Virus record (IMG/VR): IMGVR_UViG_3300037461_000547
Coordinates: 1-64,000 of that record
Strand: one strand, 5' to 3'
DNA from: a virus
Lineage: Duplodnaviria > Caudoviricetes
Length of the DNA stretch: 64,000 bases
Position 1 is the first letter of the stretch; each line of letters opens with the position of its first letter. The notes under the pieces are model-generated. The model had not been told where the DNA came from, searched no databases, and worked only from the letters and a program-made list of their open reading frames with translations. A program made the translations under genes and the position numbers. Below are positions 1 through 64,000 of this stretch, in pieces.

Positions 1-73
1 TGAATTTATCAACGTTGAACTCATAAAATTTGAGTGTTAGCGATGCACCAATAAAATTTTTATTTGTGGACAT
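1..73 (-). CDS. 5' part of next tail gene (partial, runs off the window)
   Basis: ATG at 73-71 overlaps the TAA of the frameshifted chaperone (TAATG); reads MSTNKNFIGASLTLKFYEFNVDKF without a stop to position 1. Confidence 0.5.
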   Translation of the reverse strand, partial: MSTNKNFIGASLTLKFYEFNVDKF

Positions 74-749
74 TATGCTGGCGGACCTTTCGTTGCAACA
101 CCTATTGTTGCAAGTTCCATTTCTTCATACTCACGAATTTGTTCATACGTTAATAGTTGTGAAATTGTCCATGCTGTATTGTCATCCCACTCAGGCTCGA
201 CAAAAGGTAAACGCAGGCCAAAACGCTCACACACTCTCCAAATTATGTACTGGGCTGTTCGTCCTGGAGGGAGTTTTGCTTGTTTTGGACCTGTTGTCCA
301 GCTAAAAAACGTTTCTTAGCTTCTTCCATCATTTTGTCATTGAGTCCATTTACAGCTGCCACTGTGTTAATAATTTTTGCGATTTGAGAGTCTGTAAATC
401 CACCCTTGAGTAATTCGTCAGTATAATTCGACCACGTTTCCGGATTTGCAAAATCAACTGTATCCCATTCAAGACTTTCGGTTGCTTCAAGCGATTTCAG
501 TACCATCCAATGTGTTTTCAGTTCACTGTAATGATGCAATTTTTCCAAGTATTCAGGGTCTTCCACATTCTGTGAATACACTGTTTCCCCTTTACGCATT
601 ATTTTCGGGGGTTCAGGTAGAGGACAAATTTTTCTAAAGGGTTCATAGTCAAGAACACATTGACATTTGAACACAATGTCCCCATCAAGACGTGGAAATA
701 CAATAACATCGAAACTCGGACCATCAATTGTTTTACCTGCGTACTTCAT
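73..749 (-). CDS. Tail assembly chaperone, -1 frameshifted long form (gpGT-like)
   Basis: Slippery heptamer T TTT TTA at 309-303; the -1 frame stays open to TAA at 75-73 (SWTTGPKQAKLPPGRTAQYIIWRVCERFG...GPPA*). Confidence 0.75.
243..749 (-). CDS. Tail assembly chaperone (gpG-like)
   Basis: 168 aa ORF directly downstream of the tail tube gene with a slippery site near its 3' end. Confidence 0.7.
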   Translation of the reverse strand: MKYAGKTIDGPSFDVIVFPRLDGDIVFKCQCVLDYEPFRKICPLPEPPKIMRKGETVYSQNVEDPEYLEKLHHYSELKTHWMVLKSLEATESLEWDTVDFANPETWSNYTDELLKGGFTDSQIAKIINTVAAVNGLNDKMMEEAKKRFLAGQQVQNKQNSLQDEQPST

Positions 750-792
750 TTTTACTCCTAAATAATAAAAAGGTTAGTGTGGCTACCTATAA

Positions 793-1242
793 CTATTCTG
801 CTGTAACAGACATACAACGGCCTGTGCAAGAAATCTGGCCGGAACGTAAGTCAGGATTGATAGATTCCCATCTAAATTCTGTGAATGTAACAGTTTCACT
901 GTCACTTCCACAATTAGTGGGCGCGAGAGTTAATTCCAAATCCACAGCGTCGGGTTCACAAGCACCGCCAGATGTTACCCATCCAGCAGCAGTACACTTG
1001 ATTGCTTCAACGATTGCGACTCCTGTGATACTGGAAATCCACTCCCAAATAAAATCAAAACTTACTTCAATAGCTTCATCGTCACCGAGACGAACTTCAT
1101 CAATAGCGCCACGATTATGTGTATACTCAACATTTCGTCGCTCATTCCAAGAGATGTTTCCATCCCCAATTTTAACTTCTACTTCTTCGGAAGCGCCATC
1201 TTTGATTTTCAAAGTGGCATCACGCATACTTCTTTGACTCAT
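793..1242 (-). CDS. Tail tube (major tail) protein
   Basis: 149 aa acidic, beta-rich ORF between neck genes and the frameshifting chaperone; called mainly by synteny. Confidence 0.65.
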   Translation of the reverse strand: MSQRSMRDATLKIKDGASEEVEVKIGDGNISWNERRNVEYTHNRGAIDEVRLGDDEAIEVSFDFIWEWISSITGVAIVEAIKCTAAGWVTSGGACEPDAVDLELTLAPTNCGSDSETVTFTEFRWESINPDLRSGQISCTGRCMSVTAE

Positions 1243-1266
1243 TTTTATCTCCTATTAACAGACGTT

Positions 1267-1303
1267 ACTTAAACAAAAAGCGTCACTTAAACAAAAAGCG
1301 TCA
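1267..1303. repeat. 18 bp tandem duplication ACTTAAACAAAAAGCGTC x2
   Basis: Exact copies at 1267-1284 and 1285-1302, duplicating the last codons and stop of 1287..1766. Confidence 0.95.
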
Positions 1304-1766
1304 TACTGTAATGTCCTTCAATCGTTGATTGCAACAATTGAACACTCGGATGTATTTGCCCGAATCTGGCGATTTCAACACGGTCGTTCACATTATGTAC
1401 AGGTTGTAAAATCATTGTTCCTACCAGTGAAGCATCGTTTTCATCATCAGAATCAGGCCCATACTTATAAACACAGAAGTTGTCGAAAGCAGGAATAATT
1501 TTTGTGTGATTCACAGATTCACGGTATAGATTTGTTGAATCAATAACTGTTGAAACAAGTATATTGATTTCACAGGTAACAACACAAACACCTTTCGATA
1601 CATCACAAATCCATGGGCCGTCAATACGGATTTCACACCAGTCACTTATTCCAGACATATCACGTTCTTGTCCTTCAACATAGACATGGATTCCTGTGAT
1701 CGTGTCTGTGAAGTGTTTACAAGCCGATGCAAATACCCACAGAGGTAACATATCTCTTGTGCTCAT
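1287..1766 (-). CDS. Putative tail terminator / neck protein
   Basis: 159 aa ORF immediately upstream of the tail tube gene; synteny only. Confidence 0.45.
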   Translation of the reverse strand: MSTRDMLPLWVFASACKHFTDTITGIHVYVEGQERDMSGISDWCEIRIDGPWICDVSKGVCVVTCEINILVSTVIDSTNLYRESVNHTKIIPAFDNFCVYKYGPDSDDENDASLVGTMILQPVHNVNDRVEIARFGQIHPSVQLLQSTIEGHYSMTLFV

Positions 1767-2191
1767 GTTCTTGTTCCTTTTAACTCTATAACTCGTATAA
1801 TCAATACCGAGTCATCTTGATATGATTCTTCAATTTTCTTAACTTGGTACTTTTTTGTGCCTTTGGTTACTGTCATATCTTTATCGACAGTAAACTCTCC
1901 AAAGTCTTTTTTATCACACACGATTGTTGCTTCTTCCGTGTCATAATAGCCACCATATGTGAAATTTTTATTGGCAGCGATGTAAGATAAATCGTAGGAA
2001 AATCGTCGGTCAAGTGCAAAGGGCAAGAAAATTACATTCCTAATCGCTACACTAATTTCCACTTTATCTGTCGTAGCACCTGTTGAATAGTCTACAGTTC
2101 CAACAGTTTCTGTTCGTGTGAACGTTATTGATTCACCGAATCGACGTTTCAGTTTATATATTGTAGCTTTTAGAAATCTGTATTTACTCAC
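1763..2191 (-). CDS. Putative head closure / head-tail adaptor
   Basis: 142 aa; FGESITF...YQVKKIEE pattern resembles head-closure proteins; position after the capsid gene. Confidence 0.5.
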   Translation of the reverse strand: MSKYRFLKATIYKLKRRFGESITFTRTETVGTVDYSTGATTDKVEISVAIRNVIFLPFALDRRFSYDLSYIAANKNFTYGGYYDTEEATIVCDKKDFGEFTVDKDMTVTKGTKKYQVKKIEESYQDDSVLIIRVIELKGTRT

Positions 2192-2511
2192 GGTTGTGTT
2201 TCCTTGACTTCCTCTTTATACCCATTAAATCGACCCCTAATAAGTGCTTCTGCTAATTCTGTAGCAATACAGGGTCGGGTTCTTAACATTGTAATAAACT
2301 CACGCATACATGCTGTGTTATTTGTTAGCGCTTTCGTTACTGTGGTGACTTGTTCCTTGAGTATTACTCGCATTTCATCTTCAAGTTTACGAATCGTTAT
2401 AGAAAGGTTTCCTTCACGTTTGTAATCTCTCCAGACAAAAAACACGACTAACGCAATTGGAACACCATACTCACCAAGTACCCTAAATATAAACTCTTGT
2501 GTTAGCACCAT
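2188..2511 (-). CDS. Small membrane protein, possibly holin-like
   Basis: One N-terminal hydrophobic helix (GVPIALVVFFVW) followed by a coiled coil; RBS AGGAG upstream. Confidence 0.4.
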   Translation of the reverse strand: MVLTQEFIFRVLGEYGVPIALVVFFVWRDYKREGNLSITIRKLEDEMRVILKEQVTTVTKALTNNTACMREFITMLRTRPCIATELAEALIRGRFNGYKEEVKETQP

Positions 2512-2529
2512 CGAAGTCTCCTAAAGGGT

Positions 2530-2559
2530 GTTGTAGGGGTGGTTGCCCACCCCCACAAC
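2530..2559 (-). terminator. GNRA-capped hairpin after capsid gene (weak terminator or mRNA stabiliser)
   Basis: Minus-strand RNA GUUGUGGGGGUGG-GCAA-CCACCCCUACAAC, 13 bp stem; only a short U run follows. Confidence 0.55.
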
Positions 2560-2567
2560 GAGCCACA

Positions 2568-4103
2568 CTAACCATACATAACAGCGCCGTAGGCTTTATC
2601 CAGAACCTTGACACCACACAACAGGTCAACAGTCACTAAATGCCCTTGACGAACGCCATCATACGTAATAACAACACGGAGACCGATACCATCATAATTT
2701 ACAACAGCTGCCAATGCACCAGTTCCCGTACGCGGGAGAGCCAACGGGCGAGTTACCAATGCAACAGCATTACGATGGAACGCGAAGTTATAGTTTCCAG
2801 TCGGGAAGAAACTTACAATCGCATTATCAACAACAGCAGTATCTAACGGACGGTCAAGGCGTACGGTTGCCGTTGAACTTCCCGTGCTATCGATTGCGAT
2901 AATCGTGTAAATGTCACCCGCTGTTACGACAGTGGCACCAGAAGCGCCAGTTGCAATACGCAACTGCATACCGACAGCTACACCAGGCGTTGTCGAAAGA
3001 TTATCAAGGACAATACCCTTGTGCCATCCTGCACGATAACCGTCTGTAGTGGTTGTAGCACCTGCGGCTAACGTGGATGTTCCCTGATTAATTTTACCAG
3101 CTTGGAAAATTTTCATATCAGCGGCATCTGTAATTGCGCGTTTCAAGCCAGGAGTGATAGTGACAGTCTCAGTCGTACCATTGTTTGCGGTTACGAGCTG
3201 CGGAGTAAGATCACCACCATCAAAACCAGTGGTTGCACCAAACACAAGAATATCACCGAGTCCAACATACTGACTATCATTCAACACAATGGACGTGCTT
3301 CCAGCAGCATAACCAGCACCAAGATTCACAGCATCATCATCAACAGTACCCTGATCAGAGTTCGTGTAATCCGACATACTTTGACACATATAAAACTCGA
3401 ATCCGAGTTTGTGCCCAAGACTTGCTTCACGGAGAGCAGAGCCTTCATCACCAACCTTCTCGGCCGACGTGAAATCATCTGCTTTCAAAATACTGGTTTC
3501 TGCGCCCGAACTAACAATAAATCGGCGACCGGTAGCAGGGCATTTGTTATCGTTGAGGACTTTACGAGTGTCAAGGATATAATCCTTGGCAGTCGAAGAG
3601 CCGAGCAAACCAAGATAGCCCGCAGAATACGTATTGCTCAACAGCCACTGTGCATGCTGACCAAGAACGATTTTATCAACAGCCTGTGCGATTGCGATAA
3701 TCGCAGGTTCAAGATATTCACTGACCAAATCCTTGAACGCCATGCTATCTTCGCCATCCTTAATAAGGAATGACACATGGAAGTGTTGATCAAGTTTGAC
3801 TTGAACATTAGTGGCTTCGGGCGTCTGAATGGTGACGTCCTCATAATCATTTTTACGATACGCAACGAACTCACTCGGTTTGCGTGTATTGATAACATCA
3901 CCAAACTGGGCGATCATGTTTTCGAAATCACGATGCACCAAATTTGCTGCAACCATATTTTCGATAAGAATAGCGATGGACTCATTGGCCCACTGTTCGG
4001 GAATAAACGGATCATTCTCTGTCACAGTAACACCCGTACTGGGCGTCCCATATGTGTCATAGACAGGAATGAACGGGAGACTAACTAACAATTCGAACTT
4101 CAT
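2568..4103 (-). CDS. Major capsid protein (P22 coat-like) with large internal insertion
   Basis: 511 aa; N-terminal FIPEQWA...LVHRDFE...GDVINTRKP and C-terminal NFAFHRNAVALVTRPL...VDLLCGVKVLD typical of P22-gp5-like coats; follows scaffold. Confidence 0.85.
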   Translation of the reverse strand: MKFELLVSLPFIPVYDTYGTPSTGVTVTENDPFIPEQWANESIAILIENMVAANLVHRDFENMIAQFGDVINTRKPSEFVAYRKNDYEDVTIQTPEATNVQVKLDQHFHVSFLIKDGEDSMAFKDLVSEYLEPAIIAIAQAVDKIVLGQHAQWLLSNTYSAGYLGLLGSSTAKDYILDTRKVLNDNKCPATGRRFIVSSGAETSILKADDFTSAEKVGDEGSALREASLGHKLGFEFYMCQSMSDYTNSDQGTVDDDAVNLGAGYAAGSTSIVLNDSQYVGLGDILVFGATTGFDGGDLTPQLVTANNGTTETVTITPGLKRAITDAADMKIFQAGKINQGTSTLAAGATTTTDGYRAGWHKGIVLDNLSTTPGVAVGMQLRIATGASGATVVTAGDIYTIIAIDSTGSSTATVRLDRPLDTAVVDNAIVSFFPTGNYNFAFHRNAVALVTRPLALPRTGTGALAAVVNYDGIGLRVVITYDGVRQGHLVTVDLLCGVKVLDKAYGAVMYG

Positions 4104-4112
4104 GTTTTACTC

Positions 4113-4955
4113 CTAATGATTACTCGATTTTTGTTTCTGTTTTCGCCGTTCAGCGATATAATCCGCTGTTTCTATCGGCATACCTTTCTTACCTTTTGCT
4201 GAGGTAGTCCTTACTCCAAGTCCGGCGGTTTTATCTGTTTTGAATAGATTCATATAGCGGTCTTCATCTAACATTCGTTTGACAACTACTGCTGGATCAG
4301 CAATCACTGTTTCTGGTTTTCCTTTATCGTCAGTAGTTTCAAACTTTACCTGCGATTTGTATCTACCCGTACCTTTACCGTCATCATCGAGAATTTCTAC
4401 AACAGTCGTGTTCGGTCGTAAGAGAGCAACGACTTGTTCTGAATTGAAAGCATTGTGTGCGACTGCGGCGTCAGTTAACTCACGACGTATAATAGAATCT
4501 GTGTAGCGTGTTCTCCACACTTCACGTTCCTCAGTGATTTTCGCAATCTCAGTCTGATGTTTCTTTGCAGTTGTTTCACGCTCACGTCGCGCTTGTTCTT
4601 CTTTAGTTTCGATCTGCTTTTGCATATCAGTGATTTGGACTTCAAGTGCTTCTTTCTCAGCTTGAGAAAGACGGGCAGAATCACGAAACTTTTGAAGTTC
4701 ATCAATACGTTTCTGTAAAGCACGTTTTTGTTCAGCTTTCTCTTTCTGAACAATACGGTCAACATCAGTCTGTGTGAATGTTTTGTCGCCTGTGCCTTTG
4801 TCACTCGCGCTTTTATCACCCGCGCTTTTATCACTGGCACTACCTGCATCACCTGTATCACCTGCATTACCAGCGTCCCCATCATCGTAAACAGGATAAA
4901 AGGGAACATTCAATCCAAGAACATTTTGCAATCTTAACATTTCAAAGAACTTCAT
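4113..4955 (-). CDS. Capsid scaffolding protein
   Basis: Low-complexity D/G/A/S N-region, TFTQTDVDRIV motif, long charged coiled coil; directly upstream of the capsid gene; start chosen at MKFFEM. Confidence 0.75.
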   Translation of the reverse strand: MKFFEMLRLQNVLGLNVPFYPVYDDGDAGNAGDTGDAGSASDKSAGDKSASDKGTGDKTFTQTDVDRIVQKEKAEQKRALQKRIDELQKFRDSARLSQAEKEALEVQITDMQKQIETKEEQARRERETTAKKHQTEIAKITEEREVWRTRYTDSIIRRELTDAAVAHNAFNSEQVVALLRPNTTVVEILDDDGKGTGRYKSQVKFETTDDKGKPETVIADPAVVVKRMLDEDRYMNLFKTDKTAGLGVRTTSAKGKKGMPIETADYIAERRKQKQKSSNH

Positions 4956-5032
4956 AATCTTTACCGACCCTGCTTGATTCCTGTCCGCACCAGAGAGCAG
5001 GTATCTCTGGTCGACGCCCACGTTTTGTGGTG

Positions 5033-5497
5033 TTACACTCTAAACAATTGTATATCATCCGGTCCGCGTAAAAATGGCTTCAACAATAACCATGCTTTAT
5101 AACTTGGAATCCCCGCAATAATATGCTCAGGCGGTACTGTTGATGCATATTTTACATTAACACCGGCGATACGTTGTTCAGTTACGTTTAACGCTTCTTT
5201 TTCGAACTCAATATCAACACCATCTAAAAAAGACAGTGCACATTCATAACATGCTTCAAGTATTTCGTTTGGAATGTCAGCATCATCATATCTTGGAAAC
5301 TGTAGTGTTTGTTCTGTGTCTGTTTTTTCTCCTGTAAAATTAAGATTATCAATAGCTTTCGTTGCCATAATTAAGGCACGCATTTTGTCAACTTCTTCTG
5401 CTTGATGCCATGAATCAGCGTTCAAACGTTCTTCAAAATATGTCTCTGCATCATCCAATGCGACATAACTGTTGGCATCTGTTAGTTCCACTGTCAT
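5033..5497 (-). CDS. Head-tail connector (DnaT-like phage family)
   Basis: ANSYVALDDAETYFEER...ALIMATKAID...LQFPR motif typical of this phage adaptor family. Confidence 0.7.
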   Translation of the reverse strand: MTVELTDANSYVALDDAETYFEERLNADSWHQAEEVDKMRALIMATKAIDNLNFTGEKTDTEQTLQFPRYDDADIPNEILEACYECALSFLDGVDIEFEKEALNVTEQRIAGVNVKYASTVPPEHIIAGIPSYKAWLLLKPFLRGPDDIQLFRV

Positions 5498-5509
5498 GAC
5501 TATCTCCGA

Positions 5510-6031
5510 TTAAAAATGCCCAATAACATTTATATTTTGTCCTGGAATAAATGGTATCCATCCCCATCCCGTTTCACTTCCATTGTATGCCAAAACACTC
5601 ATAACCGTTCCCTTACAATAGATACGCCCTTCTCTAAGTTCAGGATTGCGTGTGTCTGTTCTAAATTGATGGAAATCAATCACTTCACTTACTGATCCGC
5701 AATTCTCTGGAGTCAATGTCAATCGTAAATCAACACAATCGGGATCACATTGATCACCAGTAGTTACCCAACCTGGCGCTTCACACTTTATTGCTTGGTA
5801 GAGCGAAATTCCTGTAATGTTACTGAGCCATTCCCAATTGAAACTAAGTGTGACTTCAGTTGCAGGATCATCTGCCAACATTACTTCTAAAAGCTGTCCT
5901 TTATTACGTGTGTACTTAACATCTCGTTTTTCAATCCAAGAGAATGTACCGCGTCCTATTTTAACGGTGACCGAATTTCCACCGCCATCAAGAATTTCAA
6001 GAACAGCATCTCTAAGTCCTCTACGTCCCAT
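5510..6031 (-). CDS. Paralogue of the tail tube protein with C-terminal extension
   Basis: Aligns end to end with 793..1242 (RDA.L.I.DG, VKIG.G..SW.E.R.V.YT.N.G, AIKC.A.GWVT.G, P.NCGS.SE). Confidence 0.7.
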   Translation of the reverse strand: MGRRGLRDAVLEILDGGGNSVTVKIGRGTFSWIEKRDVKYTRNKGQLLEVMLADDPATEVTLSFNWEWLSNITGISLYQAIKCEAPGWVTTGDQCDPDCVDLRLTLTPENCGSVSEVIDFHQFRTDTRNPELREGRIYCKGTVMSVLAYNGSETGWGWIPFIPGQNINVIGHF

Positions 6032-6349
6032 TTAATCGCTCCAGACAGCTTCCATCTTAATTTTCTTTACAAGAATGTTTCCACCAGCTTCGATGGTCAC
6101 CATCAAATAATAACGGTCACCCGCTACAAGTTCATTGGTACTTGGTAATAGACACCAATAATCACCCGAAGAGCCTACAGCAGTCATTGTAATATCATCG
6201 CCGATCTGCGTGTCACTGTCGGATTTAAAAAGTTCGACAGTGATTGTTGCGTCATTTATATCAACAAGTGTTCGCGCATTTTTCAAATCTGTAACTTGAA
6301 AAAGTGTATCACTGTCTACATAAATTTGATTCATGGCTAAATACCTCAC
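6032..6349 (-). CDS. Small beta-sandwich virion-like protein
   Basis: 105 aa alternating beta pattern in the structural operon. Confidence 0.4.
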   Translation of the reverse strand: MRYLAMNQIYVDSDTLFQVTDLKNARTLVDINDATITVELFKSDSDTQIGDDITMTAVGSSGDYWCLLPSTNELVAGDRYYLMVTIEAGGNILVKKIKMEAVWSD

Positions 6350-6486
6350 TCAATGATTTTGTGAATCTAAATGGGTTGGATAACTTTTCCGTACAACTGA
6401 ATACAGACAATGTGGAAACTGTACATCTTAGACACTTTGGGCCTTGTGAAATTGAATCACCCCAAAAAATTGTCGGTGCATATGAT

Positions 6487-6642
6487 CTATTTAGAATCTT
6501 TTCCATCTTTAGATTGTTCCCACAGAGAGTGACAGATTGCTACTGCTTGTTCCTGATTTTTAGCTGTACCTTCTTCAAGCACAAACGGTACACAACGCGT
6601 TAAAAACTCTGATTTCGTTTCATTTTGTCTTGGTCTTGGCAT
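6487..6642 (-). CDS. Small conserved phage head-module protein
   Basis: MPRPRQNETKSEFLTRC...QAVAICHSLW motif, which I recognise from phage head modules. Confidence 0.55.
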   Translation of the reverse strand: MPRPRQNETKSEFLTRCVPFVLEEGTAKNQEQAVAICHSLWEQSKDGKDSK

Positions 6643-6655
6643 TTTACACCTACAC

Positions 6656-7498
6656 TTATGGCTTATGCGTCTGGCGTCCAACAGGCTGATTCGATGAAGT
6701 GACATTTGCACCTGTGACCTGATACAGAGATTTTTTATGTATAACAGTTGCTGTGCCTTTTTCCCGATATTCTAAAGTCCATGGTGTCGTCGTTGTATCG
6801 ACGTAAGTGTCTGCTTCAAGAATCTTTTTAACATTGGTTAAATCAAGAGCATTGGCAACCCACTGTCCAAACCAAGACCCTGCTTTAATCACATCTGTTG
6901 TGTTTAACGCGTTTGTTTCTCCAGAAAGTCTAACACCATCAGAAATTGCTGAAGCAATATTTAATCCGTAGCCGCCAGATGACTCAATTTGTACGCCACT
7001 ACCGGTATCATTCGTGACATAGATACCGCCATATATGGTACTGGCGTCCACACGAAGCTGTCCAAGCGTCAGCGTGTCTTCACTTGTGGTACCAAAGTCA
7101 GTTACTCTGGTATTATTGTTCCATGCTTCGACGGTCCCGTTCCAATCAATCGTAAAGTTAGTGATAGACGGGTCTGTCGATTCAAGTCCATCTTCATCGG
7201 AGTCATCATAAATACGAATTACATACGCACCCGCTGTTATAGTTGCTGGAAAATCAGCATAATAATATCCAAGATTTCCAGTATCTTCAGTTAAAGCAAC
7301 AGCACGATTTGCATAAGTAACAGACGTTGCAATTTCAAAAGCTGGAGTACCTGTTGTATCCCAAACATATCTGTCCGTTGGGCGTGTGATAGTTGCTTTG
7401 AGAGTTGTGTATCCTGTGTCAGTGATGCACCAAATCTCGTTGCTGGCTTTTGCAAATATTGAAACCAATAAAAACAACGTGACAAGTAATTTTTTCAT
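6656..7498 (-). CDS. Signal-peptide-bearing putative virion/secreted protein
   Basis: N-terminus MKKLLVTLFLLVSIFAKA (basic, hydrophobic, AxA); strong RBS AGGAG. Confidence 0.6.
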   Translation of the reverse strand: MKKLLVTLFLLVSIFAKASNEIWCITDTGYTTLKATITRPTDRYVWDTTGTPAFEIATSVTYANRAVALTEDTGNLGYYYADFPATITAGAYVIRIYDDSDEDGLESTDPSITNFTIDWNGTVEAWNNNTRVTDFGTTSEDTLTLGQLRVDASTIYGGIYVTNDTGSGVQIESSGGYGLNIASAISDGVRLSGETNALNTTDVIKAGSWFGQWVANALDLTNVKKILEADTYVDTTTTPWTLEYREKGTATVIHKKSLYQVTGANVTSSNQPVGRQTHKP

Positions 7499-7510
7499 TA
7501 TTTTCTCCTG

Positions 7511-9304
7511 TTAATTTCGTTTGAGTCCACGTTCTTTGGTTAAATCATTGAACTTATATTTACCTTGTTTATACATTTCCCACACTTCAGCTTTTGTTAA
7601 AACACCAGAGTAGACCATAACTTTATCAATGAGTCCGACCCATCCTGTTTGGCCGGGTGTAGCTAATCCCTCATTACGTCCGATTGCCCATTCATCCATT
7701 GTTGGCATCCAATCCATCGCCAAAAAATCAGTATAAGTTGCCAGTAAGACACCGTCCTGATATAAATATCTAAGACGCTCAGTCACCCAAACAACAACAA
7801 TATGATGCCAAACATCGTCTTTAATTGTTGGAAATGCGCCGCATAATGATGGTTCATTGGTTAAAGAGGACGTCCCTTTGGTTTTAATCTGAGCATAACC
7901 GCCATTAGAGAATACGCCTAAATAATTAGGGCTACCGCTGTTGTAACTAAAACTGATAAGGCATTTTGCTGTTTGTGAATCTGTCCCTTTAACCCACATT
8001 GAAACTGAAATAGGTAAACTCTGAACAGGACAAGCCGTTAAATTGTTAGCATACCATCCACCTGAAATTGAAATTGAATTATTGACGTAATAAAGATTAT
8101 CCGCGTTAATTGGACCATTATTGGATGAAACAACTGCTGAGGATGGTGTTAAATGATTAGTGCCTGTTGCATTTTTAACAGTGTTAGAGCCAGAAGTACC
8201 TGTAGATTCTTCACATCGTAAATAAACAACTCTTGTGTCTTGCCAATCCAATGAAGTTTGATAACCGTATCCATTTACAGTGTACGCCATTTTAGGTGTA
8301 CTATTTTCTGTGTAAGCAGGAAAACTTATTGTGACAATGGAACTGGAGTTACGATTAGTATCTTCTCCAATGTAGTTACATCTATCTTCAAGATCAGCAT
8401 GTAATCTAAAATAACGGACACCATCATAATCTCCGACACCATTTTGTGGATGATTGTGTGCTTGGAAAATCAATGGTTGGATTGTAAGAGCTTTTAAGGC
8501 AGCATGGATAGAAAGTTCTTCTGCTGTTTCAGTTCCAAGATTTTCAATTTGAATTATAGGATAGTGTGTGAATATGACTACAGCATATCCATTACTGTTT
8601 GCTTCTGTCAAACGTGCCAATACCCAATCTTCTTGATCCATAGTTTGGGGTGGGTCGCCTGATTGTCCTTCTTCATTTAACCAATGTGTTCCTCCAGTTG
8701 CAATACAAGCACTATGTAAAAAGATAAAACGAATAGTTGCTGTGCCTTTAGTTGAATCGACAACATACGCACAAGGACTATTATCAACAGCATTGACAGG
8801 CCACCAGTTCAAAGTAGGTGGATGTATAATCGGAATTAGTGATCCCAAACCTGTTTCTGTGTCAAACAATCGTGTAAAATCACTTGCTTCACCAACAGTT
8901 GGGCAATCTTCACAGTATGCGGCATTACCCCAACCATGGTCCCAATGCCCGAAAATTAAATACAATTCGTATCCACTGATTGTTGATACGTCATTGATAA
9001 ATCGAGCGTATCTAACTTCCCGATGTTGTCCTTCTGGTAAATGTAATTCACCATCAATTAAATCGCCCAGCGCAACTGCAAAATCAATATTGGCGGCGTT
9101 CCAACGTGAAATTGCTAAGGGAACGGAAACATTGTCATAACCACGCATACGGTCTGTTGAAATTATATACGATTCAGTTGCATGTGTGTCCGCAATCAAA
9201 CCAAGTTTCCACTGTGATGCTTGTGTAAATCTTGAGAAAGTAATCAACAATAAAAAATAAATGATTGTTCTTTTAATGAAAATATTATTTCTTTGTTTTT
9301 TCAT
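7511..9304 (-). CDS. Secreted metallophosphoesterase + LamG-like domain protein (paralogue A)
   Basis: Signal-like N-terminus; DTH, GDLID, GHWD, THYP, AHNH phosphoesterase motifs; C-terminal WHHIVVVW...LYQDGVL...GLIDKVMVYSGVLT LamG signature. Confidence 0.8.
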   Translation of the reverse strand: MKKQRNNIFIKRTIIYFLLLITFSRFTQASQWKLGLIADTHATESYIISTDRMRGYDNVSVPLAISRWNAANIDFAVALGDLIDGELHLPEGQHREVRYARFINDVSTISGYELYLIFGHWDHGWGNAAYCEDCPTVGEASDFTRLFDTETGLGSLIPIIHPPTLNWWPVNAVDNSPCAYVVDSTKGTATIRFIFLHSACIATGGTHWLNEEGQSGDPPQTMDQEDWVLARLTEANSNGYAVVIFTHYPIIQIENLGTETAEELSIHAALKALTIQPLIFQAHNHPQNGVGDYDGVRYFRLHADLEDRCNYIGEDTNRNSSSIVTISFPAYTENSTPKMAYTVNGYGYQTSLDWQDTRVVYLRCEESTGTSGSNTVKNATGTNHLTPSSAVVSSNNGPINADNLYYVNNSISISGGWYANNLTACPVQSLPISVSMWVKGTDSQTAKCLISFSYNSGSPNYLGVFSNGGYAQIKTKGTSSLTNEPSLCGAFPTIKDDVWHHIVVVWVTERLRYLYQDGVLLATYTDFLAMDWMPTMDEWAIGRNEGLATPGQTGWVGLIDKVMVYSGVLTKAEVWEMYKQGKYKFNDLTKERGLKRN

Positions 9305-9305
9305 T

Positions 9306-9716
9306 CCATGGGAAGGCGATGATTATTTTGATTCTCGCAACAGCGAAGCCAGTGTTGACTTAAAAGAAGTCATCGGCGGTTGGGGGAAAGCCACACCGTC
9401 TCTCAATGAAATTGCTACATTGTCCAGCATTCCCGGCAAAATGGATGTGGATGGCCAGCAGGTTGCACATCTCTGGCTGGATGGAAACATGGAGCGGATT
9501 GTTCAATACAACGAATACGATGCCTTAACGACCTATCTTGTCTGGCTACGAACCGCTCATTTTGGCGGTCATTTTACCACCGAACAGTATAACTCCGAAC
9601 AGCAGTATGTTCGGGATTTGATTCAAACGGAAATCGACAACGGAAAAACTCACCTGCAGCAATATCTGGTGGAGTGGGATAGATTAAAAAATAGTTTGGG
9701 GAGAAACGATCAATAA
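9306..9716 (+). pseudogene. 3' half of a PolB-related 3'-5' exonuclease gene
   Basis: PWEGDDYF...DLKEVIGGWGKATPSLNEIATLSSIPGKMDVDG...YNEYDALTTYLVWLR; N-terminal catalytic half absent. Confidence 0.7.
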
Positions 9717-10196
9717 AACGACACTGGATCTGATAGGTGAGGAAGCGGTTGAAAATCGTTATAACGAAGTCGTTTTTCAGTTTCTAAAGCGGAATAATAA
9801 GCTATCCATAGGTGGAACGGCAGATCGAATAATTGGATGAATAGCTCAAACGACCATTTTATGTCGGAAGGCCCGCCCGGAATTATCACTGGGTTTTGAG
9901 GTTGGAACATCACCTCTATGCAATACAAGACTGCTGGGCATCCTTAAAAAATATGCTGGAAAAAACCCGTTAAAACCAAGTTTGTTGAGATAGAAAATGA
10001 TATTTCTCTGGTTGCAAAACCTTTATCGCCAGATATGAGGGACGTTAATAAAAAAGTTTTTCGGTTCTTGAGATGATTGCTTTTGCTGGCTACCCGATGA
10101 CCCCTGTCTTGTTTCTATGGGTTTTGAGGCATTTTTGTTTGAATCCTTATGCTCCGAATTATTATCGTTTTTAGCCATCCCTTGCTCCATTTATAT

Positions 10197-10306
10197 TTAT
10201 GAATAAAATCTAAAATATGCCGAACTTTTTACACCTTCGAACTTTATAACCTCTATTTTGGCGTCGTCAAGTATTTTTTTTGCTTCTTCCATGGTATATG
10301 GTTCCG
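10197..10306 (-). pseudogene. 3' end of a dCMP/cytidine deaminase-like gene
   Basis: AEPYTMEEAKKILDDAKIEVIKFEGVKSSAYFRFYS* resembles the EPY...FEGV...YFR C-terminus of dCMP deaminases. Confidence 0.45.
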
Positions 10307-10317
10307 CATTACACCTG

Positions 10318-12108
10318 TTAATATCTTTTAAGTCCGCGTTTTTTAGAAAGGTCATTAAACTTGCCTTCCCCTTGATTATATAAATCCATTATTTCAGTAT
10401 CAGTTAGTGCCCCCGAGTAAACTTGATACTCATCTAAAAGTCCAGTATAATAACTACCAGTACCGGCAATCTTATTTAATAAACGAAACTGCGTAAAAAC
10501 ATTGTATAAATCGCTTTCGTAAGCAGGATTGGACTGTATTTCATACGTCCCATTTAAGTACATTTTTGTCTGACTTGTATCAAAAATAACCACAACGTGC
10601 CACCATGATGTATTCCCTGTTGCAGAAGGTAAACGAACACTTGCCACCGTTCCTGCGGTAGCAGAACTTAATTTCCAGTTAGCATAAACACGAGAACTAT
10701 ATTCTTTGATTTTAATGAAATACGTGCTGGTTGCGTCAGCCATTTCAAAAAGCTGACTCTGTGGTGTAGCACCTGCATGGTCGTTGTTGTACCAAAATGA
10801 TACGGTGATAGGGAGTGCTGTAACGGGAGGTGTTCCATTCAGATAAAATATACCATCACTATCTAAGTGGCGGTTCAAATAATAGATATTATCCGAATTA
10901 AAAATACCGCCATCATCAATGTCAATAGGTCCACCTGCTGATGTTAAAGGAAATGCGCCTAAAGCATCTGCTACACAACCTGTACCCGACGCGCCATCAA
11001 CATCTTCAAAACGATAATAAGCTCTTAACATGTTTTGATAATTATAAGACGACTGATTTCCAAAACCTGTTAACTTAGCCGCAACATATTTTTTTCCACT
11101 TTGCGTATACGCGGGATATGATAGGGTCAGAATACTGTGTGAGTATCGCGTAGTATCATCTACAAGAACAGTTGTCGGACTCCATAAATCGCCTTGCAAA
11201 TCAAAATATGTTACATTATCCACTATTAAACGACCATCTGCAACGTGCGCATGTCCTTGTAATACGATTGGAGGAATCGCTTGTTCCGCCATGTCTGTCA
11301 TAGCTTGCGTAATATCACCATAAGCTGATTGCGTGGTACATATCGCACATCCATTACTTTCAATTGCAGGCATTGCATTCTTGAAGCGATAATGCGTTAC
11401 AACGACACACGGATAATCTTTTGTATCCGCGTCATCTAAAACCATGTCAAACCAGTCGCCCTGAGTAATGTTAGTAGGTTCTCCTTCATTGTCCCACTGA
11501 CCGTTGCATTGAAATCCAGAGATTTCGCCTGATTCAATGATTGCCATGTTAATAAAAATAAATCGCCAAGTTTGTGAATCAATTGTTGTGTCAACAACAT
11601 ATGAAACAGGCGTATAGTCGGTAATTGCAGTTGGCCACCATGTCATCGCTGCTGACCCACCCGTTGCGAAAGCAGTATTAATACTCGTATCACCATAAAA
11701 AAGTTGATAACGCGCATCAGAAATTGAAGAACCAATGTCCCAATGACCAGTTGAAAAATATGCGGGCGCAACTAATCCAGACATTGCCGAAAGTAGTCGA
11801 GCTGTGTGTGCCGACATAATTTCTAAGGTATCACCACCATTGACAAGATCACCATTGAATAATGCAATATCAATACCGGCAGCGTTCCAATTTGTGACTG
11901 CTTGTGGAATGGAGTAGGTTTCATAACCTGTGATGCGGCCTGCAGATAACCAATAAGTAGAACTATCACAATAAATTTGATGCGACGTTGATACATCGGC
12001 TGTTGCATGCGTATCAGAAATTACTCCAATTTTAATACTCCCGCCGGCAACACTTACACCAATGGAAAAGAGAATAGTAATCAATATTTGGAGAACAGTT
12101 TTAATCAT
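10318..12108 (-). CDS. Secreted metallophosphoesterase + LamG-like domain protein (paralogue B)
   Basis: Signal peptide MIKTVLQILITILFSIGVSVA; DTH, GDLVN, GHWD, THYR, GHAH motifs; WWHVVVIFD...MYLNG...GLLDEYQVYSGALT. Confidence 0.8.
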   Translation of the reverse strand: MIKTVLQILITILFSIGVSVAGGSIKIGVISDTHATADVSTSHQIYCDSSTYWLSAGRITGYETYSIPQAVTNWNAAGIDIALFNGDLVNGGDTLEIMSAHTARLLSAMSGLVAPAYFSTGHWDIGSSISDARYQLFYGDTSINTAFATGGSAAMTWWPTAITDYTPVSYVVDTTIDSQTWRFIFINMAIIESGEISGFQCNGQWDNEGEPTNITQGDWFDMVLDDADTKDYPCVVVTHYRFKNAMPAIESNGCAICTTQSAYGDITQAMTDMAEQAIPPIVLQGHAHVADGRLIVDNVTYFDLQGDLWSPTTVLVDDTTRYSHSILTLSYPAYTQSGKKYVAAKLTGFGNQSSYNYQNMLRAYYRFEDVDGASGTGCVADALGAFPLTSAGGPIDIDDGGIFNSDNIYYLNRHLDSDGIFYLNGTPPVTALPITVSFWYNNDHAGATPQSQLFEMADATSTYFIKIKEYSSRVYANWKLSSATAGTVASVRLPSATGNTSWWHVVVIFDTSQTKMYLNGTYEIQSNPAYESDLYNVFTQFRLLNKIAGTGSYYTGLLDEYQVYSGALTDTEIMDLYNQGEGKFNDLSKKRGLKRY

Positions 12109-13876
12109 TTTTTGTTTCCTTATTTATTTTTTTACCGTCGCCACGTTGGGCTTTATCTTCTTTTTCCATTTTGGATGCTGTGGAATCACCGTCTGCATCT
12201 TTGATTCCGCGTGCACTTGCGCCTGTACCTATATTTTCGCCTTGCGCTTCAGCAATACGGGCAAGGCGTGCGGCGTGTTCTTTCTCCGCTTTCTCAACAG
12301 TGGATTCTGGATAACCTTTAGATATGGCTGCTGTTCTCTTATCAAGGATACCGGCTTCAACATCTCTAATAATAATATCGGGATCAGTGTTGAGAACATT
12401 TGCACTATCGATTTCTTTGTAAATTTCATTGAGCTTCTCATTCGTAACTTTGTGTCCAATTGTGATTTGTGCAATCTGTTTCGTTATCTCACGTTGGAAA
12501 CTTACACTCGGAACAGAAGGCGCTAATTTCTTTAACTCATTAGCTTCGGTTCTTCGTTCGGCATCTGTCTGTAATGAATACCGTGAAGGATAACGTACTG
12601 TTGCTGTTTCTTTAGCGCCATCATATGCTGACCAGTAAACAGCAATCTTACGTTCACCGTTTTCCAACTCAAGACCAATGTACGAGAGTCCTGCCTCAAG
12701 TCCCGTCATATCCATTTTCTTAGATTCAGCGGACGCCGATTTGGGTTCAATATTGGAGAGAGCAAGAGCAACAAGTTGGCGGATTTCTTTCTTAAGTTGC
12801 TCCTGCTTCTCCATTGAAACTTCCAGATTCTCTGGAGGTGGGCTGACGAAGGCGGGTCGTTCAGCCCCAATTGGGTAGCGGCGTCCCGATGTGGCACCAA
12901 TTTTTATTCCAAGTTGTTTGGCTTGTTGGGCATTTACCGCTGTGCCCGCATAATTTGTGACAGTTTCATCGACACTGACTGATGCTTGACCGGCGGATGG
13001 GGGCCTCTGAAAAATGTTTTGTGCACGCGGGTCGTATTGTTCGGTATAAAAAGGTATGTTACATTTTAAGGCATAGTTAATGTCGCTCGAAGCCAGATTC
13101 GTTAGTGCAATTTGATGATTCGCAATATCTTTAAGCAAGCTATCTGTAAGTTCAAAGACAACAAATGGGATGTGCGAAATTTCTATGGTATAAGTAATCT
13201 CGCTCGGATTCCCGTCTTTATCAATTTGAATACCGTCAACATCATAGAACGTAACTTCTACGTGATTGTCAACTTTTTTAAGCAAACGGAAACGGGAGAG
13301 TGTGCCAATTGTCAAACCCGTTTCTTCATCAATATCTTCATAGTAGTCTTCCAAGAGTAATGTAGTGTACTCTGTACCGTTGTCACCAGGTGCTAACGTC
13401 CAGCTCTTTATCTGTTCAGCTTTGTAAAGATAAATATAAGGACGAAGATTCTTAGCATCATAACGCGTACCTGTGACATCTTGTGGTGCGTCAATGTACA
13501 CGCCTACTTTTTTCATGGTTAAAAGTTCGGGGAGAACTTCACGACCGATGAAAGCATTCATGGACGACCCATTTAAGTCGACGCCACCATTGATTCCGAG
13601 AATCGCATTTTGATACGATTCGGGTCCACCCTTACGAGTGATGTCTTCAGTACGTTGGAAGATAGCGTTTTTAATGTCATTTACAGCAGCTTTGGCAAAG
13701 GCGGGGACGTACGTAATTAGTTTACGTGCGACATAGTCCTTATTGTCTTCGAGCTGTGAGAATGTCTGTACATATGCGTTGATGAAATCATCACCACCAT
13801 TGTACGTAAGTCTCCACTTTGGCCAACTTCGTTTTAATGCTGTGTATTCGGGATGTTCTATTTCACTTATTTTCAT
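12101..13876 (-). CDS. Portal protein
   Basis: 591 aa directly after terL; HPEY...W..WRLTYNGG N-terminus and AESKKMD motif typical of siphovirus portals. Confidence 0.8.
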   Translation of the reverse strand: MKISEIEHPEYTALKRSWPKWRLTYNGGDDFINAYVQTFSQLEDNKDYVARKLITYVPAFAKAAVNDIKNAIFQRTEDITRKGGPESYQNAILGINGGVDLNGSSMNAFIGREVLPELLTMKKVGVYIDAPQDVTGTRYDAKNLRPYIYLYKAEQIKSWTLAPGDNGTEYTTLLLEDYYEDIDEETGLTIGTLSRFRLLKKVDNHVEVTFYDVDGIQIDKDGNPSEITYTIEISHIPFVVFELTDSLLKDIANHQIALTNLASSDINYALKCNIPFYTEQYDPRAQNIFQRPPSAGQASVSVDETVTNYAGTAVNAQQAKQLGIKIGATSGRRYPIGAERPAFVSPPPENLEVSMEKQEQLKKEIRQLVALALSNIEPKSASAESKKMDMTGLEAGLSYIGLELENGERKIAVYWSAYDGAKETATVRYPSRYSLQTDAERRTEANELKKLAPSVPSVSFQREITKQIAQITIGHKVTNEKLNEIYKEIDSANVLNTDPDIIIRDVEAGILDKRTAAISKGYPESTVEKAEKEHAARLARIAEAQGENIGTGASARGIKDADGDSTASKMEKEDKAQRGDGKKINKETKND

Positions 13877-13880
13877 ATTT

Positions 13881-15536
13881 TCATCTTGGACTTTCTACAC
13901 TCATGTTATTGGCAATAGATACCGCAATAGCGAGTGCTATTTCACTGTAATTACAAGCGTGTCCCCAGTGATCGGCGCCCACCGTTATATATTTTGCTAC
14001 GGCATTTCCACTTTTATCTTTCTCGTACTTACGAACTTGGTTCGTGATATGTTCACCAAACTCGTAAGGAAAATTCTTGGGAATTTGTACCGTATTTCTA
14101 ATGTAGCGTCCAAGTGAAAGGTCGAGCCACGAAGTACGGTCTACGGTGACGGATTGTTCTAAATCCTCAGTGAGCGTTATCTGTTTCCCACGCACATTGT
14201 TCCCGTAAAAGCAAAGGAACACATTACCCCAAAATCGAACTGCAAATTCATATGCTTTACGTCTCTCAGGATTTGCGTCGATAACCGACATACTTGGACG
14301 CCAACGGTACAAAAGATTATCGAGTTCTTCGAACTGTAACACTTTCCCGATTTCGAGATGTTTGGCTTTGGCTCCAACGTTAATATCGAGAGTAGTTTGT
14401 ATATCAGGGAGCGTCCACTCCGTAACAATGTAGTGTAGCCATTTCCCAACGTCGATACCCACAGTGATGATTTTGTTAATCTCAGTTGTGGGGTCTCCAT
14501 TTTTGTATTGACCTACACAGGCATTGACTTGACCGATGTCGATCGAGCCACCTTCTACGATGTGTGGGAGTCCAAGTTTTGAATTATAGAACTCTTGTTC
14601 ATCTGCTGGATTAGTCTGTGCATTTAAGTAGGACGTTGCAATCTCGTACGGTTCTACCGTACAACTATAAAGTTGGTTGACATGAAAACCACGGATTATA
14701 CGTCCTGGGTTTTCAGGCACCCAGATTCCTTTACCCAAATAATCGGGCTTGGTTGCGTGTGGCAGTTTTCCTTCACACAGAGGACACTTCAAATAGGATT
14801 CCCGAATTTTAGGGTCTTTAGGGTCATCCCCAATAATTACTATGGATTCTGGAAATCTTAATTCAATATGTCGCGAACACAAAGGACATGGGAAGTGGAA
14901 ATGTTCTTTAGTGCTGTCTTCGAAATATTTATTGATTCCATAGCTTGGGATTGTGGGTGTACTTATCATCCACGTCTGTTTATATAATTGTCCTGATTGG
15001 CGTTCAAAAGCCAAAGGTATGTTTTCCTGTGCCATCTCATCGACCTCATCAAAAATAAGAAGTCCAGCAGGCACGGATTTTAGACCTGAACGACTTTTGC
15101 TACCGCGAAGGTACAGATTTGCGGTACCCGCGCGTTTGTGTCCGATGTTTTTAACGTCTGAGAATAAAGTGCGCAAGTGTTCGGAGAGTTCTAACGCAGA
15201 ATCGAAACGTGATGCACTGAAATCAGCGGCATCCGGACGTTTGGCGGGGAATACATACATACAACTTAAGTTGTGAATGTCCATGACGTAAAACACGCGG
15301 TTAAGGCATGTTTCAGTGTATGCTGCTTGCGCACTCTTTTGCCCGACATTCACTTCAGCTTCTGAATTATGCATCTCTTTAGCCCAGGGGTGGTGTGTGA
15401 ATCTCCAAGGGCCTGGGAATGGCGGACCCATAATCCGATATTTTTCTGCCCAACGCGCACACGTTGTGACGGACTTGCGCTCAAGACCGCAACGAACCGC
15501 TGAAAGGAACGTGTTTTGCATTGTGTTGTTAATCAC
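13881..15536 (-). CDS. terL: Terminase large subunit (lambda GpA-like)
   Basis: KSAQAAYTE Walker A variant, LLIFDEVD Walker B, ISTPT motif, CPLC zinc motifs, VGIDVG nuclease motif, DHWGHA. Confidence 0.9.
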   Translation of the reverse strand: MINNTMQNTFLSAVRCGLERKSVTTCARWAEKYRIMGPPFPGPWRFTHHPWAKEMHNSEAEVNVGQKSAQAAYTETCLNRVFYVMDIHNLSCMYVFPAKRPDAADFSASRFDSALELSEHLRTLFSDVKNIGHKRAGTANLYLRGSKSRSGLKSVPAGLLIFDEVDEMAQENIPLAFERQSGQLYKQTWMISTPTIPSYGINKYFEDSTKEHFHFPCPLCSRHIELRFPESIVIIGDDPKDPKIRESYLKCPLCEGKLPHATKPDYLGKGIWVPENPGRIIRGFHVNQLYSCTVEPYEIATSYLNAQTNPADEQEFYNSKLGLPHIVEGGSIDIGQVNACVGQYKNGDPTTEINKIITVGIDVGKWLHYIVTEWTLPDIQTTLDINVGAKAKHLEIGKVLQFEELDNLLYRWRPSMSVIDANPERRKAYEFAVRFWGNVFLCFYGNNVRGKQITLTEDLEQSVTVDRTSWLDLSLGRYIRNTVQIPKNFPYEFGEHITNQVRKYEKDKSGNAVAKYITVGADHWGHACNYSEIALAIAVSIANNMSVESPR

Positions 15537-15583
15537 TCTGTATTAATCACTCTGTATTAATCACTCTGTATTAATCACTCTGT
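15529..15583. repeat. 14 bp tandem repeat TTAATCACTCTGTA x4 at the terS/terL junction
   Basis: Copies start at 15529, 15543, 15557, 15571 (last is 13/14). Confidence 0.95.
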
Positions 15584-16113
15584 GGGGACGACGCCCTTAT
15601 TAACGTATCTTCAATTCCTGTAATTATTTTATCAAGGACTTCTGCGTCGGAGATATGTGTTGCTATGATTGTGACAATCTCTTGTGCGACTTGGATAAGT
15701 GTGTTCTTATCCAAATATTGTCCGAGCGATTTCTCTATACTGTGGCACGCGGAAATCAGTTTCCCGATTTTGACTGCGAGGTCACTGATCTTGGGTGCGT
15801 GTGCGAGAATGTCAACAGGACCTGTGCAGTTGTTGACAATTTCTTCCATTACGATACGCAGGATACCAATTTCTTCACGCAAGTTTTTGACATCGTGATT
15901 CGGTGAATCCAATTCGTTTAAGCGTGCACGATATTTCGTCAACTTATATAAACGCTGCGTTTCTGCCTGTTGAATAGCAACGGCACGATTACCGCCGTGA
16001 ACAGGACAAAATCCACCTTGAACAGTCGCAAGGTTATGGCACTGTCCCTGTGTGTTCACAGCTTGACAACGCATAGGGTCAGTATCTTCAACTCTTTTAA
16101 TTTCGTATTTCAT
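15571..16113 (-). CDS. Terminase small subunit (putative)
   Basis: Directly upstream of terL; CQA...C...CPVHGG zinc-binding N-terminus then helical region. Confidence 0.6.
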   Translation of the reverse strand: MKYEIKRVEDTDPMRCQAVNTQGQCHNLATVQGGFCPVHGGNRAVAIQQAETQRLYKLTKYRARLNELDSPNHDVKNLREEIGILRIVMEEIVNNCTGPVDILAHAPKISDLAVKIGKLISACHSIEKSLGQYLDKNTLIQVAQEIVTIIATHISDAEVLDKIITGIEDTLIRASSPQSD

Positions 16114-16441
16114 AATTGTCCTCTATTGTATTATCGTTGAAAATAGGTGTAAAATTCAATTGAAAATCAAAAAATTCAAAAAATATTTTAGTCGATTTTT
16201 TATTACCCTTGGGTTGTTGTGATTGTTACAATCATCATTTGACCCCACCACCCATACCCAGTACCTTTGTCCACAGGGGAAGTGTTGTACAGGTGTGGGA
16301 TATAGGTGTTTAGCGCGAGGTGCTTTTGGCGGGATATGGGGTTCTGATTTCAAAAATCCCAGAGGTGACACCATGTGGAGCGTCAGGGTTATCGACCTGG
16401 CGTGTCCACTTTCAGGAAAATAAACGACCCCCCAGGTCTTG

Positions 16442-16657
16442 TTATAAGTCCTGTATTTACAAGGATTTATGAAAAGTCGAGCAGCCATATCCACTATGAT
16501 TTATTAAATCAGCAGCCATATCCCGATACAGTTATACCGATATTCATAACTCCTGTATTTACAAGGATTTACATTTTTTGTCTTATTGGTCGAATGTCCC
16601 AAAACGATTTTTCAATAAAAAATAAAATCTTATAACTCTTTTATTCACAAGGATTTA
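16442..16657. repeat. Three ~28 bp imperfect palindromic direct repeats upstream of terS
   Basis: TCCTGTATTTACAAGGATTTA exact at 16449-16469 and 16551-16571; variant TATTCACAAGGATTTA at 16642-16657. Confidence 0.85.
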
Positions 16658-16938
16658 TGCGCTGATGTCGATATTCTGGATGTTCTTCTCTTCTTCGTGG
16701 ACTCTATAATTATTGCGACGGTGCGGGCAAGACCCTCGCAAACCTGCCTTGTGGTTACAAGGTGAAAATATAGTCCACGATATATCCGAGCCGATATGTC
16801 CGTAAAATATCTCCTGTGCGACAGAGGTGGTGAGCCATAGTCCCCGAAAGAGAGTTCCGGCAAGTTAGCAAGGATACAAGAGATTAGACAAAATCTACGT
16901 GGTGACGTGACTGTACTACCTACGGTGCAGCGGGAAAG

Positions 16939-17295
16939 ATGAGGTGCATCATGTTGATAAGAGCAATCCCCAACTATAAGTACCGTAGGAACGACCGAAA
17001 GGTTGTCGCTCTGGCTTGTCGGGAATCAGTAGAATTACCTGACAAGGCATGGAGGATGTACCGAAATCCCAAAACTATGACACGTAGCTGTGTTATAGGG
17101 ATGAAGGACGGGAAAGTGGTTACACTTCCAGCGATAAACTGGAAAATCAGAGACGATCGTGGTGGACGGCGCGCAAGAATCTACCAAAACAGTAAAGGTG
17201 TAGGATTCAAGACGAAAGTTGTCCACAAAACAAGAGTCAAGCCTGAAGTCAAAAAGTATACCGGCGAAATGTGCAAAGTTACTTATTTACTCTAA
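16939..17295 (+). CDS. Hypothetical basic early protein
   Basis: 118 aa, K/R rich; SD GAGGTG suggests the true start is 16951. Confidence 0.6.
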   Translation: MRCIMLIRAIPNYKYRRNDRKVVALACRESVELPDKAWRMYRNPKTMTRSCVIGMKDGKVVTLPAINWKIRDDRGGRRARIYQNSKGVGFKTKVVHKTRVKPEVKKYTGEMCKVTYLL

Positions 17296-17353
17296 AGAGA
17301 TTCGCTGCATCGTAGGTAGTACAGTCGAACGCCATCTTACTCTCCTTCCACAA

Positions 17354-17400
17354 CCCACACCCTGATTCATAGAGTCAGTGTTACTGGGTCAGGGTGTGGG
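17354..17400 (+). other. Long intergenic hairpin
   Basis: CCCACACCCTGA (17354-17365) / TCAGGGTGTGGG (17389-17400), perfect 12 bp stem. Confidence 0.75.
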
Positions 17401-17545
17401 CATACCTTTAGAGAGTCCCTTTTTAGGATTTGGGCGGTGGTTAAACCACAAGATCATCCCCATCTCGTAGAAAGCGCTTCTGTCGCGTGAGAAGCTGTAT
17501 TACAGGTAGCACAGTCACGTCGTACTGGTGGAAAGAGAGGTCGCT

Positions 17546-17887
17546 ATGTTCGCATTAGATTTAGGGCCAGTACCGAGTGAAGAAGAGTGTCAACAGTTCG
17601 GTACAGTTTCCTATGACGCTCTCCGAGCATGGAAAGAGTGTCAAGCATTCCAGCACCAGTTAGAACGCCAATTCAAAAAAGAATTAACAGAAGCTAATCC
17701 CAAAGCACCAGCACCAAAGATCATCAGAATCGCTGTCCACAAAGAACCTGAAGGTTACTATGAAGTAGTTGTCAAAGTAGAAGACGGCGCAAGTGATGAT
17801 GTAATTGCTCTGGCGTACACCATAGAAGAAAATCTACCACAACACTGGGACAAAGAAGCTAAAGATGAACTAAAAAGAATAGAATGA
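17546..17887 (+). CDS. Hypothetical early protein
   Basis: ORF with SD GAGG; LGPVPSEEECQQFG...WD pattern. Confidence 0.7.
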   Translation: MFALDLGPVPSEEECQQFGTVSYDALRAWKECQAFQHQLERQFKKELTEANPKAPAPKIIRIAVHKEPEGYYEVVVKVEDGASDDVIALAYTIEENLPQHWDKEAKDELKRIE

Positions 17888-18009
17888 TTTATTAAATCAG
17901 TACGACACTACCTGTGCTGCAGGTAGCACAGTCACGTTAAGCGTCCTGTCGCCATTGGAAGGCCTGTGGGGAAACTCACAATACCCCAACGGGGTAGAAA
18001 GGCCTAACA

Positions 18010-19284
18010 ATGGCTAAAGCTAAATCGATCTTTGAGTCAATGACGCAAGAAGATATGCAGAAGCTGATCGATGCGTCAGAAGTGACGCCTGCGGGTCAGA
18101 TTATGTATCAAGACGGTTTCATTGACCCTGAAGCCGAGGGCAAAGACCTTAAGTACGACTGGGACGCACAACCCAGAGAAACGACAGATGGAAGAGGGTT
18201 GGTCGATTCTATTCTTCGTTTAGGATTGATTGAACCTCCAACACTGGCGTTGTACGGTGGTGATGACGTCCCAGAAGTAGTTCGTGGACATCGTAGAATC
18301 GACGCCACGAAAATCAGTAAGACAGAACACCCAGAAGATTACAAGCGTATTTTCCCCAACGGTGTTCCTGTCAAGATTGCCGTCGGTAAAGTGGTCAATG
18401 GTAATCGGGTGGATTTAACGCACAAAGACATCTTTCTTCTGCGTGCGGACCACGATTTGGACTCTCTCAAAGAATCCTTACATTCAAAGATTGAGTGCTA
18501 CAAAATGGTATCCCCGCTGTTTCGCGCTGGGTTCACTTATGCAGAAGTAATTGAGAATACGTGGCGCACTGTGTCGCGTATCTTAAGCACAAAGTATAAT
18601 GAACTCAAAGATGAAATCGCAAAGACTCCTGCACGTAGCGTTCAACTTCAAATACTGGAAAGAAGCCAACATGGGAATTACCAGTTTTTGAAGGCTTTGA
18701 GTGATTCACCGAATCTCCTTGTAGAAGCATGGATGAACGGTGAACGGAACAAAGGTCCTAAATTCACACAAGCACAGATCAAAGGTCTGGCTTCAAAGTT
18801 CAAAAGTCTTCAGGCGGATGCGGGCAAAACTGCCGGTGCAGACGCATTAACTCAAGAAAATCCTGGCGATGCTTGGATTAAAGAGTTCAATGATGTCTTC
18901 ACAGAAATCAGTGTGCCTAAAGAAGCCAAAGAAGCCGGTCCAAAAATGGCAAAACGTGGCAAGATTGAAGAAATGCTCATTGCTGTTTCTTCAAAGACTG
19001 CACGCTTGGCTTTCCAATCTGTTCTCGGTGTGGAGAACGCAGAGAAACTGTTGAAAAACACCTATGACAAAGATGTCGCTGTGTTTGAATCAATCCGTGA
19101 ATCTGTCCCCAGCTTCGTAGAATTCGTGCTGATCAATGCGCCCCTAATGGAGCAAGACATTACCAAATCCGATGTTAAGAAATTGACAGAAGTGCTTGGT
19201 CTTGAATCTGCTCACAGTAAAGCGGCCCAAGCTGCTGCGAAGGGTGGCCGTTCAGCGAAACAAGAAACCGCAAAAGCAAAGTAA
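18010..19284 (+). CDS. ParB/Srx-like N-terminal domain protein
   Basis: LVDSILRLGLIEPP...VVRGHRRIDA ParB-like motif; 424 aa. Confidence 0.7.
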   Translation: MAKAKSIFESMTQEDMQKLIDASEVTPAGQIMYQDGFIDPEAEGKDLKYDWDAQPRETTDGRGLVDSILRLGLIEPPTLALYGGDDVPEVVRGHRRIDATKISKTEHPEDYKRIFPNGVPVKIAVGKVVNGNRVDLTHKDIFLLRADHDLDSLKESLHSKIECYKMVSPLFRAGFTYAEVIENTWRTVSRILSTKYNELKDEIAKTPARSVQLQILERSQHGNYQFLKALSDSPNLLVEAWMNGERNKGPKFTQAQIKGLASKFKSLQADAGKTAGADALTQENPGDAWIKEFNDVFTEISVPKEAKEAGPKMAKRGKIEEMLIAVSSKTARLAFQSVLGVENAEKLLKNTYDKDVAVFESIRESVPSFVEFVLINAPLMEQDITKSDVKKLTEVLGLESAHSKAAQAAAKGGRSAKQETAKAK

Positions 19285-19352
19285 ACGTGCTTAAATAGAA
19301 CACCCTGCGGGTCTTCCAATGGCGGCAGACGCAGACTATATGGGAGGCCAAA

Positions 19353-19544
19353 ATGCGTAAAGTCATAGAAACTTTGCTTCGGATTCTTCGAATCCATAAG
19401 AAGCAATATATCACCTATCAAAGACGTGCCGTTGACCCGTTGGAGTCAATGGTGAAAATGTATAAAAGGCAACCTTCAATTCGAGTACTGTTTCTATTAA
19501 GAAACACAACCAATGGATTACCAAAGTTGAAACTGAAACGGTAA
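19353..19544 (+). CDS. Small hypothetical basic protein
   Basis: SD GGAGG 5 nt before ATG; 63 aa. Confidence 0.5.
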   Translation: MRKVIETLLRILRIHKKQYITYQRRAVDPLESMVKMYKRQPSIRVLFLLRNTTNGLPKLKLKR

Positions 19545-19592
19545 AGAAGTAGACATAGTCTGCCGCTTAATGGCGACAGGAATCATCTATTA

Positions 19593-19704
19593 GGGGCGCA
19601 ATTGTGTGGCGATGAGGATACATCGTTAAAACACACAATGGGTTCAGAAAATACCCTTCCCAACGGATAAAAATTCGAGAACACGAATCCACGTGTTCCG
19701 CCCC
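19593..19704 (+). ncRNA. Unidentified multi-branched structured RNA
   Basis: Closing stem GGGGCG/CGCCCC; arms ATTGTGTG/CACACAAT, CGATG/CATCG, GGGT/ACCC, GAACACG/CGTGTTC. Confidence 0.55.
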
Positions 19705-19712
19705 GTCTATAC

Positions 19713-19929
19713 GCCCCCATAGCTCAATTGGTAGAGCGTCGAGTGTAGAAGCACAGGGAGATAATGCCGTGCCAATCGTAAGATTTGACGAATCTCTACG
19801 AAAAGGTTGTGGTCAATATGGGTTTGCTGCCCAGACCATCACGGAGAAATAATGCCCTGCTACCTTGAAGGCGTGCCCTGTAGGTTCGTCACTACGCTGG
19901 GCCTGTGGGTTCGAGTCCCACTGGGGGTA
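19713..19929 (+). ncRNA. tRNA-like RNA with a ~140 nt structured domain replacing the anticodon loop
   Basis: Acceptor GCCCCCA/TGGGGGT-A, D arm GCTC-AATTGGTA-GAGC, T arm GTGGG-TTCGAGT-CCCAC; no CCA; no canonical anticodon arm. Confidence 0.75.
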
Positions 19930-19962
19930 TTTGGTGACAGGACGACAGGAAGGACGGTCACT

Positions 19963-20232
19963 ATGGCAGAAACAGCACCTAAATCTTCGAAAGAAGTGAT
20001 GCGTGAAATCGCGGAGAAAAATACTATCCCAGAAGGATATTCTCTCGAACAAGAAATACACATATCGCTCGACGATACTTTGATTTCAGAGGTGGCGTGC
20101 CAACTCCTACGGTATAGAGTTCGCGCCATTCGTTTAGATGGCGAGTGGGAGTTACCAGAATGGGTGTATAAATCCGCAGAGGATATTGTTGATTCATACA
20201 TCCATGAACACTTTATCCATCGTAAAAGATAA
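19963..20232 (+). CDS. Hypothetical protein
   Basis: ATG at 19963 with SD AGGAAGGA; the longer track ORF overlaps the ncRNA. Confidence 0.6.
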   Translation: MAETAPKSSKEVMREIAEKNTIPEGYSLEQEIHISLDDTLISEVACQLLRYRVRAIRLDGEWELPEWVYKSAEDIVDSYIHEHFIHRKR

Positions 20233-20315
20233 CCCTTAAGATGTCGTCAATCCTGTCACCCAATGACGGTAGGACGATAGAAAGTGAGGTGCATATGAAT
20301 AGAGATAATCACTAA

Positions 20316-20849
20316 ATGTACGAAACCCTTGTATATCAAACCGTAGAAGGGGTGATTACAAGAATCGCGATTGTCAATTACAGTAGTGAAGTGTTCGGGT
20401 CATTGTTTGTGAATCCTGAATTTAAGAATAAGGATTGGCGCTCTCGCAAAATAGAGATTGTCGCAAATGATGCGTATTACTCTCCTTGTTGGATGTACCT
20501 TGATTTGGTTGCGGCACTTTCCAGACAATATGGAAATGCCGTCCCATGGGGCACAGCCGATGTACTACATCGCGTTGTCCCACACGTGAGTAAAGCATAC
20601 ATAGAAAATTACACACATCTTATGTTGCTTGACTACCGGACAGAGATTGATCGCGTCCATCATCTGGACTTGGTAGCGAACAAACAAATCAAGACCGTCT
20701 ATGAACGCGACATAACATGCCGGAACATTCACTTGTCAAAGATAATTACGATTCAACCAATCACAGACTACGAGAATGAACACGTCTATGAAATCGCACA
20801 ACAGACGTTAGAGAAAAACATGTACCCTGTAAAAGTCGTCCTGCAATAA
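20316..20849 (+). CDS. Hypothetical protein
   Basis: 177 aa ORF, last gene of the plus-strand early unit. Confidence 0.65.
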   Translation: MYETLVYQTVEGVITRIAIVNYSSEVFGSLFVNPEFKNKDWRSRKIEIVANDAYYSPCWMYLDLVAALSRQYGNAVPWGTADVLHRVVPHVSKAYIENYTHLMLLDYRTEIDRVHHLDLVANKQIKTVYERDITCRNIHLSKIITIQPITDYENEHVYEIAQQTLEKNMYPVKVVLQ

Positions 20850-20851
20850 CC

Positions 20852-20892
20852 AAACGCCCGTATCTCGTTATGAGGTACGGGCGTTTTTTTAT
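20852..20892 (+). terminator. Rho-independent terminator
   Basis: AAACGCCCGTATCTC / GAGGTACGGGCGTTT stem followed by T7, just after the 20849 stop. Confidence 0.85.
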
Positions 20893-20934
20893 TGATTCAA
20901 CGCATCGTTAGTGTGATTTTCAAAAATCAGAATA

Positions 20935-21124
20935 TGATTGCACAATCATAACCCGATTACTGTTATTGTATTCTTTTTATAAAAAAAAAAAAAAAAAAAA
21001 AAAAATAATATAAAGAATAGGAACTACCCCTAATCGGTCATTTTCAGTAATGTGAAAATTATCACAACACACCCACCGCCCGCTGCCCATCACAACACGC
21101 CCATCACAACACACCCACCGCCCG
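20935..21124. other. Non-coding element: palindromes, A25 tract and 22 bp direct repeats
   Basis: TGATTGCACAATCA at 20935-20948; A25 at 20981-21005; ATCACAACACACCCACCGCCCG at 21061-21082 and 21103-21124. Confidence 0.8.
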
Positions 21125-21285
21125 TAGAACGGTTAAGCAACGGTTGCTTTGCCCTTCAGAGCTTGAAACACCACACCACCCACCAAAACTACCAATAAAA
21201 AAAGGTCGCTTCCTATCTCAAGGAGAGCGACCTACAACCACGATGCTACAATCAGATTGCACAATCATAATCGCATCTGGCACAA

Positions 21286-21714
21286 TCACATCTGAGAAAC
21301 AATCCCACCACTCGCACCCCGACACGTTGCTACGGGATGTGCGCAATCCACTTTCTCCAATACTGGGGTATGGACCGGTACTATTACGATTTGTGCAATC
21401 GGTTCACCTTTAGCAATATAAATCGCTTGGTCCATAATATTGAATATTTTCACCAGAATCTCACCTTGATAGTCCGCGTCAATCACGCCTGCACCGATTA
21501 AGAAGTTTGATTTACTTTTCGGCCAGACGAAGGCCACTGTACCTTTTTCCCAAGCACACTTCACACCTGTCCGCACAATCTGGTAATTATGCGGATACAC
21601 AATCGTATCATGTAAAGCACAGACGTCGAATCCGGCGTCCGTAGGATGCTTACGTTTAGGGTCAGTTGCGAACTCTTCCACTTGGTACTTACAAACTTTC
21701 TTCCTTTTCCACAT
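21286..21714 (-). CDS. dut: Trimeric dUTPase
   Basis: DAGFDV motif 1, GVIDADYQGEI motif 3, IAQIV motif 4, RGASGG motif 5. Confidence 0.85.
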   Translation of the reverse strand: MWKRKKVCKYQVEEFATDPKRKHPTDAGFDVCALHDTIVYPHNYQIVRTGVKCAWEKGTVAFVWPKSKSNFLIGAGVIDADYQGEILVKIFNIMDQAIYIAKGEPIAQIVIVPVHTPVLEKVDCAHPVATCRGASGGIVSQM

Positions 21715-22704
21715 ACCTTTACCTTTCCACCGCCCAACATCGGACGTCGAAACGTTGTCCTTTTCGGATTCGCTCAATCTTAAACACACGTTTAATAATT
21801 GAGTAACAAAGAGCTATCGTGTCTTCACCGTCTGCTACGAGAATAAATACTTCAGATTTTTTGACAACTTTATAACGACCCTTTGGATTCATTGTAATCT
21901 CGGCACGGAATTTACAATGGCCTCTCGGAAGACCAAACATTTCAACGCGCCAATAGCTTGTGATAAATTGTCGCCTGTAAAAAATAGTGTAATTAATTTT
22001 TGTGAATGTCCGTATCATTGTTCTTTCCTTTCAACACCTGCTATTTCTTCGAGAAATAGCACTTGTTTTTTCAAGTGCGCAATCTCATCCCGTAGTTTGT
22101 CTTCGACAGGGGCGGGTGTTAATAACCTCCATGATTTCCCCAATCGTATACTCGTCTGAATCAAACATAAGCATAAAATTACAGTCATTGTTTGTGCATT
22201 CAACATTGTTCGTAGAGAAATATGGCTTCTGATTAACAGGCCCCATTGATGTTGCATTTTTAACTAATTTTAATTCACTTCCGCAAATGGACATGGCTTC
22301 ATTTTAGAACCCTTTTATTTCTACCATTTCGATGCCTTCAATCTTTTCGGATTGAAATACGGTGGATACTTCATTAGCATCACAGTGGGAGATAACACCG
22401 AATATTTCGATTGTCCTGCTATCTGACTTAAAATCAGTAATTGCCTTTTGAGCGACTTCCTCATTACAAATATACTGATATGTAGAAGTCGTAAAAACAA
22501 CAAGTTTCACTCGTTTCATTTTTCAGTCTCCTTTCAAAAAGGTGCGGCGGGCAGTTGGTCTGCAACTCTTTCGTTTTCGTCCGGTTCTTACTGCCGGATT
22601 CCGTTATCGTTTCGCCAACGCCTACGGACAGGGTGAGTCTGGCCACCACGCCACCGCCGCATTATTCAGTTTTCAATTCCAGAACAAACTTAAACAAGGT
22701 TCAC

Positions 22705-22860
22705 TCAACACATCTCCTTTGGCTTGTACCCTTCTTTCAGGCGGTCAATCTCGGCGTCTTTGCAATCGCACAGCATAATAATTTTATGTTCATCGCATAG
22801 TTTATGAATCTCAACCCCTACCTGCTTTTTACATTTAGCGCATTCAACAATTATCCTCAT
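22705..22860 (-). CDS. Small Cys-rich protein with KDAEI module
   Basis: MRIIVECAKCKK...CDCKDAEIDRLKEG (51 aa, below the ORF-track cutoff). Confidence 0.5.
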   Translation of the reverse strand: MRIIVECAKCKKQVGVEIHKLCDEHKIIMLCDCKDAEIDRLKEGYKPKEMC

Positions 22861-23135
22861 TTTTCACCGCCTTTCAGGGCTTGTTCGATTAAACTTACTA
22901 TGACATCTCCATCGTGTTTTAACATATCAAATACATATTTCTGCGAAATCCCAAACAGCAATTTTTTCAGCCGCTCAATCTCGGCGTCTTTGGCAGCCAG
23001 TTCTGTCAATAACCGCTTAAACTCAAGTTCGTCGGCTTTGTCTTGGAGTGGATGTCTTTTGCCCATCGGCGCGTTCATCCATTCGTCGTCCTCATCGGTT
23101 GTTTCAAATTTCGATTCATGCCAATCTTTACTCAT
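22857..23135 (-). CDS. Small hypothetical protein with KDAEI coiled coil
   Basis: LAAKDAEIERLK; strong repeated RBS. Confidence 0.65.
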   Translation of the reverse strand: MSKDWHESKFETTDEDDEWMNAPMGKRHPLQDKADELEFKRLLTELAAKDAEIERLKKLLFGISQKYVFDMLKHDGDVIVSLIEQALKGGEK

Positions 23136-23138
23136 TTT

Positions 23139-23465
23139 TCAGTCTCCTTTCAAAACTTGCTCTATAAGCCCAAGATGAGAGCTTATCGACCACGCAGGGT
23201 CATCGATTCGAGTATGCAATAACCTCAAGACATCTTTCATCTGGTCAATCACTGAATTTAAGTCGGCTATCTCGATACAGTGGTCTGCAATCTGATGCTG
23301 CCATTCCAAATTCTCGGTTTTCAATGTTGCAATCTCGGCGTCTTTGGCGGCACAGTTTGGACATTGGATATTCGGAATCAGCACCCCTTCTATTCTCTTG
23401 CAGGGACAGTTATATTCGTGATTTCCTGCCGTGTCCATCTGGCAATAACAACACTGGGTAATCAT
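23139..23465 (-). CDS. Small Cys-rich protein with KDAEI coiled coil
   Basis: CCYC...H..NCPC and CPNCAAKDAEIATLK. Confidence 0.65.
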   Translation of the reverse strand: MITQCCYCQMDTAGNHEYNCPCKRIEGVLIPNIQCPNCAAKDAEIATLKTENLEWQHQIADHCIEIADLNSVIDQMKDVLRLLHTRIDDPAWSISSHLGLIEQVLKGD

Positions 23466-23803
23466 TGTTCAGTCTCCTTTCCTGTTCCATTACAGTCTGG
23501 ACATTTAATAAAATGCCATCCATCACACTTTTCGAAAGCTGATTTCCAGTACCTTGTAAAAAGCCTTTTTAATCTCCATCGGATTGACCGACAGGTTTTA
23601 TTATGTTCTTTTAACCATTCGGCATTTTCATAGTCAGTATTATGCTCATCACTTATTGTCAAATTATTACCTGTTGGCTGTTTCAAATGATGTATGACAG
23701 GGTAAAACCCTACGCCATCACAGTGTCCCTTGCACATCGTTTCTGGATTCGGATAAGGTATCCCTAATGCTTCGTATCGGTCTGTAAATTCGTATTCACT
23801 CAT
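23462..23803 (-). CDS. Zinc-finger hypothetical protein
   Basis: CKGHCDG and CPDCNGTG motifs. Confidence 0.6.
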   Translation of the reverse strand: MSEYEFTDRYEALGIPYPNPETMCKGHCDGVGFYPVIHHLKQPTGNNLTISDEHNTDYENAEWLKEHNKTCRSIRWRLKRLFTRYWKSAFEKCDGWHFIKCPDCNGTGKETEQ

Positions 23804-24943
23804 TTTTCATTCTCCTTTATTCCGTATGTTTTATGAATTTCATCAAGCGGAGAAATTTCGATTATCCCCTGCCGCAACACGTTCGGCAGACTTCGGCTGC
23901 CGTTGATGTAGTCGATTCCGGTGCGGTGTAAAATCCGTAAGGGACTAATCCTTTGCCCTCACAGACCGGACATTTTTGGTACATTTTTCAGTCTCCTTTC
24001 AGCCCGTGCCATTTTGTCACGGGCTTAAAATTAGGCGGCGGGCATTCATCAAAATCTTGGTTTGACCTCAGTACGGCTTATTAGGACTTAAACCAAGTAA
24101 CCTCTTGTCCTGTATGTCCGTCGTTTTGGTCTGGTAGATGTTTGTCACCGCCGCCCAAATCAATTACGTTTACATTTACATTCGAGAGGGTGTTTCCCAC
24201 ATTTAGGACAAACCATTTTATTCTCCTTAAAATTAGGCAGCGGGCAGGATAAAACTGGCAATATTTCCTGAGCAATCTTTACAAAGACCTTTGGGGAGCA
24301 AGACTCAACCTACTCAATCAGTTCCAGTTTTGGCTGCTTCATATAAGCCACCGCCGCACGATTCTAATAATATTTACCCCAATTCCCGAACCTCTTAACA
24401 TATTCCTCTTTACATGTCTGCGCTGCCACTTCATTACCGTCGACAAACTGGGCCATGTAACATGCCATTAAAAAATCTGCCTCCACATGCTTACCAATTC
24501 TATCCAATGTAATGATGTCATCATACATATCACTATCATTTGCCATGTGTCCCTCTCAATTGTTTATATTCAAAATCAGATTCACAAGGACTGGGAACTG
24601 CAAACTGGATAGGGACGACAACCTGACCGTCACAGTGTTTATGATTTCTTAAATCATTGACAGTATCACGTGTCGACGCAAGCAGTTGCGATATTCTAAA
24701 CACTTTGTCTGCTAACCTTTCGATCTTTTCATCACGCTTAAGTTCATCCCAATACTTTGCTCTTTTATTGGATTCCATGTTCATGATGTGTCCTTTCTAA
24801 ACTTAATTTCGATTTAGCCAATCTAAGTTCTGCTGTAAGATATTCAATATACTTTGATCGGCTCTCAATACGTTCTTGTTTTTGTTCAAACGTTAAATCT
24901 TCCCAACCTCGAAACAAGTCATCACACATTTTGCACCGTCCTT

Positions 24944-25906
24944 TCAATTTTCACGTGTCATTTCACTGAATATACGACCTTCTTCCGACCCCAAATCCCG
25001 TATATAGTTTTCCGCAAGTCGAGTAAGACGTGCCAACTCATCGGAATCCCAGTACAAAGTTGGGTCTTTACAAATGTTCCACAGTGTCACATACGCACTA
25101 AACAATTTCTTTTGATAATCCGCCCCAATATACGCACAATGTTGTGCCACACGTAGCTGACTATTACGACAAACGATTTGGTGAATCATGGCAGGATGTT
25201 TCTGTCCTACGGGAATCCCGCATATCCACCCGTATGGCGCTAATTGGGCAGCCCAATCAGGATAGAGGTCTTCAAAAGACTCACTAACATTAACGGACAA
25301 CCCATTTTCATTGACAACATAAGCGTCCTTATGCCACATGTTGGCGCCCTTCGAAGGCTTCCCAACCCAGCCATCCCGAATCTTGACGTACCCTCTCGCG
25401 GGACTCACACCTGAAAGACTGTAAAATCCATTGACCTTCCAGTCTAACATAACTTCACCCCCACTCACCTTAAACTTAAGGTCAGGTCTTCCATGGATAA
25501 TGACAGAGTTTTGGGGGTCATCGCATGTAGTACATTGTAACGTACGCTCCGTTGCGAGTTCCAGATTCACGTCATCCGCCTGTTGTAACAAAGTTATGAC
25601 GTCACTAAGCGCGCCGGAAGTTTTATATGCTTCAAATACCACACGCCCGTCTTCTTTGGCTTTAGCTCGATTCTGTTCCTCCACCTGTTTTTCGAAGAGT
25701 TCGTCGAAGGATACGGATGTAATCCCTAATATCGATGCGATGTGTGTTTTAACATAAGCATCGAACGCTGAACCGACAGCCATAGGTATTGTCTGTGGTG
25801 GACGTGGCGGTCTATTATCCGCTAAATAACGAATAAAGAATTCTGTTTTATCTTCTTTCTGCCAACAGCTCATCGCTGTCGGTGACAAATAATTGGGGAT
25901 ACGCAT
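24944..25906 (-). CDS. PD-(D/E)XK exonuclease (RecB/Cas4-like)
   Basis: LSPTAMSCW, AVGSAFD, GRPDL...LDWK motifs. Confidence 0.75.
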   Translation of the reverse strand: MRIPNYLSPTAMSCWQKEDKTEFFIRYLADNRPPRPPQTIPMAVGSAFDAYVKTHIASILGITSVSFDELFEKQVEEQNRAKAKEDGRVVFEAYKTSGALSDVITLLQQADDVNLELATERTLQCTTCDDPQNSVIIHGRPDLKFKVSGGEVMLDWKVNGFYSLSGVSPARGYVKIRDGWVGKPSKGANMWHKDAYVVNENGLSVNVSESFEDLYPDWAAQLAPYGWICGIPVGQKHPAMIHQIVCRNSQLRVAQHCAYIGADYQKKLFSAYVTLWNICKDPTLYWDSDELARLTRLAENYIRDLGSEEGRIFSEMTREN

Positions 25907-26776
25907 TATTTTATCCTATCCTTTCCATATATATACGTTCATGAGTTCATACCCATGTTCCATAACACTATCAAGCCAAACACGGGGATTCAAGAAATCC
26001 TCAAACGAAACATTTACACATCTTATATGTTTTACACCGTTCCAAAACTTAAATACCTCTACCGTAATCCCCCTTAGAGTGGGGCAGAAACGTATTTCTA
26101 CCCCACCCCGTAGGAGTTTGTCAAGTACCAAATGTACGTCGAGAGCCATGGTTATCTGTCCTTTCATCCATAAGATGGACGAGTTCTCGTAATTCATCAA
26201 GCGTTACAATGTCCCAAAACTCCATCTCCCAAATCCCACGTCCGAGATCGTGTAAGAGACCTACACGACCCCGAACGTCGGCGACTTCTAAAATCTTTGG
26301 GGTTTCGGTATCAAGGAGACGTACAATTTTTCTCGAATTTTTGTTCCTTGAGTTCATGCTTTACCTCACTAACTACTGCTTCAAGCAGTTCAAGACTTGT
26401 AGCACGTAACAAGGAGAGTAATCCATCACCGTCCTTAGCACGTAGAGATGCTTCGCTGTATCCATTGGACACCAATAGATTTATTGAATCTGAGCAAAGT
26501 ACCTTCACTAAGTCGATTGCGTTTACCAGTTCTTTTAATTGTTGATGCAAACGAACTGTGTTCGTTGCAACTATATACAACTTCTCATTACTGTCCATAA
26601 ATCCTCCATACTATTTTATTTAACACAAAAGGGACGGACAAGAATTTCCACGTTCTCATGAAATACCATAGAACCTAAAGACATTATCCCTTTCTTTTCT
26701 GCCTGTGAAGCGTTGTCCGCAAGCACAGTTCCTTGTTGCAATATATGTTGTTCATTTAGATCGCCATAATCTACTG

Positions 26777-27148
26777 CTACCCATTCATACACTTTTTTCT
26801 TTTCCATTTGTTTTCCTTTCCAAATAATAAAGACCCCAATAACACCCACAACGTTGTGGGTTCTGGGACTATTTTTCCTTGATATTTGTCATTAACATAG
26901 AATGAAACGGAATCTCCGGTATTGATGTACAGAATCCTACTATCGGTACCTTCGAAGTTGGGTAAGTTGTATGTTGTGCCACACCATAGGATTCTGATGT
27001 CTTCAATATTGGGCGGTGGTACTGATATTCCCAACCAATATGGTATTGTTGTTTGATACACGGGCTGATTTATTAAATCAACACGACGCCCATCTGTCGT
27101 GGGATACGCTGTCAATATTATTATAGTGAGGAGATGTATAATATTCAT
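26777..27148 (-). CDS. PEP-CTERM domain protein
   Basis: Hydrophobic N-terminus MNIIHLLTIIILTA; C-terminal VPEPTTLWVLLGSLLFG followed by basic KWKRKK. Confidence 0.7.
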   Translation of the reverse strand: MNIIHLLTIIILTAYPTTDGRRVDLINQPVYQTTIPYWLGISVPPPNIEDIRILWCGTTYNLPNFEGTDSRILYINTGDSVSFYVNDKYQGKIVPEPTTLWVLLGSLLFGKENKWKRKKCMNG

Positions 27149-27555
27149 TGTTTTATTTCTTTTCAAGGTCAAGAGGTGGGTTTCTCACCCACAGTACACT
27201 GAGTGCTCCGTTGCACATAACGGACTTGCGACTATACAGATGTGCCTGTACCCTGCGTACGCAGACTCTTGATGCGTTAAGGTTACGTTACTCAAACAAT
27301 GTTACGAAAGTATCGGTGAATTGTTCGACACCATAGTCTGATAGCACATCATAGACATCTTCCCCGTCATTGACACGCACTCTCATGTCGTCAATAACTT
27401 CGACGGCTTCCTCACGTTCGATACCTTCTGACTCCATTACCGCTGCGATTAATTCTTCCATACTGTGTCCTTTCTTCTTGTGATTAATAAAATCAAAACA
27501 ATTATCAACGTAATAATTGTCGGTTTAATCATTGTACACTCTTTCTTATTAAAAG

Positions 27556-27636
27556 TGCCAGTACCATGGGGGATTCGAACCCGCATTCCTGATACTATTT
27601 ATCAGATCCTACCAATTAGATGAATGTGTACTGGCA
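27556..27636 (-). tRNA. Degenerate tRNA / tRNA-like element, 5 nt anticodon loop
   Basis: D arm ATCT-AATTGGTA-GGAT, stem TGATA/TATCA with loop AATAG, T arm GCGGG-TTCGAAT-CCCCC, extended acceptor TGCCAGTAC/GTACTGGCA; no CCA. Confidence 0.6.
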
Positions 27637-27712
27637 ATATTCACAGGTGAGTGAGTCGACACCGAGCCGACTCACTCTATTGAAGGGAGACCTAAATAGA
27701 AAGGGAGAAGAC

Positions 27713-28987
27713 CTACAGGAATATTCCATGTTGATTTTCAAGAAGCGTAAGGATTTGACCAATCAAATAGTTCTGCATCTCACGTGTATTGTCACCTGCA
27801 CAAGATTCCAAATGTGCGATTTCCTCTAAGATAGTTTCAGCGAGTCGACGCAACCCTAAATCAAATAGGCGTGTGGACAATATTATTTTTCCGTTGTGTG
27901 CACGTCCATATATCTTAGAGTCTGTGAACCGTGCTATGAGAATTTCATACTTTATTTCTATCCCCACTTCTTTGAAAAATTCTAAAACTTTATTTAGTTT
28001 GAAGATTTCCCGTTTCGTGGGTGTTGACACTAAATACTCGTGTCTAACATCTACAGATTGGACAACAGATTTAAGATCTGGAAACTCACTTATCAAGACA
28101 CTGAGTAAAGATGTTGGTAACTGTATTGCATTAGATGCTGTGACATCATCGGGATACCAACCAGCATATTCCAGAGGTATTAAGAGTTTGTCCTTGAAAA
28201 ATTCAAACCAATCATCGTTAAACATACCTGGACAAGAGTCGTGCCACCGTAATCTATGTTCAAATCGTTCTTCCTTTAATGTAGTACAGTAAAGACTTAA
28301 CATTTGTTTTGTTGCCATTGACGCCCACATCTTACATATACGTTCCTGAATATCACAAGACCAAGAAATTATGCGACACTCATTTACATGGATATTGTGA
28401 AAATCATAATCGAACAATGATGTATATTGTTCGTCATAAGCACGTACCCCTTTACGATAAAGAGTCATGTGTTGACCGGCACGGTTATAAATTTTTCCAA
28501 CTTCATTCCCTGCAAGAGGGATTCTTTTCATCGCAAAGTAACTTGTCCAATCTGTCGCGATAGCTTCGAGCTGTTCACCCACACATTTTATATGAAAGAC
28601 TGTGGTGTTTTCTTTGGGTTGTGGGTCATCTTGTAAACTGTGTTCATATTCGCCTTCATCAATCGCGTTACAGAATATTTCACGTATCGCGTGCCACAAT
28701 TTCCAATCTGGTCCCATATCAGTTGTTAGGGAAGTTTTTTGGCCGTTAATGTAAATAACATTAAATTCTTTACCTCTAAAAATTGTTGGTCGGGCATCAA
28801 TGTAGATTTCTTGCAATCCTGAAAACACCTGAAACGGAATATTGTCCCGCAGGAGTACAGCTATTGCATATTTTAATCCCGAACCAAAGTAACCTATTGA
28901 ATTTGTCCCACGTTTTGTGCATGCACCAAGCAATTGAAAAGCGTCTGGTTCAATCAGTGTGTTGTTTTGTATCACTAATGTTTTCAT
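27713..28987 (-). CDS. GHKL (HSP90/histidine-kinase-like) ATPase domain protein
   Basis: LLGACTKR...IGYFGSGLKYAIAVLLR and AIREIFCNAIDEG motifs; C-terminal EEIAH metalloprotease-like motif. Confidence 0.65.
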   Translation of the reverse strand: MKTLVIQNNTLIEPDAFQLLGACTKRGTNSIGYFGSGLKYAIAVLLRDNIPFQVFSGLQEIYIDARPTIFRGKEFNVIYINGQKTSLTTDMGPDWKLWHAIREIFCNAIDEGEYEHSLQDDPQPKENTTVFHIKCVGEQLEAIATDWTSYFAMKRIPLAGNEVGKIYNRAGQHMTLYRKGVRAYDEQYTSLFDYDFHNIHVNECRIISWSCDIQERICKMWASMATKQMLSLYCTTLKEERFEHRLRWHDSCPGMFNDDWFEFFKDKLLIPLEYAGWYPDDVTASNAIQLPTSLLSVLISEFPDLKSVVQSVDVRHEYLVSTPTKREIFKLNKVLEFFKEVGIEIKYEILIARFTDSKIYGRAHNGKIILSTRLFDLGLRRLAETILEEIAHLESCAGDNTREMQNYLIGQILTLLENQHGIFL

Positions 28988-29554
28988 TTTTGTTCCCTTC
29001 ACCATTTATCTTGTGTCTGTCTTCTTGTTCCATTTGTTTTCCACGTCCAAGCGCAAGTATCTTTTCCAAGAGTCTATCTTTATGTTTTTCTAAAGCCACT
29101 ATAATATCAGATATAACTTCTTTATTTTCTTCGGAGTTTGTTAATATTAAAACAATGTCTCCGCCGGTACGAATATCGAACCCTTTGCAAGGCAGATTTA
29201 CAGCATCCGTCACAGCATGCAACTGTTCTGTGAGTTCTAATATCCTATCAACATAATCATCTCCACAACTTCTTTTCATATTGCACCCCTTACATCCAAA
29301 TTTTGACACGTTTCAAACTTTTCAGCATCCCACGTATTGCCACACTGAATCTCGTTCCTTCGGAAATTATTTCCAGTGCTTTACTTAAGATTTCACGAAT
29401 CTCAGTGCCATTATACTCTGGGTCTGTGTCGTCTAATGTGAGTTCGTGCATTTCATGTGCTAATTTTTCAATGTCTTGTAATTTACTCATTGTTGTCCTT
29501 TCAAAAATGTGGTGGGGACAAGCCCCACCACATACACGGAGGGGAGGAGGTGAA

Positions 29555-30643
29555 TCAATATTCTTCATACTTTCGCCAATACCGTGCTTCAAGTGGTGTA
29601 CCATCATTACTCCGGCCTCGATATTGGAACGTTACAATACTGCCTAAAGGAAAATTCCGTGGAACATAACACGGATCAATATTTTCTTTTCCTTCCATTA
29701 CAATACCTGTTTCCCAAAATGGGTATGCCTTAAACTCATCATTTATTGGATTCCGACGCATTACAGCAGGTGAACCATCATACAATATTTCACGTTCATC
29801 GTCAGTGAATCCACTGATGAAAAGAATCGGGCCTGTACCTTTTTCACGTATCTTTAATCCACCTAATCTCCCTAAATGCCGAGAACCTTTATCCGTCGCT
29901 TTACCCCAAGAAAATCCAACAACCGTCCCTTCACTGTCGCTTAAGGGTTTGTGTTTCATTAAATTCCATGTACGTTCAGGCATCCATGGTGTACGTGGAT
30001 TCCGTAACATAATACCCTCAGCACCTACTGAAAGAACGTCTTCCAAGTATTCATTTAATGTAGTCTCTAATTTGGCAGTCATCATTGGGAGTTGGATTTG
30101 TTTAATCGCAAACACAGGTGGAGAGAAATTAGTGTCCTTAACACTTAAACCGATACCGTCAGCACCGTTTCTATCTTCCCACCATTTTATAGCCCAGTGT
30201 GGTATTGTTTTTCTTATATACAAATTATCAATGTGACGCGGTTCAAGAAAATGTGCAATTTTAGGGCTGTCAAATACACGGTAACTAACAGGTTTCCACT
30301 CCCCGTCAATGGGTTCATGTTTCTTAACAGCTGAAATAAGTTTTTGTCTGTCTTCTCTCTTAGTCCAGAGTTCACCGTCTAACGGGTATTTAGGTAGCGC
30401 TTCGAGAAACCAAACAGGTGCTGTGATAATTTTACCGTAACGTGTCCACAGTCCGGTTGCATATCTTACACTCTTGTCCTTCGCAGTATTTGCCCATGGG
30501 ACATGGATTGCTTGCAATCCTGTTGAGACACCACCATCCCAAAAACAACGAATACCATCCAACTTTTCAGACATTAGCCAACCGCCGATGAAGTGTTTCT
30601 TAGGATTATATTCTTGAGCAAGTTGTAAAAATTCTGGTTTCAT
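29555..30643 (-). CDS. ATP-dependent DNA ligase
   Basis: SEKLDGIR adenylation motif, EGIMLR, LMKHKP, C-terminal OB-fold. Confidence 0.85.
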   Translation of the reverse strand: MKPEFLQLAQEYNPKKHFIGGWLMSEKLDGIRCFWDGGVSTGLQAIHVPWANTAKDKSVRYATGLWTRYGKIITAPVWFLEALPKYPLDGELWTKREDRQKLISAVKKHEPIDGEWKPVSYRVFDSPKIAHFLEPRHIDNLYIRKTIPHWAIKWWEDRNGADGIGLSVKDTNFSPPVFAIKQIQLPMMTAKLETTLNEYLEDVLSVGAEGIMLRNPRTPWMPERTWNLMKHKPLSDSEGTVVGFSWGKATDKGSRHLGRLGGLKIREKGTGPILFISGFTDDEREILYDGSPAVMRRNPINDEFKAYPFWETGIVMEGKENIDPCYVPRNFPLGSIVTFQYRGRSNDGTPLEARYWRKYEEY

Positions 30644-30667
30644 TTTCTGTTTCCTTAAAACATGTTG

Positions 30668-31039
30668 TTATCCCTTTTTCAAAAGTCCTTTGAATTTTTC
30701 AAGCGTATGGCACATTTTCATTATGCTCGGTAACGCCAACTCAACTAACTCAATATCATATTGAGTTAAAATGGTGTCACTGATTGGGATTTGTTTAATC
30801 GGCTCAGTAGTAGCAGGGGTCAGTGTTGCTTCTACTTTCTCAATGTCGATGTTGTGAATCGCGGTGGTCGGAAGAAGGACAGAGATATAATGTCCTTTGT
30901 TTTCTTCCTTTGGGATTTTGTGTGCCTTACGTAAATGCAATCCCATGTGTTGTAATCTGTCTGTTCTAAAATCACAATGCTTACAATTGAAATTGCCTCT
31001 CTTGTGTTCATATTTCTTAGTCATATTTTCTCCTTTCAT
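30668..31039 (-). CDS. C2H2 zinc-finger protein
   Basis: CKHCDFRTDRLQHMGLHLRKAH fits C-x2-C-x12-H-x4-H. Confidence 0.65.
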   Translation of the reverse strand: MKGENMTKKYEHKRGNFNCKHCDFRTDRLQHMGLHLRKAHKIPKEENKGHYISVLLPTTAIHNIDIEKVEATLTPATTEPIKQIPISDTILTQYDIELVELALPSIMKMCHTLEKFKGLLKKG

Positions 31040-31063
31040 ATTAACACATCAAGCAATTTTACA

Positions 31064-31285
31064 TTAAGGAACTTTATCTACAAGTTTATTTATTGCTTCA
31101 TACAAAATAGTGTTATCACTTTTCTGACGTTCAAGCAAGACAGACCCGTCTTTTTCCATGATAAACGCATCAATTTCTTGGTTTCCCCAACGTGTATATT
31201 GTAACACAGTCCCATCGGGTTTTGTCACAACGATACGTGCGCAACCACAGAGAAAAACTAACATTAAGACAATTGTTAAACGCAT
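31064..31285 (-). CDS. Small lipoprotein
   Basis: MRLTIVLMLVFLCGC lipobox. Confidence 0.65.
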   Translation of the reverse strand: MRLTIVLMLVFLCGCARIVVTKPDGTVLQYTRWGNQEIDAFIMEKDGSVLLERQKSDNTILYEAINKLVDKVP

Positions 31286-31298
31286 ACTTTCTCCTTTA

Positions 31299-31940
31299 TC
31301 AATACCGTAATCTTACAAGACTGTTATCGACAGCTCTACGCAGTTCAAATCCACAACACAACATATTCAGACATTGTAACACTGGACTGGGCACATCACG
31401 CCAAGTATTCAGGAATTTGTTGATGTAGCAAATCACACGCTCATCAGCCCCTGTCGGGTCGCCGGCCAAACAAACTACACGATGTTGAACCTCAGAGCAA
31501 ATATTCTTTCTACTGTTGTGGAAACGTTTGTTACAGAGAAAAGATAAAATACACAGGAAATCGTACCCATCATTGTTTGCAACTTCCATTCGTAACCATG
31601 ATAGTATTGCTGTGTATCCTGAATTACTTACAGGGAACTCAATGTATAACCATCTCCGTGGGTCATCAACGACTTCCGAATATGGACGGACGCATGTACC
31701 TGTGCCTTTTTTGAAAAGATTGCGTAACAATCCATGTCGACGCATTTCGCCCATCGTGGATGTATACATGTCATCCCCAAGACGCACCTCACCGTGCGAT
31801 AACAACGGAAACCACTCTGGATTGATACAACACTCAATCATACGTTGTTTATTCGCTGCGTGGGTACTCCGTCCAATAATGTCATCCATTATATGGCCGT
31901 CAAATTGTGTCATAAAATAATACAATCGTACAGTTTTCAT
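31299..31940 (-). CDS. Permuted papain-like amidase (YaeF/YiiX-like)
   Basis: Permuted order SHGEV (His) ... GYDF ... ICSEV (Cys). Confidence 0.55.
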   Translation of the reverse strand: MKTVRLYYFMTQFDGHIMDDIIGRSTHAANKQRMIECCINPEWFPLLSHGEVRLGDDMYTSTMGEMRRHGLLRNLFKKGTGTCVRPYSEVVDDPRRWLYIEFPVSNSGYTAILSWLRMEVANNDGYDFLCILSFLCNKRFHNSRKNICSEVQHRVVCLAGDPTGADERVICYINKFLNTWRDVPSPVLQCLNMLCCGFELRRAVDNSLVRLRY

Positions 31941-32524
31941 TTATTCTCCTGCGTCGGTAAAAGTTCTGGTCTGTCACATTGTGATAAAACATCATTGATA
32001 AATATCTGCCAATGCGGGAGTTTGTGATCACGACGTTGAAGTATGATGTTACGCATCGTCTTATAACTCATACACCATAACCGTGATTGTAGGAATCCTT
32101 CTGGCAAAATAGATTTTAATTTTAACAGATTCCCATCCTCTTTAGCTAACTCCCACATCTGTATTATTTGGGCAGATTGTAATAACTCAGCACACTCAAA
32201 AGATTCACTTGCCCAAGCGACCATCTCATCCAAGTCATGGCAATCTCTAAGTTGTTTTACAAGTGTGTGCATCGTGCTCTCACTCTGTTTGGTAGACAGA
32301 CGAAAGGTATCGGCTTCCTGCCACCAATATCGCGGTGCTTTAACCATGATCCACATAAAAATGGATTCAAGAAATTTATTGTGCCCGCCGTCCTTGAAAG
32401 CAAGTGTTTTTGCGACCTCCTCTGCACGTTCAAAACTATCTAAGTTGTACGAGAGTGCGAGTCCAGTTATCGCTTGTTCATATCCAACGTCTTGTAACAC
32501 TATTGTTGTTATTTTTGGTCTCAT
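31937..32524 (-). CDS. ThyX-like flavin-dependent thymidylate synthase (short phage type)
   Basis: GHNKFLESI...APRYWWQEADTFR...SESTMHTL and LPEGFLQSR...YKTMRNI...QRRDHKL. Confidence 0.6.
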   Translation of the reverse strand: MRPKITTIVLQDVGYEQAITGLALSYNLDSFERAEEVAKTLAFKDGGHNKFLESIFMWIMVKAPRYWWQEADTFRLSTKQSESTMHTLVKQLRDCHDLDEMVAWASESFECAELLQSAQIIQMWELAKEDGNLLKLKSILPEGFLQSRLWCMSYKTMRNIILQRRDHKLPHWQIFINDVLSQCDRPELLPTQENK

Positions 32525-32628
32525 ATTTTGTCTCCTAAGTGTTTTATTGTTGCCAATCACCAACACCAAAAATCGCGGGCAACCAATCCTGTCCGTCCCA
32601 CACCATGATAATGTCACCATGCTTTGAA

Positions 32629-32928
32629 TCACCTAATTTTACTGCCACTTTCAATCTCCCTTAACGAATATTCATTTGCACGTTTCTCTGAATCCCGATT
32701 CTGCCAATCCATCCAAGCGTCGAGAGTTTCCTTGCCTATGATCCCATCGACTTTAATGTTGTAACCTGCTTTACGTAGTAACTGTTGGACTTCATAAGTG
32801 TACAGTAATTGTTTTTGTGGTTCTGGCTTTGGAGGTCGCATTAAAGTAAGAGTAAGGGTTACAACGGAACAAATGATAACTATTGCGCAGAATATTCTTA
32901 TAAGTTTTAGACATTTTTCAATTTCCAT
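32629..32928 (-). CDS. Membrane-anchored peptidoglycan-binding domain protein
   Basis: N-terminal TM helix; VQQLLRKAGYNIKVDGIIGKET PG-binding-1 motif. Confidence 0.7.
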   Translation of the reverse strand: MEIEKCLKLIRIFCAIVIICSVVTLTLTLMRPPKPEPQKQLLYTYEVQQLLRKAGYNIKVDGIIGKETLDAWMDWQNRDSEKRANEYSLREIESGSKIR

Positions 32929-33289
32929 ATTTCACCTATTCGTATGGTGTTAGATTTTTTCCTTGTTCTATTGCATCAGTAATTATCGCTGAACAATACG
33001 CTCTGTTTTCAAGTTTCTTAAACAGTCGCTTACGTTCTCGTAAAGATTCTCCAGGTCTTTTATGTAAGTCTTTGAGTTGATTTAAAATATCTTCTTGAGT
33101 TTGCTTCGTGTCCATTGTATTATCCTTTCCAGTTTAGAGTGTTTAATTTCCCAAGAACCGCTGCCCAAATGCGCACAATCGTTTAACAGACAAAACAATA
33201 TCTGACCCTCATCGCACACAACTGCAAATCGATCGTGCCACATGCTTTCAATTTTGTACCATTTCCCTTTTGTAAGGTAGTAAGGTACA

Positions 33290-34738
33290 TTACCTGTCTT
33301 TACCCTTGCTTTCGACATAATACAGCTCCTTTTTCGCTCTTGTAATTGCGACATAGTGTAAATTATTTTCCTGAATTTTTTGCCACGGTTCGGTACATTT
33401 TGGATGTGGAAGAAGTTCTGGTTTCATAATGAAAACTCTATCGGCTTCCAATCCTTTACTTTTGTGTATTGTGCTGAATGTTACACCTTCACCTTTAGAA
33501 GAAAAGATTTTGTCAATCCGTTTCCTAACGTCCGAGACGGTCTCACAATCTGCACAAAGTGCGTACAGTGTGTCCCGCGTATCTTGGATTTTTATTGTCA
33601 GGGCTTCATGGCCGACACATCGCTTCATCTTCTTTGTGAGCCAACTTTCAAGGGACTCAAAATACGCTTCAATATTTGCTGAGTCTTTAAGATTCAGCTC
33701 ATCGATAGTTGAAAGTAGATTCTCAGCAATATCACGACCAAGAATAACTGCCTTCTGTCCGTTGCGTAACATATACATACACTCCTCTACAAGGGGCGCT
33801 GTAGTCCGGCATAGAACATAATCCCCTTCACGGGCATCCAGCTTCTTGACACGTGTGACACATCCTTCTTCCGCGTTTTCCCACCACTCGATATAGGGTA
33901 CAATTTTCTTTGCTTCTTTTACGATAGATTTACTGCATCGGTAACAAATGCTCAGCGGTAATACTTTTGCCTTTAGTGTGCTGTGAAGCCCTTCAATGGC
34001 CTCAGTGTCTGCACCCCGAAACCCATATATCGCTTGAAACGTATCACCTACAGCTATTATACGCCCATTCTCTTTAATCAGCTGTAAGATAAAAGAAATT
34101 TGTAATGGTGAGAGGTCTTGCGATTCGTCCACAAAGACATACTCAAACTTTGGAAAGTCCCAACCATACATCAAAGGAAACCAAATCATATCATCATAGT
34201 CAGCGACACGTGTGTATTCAAAACTACGGACATAAACACGACGCAACAAATCAACGTTCCAATTGTCAGGCAATTCAATTCCATGTCTATCTACGAGTGG
34301 CTGAATGTCAAACGTACATAGTGGCGGGTACTCTGCGCTCTTCATAAGACTGACAAGTTTCTTTATCGGGCTAATGTGGCTCTTAAAAATTTTCACGTCA
34401 TCCGGATTATCAAAATCAAGTATCTCATATTTGAGAATATTCTTAATTTTATTGTCATTAACTTTGATATATCCCCGAATATTGTCCCGACATAATTCCC
34501 ATCCGACACTATGTAATGTACGTGCTTCCACATGTACAGGTAATCTACGTGCCAATTCCTCTGCGATGTGTTTGTTGAACGCAACAAAAATACAGCGTTT
34601 ATCCCAGGGGACACGATTGGCAGCTTCAACAATAGTGGTAGTTTTTCCGCTACCGGCGACAGCTTCAACGATACAATGTCCAACGCCATGATTTATGAAA
34701 TCGAAAATGTCCTCTTGATATTTACTGTATTTAGTCAT
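33290..34738 (-). CDS. UvrD/Rep-like SF1 helicase
   Basis: AVAGSGKTT, VDESQD, VGDTFQAIYGFRGA, STIHKSKGLE, YVAITRAK. Confidence 0.9.
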   Translation of the reverse strand: MTKYSKYQEDIFDFINHGVGHCIVEAVAGSGKTTTIVEAANRVPWDKRCIFVAFNKHIAEELARRLPVHVEARTLHSVGWELCRDNIRGYIKVNDNKIKNILKYEILDFDNPDDVKIFKSHISPIKKLVSLMKSAEYPPLCTFDIQPLVDRHGIELPDNWNVDLLRRVYVRSFEYTRVADYDDMIWFPLMYGWDFPKFEYVFVDESQDLSPLQISFILQLIKENGRIIAVGDTFQAIYGFRGADTEAIEGLHSTLKAKVLPLSICYRCSKSIVKEAKKIVPYIEWWENAEEGCVTRVKKLDAREGDYVLCRTTAPLVEECMYMLRNGQKAVILGRDIAENLLSTIDELNLKDSANIEAYFESLESWLTKKMKRCVGHEALTIKIQDTRDTLYALCADCETVSDVRKRIDKIFSSKGEGVTFSTIHKSKGLEADRVFIMKPELLPHPKCTEPWQKIQENNLHYVAITRAKKELYYVESKGKDR

Positions 34739-35835
34739 GTCCTGTGTCTCCTACAATGTAATAGTAAATATATTTTTTGTTTCGTATTTCCGCCCAACGC
34801 AAATCTTGTTTCAGGTGTCCGACAACAAGTGTGTTGTCCCCAACTTTTTCTATCAGTTGTCTGAGTTCATTGAGCGTTAATCGATACCCTAATTCCTCAT
34901 AATAATGGCCAAAACTTTCGAGAACGTCTATTACATCATCGTCTAAAATAATGTTAAACGATGGACGCGTCTCAAAGTCAAAGCTGTTTACACGATGTGC
35001 TGATATTGACATAATAGTTCTCCTTAACTTATATGTACCAAAATAACTTTTGAAGAAGCATCGTTGGCTGTTATGTTGTAACGGTCTCTGATTTTTGGTT
35101 TCAAATCGAGTGTATTTAGATGGATAACATCCAATGTTATCCAACTAATTCCACATAAATTGACAGGTTTTTTGATGCTCTGAATCAAAGCCATTAACTC
35201 AACAGCGTCTGATGTGTACACGCAATCCTGTAAAACTTTTCTGAGTCCGTACGGTGTGATTGTCCAGCCTACACGCGTATCGTGTTTAAGTTCATCATCG
35301 GGTGTACTGTAGAGTATATTAAGTTGTGCTACAATATCTTCGCTAAGATAAAAATAGCTGTCTGAATCGTCGTGGAAAATTTCTAATGCACGCATACTAT
35401 TCTCCTTACCGGTTTTGTTAAACAATCAACCAATGCCTTAATATACTCTTGTGTAAACAGTTCATCTTGTTGAACACATATCCTACCCTTATAAATAGGA
35501 AATGTTATTACACCGTCCTCAAGATGCCAAAACCCAATAACATATTCAGGGTCATCTTTGCTAATTATAGCTATATCGGGATCACCCAATTTTTTACGGA
35601 GTTCATCTGATTGTTTCAATCGGCTTGAACAACTTTTCAAAAGATACTCTGTCCATTCTTCTAAGCTCATAATTTGTTCCCTTCAATTTTGAATTTTGTT
35701 TTAGCTTCTTCTACAAAAGAAACAGGATAACAAGACATGTCCATATCCAAAGTCAATTCTAACATGATGTGACGAATTGGTGCGGCTATATTTAGACCTT
35801 CGTCAGTCCATGTTAACGCGCCGTCATGAAACATT

Positions 35836-36435
35836 TTACGTAACCCCAACTCGATCAATCTTTGTTCTGTGTACATTGTCTTCCTTTCCGGACGCATGTC
35901 CTTCACAAAGGGTATTAAGCTCTGTTTTAATGTATTCACAAATATCTAAGTCTGTGAGAAAATGTTTCGCATTCCAGATTCGTGGAATCAGGATTCCTTT
36001 TCCACCTTGTGTTATCCAGCGTGCAACATTTGAGTCATTGTCGTCGATTAAAATAGCTTCTGGATGTGCACACATTTCTTTTACGGGTGTGACAATGAGT
36101 TTCCTATATAGTTCAGGTATCTCACGTTTAACCCACGCAATCTTACCACCCACGCACTCAGGATGTAGTGTGGGTGTTGTGATTAATGCAATCGGTAATC
36201 CAACGTCAGTGACAGTTTCAAGAATATCTTTTCCATCAGGTGTCCATGGTAGTGATTCCCAGAATCCATAATTAAGTGGACTCCAGAAACTATTTTCCGA
36301 CATCCTTAAGTAATTTACAAAATTCCACACGCCCGCCGGATACGGCCACGGATCATATGGCAACCCGTGAAACTGATGACTACCGCGTACAAAGTCAACT
36401 AACACACCGTCCATATCCAAAAAGATTTTATACAT
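35836..36435 (-). CDS. HAD-family 5'(3')-deoxyribonucleotidase-like protein
   Basis: IFLDMDGVLVDF motif I, GKIAW, ILIDDN. Confidence 0.75.
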   Translation of the reverse strand: MYKIFLDMDGVLVDFVRGSHQFHGLPYDPWPYPAGVWNFVNYLRMSENSFWSPLNYGFWESLPWTPDGKDILETVTDVGLPIALITTPTLHPECVGGKIAWVKREIPELYRKLIVTPVKEMCAHPEAILIDDNDSNVARWITQGGKGILIPRIWNAKHFLTDLDICEYIKTELNTLCEGHASGKEDNVHRTKIDRVGVT

Positions 36436-36708
36436 CACGTACTCCTTAATAAAAGTAGACACGCCCCGCCACGCACGGGGCGTGTAGCAAAGAAACAGCA
36501 CATTTCAAGCATACGGGCAATGACTCGCAAGATTCGCCAAATCGTAAAAATGTTTTGGGTCAAACTTAGGATTTTGTGTGAACTCTCTGGCGATAAGACC
36601 CAAGAATCTTGCTTTGATTGTCTTTGCCAACCCTGGCTCACCAACATACATCTCTAACTCCAATTTCCCAATGTTAACAGCGATTTGATAAATCTCATTT
36701 AACACATT

Positions 36709-37317
36709 TCACCCTTTCAAAGAATTATCGTTCAAATACTCTGACATTTTTCCCCGTAAACTTTGACGAAGATTTGATACAGTTGCAGATGAAACATTTA
36801 ATATTTGAACAACATCTTCCTGTGAATAACCTTCAAGAAGATACCACAGGAGAAGCCGTTCTCTTTTAGTGAGGGACATAGCTTCAATGATTTCTGAAAT
36901 CATATAAGGACAATCAACTTTTGCAGGAAGTGTCTCAAACAAAATATCGCGGGACACTGTTACAGACTGTCCAGTAGAATATCCATATCGTGTTATTTTG
37001 ATTGGTTGATTTTCAGAAATAAATTGTATAAGCTCTCTTTTTATCCGTGTCGCCAAGATTGCCTTAATCGGCAATTCCCACTTATCAGGTTGTGTAATAA
37101 GTTCATTGACACACATGCAAAGAGCCAATAATCCCACACCCTCCAAACTACTAAAATCATTTGGTAACAAATGCATGTAATTATGCACAACAGCTTTGGT
37201 GAAAGGCAAGTGTGCAAGTATAATTTTATTCCTTGCGGTCTGATCACCGTTCTTTGCAGACAGCAAACAACTTTGAATTTCGATTTGCGACATCGCTGAC
37301 ATCCCAAGGCTCCTCAA
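36709..37317 (-). CDS. Sigma-70 family RNA polymerase sigma factor
   Basis: AKNGDQTARNKIILAHLPF region 2; LTKRERLLL...GYSQEDVVQILNVSSATVS region 4 HTH. Confidence 0.7.
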   Translation of the reverse strand: MRSLGMSAMSQIEIQSCLLSAKNGDQTARNKIILAHLPFTKAVVHNYMHLLPNDFSSLEGVGLLALCMCVNELITQPDKWELPIKAILATRIKRELIQFISENQPIKITRYGYSTGQSVTVSRDILFETLPAKVDCPYMISEIIEAMSLTKRERLLLWYLLEGYSQEDVVQILNVSSATVSNLRQSLRGKMSEYLNDNSLKG

Positions 37318-37394
37318 ACAATCGACGTATTACTCATTATTTATTATGATGCAACAAATCTGTATTATACATCCATATGCACCCCCTTTTCTAT

Positions 37395-37625
37395 GGATTC
37401 ACTGAATCCATTTCGCGTCTTTGATTCGATTTGCAGTAAATTATACCTAACTACAGCATATCACAGTAGTTATGGAAAGTCAAGAGAAAAAACAGAAAAA
37501 AAACACTGATTTGAAAATATATTTTATTGATTCGATTTGCAAGTGGGCGGACGATTAGATTGGAACGCGCCCGCGAGGAAATCTAATCAGTAATTTTAGT
37601 GATAATGTAGTATGATTCGATTTGC
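37395..37625. promoter_or_regulatory. Operator-like motifs upstream of the sigma gene
   Basis: Palindrome GGATTCACTGAATCC at 37395-37409; TGATTCGATTTGC at 37422, 37528, 37613. Confidence 0.6.
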
Positions 37626-38012
37626 CCTTCTATGTTTCCGATTGGATAAATCATACCCTTAGGGTCATATATTTTCTTACTGTCCCATGCAACAGCGTGT
37701 GTCTTTAATTTTATTACACCCTGTGTTTTTGTGAGGTAATTCAATAACCGTTGTTTTGCAACTGCGATTGAATAAATCAGATGTGTCTTATTGTCACCAT
37801 ACTGTCCTAACATAGGTAAGGATTGTATTTCTGTTACACAATACCCTAAACAACAAACAGCGTCAATAAGTTCTTGGATATGAAAGCCACGTCTACACTG
37901 TGGTTCGGGTAGACGTGGCCAGAGGATGTGGTTAGGGTCACTACCCACAAGATGAAAAAGGTGTGTTTGGTTTGTGTCACACGCCATCGCGAATGAAGTT
38001 AATAAACATGTA

Positions 38013-38810
38013 TTAGGTATTAGTGATTTTTGTAGCTGCATTTATTTTCTTTCCAGCATAGTCGAAATATGTTTTATCTATTTCAACACCAATGAATTTT
38101 CTTTCTGTGTTGATTGCAACAATCCCTGTTGTCCCACTTCCCATGAAGGGATCAAGTACAGTGTCCCCTTTAACACTCCAAGTGAGTATTTGATCAAGCA
38201 CAAGGTCACGTGGAAAACAAGCGGGGTGTAATTCGCCAGGTTCTACAGAATGTCCGCCACCCACTTTATATATAAAGATATTTGTTGCCTTGACTTTTCC
38301 TGTGAGTGAAATTGTTGATTCGTGCGATCGTGTACCGTCTCTGTTTCTGGAGATACTTGTCCGACGTTCTTTTCGGTAAACATCAAAATATTTTCTATCG
38401 ACCATTTTGGGTATAAATGTTTTTGGTTTTCCCTTAGAAAAAATAAACATATATTCAAATGCTTGGTAGTACCTTGTATCTCCGCTGACCGGAACAGGAT
38501 TTTGTTTTACATATAATTGTGTGTCATGTAAATTAAATCCAATTTCTTTTGCAAAAAGCGCTTGTCGAAAGGAAGTACCTGTTTCCGATCCTTTTACAGT
38601 GGCGTCTGCTACAACCCAAACAACAACACCACCTTTTTTAGTAACTCTAAAGATTTGACGCATCGCAAGTTTCCAAACAGACCAATCCCAAACACATCCA
38701 CCGTATGCACGTAAGTCATCATACGGTGGACTTGTTATTGTCAAATCAACAGAATCATTAGGCAATTGTACTAATATGTCGCGACAATCTCCTAAATACA
38801 AATCAAACAT
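38013..38810 (-). CDS. DNA N4-cytosine/N6-adenine methyltransferase (beta class)
   Basis: ITSPPY catalytic motif precedes LDPFMGSGTT SAM-binding motif. Confidence 0.85.
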   Translation of the reverse strand: MFDLYLGDCRDILVQLPNDSVDLTITSPPYDDLRAYGGCVWDWSVWKLAMRQIFRVTKKGGVVVWVVADATVKGSETGTSFRQALFAKEIGFNLHDTQLYVKQNPVPVSGDTRYYQAFEYMFIFSKGKPKTFIPKMVDRKYFDVYRKERRTSISRNRDGTRSHESTISLTGKVKATNIFIYKVGGGHSVEPGELHPACFPRDLVLDQILTWSVKGDTVLDPFMGSGTTGIVAINTERKFIGVEIDKTYFDYAGKKINAATKITNT

Positions 38811-39255
38811 TTGTTTTTTCCTCTAAAATGTCTTCAGAGATTTCAAAAATCCCGTCTGACGCTACCTTCAAATCTTTATGTAACCCACATCCCACAACGA
38901 AAACCTTAACACCATTTTCCCGTAGGAAATATATCAATGGTATTAAATCGCGGTCGTTACTCACAAGTATTACCTTTGAAATCTTTTCGCGGATAAGGAT
39001 TACCGTAATCGTAATATCGACATTTAGAGAAGTTATTTTCCCTGGGGTTGTGTACACAAATTTTGTAACATACCCGATCTGTTTCAAACTATCAATAAAG
39101 TTTTTCGCTTCATTTGAAAGACGTGTTCCGTACGCATAAAGCAAATCAGGTTCAAACATCTCTTTGAGTTTTGTGTAATCTAATTTGCGATCAGGAAACG
39201 CTTTACGGATTGTGTAGTACAAATTAGCTGTATCGACTAACAATGCTGTCTTCAT
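38803..39255 (-). CDS. NYN (LabA/DUF88-like) domain protein
   Basis: LLVDTANL, NVDITI, LVSNDRDLIPL, GVKVFVVG motifs. Confidence 0.75.
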   Translation of the reverse strand: MKTALLVDTANLYYTIRKAFPDRKLDYTKLKEMFEPDLLYAYGTRLSNEAKNFIDSLKQIGYVTKFVYTTPGKITSLNVDITITVILIREKISKVILVSNDRDLIPLIYFLRENGVKVFVVGCGLHKDLKVASDGIFEISEDILEEKTNV

Positions 39256-41177
39256 TTTATTGGACACCCACCTTTCAAACATTCAGAATCATCTTGTAAT
39301 TGACCATCAAAAGAATCTTGTTTTATTTGGACTATTGGTATTATCTTAGAAGTTAATTCTTTATACTGCTCACTCGTGATTGGTTCAATCGGCGCTTGTA
39401 AAAATCCATGTTCTTCACGAAGTAAAAAGGAAACAGATTTTATATTGTGGTAATGTCGGTTCAGCCAATCTTTAATCGCAGGAACTTCACTATCATCGTA
39501 GTAAATTGTAGCAGACACACTGTTGTCTGCCCAATATGTCTGTAACCATTGTTGCGCCCTTAGTTGATCGATTGCCGACATCTCTTCCGCACAAATAGCA
39601 TCATCAGGTGTTTTAATCGGAAAACTAATAACAGATGTTTCATAGTCCCGACCGCCGTCTTGGTTCATTTGCGGTTCAACAAAATACCCCGCATCACGAC
39701 ACATTTTAACAAGTGGGTCGGACGCAGCCATACGCACTCTACGGATATAGTATGGGGAATAAGCGGCATGAACACCTGGTAAGACACCTGGTAATAATGA
39801 AAGTGTGCCAGATGGTTTTACTGTTGTTAATTTTATTGACTCGTTACTTCCAAGATATTGACTGTATTCTTTGTCCATGTGTTCAAGAACTTCATAGACA
39901 TTATTAAACACTTCAATATCATAACGGAAATGTGATTGCATGAATCCTGTTACACTGATACCGATGCGTTGATTTTGTTTCATTATCTCGGCAGACATTT
40001 TATGTATAAACGGGAGTTGAGTTACTGATTTGCACACCTTGTACATTATTTTTGCGATACGGATAAACTGTTCCTGTGTCTCAATATTCGGTAAAAATAT
40101 TTCACACAGATTACATCCTTCATAACTTTCTAAAGGAATCTCTGCACAAGGATTAAAGCCAATCACACCCCTGTCCGGTCGGTATCCAAATCCATCAGCA
40201 ATACGTCCATAATCACGTGCGGCACAAAGATTAACAAGTCCAAGTGCTTCGCCCTCGCCATTAAAACCACTCCAAAATTCAGGGGGTAAATCGTTGGGGT
40301 CACAGCAAACTAAGCTATTATTACTCATCGCGCGCCACGTTGGGATTGTGCCCATCGACCAATTTTTGGCGTTAATGAACTCATAATCATTAACATCACC
40401 TAATGCGATCTCAGCACTCCGTCTGACATTACCAGACACAACGATACTTCCAATAATGTTCATAATGTCAAGACAGTTAATCGGACGCAATTTTGTACCG
40501 TAACAAGCTCGCAAGATGTTAATGATTTTATGAATCCCGTCAACAAGACTTTCGCTACCAGAAGCAGTCCCACCGAAACTTTTTATTTCTTTCCCTCTGG
40601 CACGGATACAATTGGTTGAGTATGTTAAATCACCGCCACCATAGAAAAAGCGTTTCAATACTTTTCCAAGTAACTTAACCCATCCTTCACGGTTGTCTGG
40701 AACGATGAACCCACAATCAAAAGTATCGACACGATTAATCCTTGGATTGAATTTGATTGGTGGCAATTCGTAAACATACTGTGGTTGTATATTAAAACCG
40801 ACACCACCACCCAACATAAGTTCATCGAAAGCAAAACAAAATGATGTGACCGGATTGTTTACTGCGACTGCCCAACAGTTAATTAAACTGTCACCGCCAA
40901 AACGTTCCACAGTGGATGTCCCTAATTGCCACAATGCACGACCTGAAAAACACGCACGTAAATTAAACACATGGTCATAAAGTTCTTCAATTTCATCTTG
41001 TGTAAAAGAGCCGATTTCGTCAATCGCTTTTACACAACGTTTAACAGTTTGCCACCATTCTTCACGCCCATCATTCTCAATCAAACGTGCGTATGTTCTT
41101 TTATAGACAACATACCCGACAGGACCCCACGGGACAACACTGTTTCTGTATTTATCCATGAATGAGTAGTTATGCAT
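39252..41177 (-). CDS. nrdJ: Class II (adenosylcobalamin) ribonucleotide reductase
   Basis: FSGRALWQLG, LINCW, GNVRRSAEI, GFNPCAEIPLE...CNLCE, TVKPSGTLS. Confidence 0.9.
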   Translation of the reverse strand: MHNYSFMDKYRNSVVPWGPVGYVVYKRTYARLIENDGREEWWQTVKRCVKAIDEIGSFTQDEIEELYDHVFNLRACFSGRALWQLGTSTVERFGGDSLINCWAVAVNNPVTSFCFAFDELMLGGGVGFNIQPQYVYELPPIKFNPRINRVDTFDCGFIVPDNREGWVKLLGKVLKRFFYGGGDLTYSTNCIRARGKEIKSFGGTASGSESLVDGIHKIINILRACYGTKLRPINCLDIMNIIGSIVVSGNVRRSAEIALGDVNDYEFINAKNWSMGTIPTWRAMSNNSLVCCDPNDLPPEFWSGFNGEGEALGLVNLCAARDYGRIADGFGYRPDRGVIGFNPCAEIPLESYEGCNLCEIFLPNIETQEQFIRIAKIMYKVCKSVTQLPFIHKMSAEIMKQNQRIGISVTGFMQSHFRYDIEVFNNVYEVLEHMDKEYSQYLGSNESIKLTTVKPSGTLSLLPGVLPGVHAAYSPYYIRRVRMAASDPLVKMCRDAGYFVEPQMNQDGGRDYETSVISFPIKTPDDAICAEEMSAIDQLRAQQWLQTYWADNSVSATIYYDDSEVPAIKDWLNRHYHNIKSVSFLLREEHGFLQAPIEPITSEQYKELTSKIIPIVQIKQDSFDGQLQDDSECLKGGCPIK

Positions 41178-41563
41178 TTTTTCTCCGTTATGTTAGCTAT
41201 ATTCAACTTCGATTAAGCCAATAATATGTCCTTGCAAACGTGCGCAACACGCATAGTTTTTGTCCCCAGTTTCACTGGTTTTTACTGAAAATGCAGGACA
41301 TAAAGACCCACAACTTCTTGGCTTATCAAACGCACACTCTAATGCCATTGGCGGGGAAAGGGACAAATCAACAAGGAAATCGTTTCTTTCTAATCCAAGA
41401 CTTCGATGCAGTGAATCTGTACGTATTTTCATATTTCCATGACATTTAGGACATGGACTAACATTTTGAGTTTGTCCATTTTCAAGTCTTTGAATGTAAC
41501 GACCCTTTCCATTACACAAATCACATTCACCCCACATTGGTTGTACTTTCATTTTATCTCCAA

Positions 41564-41902
41564 TCACCATTTAAGGTATCTGTACCAATTCTCTTGTTGA
41601 AAAAGTTTATTTATCTCCGTATCACTGTCACTTGTTAAAATCCAGATGGGCGATCCGTTAGCTGAAAACTTTGGAAAGAACTCAGCTTGTGCCGGTGTGA
41701 AATCATATCTGTCTGGATTTTTTACTTCCACCCATCTTTGACCGTAACGTGTATGACAAATAAAAAGATCAGGGAAACCACTCTGATACATATTCCCGTG
41801 TGTCGCTTTTACAAACCAGCCAAGTAGTGTTAATTTTTTAATAATGGCAGCTTGTATTTGAGCTTCAGGACCTTTTACTTGTCTTGATTTGAATTTGTCC
41901 AC
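41564..41902 (-). CDS. VRR-NUC-like endonuclease / resolvase
   Basis: EAQIQAAI...GFPDL...WVEVK...TPAQ. Confidence 0.75.
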   Translation of the reverse strand: MDKFKSRQVKGPEAQIQAAIIKKLTLLGWFVKATHGNMYQSGFPDLFICHTRYGQRWVEVKNPDRYDFTPAQAEFFPKFSANGSPIWILTSDSDTEINKLFQQENWYRYLKW

Positions 41903-42748
41903 TGTTTCCTCATAGTATAATAATCCACGTTAGTGTCAATAAGTGCTTGATACAATGCGAGCAAACTTATCACTTGGGTTATATTAGGTTTTGTTGTCGA
42001 TTGTATCTCCGACAGCCACAATTCTTTCGCCCTCAATAGTAGATAACTCGGATTGACTTTCGCTGTTTCCAAGATGAATTTCAGTGACATCTCCGGATTT
42101 CTTGGGTCCACTATCGCACGTTTCAAGATTTGTTGAATCTGCGTTCTGCTCGGTAATTTGAACTTTTTCGTTGTCATTGGATTCTCCTGTTTTGGGTATT
42201 AAGATACCTTTTTCATGTAGTATGTTTATTATCGCCATCATTTGGGCTTGTTGTGAAACTAATGCTTCCCCCATACTTTTTAATGCGTCGTTTAGACTCC
42301 GAATGTGTGCGATACATTTATTCGTCAGTTCAGCAAGTCTGTCTGAACGTGTTACATGTTTATGTCTTTCTCTGCCCAACTTATTTGGTTTTATCATGTT
42401 TCACCTTCACATATTTAGGGAGAGTTTTCCATGCTTCTTTCAATCCTTTAATCGCAGCTTTACGTTTTCTCATTTCCAGATTATCGAAATCCATTAAAAT
42501 ATAGTAGTCCCAAAGTTCCGGTGTCGTCATATCCATATGCATAACACTGTCATATGCAATGACCGCATTTTTAATATTTTTGAGTGCTGTTAAAATATCT
42601 CCAACGTAACTCGCTTTTATGTCCGGTTTTTGGATACGTTTTAAGATTGCTGTAATCTTTTTCTCTGTCACATCAGCTACTGACAATATTTTTTGTGTTT
42701 CCACATTGTTTAAGTACGACTCAATTTCCCTAACCTTTTCATCTCGTT

Positions 42749-43129
42749 TCATAATTCAGACCTTTCTTTCTTGATAAGTTGTATAAGTTGATTTTTATTT
42801 AATTTTGTTGCACCATAAACATTATAGTATCGGGCAATTTCGCGTAATTCAAATATATTCTTTGCTTCTAAACAGTCGCGTATTAGTGCCCGAACTACAA
42901 CATACAACATTGATAAATCACCATGTTGAATACACTCCTTTAAGCATATTTTCTGTGTTTCATCAGCAACATTAAACGCATCAATAAAATTTCGCGTATT
43001 GACAAAGTAGTCTATGTTCCGCGCTTTTAACAAAGCGTCATGTGCTTGTATTTGCAAATCCGTCATTGTTATCGTCATCGTCGTTGTCATCGTCGTTGGT
43101 TTCCCATCTTTTAATATCCTTTTCAACAA
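42749..43129 (-). CDS. Hypothetical protein with C-terminal Rho-N-like helical domain
   Basis: IFELREIARYYNV...KLNKNQLIQLI. Confidence 0.45.
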   Translation of the reverse strand: MLKRILKDGKPTTMTTTMTITMTDLQIQAHDALLKARNIDYFVNTRNFIDAFNVADETQKICLKECIQHGDLSMLYVVVRALIRDCLEAKNIFELREIARYYNVYGATKLNKNQLIQLIKKERSEL

Positions 43130-43291
43130 TTAAACGTTGTAAGTAATAATAACGCTGCAAGAGTCTACCTAACTTTTCCATTGTTAGATACTCTTCATCA
43201 CTTAACGCTTTTCCTTGCATTTGTTTTTCTAAAAAGTCGCCATAAAGCCCTTGCGCATTATTCCAAAAATTAAATATTGCATCATATCCGG

Positions 43292-45532
43292 TCATTTATC
43301 TGCCCACGTTGTTAATTTATCCTGCCATTCCATTTTTATTAAAGGGATAACAGGCCGGAACAATTCAACAGTTGTGTCTACGATTTGGTGAATCTTTTGT
43401 ACAAAAATTTGTTTTGTGACTGCCATAATTTCATCGTGTATATTCAACGGCTTAACACACCAAATCCCAATTCCCGCAGGTTGAACCCCGTCCCAAATAT
43501 TTCGTTCAACTCTTTTTGTGACTTCTGCGCCTGTCGATTGTATTTGGTGATTTGAAGCAGCACGCATATTGGCGGCTTGAATTGCGAACGCAGATGCAAA
43601 TAATGCTGAACGTACAGCACCGCTTGCAGTTTGTTCTCTATCTCGTCGTATTACTTTGAGTTTAGCTTGTTGCCATTCTTTCGGTGGATTTTCAGCGAGA
43701 TTAAATAGTGTCCGACAAATGTCATTTTCAAGTGTAAAGTATCGACGAAATCCTAACATGGATTCAATGTATTCCGCAGGTTCATGCCATTCAACTTTCG
43801 TGCCAATACCGCCAGGTTGTCGCATCGAACAAAACATATCATAAATCCGTTTCCTTGCAATCCCAACACCTGGATAATCTTTAGCAAAATCTTGATACGC
43901 TTTTGTGGCAGTCTGTTCATCGATACCTAATTTTTGTTGTAAGGTATTTTCGTTGCCGCCATAAATCATTGCGAACACACCACGTTTTCCCTTGTCATAC
44001 ATATCGTTATCAGCGTCACCTTTGCTCGCGACAATATCTCCGTATTCTTGACCTGGGAAAAGTTTTTCAGCGAATAGTCCATGTAGTTTTTTGCCTGAAA
44101 GAATTTGAGAGCGTAATTTTTCATCATTATAAAGGGCCTCGGCGATTGTTACTTCAAACGCATCAAAATCCCCACCCGTTAAGATTTCATCATTTTCTGC
44201 AAGCGTAAAGCAACTACGGATAAGTGGCGTATGGTCAATACCTTGTGGATTAAGACCGTCGCTTCCGGACATTCTTGAGCTGAGAGTCCCGATGACCTTA
44301 AATGATGCGTGGAATCGACCAGCTTCCAATAATTTATCAAATAGTTCACATTCTTTTTTCGCGCTTCTTGCATCTAATATATCGCTTGCCGCTTTAGCAG
44401 CTGGGTGTTTAGTCCCGTCATCATTTTCCCATTTTGAAATTTCTTCAAGTAAGACGCCTTTTGTACTACCGTTGAGAACAGTTTTCTCGGTAACGTCCAT
44501 ATGTTGCTCAAGATAAATACGTGCGATATGTGGCGCTGTGGCAATGGCAGGGGGATATTTTTGTAATGTTTCAAGTTTCTTATTTTTGATTTCGAGAATC
44601 TTTTTAGTGTCTATTGCGAACCCGTGCCAACGAACAGCACCCACCATACACGCTAACACACTATCATCATCTCCAGATGCAGGACACTGGAAAAATTTAT
44701 AAAGGTCACGTGTATAGACAACATCGAGTCTTGCATATTCTCTTGCTGTCTTGTGGTATGCCCAATGGTCGATATGCCATTGTATTACTTCTGGCCACGA
44801 TCGTTTCCAATATCCTTTTTTACCAACCGCTTTTGCAAAGGGCGCCCACCCCTTTTCCTCTGGCGGGAACGGCGGTTCAATGTCTACGAATCTTAAAATA
44901 TAATCTTCTTTGACGCCAAGTGCATCAACGGCTAACGCTTTCAACGCGCTGGACGGATTAAATTTAAGGACAATATCCTTAAAATCTGTTATGACATTTC
45001 CAAGGTCATCCTCTAAATCCATTACCTTCCATTTCTCACCCTGCGTTTTACGGCGCGCAAAATAGATTTCATTGAATCGTATATTCTTTTCCAAATACTC
45101 AGCAACTTTCCAAACAAGTATTGTGGGTACACGTTTAATACGAATCTCATGTCTGTCCATTGTTGACTGATATTGGCCTTTGCGCGCATGTAGCATAAGG
45201 TCGCAAGCTGTTGTAGGTTTGAGACAAACGTCTTGAAAACGTGCTCGTTCTTCGAGTTCAGCAATTTCGTCAATATGGTCAACAGGATAAGCAAAGGGGT
45301 CAGGATACAAACAAAGAACAGTGTACAACTTACATAAATGAAACCAATCAAAAGCGAGATTAAAACCAACAATACCAGTTTCATGATTTACAAAATCCTC
45401 AATAAGTTTAAGTGTTTCAATTATTGGCGTGTTCCAAACATCGTGGAGAATTATTTCTCCATCGTCGATGGCGTATTGTATTAGGACAACCATCCCGTGT
45501 AAGCCACAAGTTTCAGTATCAAAGAATATCAT
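43292..45532 (-). CDS. polA: Family A DNA polymerase with 3'-5' exonuclease domain
   Basis: FFDTET exo I, GFNLAFD exo II, DFDAFE motif A, KRGVFAMIYG motif B, IHDEI motif C. Confidence 0.9.
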   Translation of the reverse strand: MIFFDTETCGLHGMVVLIQYAIDDGEIILHDVWNTPIIETLKLIEDFVNHETGIVGFNLAFDWFHLCKLYTVLCLYPDPFAYPVDHIDEIAELEERARFQDVCLKPTTACDLMLHARKGQYQSTMDRHEIRIKRVPTILVWKVAEYLEKNIRFNEIYFARRKTQGEKWKVMDLEDDLGNVITDFKDIVLKFNPSSALKALAVDALGVKEDYILRFVDIEPPFPPEEKGWAPFAKAVGKKGYWKRSWPEVIQWHIDHWAYHKTAREYARLDVVYTRDLYKFFQCPASGDDDSVLACMVGAVRWHGFAIDTKKILEIKNKKLETLQKYPPAIATAPHIARIYLEQHMDVTEKTVLNGSTKGVLLEEISKWENDDGTKHPAAKAASDILDARSAKKECELFDKLLEAGRFHASFKVIGTLSSRMSGSDGLNPQGIDHTPLIRSCFTLAENDEILTGGDFDAFEVTIAEALYNDEKLRSQILSGKKLHGLFAEKLFPGQEYGDIVASKGDADNDMYDKGKRGVFAMIYGGNENTLQQKLGIDEQTATKAYQDFAKDYPGVGIARKRIYDMFCSMRQPGGIGTKVEWHEPAEYIESMLGFRRYFTLENDICRTLFNLAENPPKEWQQAKLKVIRRDREQTASGAVRSALFASAFAIQAANMRAASNHQIQSTGAEVTKRVERNIWDGVQPAGIGIWCVKPLNIHDEIMAVTKQIFVQKIHQIVDTTVELFRPVIPLIKMEWQDKLTTWADK

Positions 45533-46068
45533 ATTTTCCACTCGCAAATAAGGCGTCTTGTTGTTGTTACTTTTATGGGACAAAGTACGGTTTGTGTTGG
45601 CAAAACTGGAAACCATTCATTGATGTGTGTTTCATTTAACCCGTCATGAATCCTATCGCCAACGTCCCACATATAAGGAATTGATACAATTAAATATTTT
45701 TGTGTGTGTTGATAAAGTTTTTCAGCAAACTTTTTCTTATCTTCGATGTGTTCAATCACTTGAAGACAGAGTACCACATCACAAGGTTGTATATGAGCCG
45801 TCAGGAAATCTTCTTGAATGTATGTTAGATTTTTAACATCACCACCGAAAAACAGTAAGTTACAAGGGTCGACGAGAATTCGTGTTTTATATTTAGGCAA
45901 CTGGAATAACACACCTACAGGTCCACCGCCCACGTCCATGACCGATGTACAGTTTTCGTATCCGTTGACTTTAGCAATAACAGTCGTGATGTATTCTTTT
46001 TTAATACGTTTTTTATAATACGCAATTTGTCCCTCATGTGTGTTTGCCATGTCCCTGAAATTAATCAT
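45529..46068 (-). CDS. Class I SAM-dependent methyltransferase
   Basis: VMDVGGGPVG, DVVLCLQVIEHIED. Confidence 0.75.
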   Translation of the reverse strand: MINFRDMANTHEGQIAYYKKRIKKEYITTVIAKVNGYENCTSVMDVGGGPVGVLFQLPKYKTRILVDPCNLLFFGGDVKNLTYIQEDFLTAHIQPCDVVLCLQVIEHIEDKKKFAEKLYQHTQKYLIVSIPYMWDVGDRIHDGLNETHINEWFPVLPTQTVLCPIKVTTTRRLICEWKI

Positions 46069-46370
46069 CTTGGGACATTTCCGTCACGTTACGGTAATCT
46101 GCCCCGAAACAAAAGAATAATTCTACAGGAGTTATCTTATCTTCGTACGAAATACATTCAAAATAAATTCCGTACTTGGGCGGATCACTGTATTGTTCGA
46201 TAGTTTCAAATAGTGTAGAGTACCCATAATACAGGAAAGCATCCTCATGAAAAAGAAAATCACATTTTGTAACTAACACATGGGATAATAAATCTGTTAC
46301 AAGATGTGGGTAATTTAATACTGTTTTTTTATCTATCTGAAATTTTCCGAGCCGACGTTCCTCAATTATT

Positions 46371-47204
46371 TTACAGGGATTGGCTTGGGATTGTATAGTC
46401 TTTTCCATTTTTCATTGCCTCATTTTTAATGTCTTGAAAAATATCTAAATCACTAATTTCACCTGCACACCATGAAACACATCTGGCACCAAAACTATTC
46501 CCGAGATGTTCCAAGATGTGGTCAATCAAAGCAAACATTTCTTGTCGTTTACGCAACCGTTTTGATTGTGCCGGTGGCATTTTTCGCGGGATATGTTTGC
46601 CAATACCACTATGTTTAATTTTGTTGTCTTTGATTATTTTGACATGCTCATAGAGTTGTTCGTCAGTCGCACCATTATTTTTTAATGTGTACAAATCACG
46701 TATTTGTGTTTGAGATAAAAGACCGGCTGCTGCTTCCTTTTGAACTTCCACAGGTAATTTAAGTAGCATTACACGGACTTGTACCCATCCTCTTGAAGCA
46801 CTTGGAAGTTCATCTGCAATTTGGTATTCGTTTAATCCAAGTTTGAAAAGTGGGAGGATGGATTTTGCTTCTTCAAGTATTGTGAGGTTATGTCTTGAAA
46901 GATTTTCTGTTAGATTTAAAATTCTGGCTGCTTTTTCATCAAGATCAGCTCTAACAATACAATCAATGGTTTCCGCTTTATTTACGCGATGTGCAAAAAG
47001 CCGTCTAAAGCCAGCCACAACTTTGTACTTGTAATCTTCGATAGGCTCTTTTATCGTAGTTACTACGATAGGTTGAATCAGACCGTCTTTAGCAATACTC
47101 TTTGCAAGGTCAACAACTTCAACGGGATTTATAGAATCCCTACAGTTAAATTCTTCGTCTACATAAATTTCATTCAGTGGGATTTTTTGAATCTGTTCTG
47201 ACAT
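46371..47204 (-). CDS. ParB/RepB/Spo0J family protein
   Basis: LAKSIAKDGLIQPIVV...VVAGFRRLFA...LTENLSR, then HTH. Confidence 0.85.
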   Translation of the reverse strand: MSEQIQKIPLNEIYVDEEFNCRDSINPVEVVDLAKSIAKDGLIQPIVVTTIKEPIEDYKYKVVAGFRRLFAHRVNKAETIDCIVRADLDEKAARILNLTENLSRHNLTILEEAKSILPLFKLGLNEYQIADELPSASRGWVQVRVMLLKLPVEVQKEAAAGLLSQTQIRDLYTLKNNGATDEQLYEHVKIIKDNKIKHSGIGKHIPRKMPPAQSKRLRKRQEMFALIDHILEHLGNSFGARCVSWCAGEISDLDIFQDIKNEAMKNGKDYTIPSQSL

Positions 47205-47859
47205 TTTTGATTTCCTTAAAGCAATAGGTTGCATATTTTATTTGGTATAAACAATCACTCAATGCGTCGTGTTTATTTTCTTGCGGGTGTTTTTCTTTTA
47301 ATTTTTTATAGTCGCCACCCCACAACCAAGTTAAGGTTCTGAGATCACACATGTCGTGGTAGTTAAAAGGTGTACCTTGTCCGAGTATACGGTATGCGTT
47401 TGTAATAATAGGAATATCAAACGTTGAATGTGACCACACATGTTTCGCGTTAAACGAAAAGACTCTGAACGCATTTAAGGCCTCCGACAATGTTTTAGCA
47501 TCTTTAATCCATGTTCTCGCGGATTCAGGTTGCTCGAACCACCACTTTATTGTGGAACCATCAATAATTAATCCATGATTCAAACAATCTTGAATCTGTA
47601 TATTGACACTGAACTTACCACCTATGTCACCGTCCATATTAAAATAAGCCGCGCCGATTTGTGTAATCACAGATTGTGGTCCTCGACCAAGCGTTTCAAG
47701 ATCAAGCATTAAATGTGGTGTTGGATTTATAATTTTGGGTGTTTCACCTATACATTCTGGATCACCATGTTCCTGTATATAAGCATCAGTATAGGTTGCA
47801 CCGCAAACACCGCACTCCCACTGTCGGTTTGCGCGATTTTGATATAGTGAACATTTCAT
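47170..47859 (-). CDS. DEDDh 3'-5' exonuclease (phage exoribonuclease-like) with N-terminal zinc ribbon
   Basis: LMLDLETLG, WSHSTFDIPI, HDALSDC. Confidence 0.75.
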   Translation of the reverse strand: MKCSLYQNRANRQWECGVCGATYTDAYIQEHGDPECIGETPKIINPTPHLMLDLETLGRGPQSVITQIGAAYFNMDGDIGGKFSVNIQIQDCLNHGLIIDGSTIKWWFEQPESARTWIKDAKTLSEALNAFRVFSFNAKHVWSHSTFDIPIITNAYRILGQGTPFNYHDMCDLRTLTWLWGGDYKKLKEKHPQENKHDALSDCLYQIKYATYCFKEIKNVRTDSKNPTE

Positions 47860-48090
47860 CGTATTGCCTCATAAGTTTTCTCGAAAACATCTTTATTAAA
47901 AATTCCAATACCGTAGTTAGGATGTCGAGTTACATAATCCCCTGGATATAGTATATTTCCTTCGCACAAGCGAATACAACCGTCAGGAGATACAGCAACT
48001 TTTTCAGGGTGCAAGATTTCTTGAATCTGTATAATACTTATCGGTTCACCGGTGAATTGCACCGCTTCAAAAATTATGTCTTCTTTACGC

Positions 48091-49959
48091 TTATACTGTA
48101 CGAACTTGCTCATGGTCAATTCCTTTGAATAGACTTCGAATGTCATCTATACTTTGTTTTTGTAAATCACGTTTCTTTTTCAAGTTATTTAATACATATT
48201 CATCAGTCGGCAGGTGAAGAATATCGATTATAGTTGCACCACGATTGGTGTCCATCCCTACTCTATGGATACGGTCCTCTGACTGTATTCTGGATTCAGC
48301 ATTAAAATCATTGCTGAAATAAATAATGGACGGTGAGGCCGTAAGCGTTAGACCCATGCCACCGGACCCTGGCTGACCAATAAATGCGAGCCTTGGGAAT
48401 TGTTTTTCTAACAATTCTTTATCTGGATGCGACGCATCCATAGCTTGTAGTAGTTTTTTGTCATCTGGGAAGGGGTGGCCATCGCAGTCCACACACTCGA
48501 TTCCTCTACCGTCCATTTTTATATACGCCCAATGGAAGCGTCTACAAATCTTCATTATACGTTCAATTGATCCTTGAAATCCCGCATAAATAACGGCACG
48601 TCCGACCTCACTGTGTTCGTCAAGAAGATCGATTAAAGCACGTTCTTTAGGACTATCAACTTCAGCAATTGTACGTTCTTTTTTCACTTGTTCACCTGTG
48701 CCTTTACAATTAGGGCAAGTTTCGGTTTGTTCATTTATCGTGTATGTTCTTTTTCCATGACAAAGTTCACAAACTTCTTTACCGACTACAGTTTCCTGAT
48801 ACTGAAAGCCGTCGGACAATTCCCGTAAAAGTATAAGACACTGTGCAGCTCGCGGCGTTTTTGTTGCAATAAGACTTGCCGCACGTAAAATACTCGGTGT
48901 TGGGTCGACACGAACGATTCGATAAATCTTATCAGGTAAGTCCAAACAATCTTTCTTAAAGATTACTTGAACCAAACCCCGCATCCGTTTTCCCAATCGA
49001 GCAACTTCATCCACAGACGGTTCAAAAGTATGTCCATCTGAAGATAAATGAATCTCACTCATTAACTCTTGACCACAAATATTACACAATTTAGGGTTAT
49101 TGCGCCATGTAACAAGATGTGGATAAACACCACCTGTTATGGATTCGCGTTCCTCAATAATAGCAAGAGTCTTTTTGAATAAAAATTGGTCACCTTCTTT
49201 AAGAAATCCTGGGCAAGCGACCTCAGCTTGATGCCACCAATCAACGGGGCTTTTAGGCGCTGGCGACCCTGACAACAGAACAATGTACCCTGAATCTTCC
49301 CACGCACCGCGTATTGCGTTTGCTAAATGTAAAGCGGCTTCCGAGCGTTGGGCGGTAGGATTTTTAATTCTCGAAGATTCATCAAAAACTACACCGTGTG
49401 GTGGCGGTGTACCATTTTGCCAAGCACTTAGGACAGATTTAAGACCTTCGTAAGTCAACAGGCGGGGACGAACCGAAGCCTGCCATTTAATCAATTCCAA
49501 TTCAACTGATTTCAAAGCAGACTTCGGCCCAATCCACCACCAATCAGTGTGGCCAGATTGTTCCATAACCTCAATACCAGCCAATGTTTTTCCAGTTCCC
49601 ATCTCTGCGGCCTCGATACAGTGTTTAACAGTCAAAATGTGGCTGACCATTAAACGCTGGTGTTCATATAAAGACCGTTTCGGTGTAACTTCAATCAAAG
49701 GTTGGTCATAGCGGGCGTAAGGATTTTTTCCCTCAAGATAACTTATTTGGAATCGGTTACGCGGGGAGTTGGTAACTGACCATATTTTTTGAGGATTGGC
49801 TTCATCGAAACCGTGCCAACGGCATCCTTGCATATTTTTTATTTCGTCTTTTAATATCTTGTTATATTTGAATTTGAAAAATATTCTATCGTCCGCTATC
49901 AATAACGTGACAGGAATCATGAATTTACCTGCCCGCAATTTTGTGTTATGTTCAATCAT
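48091..49959 (-). CDS. SNF2-like SF2 helicase
   Basis: AEMGTGKT, VFDESS, LLSGSP, GGMGLTLT, QSEDRIHRVG; zinc-finger insertions. Confidence 0.9.
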   Translation of the reverse strand: MIEHNTKLRAGKFMIPVTLLIADDRIFFKFKYNKILKDEIKNMQGCRWHGFDEANPQKIWSVTNSPRNRFQISYLEGKNPYARYDQPLIEVTPKRSLYEHQRLMVSHILTVKHCIEAAEMGTGKTLAGIEVMEQSGHTDWWWIGPKSALKSVELELIKWQASVRPRLLTYEGLKSVLSAWQNGTPPPHGVVFDESSRIKNPTAQRSEAALHLANAIRGAWEDSGYIVLLSGSPAPKSPVDWWHQAEVACPGFLKEGDQFLFKKTLAIIEERESITGGVYPHLVTWRNNPKLCNICGQELMSEIHLSSDGHTFEPSVDEVARLGKRMRGLVQVIFKKDCLDLPDKIYRIVRVDPTPSILRAASLIATKTPRAAQCLILLRELSDGFQYQETVVGKEVCELCHGKRTYTINEQTETCPNCKGTGEQVKKERTIAEVDSPKERALIDLLDEHSEVGRAVIYAGFQGSIERIMKICRRFHWAYIKMDGRGIECVDCDGHPFPDDKKLLQAMDASHPDKELLEKQFPRLAFIGQPGSGGMGLTLTASPSIIYFSNDFNAESRIQSEDRIHRVGMDTNRGATIIDILHLPTDEYVLNNLKKKRDLQKQSIDDIRSLFKGIDHEQVRTV

Positions 49960-49969
49960 GGTTTCGCCT

Positions 49970-50473
49970 TTATATATCTATAATCAAAGTTCCGTCACTG
50001 TGTTTTCGTCGTGTTGCTTTAGGCCAAAGATTCAAACGTAAGTTGATAAAATGTAAAAAACATTTGTTGAGGGTCAAGCGTACATCATTGGGCACTGATG
50101 CTGCGCATCCGATATAGATGGCTTGTTGCCATTCCATTAAATTGCCTGTGAAGATTGCTAAGTTCCATGTCCTATCAATCTCAACTGTGCAAGTATGTAT
50201 AGGTGTTTTTTCCATTACAAACACAACGGTCTCAAACAAACATCTTACAATAAAGGAAACATGGATATGTCCCCAAACGTGATTGTAGTAATCAGCGTCT
50301 TTGACACCGGTTAGGGCTTGTAGTGTCAAAAGCAAAGCATTGGGGTCATCCAATTGAACGCCGTTTGAATCTAATACCCGTGTTGGACTGTTGCCAAGAC
50401 TCTCTTGAACAAGGTCAATGTACTCTTGCCAATTAGGGATTGGCAACATCAAAATCTTGACAACATTTTCCAT
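49970..50473 (-). CDS. Hypothetical protein
   Basis: 167 aa ORF in operon; no recognised motif. Confidence 0.55.
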   Translation of the reverse strand: MENVVKILMLPIPNWQEYIDLVQESLGNSPTRVLDSNGVQLDDPNALLLTLQALTGVKDADYYNHVWGHIHVSFIVRCLFETVVFVMEKTPIHTCTVEIDRTWNLAIFTGNLMEWQQAIYIGCAASVPNDVRLTLNKCFLHFINLRLNLWPKATRRKHSDGTLIIDI

Positions 50474-50476
50474 CTA

Positions 50477-51157
50477 TTATCTCTCTCTATCAGATGGGGC
50501 GGCTTCAGCAATCTCGACACCAGAATCCTTAGGAGGATTCTTAAATTTTTCCAATGCCTTTAGGAACTTTTCGGGCGTAGGATTGTGGAAAGGCGTTGAA
50601 CATTGTGTGACAATGGGTGCATGCCATTTGTACCGTTTAGTTTCAACTAAAGTAGATTTCAATGTGGCTGGCCCTGGTGCATTATTTTCTTCATCGATGA
50701 AACTACGTACTTTTTTGGCTTCACGTTGTGCAGATTTACTCGCCATATAAAACGTCGCAAACGTTTCGATTTGCGGAATCCAAAGTAAAAATTCCACACC
50801 ACACATACAGCCAGAGTCCTTAACACCGGACTGCGCACGAATACGACTGAAATTGGGGTCAGAGGGATTATAGACGCTAATCACAGTTTCATCAGCTACT
50901 TGCATAGCTTTGAGACGCCATGAACAAACAAGCACGTCAATCTCTTTACCTAAAACTTGAAAATCATCTTTAGTGGCAATGAAAACATACTCTCCAACAT
51001 TAGCATCACCACTTTGTACCAACCCTGAATTTCCAGTCATGAGTTGAACGCGCGGGAAAAAATCACCCGCTGTAATAACTGAATCAAACGCGTCAATTTG
51101 GTCTTGATTTACAAGTGTACCTGATTCTGTGTTCAAAGCAAGAGCATTTTCTTCCAT
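50477..51157 (-). CDS. Putative ssDNA-binding / recombination protein
   Basis: FPRVQLMTGNS...GEY beta-rich core and acidic tail in the replication module; synteny-based. Confidence 0.45.
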   Translation of the reverse strand: MEENALALNTESGTLVNQDQIDAFDSVITAGDFFPRVQLMTGNSGLVQSGDANVGEYVFIATKDDFQVLGKEIDVLVCSWRLKAMQVADETVISVYNPSDPNFSRIRAQSGVKDSGCMCGVEFLLWIPQIETFATFYMASKSAQREAKKVRSFIDEENNAPGPATLKSTLVETKRYKWHAPIVTQCSTPFHNPTPEKFLKALEKFKNPPKDSGVEIAEAAPSDRER

Positions 51158-51248
51158 ATGTTTTTCCTTTGTTTGTAAAAAGCGAGTGCTCTGATAACTA
51201 ACACAGAGCACTCGCAATATTAAATGAAAATGATTTATCGAATCTGTT

Positions 51249-52208
51249 TTACTTTGTCAAGTTTGCTTCAATCTCAACAGCTTTCTTTGCAGCATCTGCA
51301 GCTTTCTGTTTTTCACGTTCAGCTTTCCGACGTTGCTTGGCTTCTTCTCTTGAACGTTTTCGCTGTTCATCTAAAATCTGTGCAGCTTCAATCGACTTCT
51401 GATCAAGATGCAGTACCCACTGTAGCGTCAGCATCGCGGCATCCACAGGATTCTTAACCCCAAACTCTTTAATAAGAGCTGGAAGAATCTGCGGGGTCGT
51501 CAATTCAGATTTGAGGACAGAAACTTTCTGGAGGTGTGCAATCGGAACAAACTCAGCAGCTTCAACTTTCTTACCCTGCCGACGGGCTTCCCGAATCTCT
51601 TTTGCGCGTTGCTGAATGAGGGGTACAAACTCATTGGGCTTCATCGTTTGTGCCCTATCAACGAAGGCAGCTTGTTCATCCGGCGGGAGTTTAGCAAGGG
51701 CATACGCGTTGGAAAGATTGATTTTTTCCTCATCGACAAGTGCGCCGATATTCTTGTCAAGGCGAAGTAAGCCAAGACGCTCGCCAACCCAAGTAGGACT
51801 CTTTGACAATTTTGTAGCCAGCTCGGAAATTGTCATTGTCGCGTTGCAACCCAAAATCTTCTGCAACTGTTTGCTGTACTCGACGGGCTTAGTTTCAATG
51901 CGGTGAACATTTGCTAAGACCTGTGCCTCAAGGACTTGTGCGTCCGAGAGTTTCATAATGTGAACTGGGATTTCGGGAATCCCTGCGTCACAGCACGCCG
52001 AAAAACGCTGGAGACCATCAACCAACTCAAAGAAATCTTTGCCGTCAACACTCTTGGGGCGGACAACGATCGGGTTCAATAATCCGTTCTGTTTGATTGA
52101 CGCCATCAAATTTTGATAATCTTCAGCTTCCTTGTTTACGCCACGCAAAGCAACTTCATTCGGGACGATTTCGGTAATCGCAATTGTTTTAACTTCTGTC
52201 TTTTGCAT
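51249..52208 (-). CDS. ParB/RepB/Spo0J family protein
   Basis: LMASIKQNGLLNPIVVRP...LVDGLQRFSA...VLANVHR, HTH MTISELATKLSKSPTWV. Confidence 0.85.
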   Translation of the reverse strand: MQKTEVKTIAITEIVPNEVALRGVNKEAEDYQNLMASIKQNGLLNPIVVRPKSVDGKDFFELVDGLQRFSACCDAGIPEIPVHIMKLSDAQVLEAQVLANVHRIETKPVEYSKQLQKILGCNATMTISELATKLSKSPTWVGERLGLLRLDKNIGALVDEEKINLSNAYALAKLPPDEQAAFVDRAQTMKPNEFVPLIQQRAKEIREARRQGKKVEAAEFVPIAHLQKVSVLKSELTTPQILPALIKEFGVKNPVDAAMLTLQWVLHLDQKSIEAAQILDEQRKRSREEAKQRRKAEREKQKAADAAKKAVEIEANLTK

Positions 52209-52251
52209 TTTGAATGTTACTCCAATAAATAGTGTTAATTTTCTTTTTCCC

Positions 52252-52578
52252 GATTCACTGAATCATATTGCCCTAACTCTGAAATCAAATCCAACGATGT
52301 GATTGCCCAATCGTAATCGTGGGATTACAGTGAATAAAGGGGCTTTCATTATATTATCGCCGAAAATGGCGTACATTTTCAGAAAATAAAAAAATTATTT
52401 TCTATTTTTGCATATAATAGAACACGCGGGCGCGACTGTTTTTCAAATCCTTTTTTATATACATTTTATTTTATTTTATTTTATATATAAAGGATTGAAA
52501 AATAGTAATCGGGTCGGCGATAATATAGGGGCGATATATACTTTTGAGTTAATCGAATCAACTTTTGATTCGATTTGC
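52252..52578. promoter_or_regulatory. Divergent control region / candidate replication origin
   Basis: GATTCACTGAATC at 52252-52264; (ATTTT)n tract flanked by imperfect IR at 52441-52500; AATCGAATCA-N5-TGATTCGATT at 52551-52575. Confidence 0.6.
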
Positions 52579-52609
52579 GAACTATTTATTTCCGATTGAA
52601 TGAATCGTA

Positions 52610-55363
52610 ATGAAAGGAAAAGAAATGGCGGTTACAAGAACAACAGCAATTAAAAATTTCCTGATTGCGCGAACACGTCCCGATTTGGCTAATCTCTATG
52701 ATATGTCAATGGAGTGCCAAGTTAATGTCGCACAGGATGGCGGTGAAAGGATTGAAGGGACATATAGAGGGCGTCAATGGCATGGATGGTCAAACGGTGT
52801 TCAAACTTGGAAAAGTTTTCGTATCCCGTACAATGCAAATAAAAATCCAGAATATGAAGATGTTGAATTAAAATTCGATTTAGCTGAACATGCTGAAGGC
52901 ATCGGGATGACTGGGTGGGATTGGAAACACAAAGTAAGTAAATGGGTTGCTTTTGACTTCGATGCTATAATCGGCCACACTGGAAGTAAAGCATTAAATA
53001 CACGAAGTGAGATTCAGCAAATCGCGGATGCTGCGTGTGGTATCCCGTGGGTTACTGTAAGATCGTCAACATCTGGAAGTGGATTACATTTGTATGTTTT
53101 TCTTAATCCTGTTGTTAATACGGATAATCACAATGAACATGCTGCCCTCGCGCGTTCTATTTTAGGTGTAATGTCCGCGATGACAGGGTTTGATTTTAGT
53201 GCTAAAGTGGATGCCTGTGGTGGTAATATGTGGGTTTGGCATAGACGTATGACTAACGACGGACTACGATGCACGAAATCGGGTGTAGCTTTGTCTGAAG
53301 TACCTGTTAATTGGAGAGACCATCTTAATGTTATTTCAGGACAACGGAAAAAGACGATTCCAAACAATTTACAAAACATTCCAACAAGAGATGATTCGTC
53401 TAATCTTTCGGAAACTGAACGAATTTTTGAAGAACTCACAGGACAAAGACCGAATATCTTACTTGATATAACACATAAAAAACTCATTGACTTTATACGA
53501 GATTCAGGATACATTTGGTGGTGGGATGCAGACAATCATATGCTTGTTACGCACACATGTGCACTTGCTGATGCACATTTAGCACTCTCACTCAGGGGTC
53601 TTTTTAAGACGTCCTCACCTAATTCTGACCCACACACTCAAAATTGTTTCTGCTTCCCACTTCCCGATGGCGGATGGATTGTCCGACGATTCACACCAGG
53701 TGTTCAGGAAGCAGATACTTGGTCGCAAGATGCTGGAGGTTGGACACGATGTTATTTTAATGTTGAACCTGATTTAAAAACAGCGGCACGTTCTTTTGAA
53801 GGCGTTGAGCATGATAAAAAGGGCTTCATTTTCCGTCATGCCGAGATGGCCGTACGAACCGCAGAAGCCGTAAATGTTTACCCGAATCTCCCGAATTGGG
53901 CGATGGCGCGTGAAGCAACGATTAAACGACACAAAGACGGACGTATGATTTTCGAAATCAAGCGTGAAGCAACTGACCATTATGACGATATGAAAGGATG
54001 GTTGGCCGAAAAAGATGTTTGGCGTAAAATCTTTGATAGAGTTGTTGATGTTGACAGGATGGAGATTGGAAATTTTGACAACATTGTTCGGCATATCGTC
54101 ACTGAATCTGGCGAAGATTGTGGGTGGTCAATTAAATCAGATGAAGTTTGGCGGAGTGAACCGCTTAACCATGTTAAAGTTGCATTGAAATCTATGGGCC
54201 ACAACCCGCAAGAGGTTGACCAAATCTTGGGTTCGAGTATTTTCCAATGTTGGGAATTGGTGAACAGACCCTTTGACCCTGAATATCCTGGGAATAGGAA
54301 ATGGAATAAGGGTGCTGCACAATTTAGATTCACGCCATCACAAACGCGCGACGATTTGAAATATCCGACGTGGGAGAAAATTCTTAATCACGTTGGCATT
54401 GGTTTGGATTCAGCAGTTTCCGACAGTGATTGGTGTAAAACAAACGGAATAATTTCTGGCGCGGATTATCTTATGTGTTGGGTCGCATCTTTATTCCAAG
54501 AGCCCCGCGAACCACTCCCGTATTTATTTTTGCATGGACCGCAGAACAGTGGTAAAAGTATTTTACATGAAGCACTCAGTCTTTTACTCACGACAGGGTA
54601 TCAACGTGCAGATAACTGTTTATCCAGCTCATCGATTTTTAATGGTGAATTGGAAAATGCTGTCATCTGTGTTGTGGAAGAAACAGACTTGAAACGTAAT
54701 AAAGTTGCGTATAACCGTATTAAGGATTGGGTAACATCGAAACATTTGAATATCCGACATCTGTACCGAAGCCCATATCATGTGCCTAACACAACACACT
54801 GGATACATTGTGCTAATGACGCATCTGCTTGTCCTGTATTTGCAGGTGATACACGAATAACAATGTGTTACGTGGATGCATTAAATCCTGGTGACGCAAT
54901 TCCTAAAAAATATTTATTTCCGAAATTAGAGTCTGAAGCGCCAGATTTCTTGGCGCGTGTTTTATTCCTTGAAATTCCAAAAACCAACGACCGTCTAAAT
55001 ATTCCTGTACTGATGACCAGTGATAAGGAATTTTTACAATCACAAAATCAGTCAAGCGTTGAAATGTTTTTCGATGATTGTGCATATTATGTTGAAGGTG
55101 AAATGATTAGTTTTTCTGATGTTTATGAAAAGTTTCTTGAATGGCTTGACCCCGCTGAAATTCACGATTGGTCGAAAATTAAATTCGGGCGTGAGTTACC
55201 TTCAGTATATCCTAAAGGACGTAGGATTTCTGATGGTACACACTGGATTGGGAATCTGTCTTTCGAACCTAAAGAATCCACAGCCCCAAAACTGATTGTA
55301 CGTCAAGGAAAACTTGTCCCTGCAGGAGAACATAGCGATGGCACGACCAATAAACAAGAATAA
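52610..55363 (+). CDS. Primase-helicase (primase-polymerase N-terminus, SF3/D5-like helicase)
   Basis: FDFD and SGSGLHLY AEP-like motifs; HGPQNSGKS Walker A; VVEE Walker B. Confidence 0.75.
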   Translation: MKGKEMAVTRTTAIKNFLIARTRPDLANLYDMSMECQVNVAQDGGERIEGTYRGRQWHGWSNGVQTWKSFRIPYNANKNPEYEDVELKFDLAEHAEGIGMTGWDWKHKVSKWVAFDFDAIIGHTGSKALNTRSEIQQIADAACGIPWVTVRSSTSGSGLHLYVFLNPVVNTDNHNEHAALARSILGVMSAMTGFDFSAKVDACGGNMWVWHRRMTNDGLRCTKSGVALSEVPVNWRDHLNVISGQRKKTIPNNLQNIPTRDDSSNLSETERIFEELTGQRPNILLDITHKKLIDFIRDSGYIWWWDADNHMLVTHTCALADAHLALSLRGLFKTSSPNSDPHTQNCFCFPLPDGGWIVRRFTPGVQEADTWSQDAGGWTRCYFNVEPDLKTAARSFEGVEHDKKGFIFRHAEMAVRTAEAVNVYPNLPNWAMAREATIKRHKDGRMIFEIKREATDHYDDMKGWLAEKDVWRKIFDRVVDVDRMEIGNFDNIVRHIVTESGEDCGWSIKSDEVWRSEPLNHVKVALKSMGHNPQEVDQILGSSIFQCWELVNRPFDPEYPGNRKWNKGAAQFRFTPSQTRDDLKYPTWEKILNHVGIGLDSAVSDSDWCKTNGIISGADYLMCWVASLFQEPREPLPYLFLHGPQNSGKSILHEALSLLLTTGYQRADNCLSSSSIFNGELENAVICVVEETDLKRNKVAYNRIKDWVTSKHLNIRHLYRSPYHVPNTTHWIHCANDASACPVFAGDTRITMCYVDALNPGDAIPKKYLFPKLESEAPDFLARVLFLEIPKTNDRLNIPVLMTSDKEFLQSQNQSSVEMFFDDCAYYVEGEMISFSDVYEKFLEWLDPAEIHDWSKIKFGRELPSVYPKGRRISDGTHWIGNLSFEPKESTAPKLIVRQGKLVPAGEHSDGTTNKQE

Positions 55364-55853
55364 AATGACGTTTTATCCACAGATGATACCAATCTTAAAA
55401 GCCGCAGCGTTTTTAACATGGAAGGCACACAAAGTTTTAATGCAAGAAGTAGGTATAGATGAGGATGATCTTATTCAAATTGGATGGTTGCGCGTAGGTA
55501 GATTTCTTAAATCTGAAGAACAATTAAAATACATGTTCTTAAACGCAAAATCTTGTATGTTTCGTTACTTAGTTTACATGCATGCTAAACGCAATCGTCT
55601 TACATTAGTAAGGATACCTGACTTGTCTGAAGATATGTCACATAAACTGGCTTCAAAAGATAAAATAGAAATACCTGTGATTCAACAACTTTTAGAGTTA
55701 AAACAATTAACAGACAGACATAAAAGTATTCTATATTATTTCTACATTAAAAAACACACATTAAAGGAAATAGGTGAAATTTTAGGTATTAGTCGTGAAC
55801 GTGTCAGACAATTAAAAAGAGAGGCGTTGCAAATTAGTAGAGGACTATTATGA
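55338..55853 (+). CDS. Sigma-70-like factor (region 4 HTH)
   Basis: TLKEIGEILGISRERVRQLKREAL; EDDLIQIGW region-2-like. Confidence 0.7.
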   Translation: MARPINKNKMTFYPQMIPILKAAAFLTWKAHKVLMQEVGIDEDDLIQIGWLRVGRFLKSEEQLKYMFLNAKSCMFRYLVYMHAKRNRLTLVRIPDLSEDMSHKLASKDKIEIPVIQQLLELKQLTDRHKSILYYFYIKKHTLKEIGEILGISRERVRQLKREALQISRGLL

Positions 55854-56377
55854 TGAACGATGTTAAAGACAGTGGTGAACGAAGAACGTTTGAAACAGGT
55901 GCACAACGTGATCGTGCGTTTGGTAAGGGTCTACCAACTTTAATAAGTCCAATTTTTGTACGAGATTTAATTGCAAAAACAAATCCCGGACCTTTGGAAG
56001 GGGATTTATTGGCGCTTGATATTGCCTATGAAATTCTTGAAACTGGTGATTGGACTAAAGCATTAGACATCTTCGATGCACTCACATCGGACTATCCTTC
56101 GGGTCTACGTTTATTATCTTACCAGTTAGAGAAAGGTGCTGCGAAATATAGTGCAAGGAATTGGGAAAAAGGCATGCCTTTGGAAGAATATCTGAACTCT
56201 TTGATTCGCCACATCCTTGCAGTTATAGAGGGTAAAAATGATGAACCACATTTAGACGCGGCGCTTTTCAATGCGATGGCACTTTATCATACAGGTAAAA
56301 TGATTCAACGTTGTTTGCTACCTTCTACGCTGGATAATTTGCCGAAACCAATCAATTATGTAAGAGAGATAATTTAA
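55850..56377 (+). CDS. dATP/dGTP diphosphohydrolase domain protein (DUF5664-like)
   Basis: KDSGERRTFETGAQRD, GAAKYSARNWEKG, SLIRH, EPHLDAALFN. Confidence 0.75.
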   Translation: MMNDVKDSGERRTFETGAQRDRAFGKGLPTLISPIFVRDLIAKTNPGPLEGDLLALDIAYEILETGDWTKALDIFDALTSDYPSGLRLLSYQLEKGAAKYSARNWEKGMPLEEYLNSLIRHILAVIEGKNDEPHLDAALFNAMALYHTGKMIQRCLLPSTLDNLPKPINYVREII

Positions 56378-56572
56378 TGGACTTCTATGTTGAACAATCA
56401 AACTATCAACCTGATGTGCTGTGTCCTAATTGCAGGTGTTCACTTGCTGTTGAAGATTTAAGATGTTATGAGGGCAAAGTGGATTGTGAAGAAAAACACA
56501 CGTGTTCATGTTGTGGGCTTCCGTACAACTTAATATGTAGGATAGAAACGATTTATGAAACGGAGAAAGTAA

Positions 56573-57136
56573 ATGACTGAGACATTCGACTTATTGGCAG
56601 CTTTTGCAGATTTGGATAATCTGACAAAACTACCACCCAACAAAATACTCTATTCCAACGGTAACTATGATGAATGTTATACACCGCCGTATGCTGTATA
56701 TCCGCTTGTGAAATATGTCCCCAAAGATACTATTATTTGGTGCCCGTTCGATACGCTTGAAAGTGCATTTGTTAAAATTTTAAGTAAAACAAACATTGTA
56801 TTTAGGAGCCATATTTCAGATGGTCAGGATTTTTATACATTCACACCGCCCATTCATTGGGACATGATTATAAGTAATCCGCCATTCACAAATAAAAGAC
56901 AGATATTTGAGCGTGCGTTGTCGTTTGGAAAACCTTTTGCTTTGTTAATGTCTAACACATGGCTCAATGACGCAGCACCTAAACAAATATTCAAACATAA
57001 AGATTTGCAACTTTTAATGTTTGAAGAACGTATTGATTTTACAGGTACTGAAAAAATACCATTTAGTAGTAGTTATTTTTGTTGGAATTTTTTACCCAAA
57101 CAAATTATAATGGAAAGTTTGAAAGGATATTTATGA
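56573..57136 (+). CDS. N6-adenine methyltransferase (small phage type)
   Basis: DECYTP, IWCPFD, IISNPPF. Confidence 0.75.
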   Translation: MTETFDLLAAFADLDNLTKLPPNKILYSNGNYDECYTPPYAVYPLVKYVPKDTIIWCPFDTLESAFVKILSKTNIVFRSHISDGQDFYTFTPPIHWDMIISNPPFTNKRQIFERALSFGKPFALLMSNTWLNDAAPKQIFKHKDLQLLMFEERIDFTGTEKIPFSSSYFCWNFLPKQIIMESLKGYL

Positions 57137-58014
57137 CTGAGAAATTCGACTTATTGGCAGCCTTTGCAGATTTGGATAAATCAGACGAAACACGGGAAAC
57201 AATTCTTCGTGCGCCGTTCAGTTATCCAGGCGGTAAATCGCGCTCTGTGGAAACAATTACACAACATTTACCGATTAAAAAGATTTACGTTGAACCGTTT
57301 GGCGGAAGTGGCGCTGTTCTTCTTGCACGCCAGAAAAGCAAATTAGAGATATTCAATGATAGATATGCAGGCGTTGTTGCACTATATCGTGTTATCCGAG
57401 ACCCGCAAAAGTTAGAACAATTCCTTGACAGGATGCGTGCAATCATACACTCACGTGAGGAGTTTCGATGGTGTAAGGATACCTGGAAGACATGTGCAGA
57501 TGATGTTGAACGGGCAGCACGTTGGTATTATATGACAATGTGTTCTTTCAGTTCTTTAGGGAGAAACTTCGGACGCTCAACGTCGGGTTCTAATAATATG
57601 ATGTCAAAAATCAGAAATAAATTCCCAGATTTCTGGCCACTTCACGACCGCATCAAGGACGTTACTTTCGAAAATCAGGATTGGGAACAAATAGTGTATG
57701 ACTATGATAATGAAGATGCTGTCTTTTATATGGACCCACCATATCTAACTGCATATAAAGGCACATACAAACATGAAATGACGTATGATGAACACCGGCA
57801 CTTGCTTGATGTAATTATGAAAATGAAAGCGTTTGTTGCAGTAAGTGGTTTTAGTAATGAACTTTACGACAGTTATAAGTGGGATGAAAAATATACTTGG
57901 GATGTTAACCAATCGATTAAAGCTATGGCTTTCCATGAAGAAAATTATAAGGCAGAATTGAAAGATTTAGCAACACGTGAAACACAGGAGGAAGTTTTGT
58001 GGATAAAGCATTAG
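57133..58014 (+). CDS. Dam-like (D12 class) DNA adenine methyltransferase
   Basis: FSYPGGKS, YVEPFGGSG, YMDPPY. Confidence 0.9.
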   Translation: MTEKFDLLAAFADLDKSDETRETILRAPFSYPGGKSRSVETITQHLPIKKIYVEPFGGSGAVLLARQKSKLEIFNDRYAGVVALYRVIRDPQKLEQFLDRMRAIIHSREEFRWCKDTWKTCADDVERAARWYYMTMCSFSSLGRNFGRSTSGSNNMMSKIRNKFPDFWPLHDRIKDVTFENQDWEQIVYDYDNEDAVFYMDPPYLTAYKGTYKHEMTYDEHRHLLDVIMKMKAFVAVSGFSNELYDSYKWDEKYTWDVNQSIKAMAFHEENYKAELKDLATRETQEEVLWIKH

Positions 58015-58709
58015 ACCTATATTGTGGTGCCGGTGGCGCGTCACAAGGATTAGCAAAAGCTGGCTTCGATGTGACTGGTGTTGATATTGCGTTTCAACCA
58101 AACTATCTTTTTAATTTTATCCAAAAAGATGTTATGAAACTCGACATTGAATTTCTAAAATCTTTCGACCTTATTTGGGCGTCCCCACCTTGTCAAGCAT
58201 ATACTGCGTTGCGTACATGCGGCCATCAAGAGCGTGAGTATCCTGATTTAATAGATGCGACACGGCAAATGCTGAAGAAATCAGGGAAACCATATATCAT
58301 TGAGAATGTGGTCGGCGCCCCTTTATTCGAGTGTGTTATGTTGTGTGGTACAATGTTTAAGTTACAAACCCAAGATGGCGCGCAACTCATCAGACACAGA
58401 ATATTTGAAACAACGTTCTTAGTTGATCAACCTATCTGTAACCATAAATCAGGTTCGGCAATCGGTGTCTATGGTGGTGGTCAAAATCCACATAGGAAAA
58501 AGATTCAGAGCATCGGTGTTTATGGAAACTCTGGTGGATCATCTTCACGGGATGGACTTACATTTTACGGCGCGCGTGCTCGTGAATACGCTATGGGAAT
58601 AAGTTGGATGTCACCAAAAGAACTTTCACAAGCAATACCACCTGCCTATTCTTATTATTTGGCAGAACAATTCAAAAAATATGGACATGAAATTATTTAC
58701 AGGAGATAA
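57999..58709 (+). CDS. C5-cytosine DNA methyltransferase (short)
   Basis: DLYCGAGG motif I, ASPPCQ motif IV, IIENV motif VI. Confidence 0.85.
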   Translation: MDKALDLYCGAGGASQGLAKAGFDVTGVDIAFQPNYLFNFIQKDVMKLDIEFLKSFDLIWASPPCQAYTALRTCGHQEREYPDLIDATRQMLKKSGKPYIIENVVGAPLFECVMLCGTMFKLQTQDGAQLIRHRIFETTFLVDQPICNHKSGSAIGVYGGGQNPHRKKIQSIGVYGNSGGSSSRDGLTFYGARAREYAMGISWMSPKELSQAIPPAYSYYLAEQFKKYGHEIIYRR

Positions 58710-58710
58710 T

Positions 58711-59325
58711 ATGAATTTAATACATCTCAATGGTAATATAATGTGTGCGGTTGATGTTGAAACTACAGGGTTAGATGTACAACAACATGATATTGTTGAA
58801 ATCTGCGTACTTCCTTTGAACGCAAATCTTGACCCTATTCAAACAAAATTTCCTTTTGACATGCTTTTACAACCTGGGCGCCCACAGAATATCGATCCAA
58901 GAGCTACACGCACACACAAGCATAAATTAGTTGAATTGATGACATCCGGTATTGAACAGTTTAAGGCGGCAGATTTATTTGATGAGTGGTTTGAAAAATT
59001 AGATTTGCCGTTCGGAAAGAAAATTGTGCCACTTGCACATAACTGGCCTTTTGACCATGGATTTATACAAGCGTGGCTGGGCATCGAACATTTTAATCAC
59101 TATTTTTCACCGCTTTACCGTGACACAATGGCTGCTGCCCAGTATTTTAATGACCGTGCAACTTTCCATGCTAATGAAATACCTTTCAATAAAGTAACAC
59201 TTTCTTATCTTGCTTCACAACTGTACGTTCCACATGAACATTCTCATAATGCGTTAAACGATTGCTTGACTACTGCGGCGGTATACAAGAAGTTAATGTT
59301 TCACGGCCCGTCTCTGCTGGCGTAA
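58711..59325 (+). CDS. DnaQ-like DEDDh 3'-5' exonuclease
   Basis: VDVETTGL, AHNWPFD, HNALNDC. Confidence 0.85.
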   Translation: MNLIHLNGNIMCAVDVETTGLDVQQHDIVEICVLPLNANLDPIQTKFPFDMLLQPGRPQNIDPRATRTHKHKLVELMTSGIEQFKAADLFDEWFEKLDLPFGKKIVPLAHNWPFDHGFIQAWLGIEHFNHYFSPLYRDTMAAAQYFNDRATFHANEIPFNKVTLSYLASQLYVPHEHSHNALNDCLTTAAVYKKLMFHGPSLLA

Positions 59326-60022
59326 AAACAGTATATTCAACATTGTTGAGCGCATTAAGTAGAGCTTGTCGATGGTTCAAAAATCTTCTTTGGTCTGTAT
59401 ACACTTGATTTAATGAATCTTTGACACAGTTTGCATAAGTTATTTTCCCCAAAAACGCACCATCGAAAGCTGCCATTATGATGCGACTGCATCCAAGATA
59501 TTTTGCAAGACCCACACCTAAACATCCGACGGGCGTCCATGTTGGAATGTCTAACTCTTTAGGATTTGGAACATATAATAAATGTGCATCATTGTAAAAA
59601 TGTGCACAATTTGCCAAAATAACTGGTGTTGAAAACGGATTGTAATTTCTTTTTGCTACAGGGTCGCATTGAACGTTGTATATACATTTATGTTGTGAAA
59701 CTTCTACAACTTTATGTACGGCATTGTTACACGCAATTAGTACATCTGCCATAGCATAATCTTCTTTGGTTAAATGATCTAAACTTGGGCCTTTACCGAT
59801 TACCATCGCGATCAGGCCCTTTTTTATGTCCTTTAATTCCTGTGTAGGTCTATAATTGAAAGGAACTAAATACCAAACCTCTTTCTTAGGATTCAGGCGA
59901 TGTATTCCTGATGTATTATCGAGCGTTTGTATTTGTGTTTTGTCTTTCCGTGACAACCAAAAAGGCCCCATTTCAGTAAGCCCATGTAAATTTTTGCAAC
60001 CGAACTTTCCTTCAAATTTCAT
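59270..60022 (-). CDS. DUF115/MptE-like Rossmann protein of glycosylation loci
   Basis: VIGKGPSL, IACNNA, GCSRIIMAAFDG. Confidence 0.55.
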   Translation of the reverse strand: MKFEGKFGCKNLHGLTEMGPFWLSRKDKTQIQTLDNTSGIHRLNPKKEVWYLVPFNYRPTQELKDIKKGLIAMVIGKGPSLDHLTKEDYAMADVLIACNNAVHKVVEVSQHKCIYNVQCDPVAKRNYNPFSTPVILANCAHFYNDAHLLYVPNPKELDIPTWTPVGCLGVGLAKYLGCSRIIMAAFDGAFLGKITYANCVKDSLNQVYTDQRRFLNHRQALLNALNNVEYTVFTPAETGRETLTSCIPPQ

Positions 60023-60032
60023 AGTATCCTCT

Positions 60033-61037
60033 TTAATAAACGTTCTTATTTATAATACTTCTATTTAAGACTTGGAAACCATCTTTAGTGTTTAACACAA
60101 TTGCAAATCCGTGATTCCATTTATTTATGGGAAGATATTCTGGACGTAAATCACACAAACATCCAACGGACCAACAAGAAATAATTTTACTGTTCATGCT
60201 TTTTTCTACGTGTTGCGATGTTTGATGGAAATGTCCACACAGCGCATTATCTTTTCCACGTAAATAAAGTCCACGCGCCGGATTAACTGGATTTGAAATC
60301 GTACGCCCGAACTCATGTCCATGTATACAATTAAGTTTTCCGATTTTGAGAATCCGTTTTTGATCGACGATACGGATTTTAAATCTTCTGGCGTCAATCA
60401 TTTCTGTGTATTCTAAAGCACGGTATCCTAATAATTCAGGTGCTTTAACTCGTAAATAGCGTTCAAGTCTTTCTTCATGATTCCCTAATAAATAATACAT
60501 ATCAACATCAGGGAAAACTTCTCTAAGGATTTCGAACACTGTCTTACATTTATCAAGTTCTTCTTGAATGTTTCTGAGTCTTGGGTCATTTACCCATCGA
60601 CTTAGAGAATAGAAATCAATAAAATCTCCAAGAAAAATGATTGCGGAAATCCCAAATGAATCAGCATACTCTAACGCTGTTTTTAATGCTTCTGTGTTGT
60701 GATATGGGACGTGGGCGTCAGATAATATAAGTGTTGCTTCACTTTCTATATTGATTGGCTCCCACTGACCGTAGTCTCTAAGTCCTTCTGGTAATTTGTC
60801 GAAAGGAGAAAAATTAGGGTCGCCACTTATTACAGACGTTTTATCTGTCAATTTATTATACGCAGCACGTCCGTGCCTTCCACGTAACTGTCTTATCTTG
60901 TCTCTAATTTGTTCAACAGATATAAAGACAGTTGGATTTTCTTTATATATTTTCTTTGCCAGTGTTAATGACGGTGTCTCTGGAAAATCTTGTAAAACTT
61001 TTTTAACAATTTCGTGTTCTATATTACTTTTTTTCAT
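60033..61037 (-). CDS. Calcineurin-like metallophosphoesterase with N-terminal helical domain
   Basis: SDAH, GDFID, GNHE, IHGHE, GHFH canonical motifs. Confidence 0.85.
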   Translation of the reverse strand: MKKSNIEHEIVKKVLQDFPETPSLTLAKKIYKENPTVFISVEQIRDKIRQLRGRHGRAAYNKLTDKTSVISGDPNFSPFDKLPEGLRDYGQWEPINIESEATLILSDAHVPYHNTEALKTALEYADSFGISAIIFLGDFIDFYSLSRWVNDPRLRNIQEELDKCKTVFEILREVFPDVDMYYLLGNHEERLERYLRVKAPELLGYRALEYTEMIDARRFKIRIVDQKRILKIGKLNCIHGHEFGRTISNPVNPARGLYLRGKDNALCGHFHQTSQHVEKSMNSKIISCWSVGCLCDLRPEYLPINKWNHGFAIVLNTKDGFQVLNRSIINKNVY

Positions 61038-62124
61038 AGTTATCTCTTTCAAAAAGTAATCCGATTTTTCCACAAGGATGCCTACTTGTGAAATGTTCAA
61101 TATATTTCGCGTTGGGGTGATTTATAAAATCGGACCCCTCCCAAATTGAGCGATGTTTTTCATATGGATATTCTTTAGCAATATCATCATTTTCGTTCAG
61201 CTGATCGCCAAGTGGGATAGTTGCCATCACAAATTTATTGTTTGCAATCATGTGTTCTAAAACAACTGTCGCAACAGATTTTTCTAAATGTTCAAGAACA
61301 TCATTCATTATTACTAAATCATAACCATGTAATTCAGATAAACATTCCTCAACAGTACATATTTTAATCGTATTATAAATGTAACGTGTCAATGGTGTAA
61401 TGTATGTTTCACAAGGTTCAATACCGTCGATCTGTATTTTCCAATCTTCTTTTTTCATACGTAAACATGCCGCTTCTAAATAATCTCGACAAAGAAATCC
61501 CCATTTCCCAAACCCCACACCTATATCCAAGACCTTAGTTGGTTTAATTTTACGAATCATAGATACACACCAAACTAAATTTGATTGTTGTGATGTTGGC
61601 ATGAAAAGTCTCCTACTAATATAGTCGTGAACAATTACAGATTCTTTAAATCTCTCACCTTCACGTTTTAATACAGCATACTCATCTGGTAAAATACCTT
61701 TGTTCAAGGGTAAACTTCGCCATAATTTACGGAATGGAGTCTGTTGATTATTTCCAGATTCTTTCATTAACACATACCATTGTTTCAAAAAATTAAATGT
61801 ATTGTGTGTCGGTTCAAGATATATAGTTCCAAGTATTGGTGTTTTTTCGTTGTATAATCGACAAGCAATATCACAGGAGAGCGTATCAAAAATTGTTGGT
61901 TTTCGTAATATCCTACAATCCACGTCAAGAGAAACTATCGGCTGATTATATTCCTCTAACGTCTGTGCTATTAACAAAGGACGCAGTAAAAGATTCTTGA
62001 AACGTGTTTGATGCGGTTCTCTCTGTAGACAATAACTTAAATTAAATCTGTTAAAGTCTTTTTCTAAACACTTCGCTAAAGACTCATAAAGCGTGTGTTG
62101 TGTGTAATAGGCGAAGTAAATCAT
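61024..62124 (-). CDS. Glycosyltransferase-like domain fused in frame to a SAM methyltransferase
   Basis: N-half VSLDVDC (DxD); C-half VLDIGVGFGKWG, DVLEH; internal SD plus ATG at 61602. Confidence 0.7.
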   Translation of the reverse strand: MIYFAYYTQHTLYESLAKCLEKDFNRFNLSYCLQREPHQTRFKNLLLRPLLIAQTLEEYNQPIVSLDVDCRILRKPTIFDTLSCDIACRLYNEKTPILGTIYLEPTHNTFNFLKQWYVLMKESGNNQQTPFRKLWRSLPLNKGILPDEYAVLKREGERFKESVIVHDYISRRLFMPTSQQSNLVWCVSMIRKIKPTKVLDIGVGFGKWGFLCRDYLEAACLRMKKEDWKIQIDGIEPCETYITPLTRYIYNTIKICTVEECLSELHGYDLVIMNDVLEHLEKSVATVVLEHMIANNKFVMATIPLGDQLNENDDIAKEYPYEKHRSIWEGSDFINHPNAKYIEHFTSRHPCGKIGLLFERDNYEKK

Positions 62125-62761
62125 AATCCTCCTCAGGTGTTATAACAGGCAGTTCCTCAAATTTGGGGTATTTTTGTCCTTTATGGACGTGCCAAGATTC
62201 ACCCAATCTGTATACGAGAGAGGGCTTCACATCTAAAAGTACCTGACAATTTATTCGACGAAGTAAAATACTGTCGAATCCATTTTGTTTTTTGTGCCCA
62301 TCTGCAAGACTTTGAAGTCGTGATTGCGGGAATCCAGTCACAGCAAATCTACACCACATACCCGATGTTTGTTGTGTCACATATTTATTTTCTACTTGCC
62401 AGTATCCCCAACACCCGATACCGTGACAAGGGACGATGTTAAGATTTGATATTGCTTCAATTCCTTTTATAAGTGCGTCAGTGTGATGTGGTAATGCATA
62501 ATCATCAGAATCTAAAACACACCAATAAGGTGTTTCGACTTGTTTAAGCGCATACGCGATTTGTAAGGGATAATATTCAAAAGGTTCGATGTTATGTATT
62601 TCAACGTTTGGATATTCTTTGTCAAGATGCAAGCCATCAGGATGTATACAAAAGATTTTGAACATAAAATCTTTGTTACTTTGATTTAACACTGAGTAAA
62701 TTGCGTGTGAAATTAAATGTGGGTGATGCCCCGTCATATTCATAACAACAGTAAGTTTCAT
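62084..62761 (-). CDS. GT-A fold (GT2-like) glycosyltransferase
   Basis: AIYSVLNQS, VLDSDDY. Confidence 0.65.
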   Translation of the reverse strand: MKLTVVMNMTGHHPHLISHAIYSVLNQSNKDFMFKIFCIHPDGLHLDKEYPNVEIHNIEPFEYYPLQIAYALKQVETPYWCVLDSDDYALPHHTDALIKGIEAISNLNIVPCHGIGCWGYWQVENKYVTQQTSGMWCRFAVTGFPQSRLQSLADGHKKQNGFDSILLRRINCQVLLDVKPSLVYRLGESWHVHKGQKYPKFEELPVITPEEDYDLLRLLHTTHAL

Positions 62762-62775
62762 AAAATTCCCTTATA

Positions 62776-63246
62776 TTAAAATTCTTTTTTATTACTTACA
62801 ACAGTTGTCCATGGTTTCAATAATCTACAATCATAGCGGTATTTGAACTGTTGTAACACAGGCTCATAATTATATGCAGGTTCTTCTGTATCGTGTACAA
62901 CAATATGATTTGCAACATCTTTTAATTTAAGAATATCAATTATTCGACGTTCCCCAGGCGCGTGGTCAATAAATACAACGTCCCACGCCGGCCACACTTG
63001 TTTATAAATATCATCCCAATTCTTAACACGGACAAAAATATGGTTGTCCGATTGCATGTGTATTACACGTTTTATCCACGCGGGATTATTTTCAACCGTC
63101 ACCAACTGTCGATGCATAACATCGCAAATTTCATGTAAAACAGGTGTACTGTTGTCCCCGCATCCAAATTCAATAACAGGGCCTGTTGTTTTACACATCA
63201 CAGCAGTTAATAATGGTAAGTGTGTTGCACGTGATTCCATCAACAA
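62776..63246 (-). CDS. Methyltransferase-like protein
   Basis: VIEFGCGDNST, TVENNPAW, VFIDH, VVHDTE. Confidence 0.6.
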   Translation of the reverse strand: MLMESRATHLPLLTAVMCKTTGPVIEFGCGDNSTPVLHEICDVMHRQLVTVENNPAWIKRVIHMQSDNHIFVRVKNWDDIYKQVWPAWDVVFIDHAPGERRIIDILKLKDVANHIVVHDTEEPAYNYEPVLQQFKYRYDCRLLKPWTTVVSNKKEF

Positions 63247-63974
63247 TACTCCATGTATAAAGGTTCAAATTCTTTCTTCCAATATGTTAAAATATTGAAT
63301 CTGTCGTCAACCACGTCATAAGTCTGTTCAGACGCGGACAAAACATCCTGTATGTATTTTTCATTTTCTTCTAATGGATGGCTCATAAAATGAGAATGTG
63401 ACCCCATTTTTCTTTTTAATTCTGTGATGTTAAAACGAACTGCCGTCATATGATGCATAAGTAATTCTTTGGGTTTGAAAATATAAAAGTCTTGTGTCTT
63501 AACTTTTCTACTTTCATCAAGTAAAACAGGGAATAATGCACTTCCCAAAGGCATGGTAATGTCGTGAATAAAGGGAACATACAACTTTGTAATTTGTTTG
63601 GCGCGCAATATAGGTGTTTTTACATAATCAATGATTGGTGCAATCAATAATTTATGTTGTTTTATTTTTGTCTTTATATTTTTTAATTGTTCTTTGTCAT
63701 AATACTCATCGCAATCACAACCTAAAAAATGTGTACAACCTTTTTTAATACAGTATGCTTTTAGTATTCGATAATTGTCACGTGCATACTGACAATAAAG
63801 GTGAGGGTCTTGTATCTGTTCAAATTTATATTCAATAAAATCATCAATCAACCCTTCATGTTTTAGACTTAACAAAAGAGGAAGTAAGTATTTAGGGGAC
63901 GGCACCCCAAAATAAGATGTTTGTGAATATGAACAAACAATGATATTTGCAAACTCTCTCAAACATTTTAACAT
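63240..63974 (-). CDS. Glycosyltransferase-like protein (5' end may extend beyond the window)
   Basis: FLGCDCDEYY DxD motif; adjacent to other GT genes. Confidence 0.55.
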   Translation of the reverse strand: MLKCLREFANIIVCSYSQTSYFGVPSPKYLLPLLLSLKHEGLIDDFIEYKFEQIQDPHLYCQYARDNYRILKAYCIKKGCTHFLGCDCDEYYDKEQLKNIKTKIKQHKLLIAPIIDYVKTPILRAKQITKLYVPFIHDITMPLGSALFPVLLDESRKVKTQDFYIFKPKELLMHHMTAVRFNITELKRKMGSHSHFMSHPLEENEKYIQDVLSASEQTYDVVDDRFNILTYWKKEFEPLYMEYC

Positions 63975-64000
63975 TGGTTTGAGATGTTCAGCTCCACTAT

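Follow-up and report, generated by a model that had tools for sequence, protein, structure and literature searches.

Organisation of the locus

The window analysed here (64,000 nt, IMG/VR record IMGVR_UViG_3300037461_000547) comes from an uncultured phage of the class Caudoviricetes, whose 81-kb record is 89% complete and has 98 called genes. Six open reading frames (ORF1 to ORF6) follow one another on the + strand from ~ 16.9 kb to a terminator at 20.85 kb (Table 1), and we infer that they are co-transcribed as one rightward operon. This terminator was the only strong one on the + strand between 16.0 and 21.5 kb. Upstream lie three 30-nt direct repeats, each containing the near-palindrome TCCTGTATTTACAAGGA, which may serve the operon as operator or promoter elements; no convincing match to a sigma-70 promoter was seen upstream of the operon.

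Table 1 Features of the operon and its upstream region
Feature	Position	Strand	Details
Upstream non-coding region	16442..16659	+	Repeat search
Three 30-nt direct repeats	16442-16471, 16544-16573, 16630-16659	+	Families D1 and D3
Bracket 1	16899..17335	+	5' arm 16899-16933, 3' arm 17302-17335; cores 16909-16932 / 17303-17326; ORF1 16939/16951-17295
'Empty bracket' hairpin	17354..17400	+	12 bp, CCCACACCCTGA / TCAGGGTGTGGG; 23-nt loop; pair probability 0.999
Bracket 2	17494..17932	+	Composite 5' arm 17494-17543, ORF2 17546-17887, composite 3' arm 17885-17932; helices in the MFE fold include 17519-17529/17896-17906 and 17506-17514/17912-17920; repeat GTCGTACTG 17519-17527 / CAGTACGAC 17898-17906
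Outer helix round brackets 3 and 4	17935..19581	+	17935-17943/19564-19572, three-way junction in the MFE fold; alternative pairing I19, 17944-17956/19569-19581
Bracket 3	17946..19328	+	5' arm 17946-17971, ORF3 18010-19284, 3' arm 19303-19328
Bracket 4	19323..19566	+	5' arm GCAGACTAT 19331-19339, ORF4 19353-19544, 3' arm ATAGTCTGC 19555-19563; alternative registers 19323-19331 (5' arm) and 19558-19566 (3' arm)
tRNA-shaped non-coding RNA within the operon	19713..19928	+	Fold -82.5 kcal/mol, z -2.3
Bracket 5, weaker	19929..20264	+	5' arm 19929-19942, ORF5 19963-20232, 3' arm 20251-20264
ORF6 flank pairing, weak	20270..20849	+	ORF6 20316-20849; 20270-20278/20835-20843 and 20288-20294/20820-26 (MFE fold)
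Intrinsic terminator, operon end	20852..20894	+	16-bp GC-rich hairpin, then T run; repeat I4

Searches of the operon's small ORFs against Pfam and PHROG gave no matches, and ORF1 had no family match. ORF3 had been called ParB-like in the original prediction, a description that was borne out by a profile match to Spo0J in the PDB (1vz0, E 4e-6), by matches to PF02195 in three of the 12 members of the ORF3 family, and by Foldseek, where the best matches of the ORF3 model (pLDDT 78) were ParB, Noc and KorB (E 1e-4). These matches point to a ParB/KorB-like protein with a predicted ParB N-terminal domain and an HTH DNA-binding domain.

The inverted repeats that had been listed as flanking individual ORFs were all found at the same positions, both in the sequence itself and by repeat search. 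We refer to a pair of such arms, together with what they enclose, as a bracket. The cistrons so enclosed are protein-coding and 50-430 codons long, and the paired arms lie 167-1400 nt apart. The core of bracket 1 (repeat I1, 24 nt, 96% identity) has a lone mismatch, which is a G.U, and its arms form a 26-bp helix in the MFE fold with a mean pair probability of 0.99 (pair probabilities were obtained from partition functions on transcript sub-fragments); the pair probabilities of the bracket 2 helices were also 0.99. In the 26-nt repeat of bracket 3 (I3), 81% of positions are Watson-Crick pairs and the remaining five are all G.U. Bracket 4 had a probability of ~ 0.2 in the isolated fragment 17925-19600, and the ensemble probability in the isolated fragment was ~ 0.14 for the outer helix round brackets 3 and 4 and 0.001 for the alternative I19 pairing (13 nt, 100%). 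Both arms of bracket 5 (repeat I22, 14 nt, 13/14 or 93%) are variants of the TCCTGTCGCCATT motif, while the bracket of ORF6 is doubtful because its 3' partners fall within the coding sequence. The 'empty bracket' hairpin resembles CCACAGCCCAC-type arms that enclose 50-170 nt in three relatives (L048, L049 and L052).

Strength of flank pairing

Duplex energies were calculated between the 70-nt 5' and 3' flanks of all 98 called genes. ORF1 (-60.9 kcal/mol), ORF3 (-59.0), ORF2 (-54.9) and ORF4 (-42.8) occupied ranks 1 to 4, against a genome median of -19.2 kcal/mol and a value of -30.6 kcal/mol for the best gene outside ORF1-4; the inverted repeats of these four genes are far beyond chance. The flank duplexes of ORF6 (-30.3 kcal/mol) and ORF5 (-28.7 kcal/mol, a value that rests on a start codon called too early) were inside the genome background range. 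The bracket motifs did not occur elsewhere in the genome. MFE folding of 16690-20900 recovered every bracket, and the MFE folds of four relatives recovered theirs too.

Conservation of the layout in related phages

Relatives were gathered by protein-cluster search and by terL. At least eight distant uncultured relatives, with large terminases 43-55% identical (L006, L008, L010, L023, L024, L025, L031 and L037), carry chains of 20-32 nt inverted repeats, and four closer relatives (L048, L049, L052 and L057) are also bracketed. In these phages the arms measure 18-32 nt (median 25), each bracket holds one sense ORF, and adjoining brackets are often spaced by only 0-3 nt. Typically, 11-19 nt separate the end of the 5' arm from the start codon, and around small ORFs the 3' arm begins 2-9 nt past the stop. 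On the side of terL where the operon lies, 183 kb contained 29 inverted repeats of at least 20 nt, whereas 359 kb on the opposite side contained seven, all of them weak. Brackets surrounded each of the 12 non-redundant ParB-like homologues for which flanks were available.

The sequence of the arms is not kept. Arms are unrelated between phages, and even at the homologous ParB-gene position they are unrelated in eight lineages. From one phage to another the bracketed small ORFs, too, are mostly unrelated, even in brackets with a common core. Comparison with 50,697 phage records produced no match by DNA similarity and none for the ORF3 protein, and ORF3 as a lone query against viral contigs found nothing. 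There is no cultured model for the lineage, as terL identity to cultured phages reached only 24-27% in the best match. In a scan of genome contigs, one relative, identical to L023, was found in a Cloacimonadota MAG, which is not informative on the host of the present phage.

Covariation and strand bias

Covariation of the stems in related phages had been put forward as a check in the original prediction, and compensatory changes were found in the ParB-gene helix of five phages. In this alignment, 95.6% of cells were paired, compared with 34-47% in slid controls; 8 of 27 pairs were altered on both sides, and none of 500 shuffles attained the observed values. Read on the sense strand, the helix had 15 G.U against one A.C. 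Over a set of 37 brackets the sense duplex was better in 20 and the antisense duplex in 9 (p=0.004 in Wilcoxon test), so that the antisense strand folds better in 9 of the 29 informative brackets, and the ParB-gene brackets all favour the sense strand. Covariation, the G.U excess and the better folding of the sense strand therefore argue for helices in sense RNA rather than for DNA sites.

The long transcript stems proposed to close whole cistrons are supported by a layout that is conserved without its sequence, by compensatory changes and by the predominance of G.U over A.C. The second part of that proposal, the cutting of the transcript into single-gene mRNAs, we infer, together with helix formation in the cell, cleavage by RNase III and effects on stability or translation.

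Proposed processing by host RNase III

Our preferred reading, to which we give a probability of roughly 60%, is that the repeats form long-range helices in the sense RNA, each looping out one cistron, and that their most likely role is in processing by the host RNase III or in clamping the ends of the mRNA. Cistron by cistron during transcription, the sequence just past the stop codon would pair with the sequence just before the Shine-Dalgarno (SD), giving a nearly perfect helix of 20-32 bp with the ORF in its loop and with adjoining helices abutting. Host RNase III, which is specific for double strands, would then cut these helices as it does the 16S and 23S rRNA stems, releasing single-gene messages from the polycistronic RNA whose 5' and 3' ends would remain paired and protected. 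The length of the bracket arms fits the minimum of about two helical turns that RNase III substrates require. Several points count against the reading: a ribosome that terminates 2-9 nt ahead of the 3' arm would partly unwind the helix, the probabilities of the ORF3 helix, of bracket 4 and of the outer helix are low in the isolated fragment, the ORF5 and ORF6 brackets do not rise above the genome background, and 9 of the 29 informative brackets favour the antisense strand. RNase III itself (PF00636, PF14622) is absent from the phage record, as are RtcB and RNA ligase families, and processing or circularisation by the phage's own means is therefore unsupported.

No published account of cistron-bracketing helices in phages was found in the literature. 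The nearest likeness is to the RNase III stalks of rRNA operons, where flanks separated by hundreds to thousands of nucleotides also pair, giving a helix of ~ 20-30 bp, successive helices stand on one polycistronic transcript, and pairing is kept as sequence drifts. In the phage, unlike in rRNA operons, it is protein-coding cistrons that are looped out, cleavage is a prediction, and no boxA was found in the leader (TGYTCTTTRAMAA with up to three mismatches, + strand, 16640-16940; total matches were at chance level, and the consensus may not be that of the host).

The early genes of phage T7 are punctuated by RNase III sites (R0.3, R0.5, R1, R1.1 and R1.3) that separate and stabilise the messages. 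Both systems place double-stranded elements between the cistrons of a phage operon, transcribed in T7 by the host polymerase. Each T7 element, however, is a local hairpin with an internal loop in the space between two genes, whereas here the two strands flank a gene and are mostly perfect; a likeness to T7-type hairpins is limited to the 'empty brackets', such as the one at 17354-17400. In B. subtilis, long-range intramolecular mRNA duplexes are cut by RNase III (PMC11780869), but these are scattered cellular cases, in contrast to a helix for every cistron across a virus lineage.

A possible translation switch in the ParB-like gene

The original prediction made no mention of masking of the ORF3 ribosome-binding site (RBS) by its own 5' arm. 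In an alternative local fold, part of this arm (17953-17968) pairs with the gene's own SD and AUG region (17977-18012). In the fragment 17925-19600 the local leader fold had a probability of ~ 0.74, against ~ 0.25 for the long-range ORF3 helix, the two being nearly equal in energy. When the 3' arm was left out, 12-16 of the 20 RBS and start nucleotides of the ParB-like gene paired with the 5' arm in six phages; the pairing GCCAUUG:CAAUGGC was retained in five of the six, and the AUG was inside the pairing in all six. In the local fold of these phages, 8-13 nt at the outer end of the arm stay unpaired and could serve as a toehold. Of the 488 RBS and start nucleotides in a set of 25 brackets, 215 were paired with the 5' arm, compared with 152 +/- 21 for shuffled arms.

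Since the 5' arm is able to mask the ORF3 RBS, these folding models suggest that the helix of the ParB-like gene may double as a translation switch. In the OFF state, the 5' arm would be folded on its own RBS and AUG until the 3' arm is transcribed; in the ON state, the 3' arm, which is similar to the RBS, would displace it from the 5' arm.

The same observations bear on the leading alternative to the RNase III reading, namely that the helices form in RNA and stay uncut, as devices for translation and stability in which the 3' arm displaces an RBS-masking 5' arm. Each cistron would then be translated only after it had been transcribed in full, with both ends clamped and insulated from its neighbours. 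Besides the local OFF fold with its free outer nucleotides, the near-equal energies and the excess of RBS-to-arm pairing over shuffled arms, such a role would fit the ability of the 3' arm of bracket 3 to mask, alternatively, the SD of ORF4. Pairing between the two ends of one mRNA also has precedents: in icaR mRNA of Staphylococcus aureus (PMC3868564), pairing of the 5'UTR with the 3'UTR, which masks the SD, governs translation and gives rise to an RNase III site, and in hok mRNA of plasmid R1 a 5'-3' fold-back gives an inert, stable form. Unlike the repressive pairing of icaR, the long-range helix here lies upstream of the SD and is predicted to free that of ORF3; the partner of the 3' arm is the 5' arm, so that the SD is left outside the helix, and it is the 5' arm that can mask the SD. 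Against a general role of this kind, the 5' arms of L008, L010 and L025 make no contact with the RBS, and in many small-ORF brackets the SD directly follows a perfect helix. Near-perfect duplexes of 25-29 bp are, moreover, targets of RNase III and are therefore unlikely to escape where the enzyme is present. We regard uncut helices as a possible but less likely account of the brackets.

Readings at the DNA level

It is quite unlikely that the repeats act on DNA, whether as recombination sites for the inversion or excision of single-gene cassettes, or for their exchange between phages, or as structures of single-stranded DNA. Many arms are perfect repeats; in particular, many small-ORF brackets are perfectly complementary and therefore uninformative on strand, fitting a DNA-level repeat equally well. 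Unrelated small ORFs within common bracket cores are what exchangeable cassettes would show, and two 1.43-kb contigs (L055 and L056) start at the ParB-gene 5' arm and stop just inside the 3' arm. The arms, however, vary by bracket and by phage, so that no single site-specific recombinase could recognise all of them, and Pfam and PHROG detected no recombinase among the operon ORFs. Mismatches are skewed to G.U and pyrimidine-pyrimidine on the sense strand, which would be meaningless for duplex DNA, and the arms are positioned by sense-strand SD and stop codons. Inversion or excision of gene cassettes, offered as an alternative in the original prediction, found no support: the arms have no recombinase site in common, and in a small sample of eight pairs of independent assemblies, near-identical or closely related, all were collinear.

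Correia repeats and integron attC cassettes resemble the brackets as inverted repeats on small units, an integron cassette consisting of one ORF. Transcript copies of the Correia repeats of Neisseria are bound or cut by RNase III (PMC2649163). Both of these systems have a family consensus for a transposase or integrase and arms that lie together, whereas in the phage every gene has arms of its own, with no recombinase detected among the operon ORFs and no rearrangement among the eight assembly pairs.

Very improbable is the reading in which the CTGTCGCCA..TGGCGACAG units of the ORF3 subgroup are parS- or operator-like palindromes for the ParB/KorB-like protein, the inverted repeats being a by-product. 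The predicted ParB N-terminal domain and HTH fold of ORF3 would suit it, as would the near-palindromic copies clustered downstream of the gene in L048, L049 and L052 and the 12-nt core CTGTCGCCATTG, which six phages share without change although their ORF3 proteins are only ~ 50-59% identical. That invariance is equally explained by pairing with the start region CAAUGGC. Against this reading, the two halves lie 1.4 kb apart round ORF3, pairing runs at least 14 nt past the core with compensatory changes, and a single copy of the local 'palindromes' lacks symmetry and matches a distant partner instead (L048, 7564-7584 vs 8332-8352); brackets of other lineages have unique arms with no common motif.

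Ligation of the paired ends after cleavage into circular single-gene mRNAs is extremely unlikely: the geometry does place the 5' and 3' ends together, and archaeal rRNA stems of similar layout give circular intermediates in processing, but circular mRNAs are unsupported because neither an RtcB nor an RNA-ligase gene was found in the 89% complete record. In addition, the helices are perfect, with no bulge-helix-bulge motif, and the ends produced by RNase III, a 5'-phosphate and a 3'-OH with a 2-nt overhang, are of a kind that no bacterial ligase is, to our knowledge, able to seal.

Possible implications for accessory gene content

Returning to helices in sense RNA, a further and doubtful extension is that the lineage keeps its accessory genes in RNA-defined 'slots', where the helix would give any ORF autonomous processing, end protection and, by toehold-like strand displacement, translation dependent on completion, and the arms would be the break points for swapping of cargo. 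Such slots would amount to a gene-cassette system resting on mRNA structure rather than on a recombinase. If the helices do work in the way proposed, a whole phage lineage loops out every cistron of an operon for its expression, in the manner of rRNA maturation, and the logic of RNase III stalks reaches beyond stable RNAs to mRNAs. It would offer a general means by which the genes on one polycistronic RNA could have individual lifetimes and translational on-switches, natural cases of long-range, toehold-like riboregulation and a source of natural insulator parts for synthetic operons, and could help to explain how unrelated small phage genes are exchanged with their expression context preserved.

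A tRNA-shaped RNA within the operon

ARAGORN called zero tRNAs in the window and zero in 11 relatives, and an Rfam search of the operon at gathering and E<=1 thresholds returned nothing relevant. The non-coding RNA at 19713..19928, which neither program called, has a tRNA-like outline in its predicted fold, with a 7-bp acceptor-like closing helix, D and T arms, and an expanded anticodon domain of ~ 140 nt.

Inverted repeats bracketing the genes of one operon

The 81,331-bp virus record, whose first 64 kb make up the window, carries a rightward unit with genes ORF1–ORF6 between two leftward gene blocks, one extending up to 16.1 kb and the other from 21.3 kb on. According to the original prediction, each early ORF is looped out by its own flanking inverted repeats, and all of the repeats it listed were located where it had placed them. 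For 98 non-overlapping genes called across the whole genome, the best RNA duplex was calculated between two 70-nt flanks, one immediately upstream of the start and the other immediately downstream of the stop. The top four belonged to ORF1 (−60.9 kcal/mol), the ParB/KorB-like gene ORF3 (−59.0), ORF2 (−54.9) and ORF4 (−42.8), against a genome median of −19.2 and a fifth-best gene at −30.6 kcal/mol; ORF5 and ORF6 did not separate from the genome background in this test. When the whole genome was scanned for inverted repeats 16 nt or longer, the only ones outside the operon were AT-rich pairs of 16–19 nt that had two mismatches, and the motifs of the brackets (one arm before and one after a single ORF) were confined to 16.9–20.3 kb. 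All brackets were present in the minimum free energy (MFE) fold of 16690–20900, which also contained a three-way junction.

Coordinates of features in and around the bracketed operon and in relatives
Feature	Position	Strand	Remarks
gpA-type large terminase	13881–15536	leftward	Among leftward genes reaching 16.1 kb
112-aa ORF	16156–16494	−	Overlaps repeat-rich non-coding region; no family match; probably not a gene
Rightward unit	six ORFs, 16939–20849	rightward	~700-nt non-coding region, six ORFs, tRNA-shaped RNA, terminator
Three 30-nt direct repeats	16442–16659	+	Upstream of operon; spacing 102 and 86 nt
Exact 17-nt direct repeat ATGATTTATTAAATCAG	16496–16512; 17884–17900		Upstream non-coding region; across ORF2 stop codon and beginning of ORF2 3′ arm
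Empty bracket	17354–17400		
ORF3	18010–19284	rightward	ParB/KorB-like gene
Three-way junction	17935–17943/19564–19572		Closes around ORF3 and ORF4 helices; linkers 0–2 nt
tRNA-shaped RNA, 216 nt	19713–19928	+	Inside operon, directly 5′ of ORF5 bracket
Intrinsic terminator	20852–20886	+	Strong; sole strong one in unit
Leftward genes	from 21.3 kb on	leftward	PolA, class II RNR, UvrD-type helicase, canonical ParB
Canonical ParB	51249–52208	−	PF02195 and ParB HTH domain; replication module
Empty brackets, L024 (reverse complement)	17127–17212; 18455–18509		
Empty bracket, L006 (reverse complement)	9247–9309		

Conservation of the layout in relatives

ORF3 homologues at 50–59% identity were found on five contigs of uncultured relatives (L048, L049, L052, L055 and L057), which were syntenic with this phage and alike in bracket layout. 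A terminase search yielded 44 viral contigs at 24–55% identity. Chains of 20–32 nt inverted repeats, often perfect (25/25, 29/29), were located in the region divergent from the large terminase gene terL in L006, L008, L010, L023, L024, L025, L031 and L037, each bracket holding one sense ORF that filled the loop, with gaps between successive brackets often of 0–3 nt. Inverted repeats 20 nt or longer numbered 29 in 183 kb on the operon side of terL versus seven weak ones in 359 kb on the opposite side (~8-fold higher density), and MFE folds of four relatives' operons regained every bracket. The longest bracket in relatives always held a distant ORF3 homologue (~370–435 aa), and a strong flank duplex was present at 12/12 non-redundant ORF3 homologues with flanks available. 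Arm sequences showed no relatedness between lineages, and the small bracketed ORFs were mostly non-homologous between phages, even where the outer arm core was common. The bracket feature is real, statistically extreme and structurally conserved across a diverse uncultured phage lineage.

We also observed 'empty brackets', perfect stems of 12–26 bp with loops of only 15–34 nt, where neighbours have ORF-containing brackets, which suggests that genes were lost from, or inserted into, helix loops. One bracket-bearing relative (L023, the same as L053) shares its sequence entirely with a 64-kb contig that binning placed in a Candidatus Cloacimonadota MAG, the sole hint at a host for the lineage.

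Sense RNA versus DNA

Kept complementarity by itself fits either an RNA or a DNA reading. Covariation in relatives, named as a check in the original prediction, was found in the ParB-gene helix, where 8 of 27 pairs had changed on both sides among five phages and 95.6% of alignment cells were standard pairs (0/500 shuffles matched the observed values; sliding the partner by 1–3 columns gave 34–47% paired). The non-Watson-Crick cells comprised 15 G.U versus one A.C, an excess pointing to RNA, since duplex DNA gives G.T no advantage over A.C. Across 37 brackets, the sense RNA duplex was better than the antisense in 20 and worse in nine (mean −3.1 kcal/mol, p = 0.004 in Wilcoxon test), sense being favoured in all ParB-gene brackets, and among plain mismatches U.U and C.U were commoner than A.A and A.G. 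The 5′ arm typically ended 11–19 nt upstream of the start codon and the 3′ arm of small-ORF brackets started 2–9 nt past the stop; arm placement thus follows the translation signals of the gene, which favours sense RNA. The repeats are best read as sense-RNA helices closing single cistrons. This much of the predicted cistron-closing stems is supported by compensatory changes, G.U bias, strand asymmetry and arm placement, their rRNA-like processing being the favoured inference.

A DNA role, with the repeats as recombination sites for gene cassettes, would also keep the arms complementary but is disfavoured: the arms have no common recombinase site, no recombinase turned up in Pfam and PHROG searches of the operon ORFs, and the independent assemblies compared, eight near-identical or closely related pairs, were all collinear, a small sample that lends no support to the inversion or excision originally raised as an alternative. 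Two 1.43-kb contigs (L055, 1–1429; L056, 1–1425), probably from one sample (JGI 3300035305, SRR11675902), run from the 5′ arm of the bracket around the ParB-like gene to 9 nt inside the 3′ arm of that bracket; they could reflect assembly stopping at the inverted repeat, processed RNA if the sample is a metatranscriptome, or excised DNA.

Proposed RNase III cleavage and a possible translational switch

The helices are nearly perfect and, at 20–32 bp (median 25), the same size as RNase III substrates; this enzyme cuts the stalks around 16S and 23S rRNA and T7 early intercistronic sites. It also cuts long-range intramolecular mRNA duplexes (PMC11780869). Given the fit in size and these targets, processing by host RNase III, ranked first, is favoured by analogy and would yield monocistronic mRNAs with paired ends. 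The phage record, which is 89% complete, yielded no match to the RNase III, RtcB or RNA ligase families, so the cutting enzyme would be the host's, and the suggested circular single-gene mRNAs find no support. Transcription by the host polymerase is assumed because no RNA polymerase gene occurred among the phage proteins scanned. No boxA was found in the operon leader, although the host's own consensus may differ. A full-text literature search turned up no account of a phage operon in which each cistron has its own long-range helix; the closest published systems are rRNA stalks, T7 sites, B. subtilis long-range RNase III targets, icaR and hok end pairing, and Correia elements. If the favoured reading is true, the brackets extend RNase III stalk logic to individual mRNA cistrons.

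In the partition function of 17925–19600, the long-range ORF3 helix had a probability of only ~0.25, against a rival local fold of the ORF3 5′ arm with ORF3's own SD and AUG (p ~0.74) and a second one of the 3′ arm with the ORF4 SD (p ~0.65–0.7). The arm-to-RBS fold occurred in 6/6 ORF3-subgroup members, with 12–16 of 20 RBS/start nucleotides paired with the arm; RNAalifold retained GCCAUUG:CAAUGGC in five of the six, the AUG lying within it in all six. Across 25 brackets, RBS-to-arm pairing involved 215 nucleotides versus 152 ± 21 with shuffled arms (1/200 shuffles as high), and was absent in L008, L010 and L025. In the local fold the outer 8–13 nt of the 5′ arm are left free, and the 3′ arm could begin to displace the fold from there. 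Such modelling suggests that ORF3 translation may be unlocked only once the end of the cistron is transcribed, and a translational switch is the favoured function alongside RNase III processing.

Pairing with the start region would account for a 12-nt core that is invariant despite ~50–59% protein identity. That this shared core is instead a DNA site of the ParB-like ORF3 protein ranks low, as its halves lie on opposite sides of the gene, pairing runs past it with compensatory changes, and its local copies lack symmetry yet match their distant partners.

ORF3 protein and other elements of the operon

The 'ParB-like' label of ORF3 was upheld: a profile of 12 family members matched Spo0J (1vz0, E = 4e-6) and Noc, PF02195 was detected in 3/12, and the best structural matches of the AlphaFold model (pLDDT 78) were ParB, Noc and KorB. 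With the canonical ParB, the phage carries two ParB-family proteins. No sigma-70 consensus match was found at the upstream direct-repeat region. Each 30-nt direct repeat, of which a further partial copy lies near 16750, contains the near-palindrome TCCTGTATTTACAAGGA, and these repeats are candidate operators for ORF3 or the second ParB. The tRNA-shaped RNA, without a call by ARAGORN or Rfam, has acceptor, D and T arms together with an expanded anticodon domain of ~140 nt (fold z −2.3).

Follow-up and report, generated by a model that had tools for sequence, protein, structure and literature searches.

What does a phage gain from an RNA that is tRNA-shaped almost throughout and has no anticodon? 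The question is raised by an element of 217 nt on the plus strand of the window analyzed here (positions 19713-19929), a stretch of 64,000 nucleotides taken from the start of an IMG/VR phage record of 81 kb. With no anticodon, the RNA cannot read codons. Judging from the sequence of this element and of one distant homolog, it is probably a working tRNA look-alike and not a decoder.

The phage record encodes a GpA-type large terminase and a portal protein, a family A DNA polymerase, a class II ribonucleotide reductase, a UvrD-type helicase and two ParB proteins, as well as a DNA methylase, a LuxR/sigma-region-4 protein and an Rv2179c-like 3'-5' exoribonuclease. From its sigma region 4 domain and family A polymerase, the phage looks bacterial; its terminase is very distant from those of cultured phages (at most 27% identity). 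A domain scan identified no tRNA enzyme, Ro60 or reverse transcriptase among the ORFs scanned (30 ORFs for TROVE/Ro60). The sole public run matching the stretch is a wetland DNA metagenome, which may be its source, and no public RNA run carries it. The element is situated within a plus-strand operon of small genes that diverges from the terminase operon and is closed by a strong terminator (20852-20886). Two co-oriented ORFs of 63 aa (19353-19544) and 89 aa (19963-20232) flank it, and no promoter-like site was found adjoining it. Upstream lies the gene of a 424-aa protein, termed ParB-like, without a Pfam match. No Pfam or PHROG family was found for the neighboring proteins, and no close relatives were found for the downstream 177-aa protein.

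The Rfam tRNA model RF00005 matches the element from end to end, covering all 71 model positions (1-71) with a score of 35.3 bits against a cut-off of 29 in a local search of positions 19600-20050 only. The E-value is 8e-6 locally and 3.4e-7 over the 81-kb genome, in which the element is the sole match to the tRNA model. The tRNA frame is beyond chance, and the original prediction of a tRNA-shaped RNA lacking an anticodon loop is borne out. In the RF00005 alignment, two large insertions fall within the anticodon and variable region. Across the whole window, ARAGORN reports no tRNA or tmRNA and Rfam at the gathering threshold gives no match; both miss the element because of its insert. Of the model searches that had been proposed as a check, ARAGORN thus calls nothing, while RF00005 succeeds when the search is local.

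The acceptor stem pairs GCCCCCA (19713-19719) with UGGGGGU, followed by the discriminator A73 (19922-19929); these are nt 1-7 and 210-216, counting 19713 as nt 1, and the stem is supported by the Rfam alignment and by a pair probability of 1.0. The first pair, G1.U72, is weak, and CCA is unencoded. U8 and A9 lead to the D arm (19722-19737; GCUC / AAUUGGUA / GAGC, with A14, A15, G18G19 and A21), a generic class I arm found in many class I tRNA isotypes. The T arm (19905-19921) has the stem GUGGG/CCCAC and the loop UUCGAGU, and is preceded by a C and U48 (19903-19904), the rest of a variable region of just 3 nt; without a variable arm, the frame is of class I type. The set of elbow nucleotides is complete (U8, A14, A15, G18G19, A21 and U48), and A15 and U48 are able to form the Levitt pair. 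The acceptor, D and T stems have pair probabilities of approximately 1, the helices P1, P3 and P4 of the arm described below 0.7 to 0.8, and the whole RNA has a minimum free energy (MFE) of -81.7 kcal/mol (z = -2.7 versus shuffles). Since the acceptor, D arm, T arm and elbow nucleotides are all retained, the RNA should adopt the L-shape of a tRNA. The three arms had been described as canonical; all are present, with the corrections that the acceptor opens with G1.U72 and that the variable region is 3 nt. The element thus shares with canonical tRNAs the 7-bp acceptor, the 4-bp D stem, the 5-bp T stem with its UUCGAGU loop and an anticodon stem at 27-31/39-43, but differs from them in the 153 nt that replace the 7-nt loop, a G29xG41 mismatch, the short variable region, the G1.U72 pair and the lack of an anticodon.

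The anticodon stem is retained as UCGAG/CUGGG, mismatched at G29xG41, and G26 is paired with C44. Five nucleotides at either end of the 153-nt insert lengthen this stem into a helix of 11 positions, P1, whose 5' strand (19738-19748) consists of G26, UCGAG (27-31, with G29 mismatched) and the 5-bp extension UGUAG, and whose 3' strand (19892-19902) consists of CUACG, CUGGG (39-43, with G41 mismatched) and C44. AGTGTAG (19742-48) and CTACGCT (19892-98), proposed earlier as a long helix, do pair, with six Watson-Crick pairs and one G-U. Beyond P1, the MFE fold comprises P2, a large internal loop, P3, a three-way junction with P4 and P5, and a 3' hairpin, P6. The anticodon stem thereby leads into a long, irregular arm of about 40 bp-equivalents, at the end of which is the conserved P4 hairpin. 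The 5' strand of P2 and P3 (19754-19771) runs CAGGG, AGAUAAUG, CCGUG and the 3' strand (19840-19859) runs CACGG, AGAAAUAAUG, CCCUG, the middle segments being the two sides of the internal loop; pair probabilities are 0.59 for P2 and 0.72 for P3. The P4 hairpin (19776-19801) has a lower stem UCGUA/UACGA with a bulged C, an upper stem AGAUU/AAUCU and the loop UGACG. The P5 hairpin (19809-19838) is closed by GUGGUC...GACCAU and contains an inner UGGGU/GCCCA. P6 (19870-19890) forms with a probability of 0.5.

Several details of the inner domain had been predicted previously. ACAGGG (19753-58) and CCCTGT (19876-81), the latter contained in P6, are perfectly complementary as claimed, but the MFE fold prefers CAGGG (19754-58) with CCCTG (19855-59), at a probability of 0.59 versus only 0.04 for the earlier pairing; the alternative fold lies 2.3 kcal/mol above the MFE. 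CCGTG/CACGG, TCGTA/TACGA, AGATT/AATCT and TGGTC/GACCA are found as described, each occurring once. The reported repeat, AUAAUGCC, likewise exists as two 15-nt copies with 13 of 15 bases alike, which form the two strands of a pseudo-two-fold-symmetric helix-loop-helix around the internal loop (copy 1 in the 5' strand of P2 and P3, copy 2 in the 3' strand). A 12-nt direct repeat with at most one mismatch is present in 7 of 300 shuffles of the 217-mer. The repeat is missing from the homolog, and thus is not a conserved functional motif. The short internal frame QYGFAAQTITEK* is present in the window, but as a candidate tag it has no counterpart in the homolog.

No simple excision turns the element into a decoding tRNA. 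All single deletions between position 26 and the T stem were enumerated, and none yields a canonical anticodon arm: the best retains the mismatched stem and the 3-nt variable region, and 7-nt loops never come with U33. When long variable arms are allowed, the candidates are weak and inconsistent, and no anticodon is common to the window element and its homolog. The P4 tip was considered as an anticodon loop (UUGACGA in the window, UUGACUA in the homolog, reading 'GAC') and rejected, as the arm is far too long to decode and position 37 is unconserved. A 'GUA' loop was rejected as well, the GUA motif lying at differing places in the two elements. Nor was the P4 tip retained as a -35 promoter box, since no properly spaced matching -10 was seen by eye. 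In the local search, group I intron, tmRNA, ribozyme and riboswitch models and other Rfam families gave no match at E<=10.

A single homolog was found, on a 90-kb metagenomic phage contig (L165:6354-6547; 194 nt, plus strand). It lies at the syntenic position and on the same strand as the window element, 64 nt downstream of a ParB-like gene whose product is 52% identical to that of the window. It was found with a strict frame scanner, the criteria of which were a 7-nt acceptor (at least six pairs), U8, a D stem of 4 bp whose loop contains GG, an insert of up to approximately 350 nt and a T stem of 5 bp with a TTCRANN loop. The scanner recovered the window element and exactly one other long-insert frame, that of L165; its background was 4 matches in 300 shuffles of the 11.3-kb L165 locus and one doubtful match in approximately 640 kb of other related DNA. 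The L165 frame contains U8, A14, A15, GG, U48 and a UUCGAAU T loop, and its anticodon loop is replaced by 98 nt. No plus-strand ORF longer than 30 aa spans the L165 element. Two measures are weak for this homolog: it matches the Rfam tRNA model only in part (13.7 bits), and its MFE is no better than that of shuffles (z = -0.4).

The two elements have the same design. In both, the arm begins directly after the D stem, positions 26 and 44 are paired, and the anticodon stem (AAGGC/GCGUU in L165) carries the G29xG41 mismatch. The tip of P4 (19781-19795) is the sole insert sequence kept in the homolog, with 13 of 15 positions identical (AGAUU-UGACG-AAUCU at nt 69-83 of the window element, GGAUU-UGACU-AAUCC at nt 71-85 of L165; consensus RGAUU-UGACK-AAUCY) and a near-equal distance from the 5' end. 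A hand-made structural alignment of the acceptor, D, P1, P4 top and T helices allowed 29 pairs to be compared: 10 are unchanged, 2 have one partner altered, 16 have both partners altered yet remain paired, and 1 is broken (G1.U72 in the window, G1xA72 in L165). For the covariation check suggested with the original prediction, the outcome from one distant homolog is that the design persists, with compensatory changes at 16 of 29 pairs. Apart from the P4 tip, the inserts are about as different as random sequence and their inner folds differ; the AUAAUGCC motif, P5, P6 and the internal frame are all absent from L165. Each RNA contains one GUCAA, the complement of the P4 loop; that of the window element lies in P5 (19812-19816), that of L165 in the variable-arm hairpin loop. 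A UUGAC:GUCAA loop contact in both members is possible and is offered as a lead only, having been noticed post hoc with a roughly estimated chance probability of about 3%.

The L165 frame is of tRNA-Leu type, and its P1 and T stem are separated by a 9-bp hairpin that resembles a class II variable arm. Its 18-nt D arm has a single exact match in IMG/VR, a genuine phage tRNA-Leu(UAA) gene (L216:12776-12864), which shares 25 of the first 27 nt of the element. As the frames belong to different tRNA classes, part of the compensatory change could reflect two parent tRNAs and not long constraint. A homologous insert may reside in two different tRNA frames. The favored reading is that of one ancestral element that diverged, possibly with gene conversion by tRNA genes, given the synteny, the shared mismatch and the equal divergence of the inserts.

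Other relatives do not contain the element. The 424-aa ParB-like protein has five relatives with 50-59% identity in a large protein collection, and examination of their contigs indicated that the ParB-like gene and a 160-177-aa protein are conserved flanks, while the small ORFs between them differ. In L166/L167 and L169, other elements of about 115 nt with a terminal helix occupy the syntenic place and have no tRNA frame. The element is absent from about ten further contigs encoding the ParB-like neighbor family, many contigs of distant relatives being too short to tell. Comparison of the window and L165 elements with cultured phages by blastn gave no match, and searches of viral contigs with a two-motif pattern, with a pattern of P4 tip plus T loop and with the ParB-like protein were equally negative. 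No similar element was detected by blastn, ARAGORN or the frame scanner in 44 IMG/VR loci around related terminases (approximately 50% identity). Searches of viral and genome collections gave no additional copies of the insert, and full-text literature searches found no published description of such an RNA.

The pattern searches also returned ordinary tRNA genes. In genome contigs, 32 of the 33 matches to the P4-tip plus T-loop pattern are tRNA genes and not homologs, situated approximately 50-60 nt downstream of a TTGAC-containing stretch that resembles a -35 promoter box; the remaining match, in L194, proved on direct reading to be no homolog. A D-arm plus T-loop pattern had at least 119 matches, and all those checked are tRNA clusters or att-type partial duplicates. 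Two IMG/VR contigs (L053:89-315 and L067:82-307) carry, right at one end, a complete tRNA-Thr(CGU) gene preceded at a distance of about 150 nt by a 5' fragment of the same tRNA that extends to the anticodon loop, a pattern expected of prophage att sites in a tRNA gene.

The explanation that we rank first, and to which we give about an even chance, is that the element is a gene for a stable, non-decoding tRNA mimic that is cut from the early transcript by tRNA-processing enzymes. Host RNase P and 3' tRNA-maturation enzymes would release the RNA from the polycistronic transcript and add CCA; the tRNA body would provide stability and access to tRNA-binding host factors; and the long arm with its conserved tip would carry a specific activity, such as protein binding or RNA pairing. 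The design is still kept in two phages whose neighboring protein is only about 50% identical, which supports this explanation; against it, only two members were found. The main rival, which we regard as unlikely, is that the element acts in cis to punctuate or stabilize the early mRNA; its tRNA-like fold would then be just an RNase P/3' processing site separating cistrons, and the RNA set free would have no role of its own. The position of the element between co-oriented small ORFs, with no promoter-like site adjoining, agrees with such a role, as do the structured elements and the recurring palindromic hairpin (see below) in every intergenic region of the operon and its relatives, and the other ~115-nt terminal-helix elements at the same place in L166 and L169. 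However, RNase P requires only an acceptor/T-arm minihelix, and both members keep a D arm, a Levitt pair, an arm of about 40 bp with a conserved mismatch and a conserved tip. A decaying tRNA gene, either a pseudogene or a tRNA disrupted by an insertion and now without function, is less probable again. The missing anticodon loop, the weak first acceptor pair (G.U in the window, GxA in L165), the absence of the element from most relatives and the poor conservation of the inner domain would all be expected of decay, but both members retain all four frame helices and every tertiary nucleotide despite neighboring proteins at about 50% identity, and decay would not keep G29xG41 and the P4 tip at the same offset.

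Two further alternatives were weighed. A tRNA interrupted by an intron of a novel type, or by a mobile element directed at the anticodon loops of different tRNAs, would become a working tRNA upon removal of the insert, which lies exactly at the anticodon-loop position; the two frames of different tRNA classes with shared insert features, and the enigmatic introns reported in Lak megaphage tRNAs (PMC6784885), are also compatible with this reading. It is nevertheless improbable: excision points in the window give no 7-nt loop with U33, no anticodon is common to both members, no group I core was found, and searches of viral and genome collections gave no additional copies of the insert. Moreover, the phage looks bacterial, and to our knowledge bacteria have no protein tRNA-splicing endonuclease. 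The original prediction had already doubted a group I intron, correctly so: a test for the catalytic core (P3-P9) gave nothing against Intron_gpI at E<=10, excising the insert never regenerates an anticodon arm, and the insert (153 nt, and 98 nt in L165) is too short when set against the smallest group I introns known to us (approximately 200 nt). Least probable by far is ribosome rescue in the manner of tmRNA, with the internal frame serving as the tag. With tmRNA (SsrA) the element shares a tRNA-like acceptor/T-arm module, a long helix leading to a large structured domain, a bacterial context and a short internal ORF with a stop. It lacks the pseudoknots, a conserved tag frame and the G3-U70 pair (pair 3-70 is C3-G70 in both members), and has a full D stem, which tmRNA does not. 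The putative tag would have TEK at its end, where known tmRNA tags are hydrophobic, and the frame is not conserved in L165. The earlier doubt about tmRNA identity agrees with these observations and with the results of ARAGORN and Rfam, neither of which detects a tmRNA (E<=10 for Rfam). A match to a tmRNA or to an intron-containing tRNA model, named originally as a possible refutation, was looked for and not found.

A non-decoding tRNA mimic could act in several ways. Escherichia coli LeuRS uses A73 and A15-U48 as identity elements and does not read the anticodon. Conceivably, the RNA could be charged by an anticodon-blind synthetase, with LeuRS as the obvious candidate because the L165 frame is of tRNA-Leu type and the window RNA has A73 and A15-U48. 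The likeness to class II tRNA-Leu comprises the 5' end, D arm and long variable-arm hairpin of L165 along with these nucleotides of the window RNA; it does not extend to a Leu anticodon, the window frame is class I-like, and the discriminator and pair 72 of L165 are irregular. The RNA is also a possible decoy for factors that read the acceptor end or the elbow. The decoy for anticodon nucleases suggested in the original prediction is unlikely, as there is no anticodon loop to cut. Its other suggestions, a decoy for tRNA-sensing defences and a protein scaffold, are speculative. More tentatively, and with what we consider a rather low probability, the two elements may represent an undescribed class of phage RNAs in which an intact tRNA body serves as a handle delivering a long effector arm. 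The body would then confer RNase P/CCA processing, stability, possibly anticodon-blind charging and access to host proteins, and the arm might titrate a tRNA-directed defence or toxin that recognizes the acceptor end or the elbow.

Other non-coding RNAs, some of them phage-encoded, reuse the tRNA fold for tRNA enzymes or processing, including the bacterial Y RNAs (YrlA), mascRNA and plant-virus tRNA-like structures (TLS). YrlA is circularly permuted relative to the window RNA, its long helix being made by its two ends, and the topology here is the reverse; the element has no Rfam match to YrlA, and no TROVE/Ro60 protein is encoded in the 30 ORFs scanned. The nearest published report concerns the Lak megaphages, some tRNA genes of which contain unexplained ('enigmatic') introns (Devoto et al. 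2019, PMC6784885). These are likewise inserts in the anticodon region of phage tRNA genes, but in the Lak cases an anticodon and isotype can be assigned after removal of the predicted intron, whereas here no anticodon remains.

Phage tRNA genes are usually taken to assist codon usage or to replace tRNAs that host defences have cleaved. Neither role is possible for an RNA that keeps all parts of a tRNA except the one that reads codons. Provided that it is produced and stable, the RNA would parallel in nature the engineered 'tRNA scaffold', add a new kind of tRNA mimic to phage-host conflict and serve to test which host factors recognize the tRNA body alone. Since tRNA finders miss the element, such genes are probably under-counted.

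The operon contains further structured elements. A palindromic hairpin, CUGUCGCC-AAU-GGCGACAG, recurs with variants in its plus-strand intergenic regions, with copies in the window at 17941-17961, 19313-19332, 19560-19580 and 20253-20280. Copies are also found in relatives, in L165 (6328-6348 and 6563-6590), L166 (five within 6366-7055) and L169 (2455-2475, 2600-2625 and 2728-2750), and the core is kept where proteins are only about 50% identical. The hairpin often precedes AGAGUGC, or a ribosome-binding site and ATG. Each copy is self-complementary, so that copies can also pair with one another. Possible roles are those of an RNase III-type processing site, a protein-binding site or a phage promoter. 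A 112-nt multi-hairpin element (19593-19704, plus strand), closed by GGGGCG/CGCCCC, ends 8 nt 5' of the tRNA-shaped RNA. The fold of 19545-19712 has a z of -5.25, and none of the shuffles folds as well; the 112-nt element has no Rfam match and no counterpart in L165.

On the minus strand, three intergenic elements of 117-122 nt (22544-22660, 24037-24154 and 24236-24357) have GCGGCGGUG(G/A)C at the start and CCCGC(C/U)GC at the end, which make a terminal helix of 7 bp around unrelated interiors, one of which contains a T-loop-like GGUUUAAGUCC; they have no Rfam match at E<=1. A tRNA-like piece, also on the minus strand (27556-27640), combines an acceptor GCCAGUA/UACUGGC+A, the T loop GGUUCGAAUCC, the D-loop-like AAUUGGUA and a hairpin CUGAU-AAAUAGU-AUCAG with irregular spacing, and is called by neither ARAGORN nor Rfam. 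Right after the operon terminator, positions 20980-21130 of the window contain a run of approximately 25 A followed by CA-rich near-repeats (CACAACACACCCACCGCCCG...), within the gap ahead of a converging dUTPase gene.
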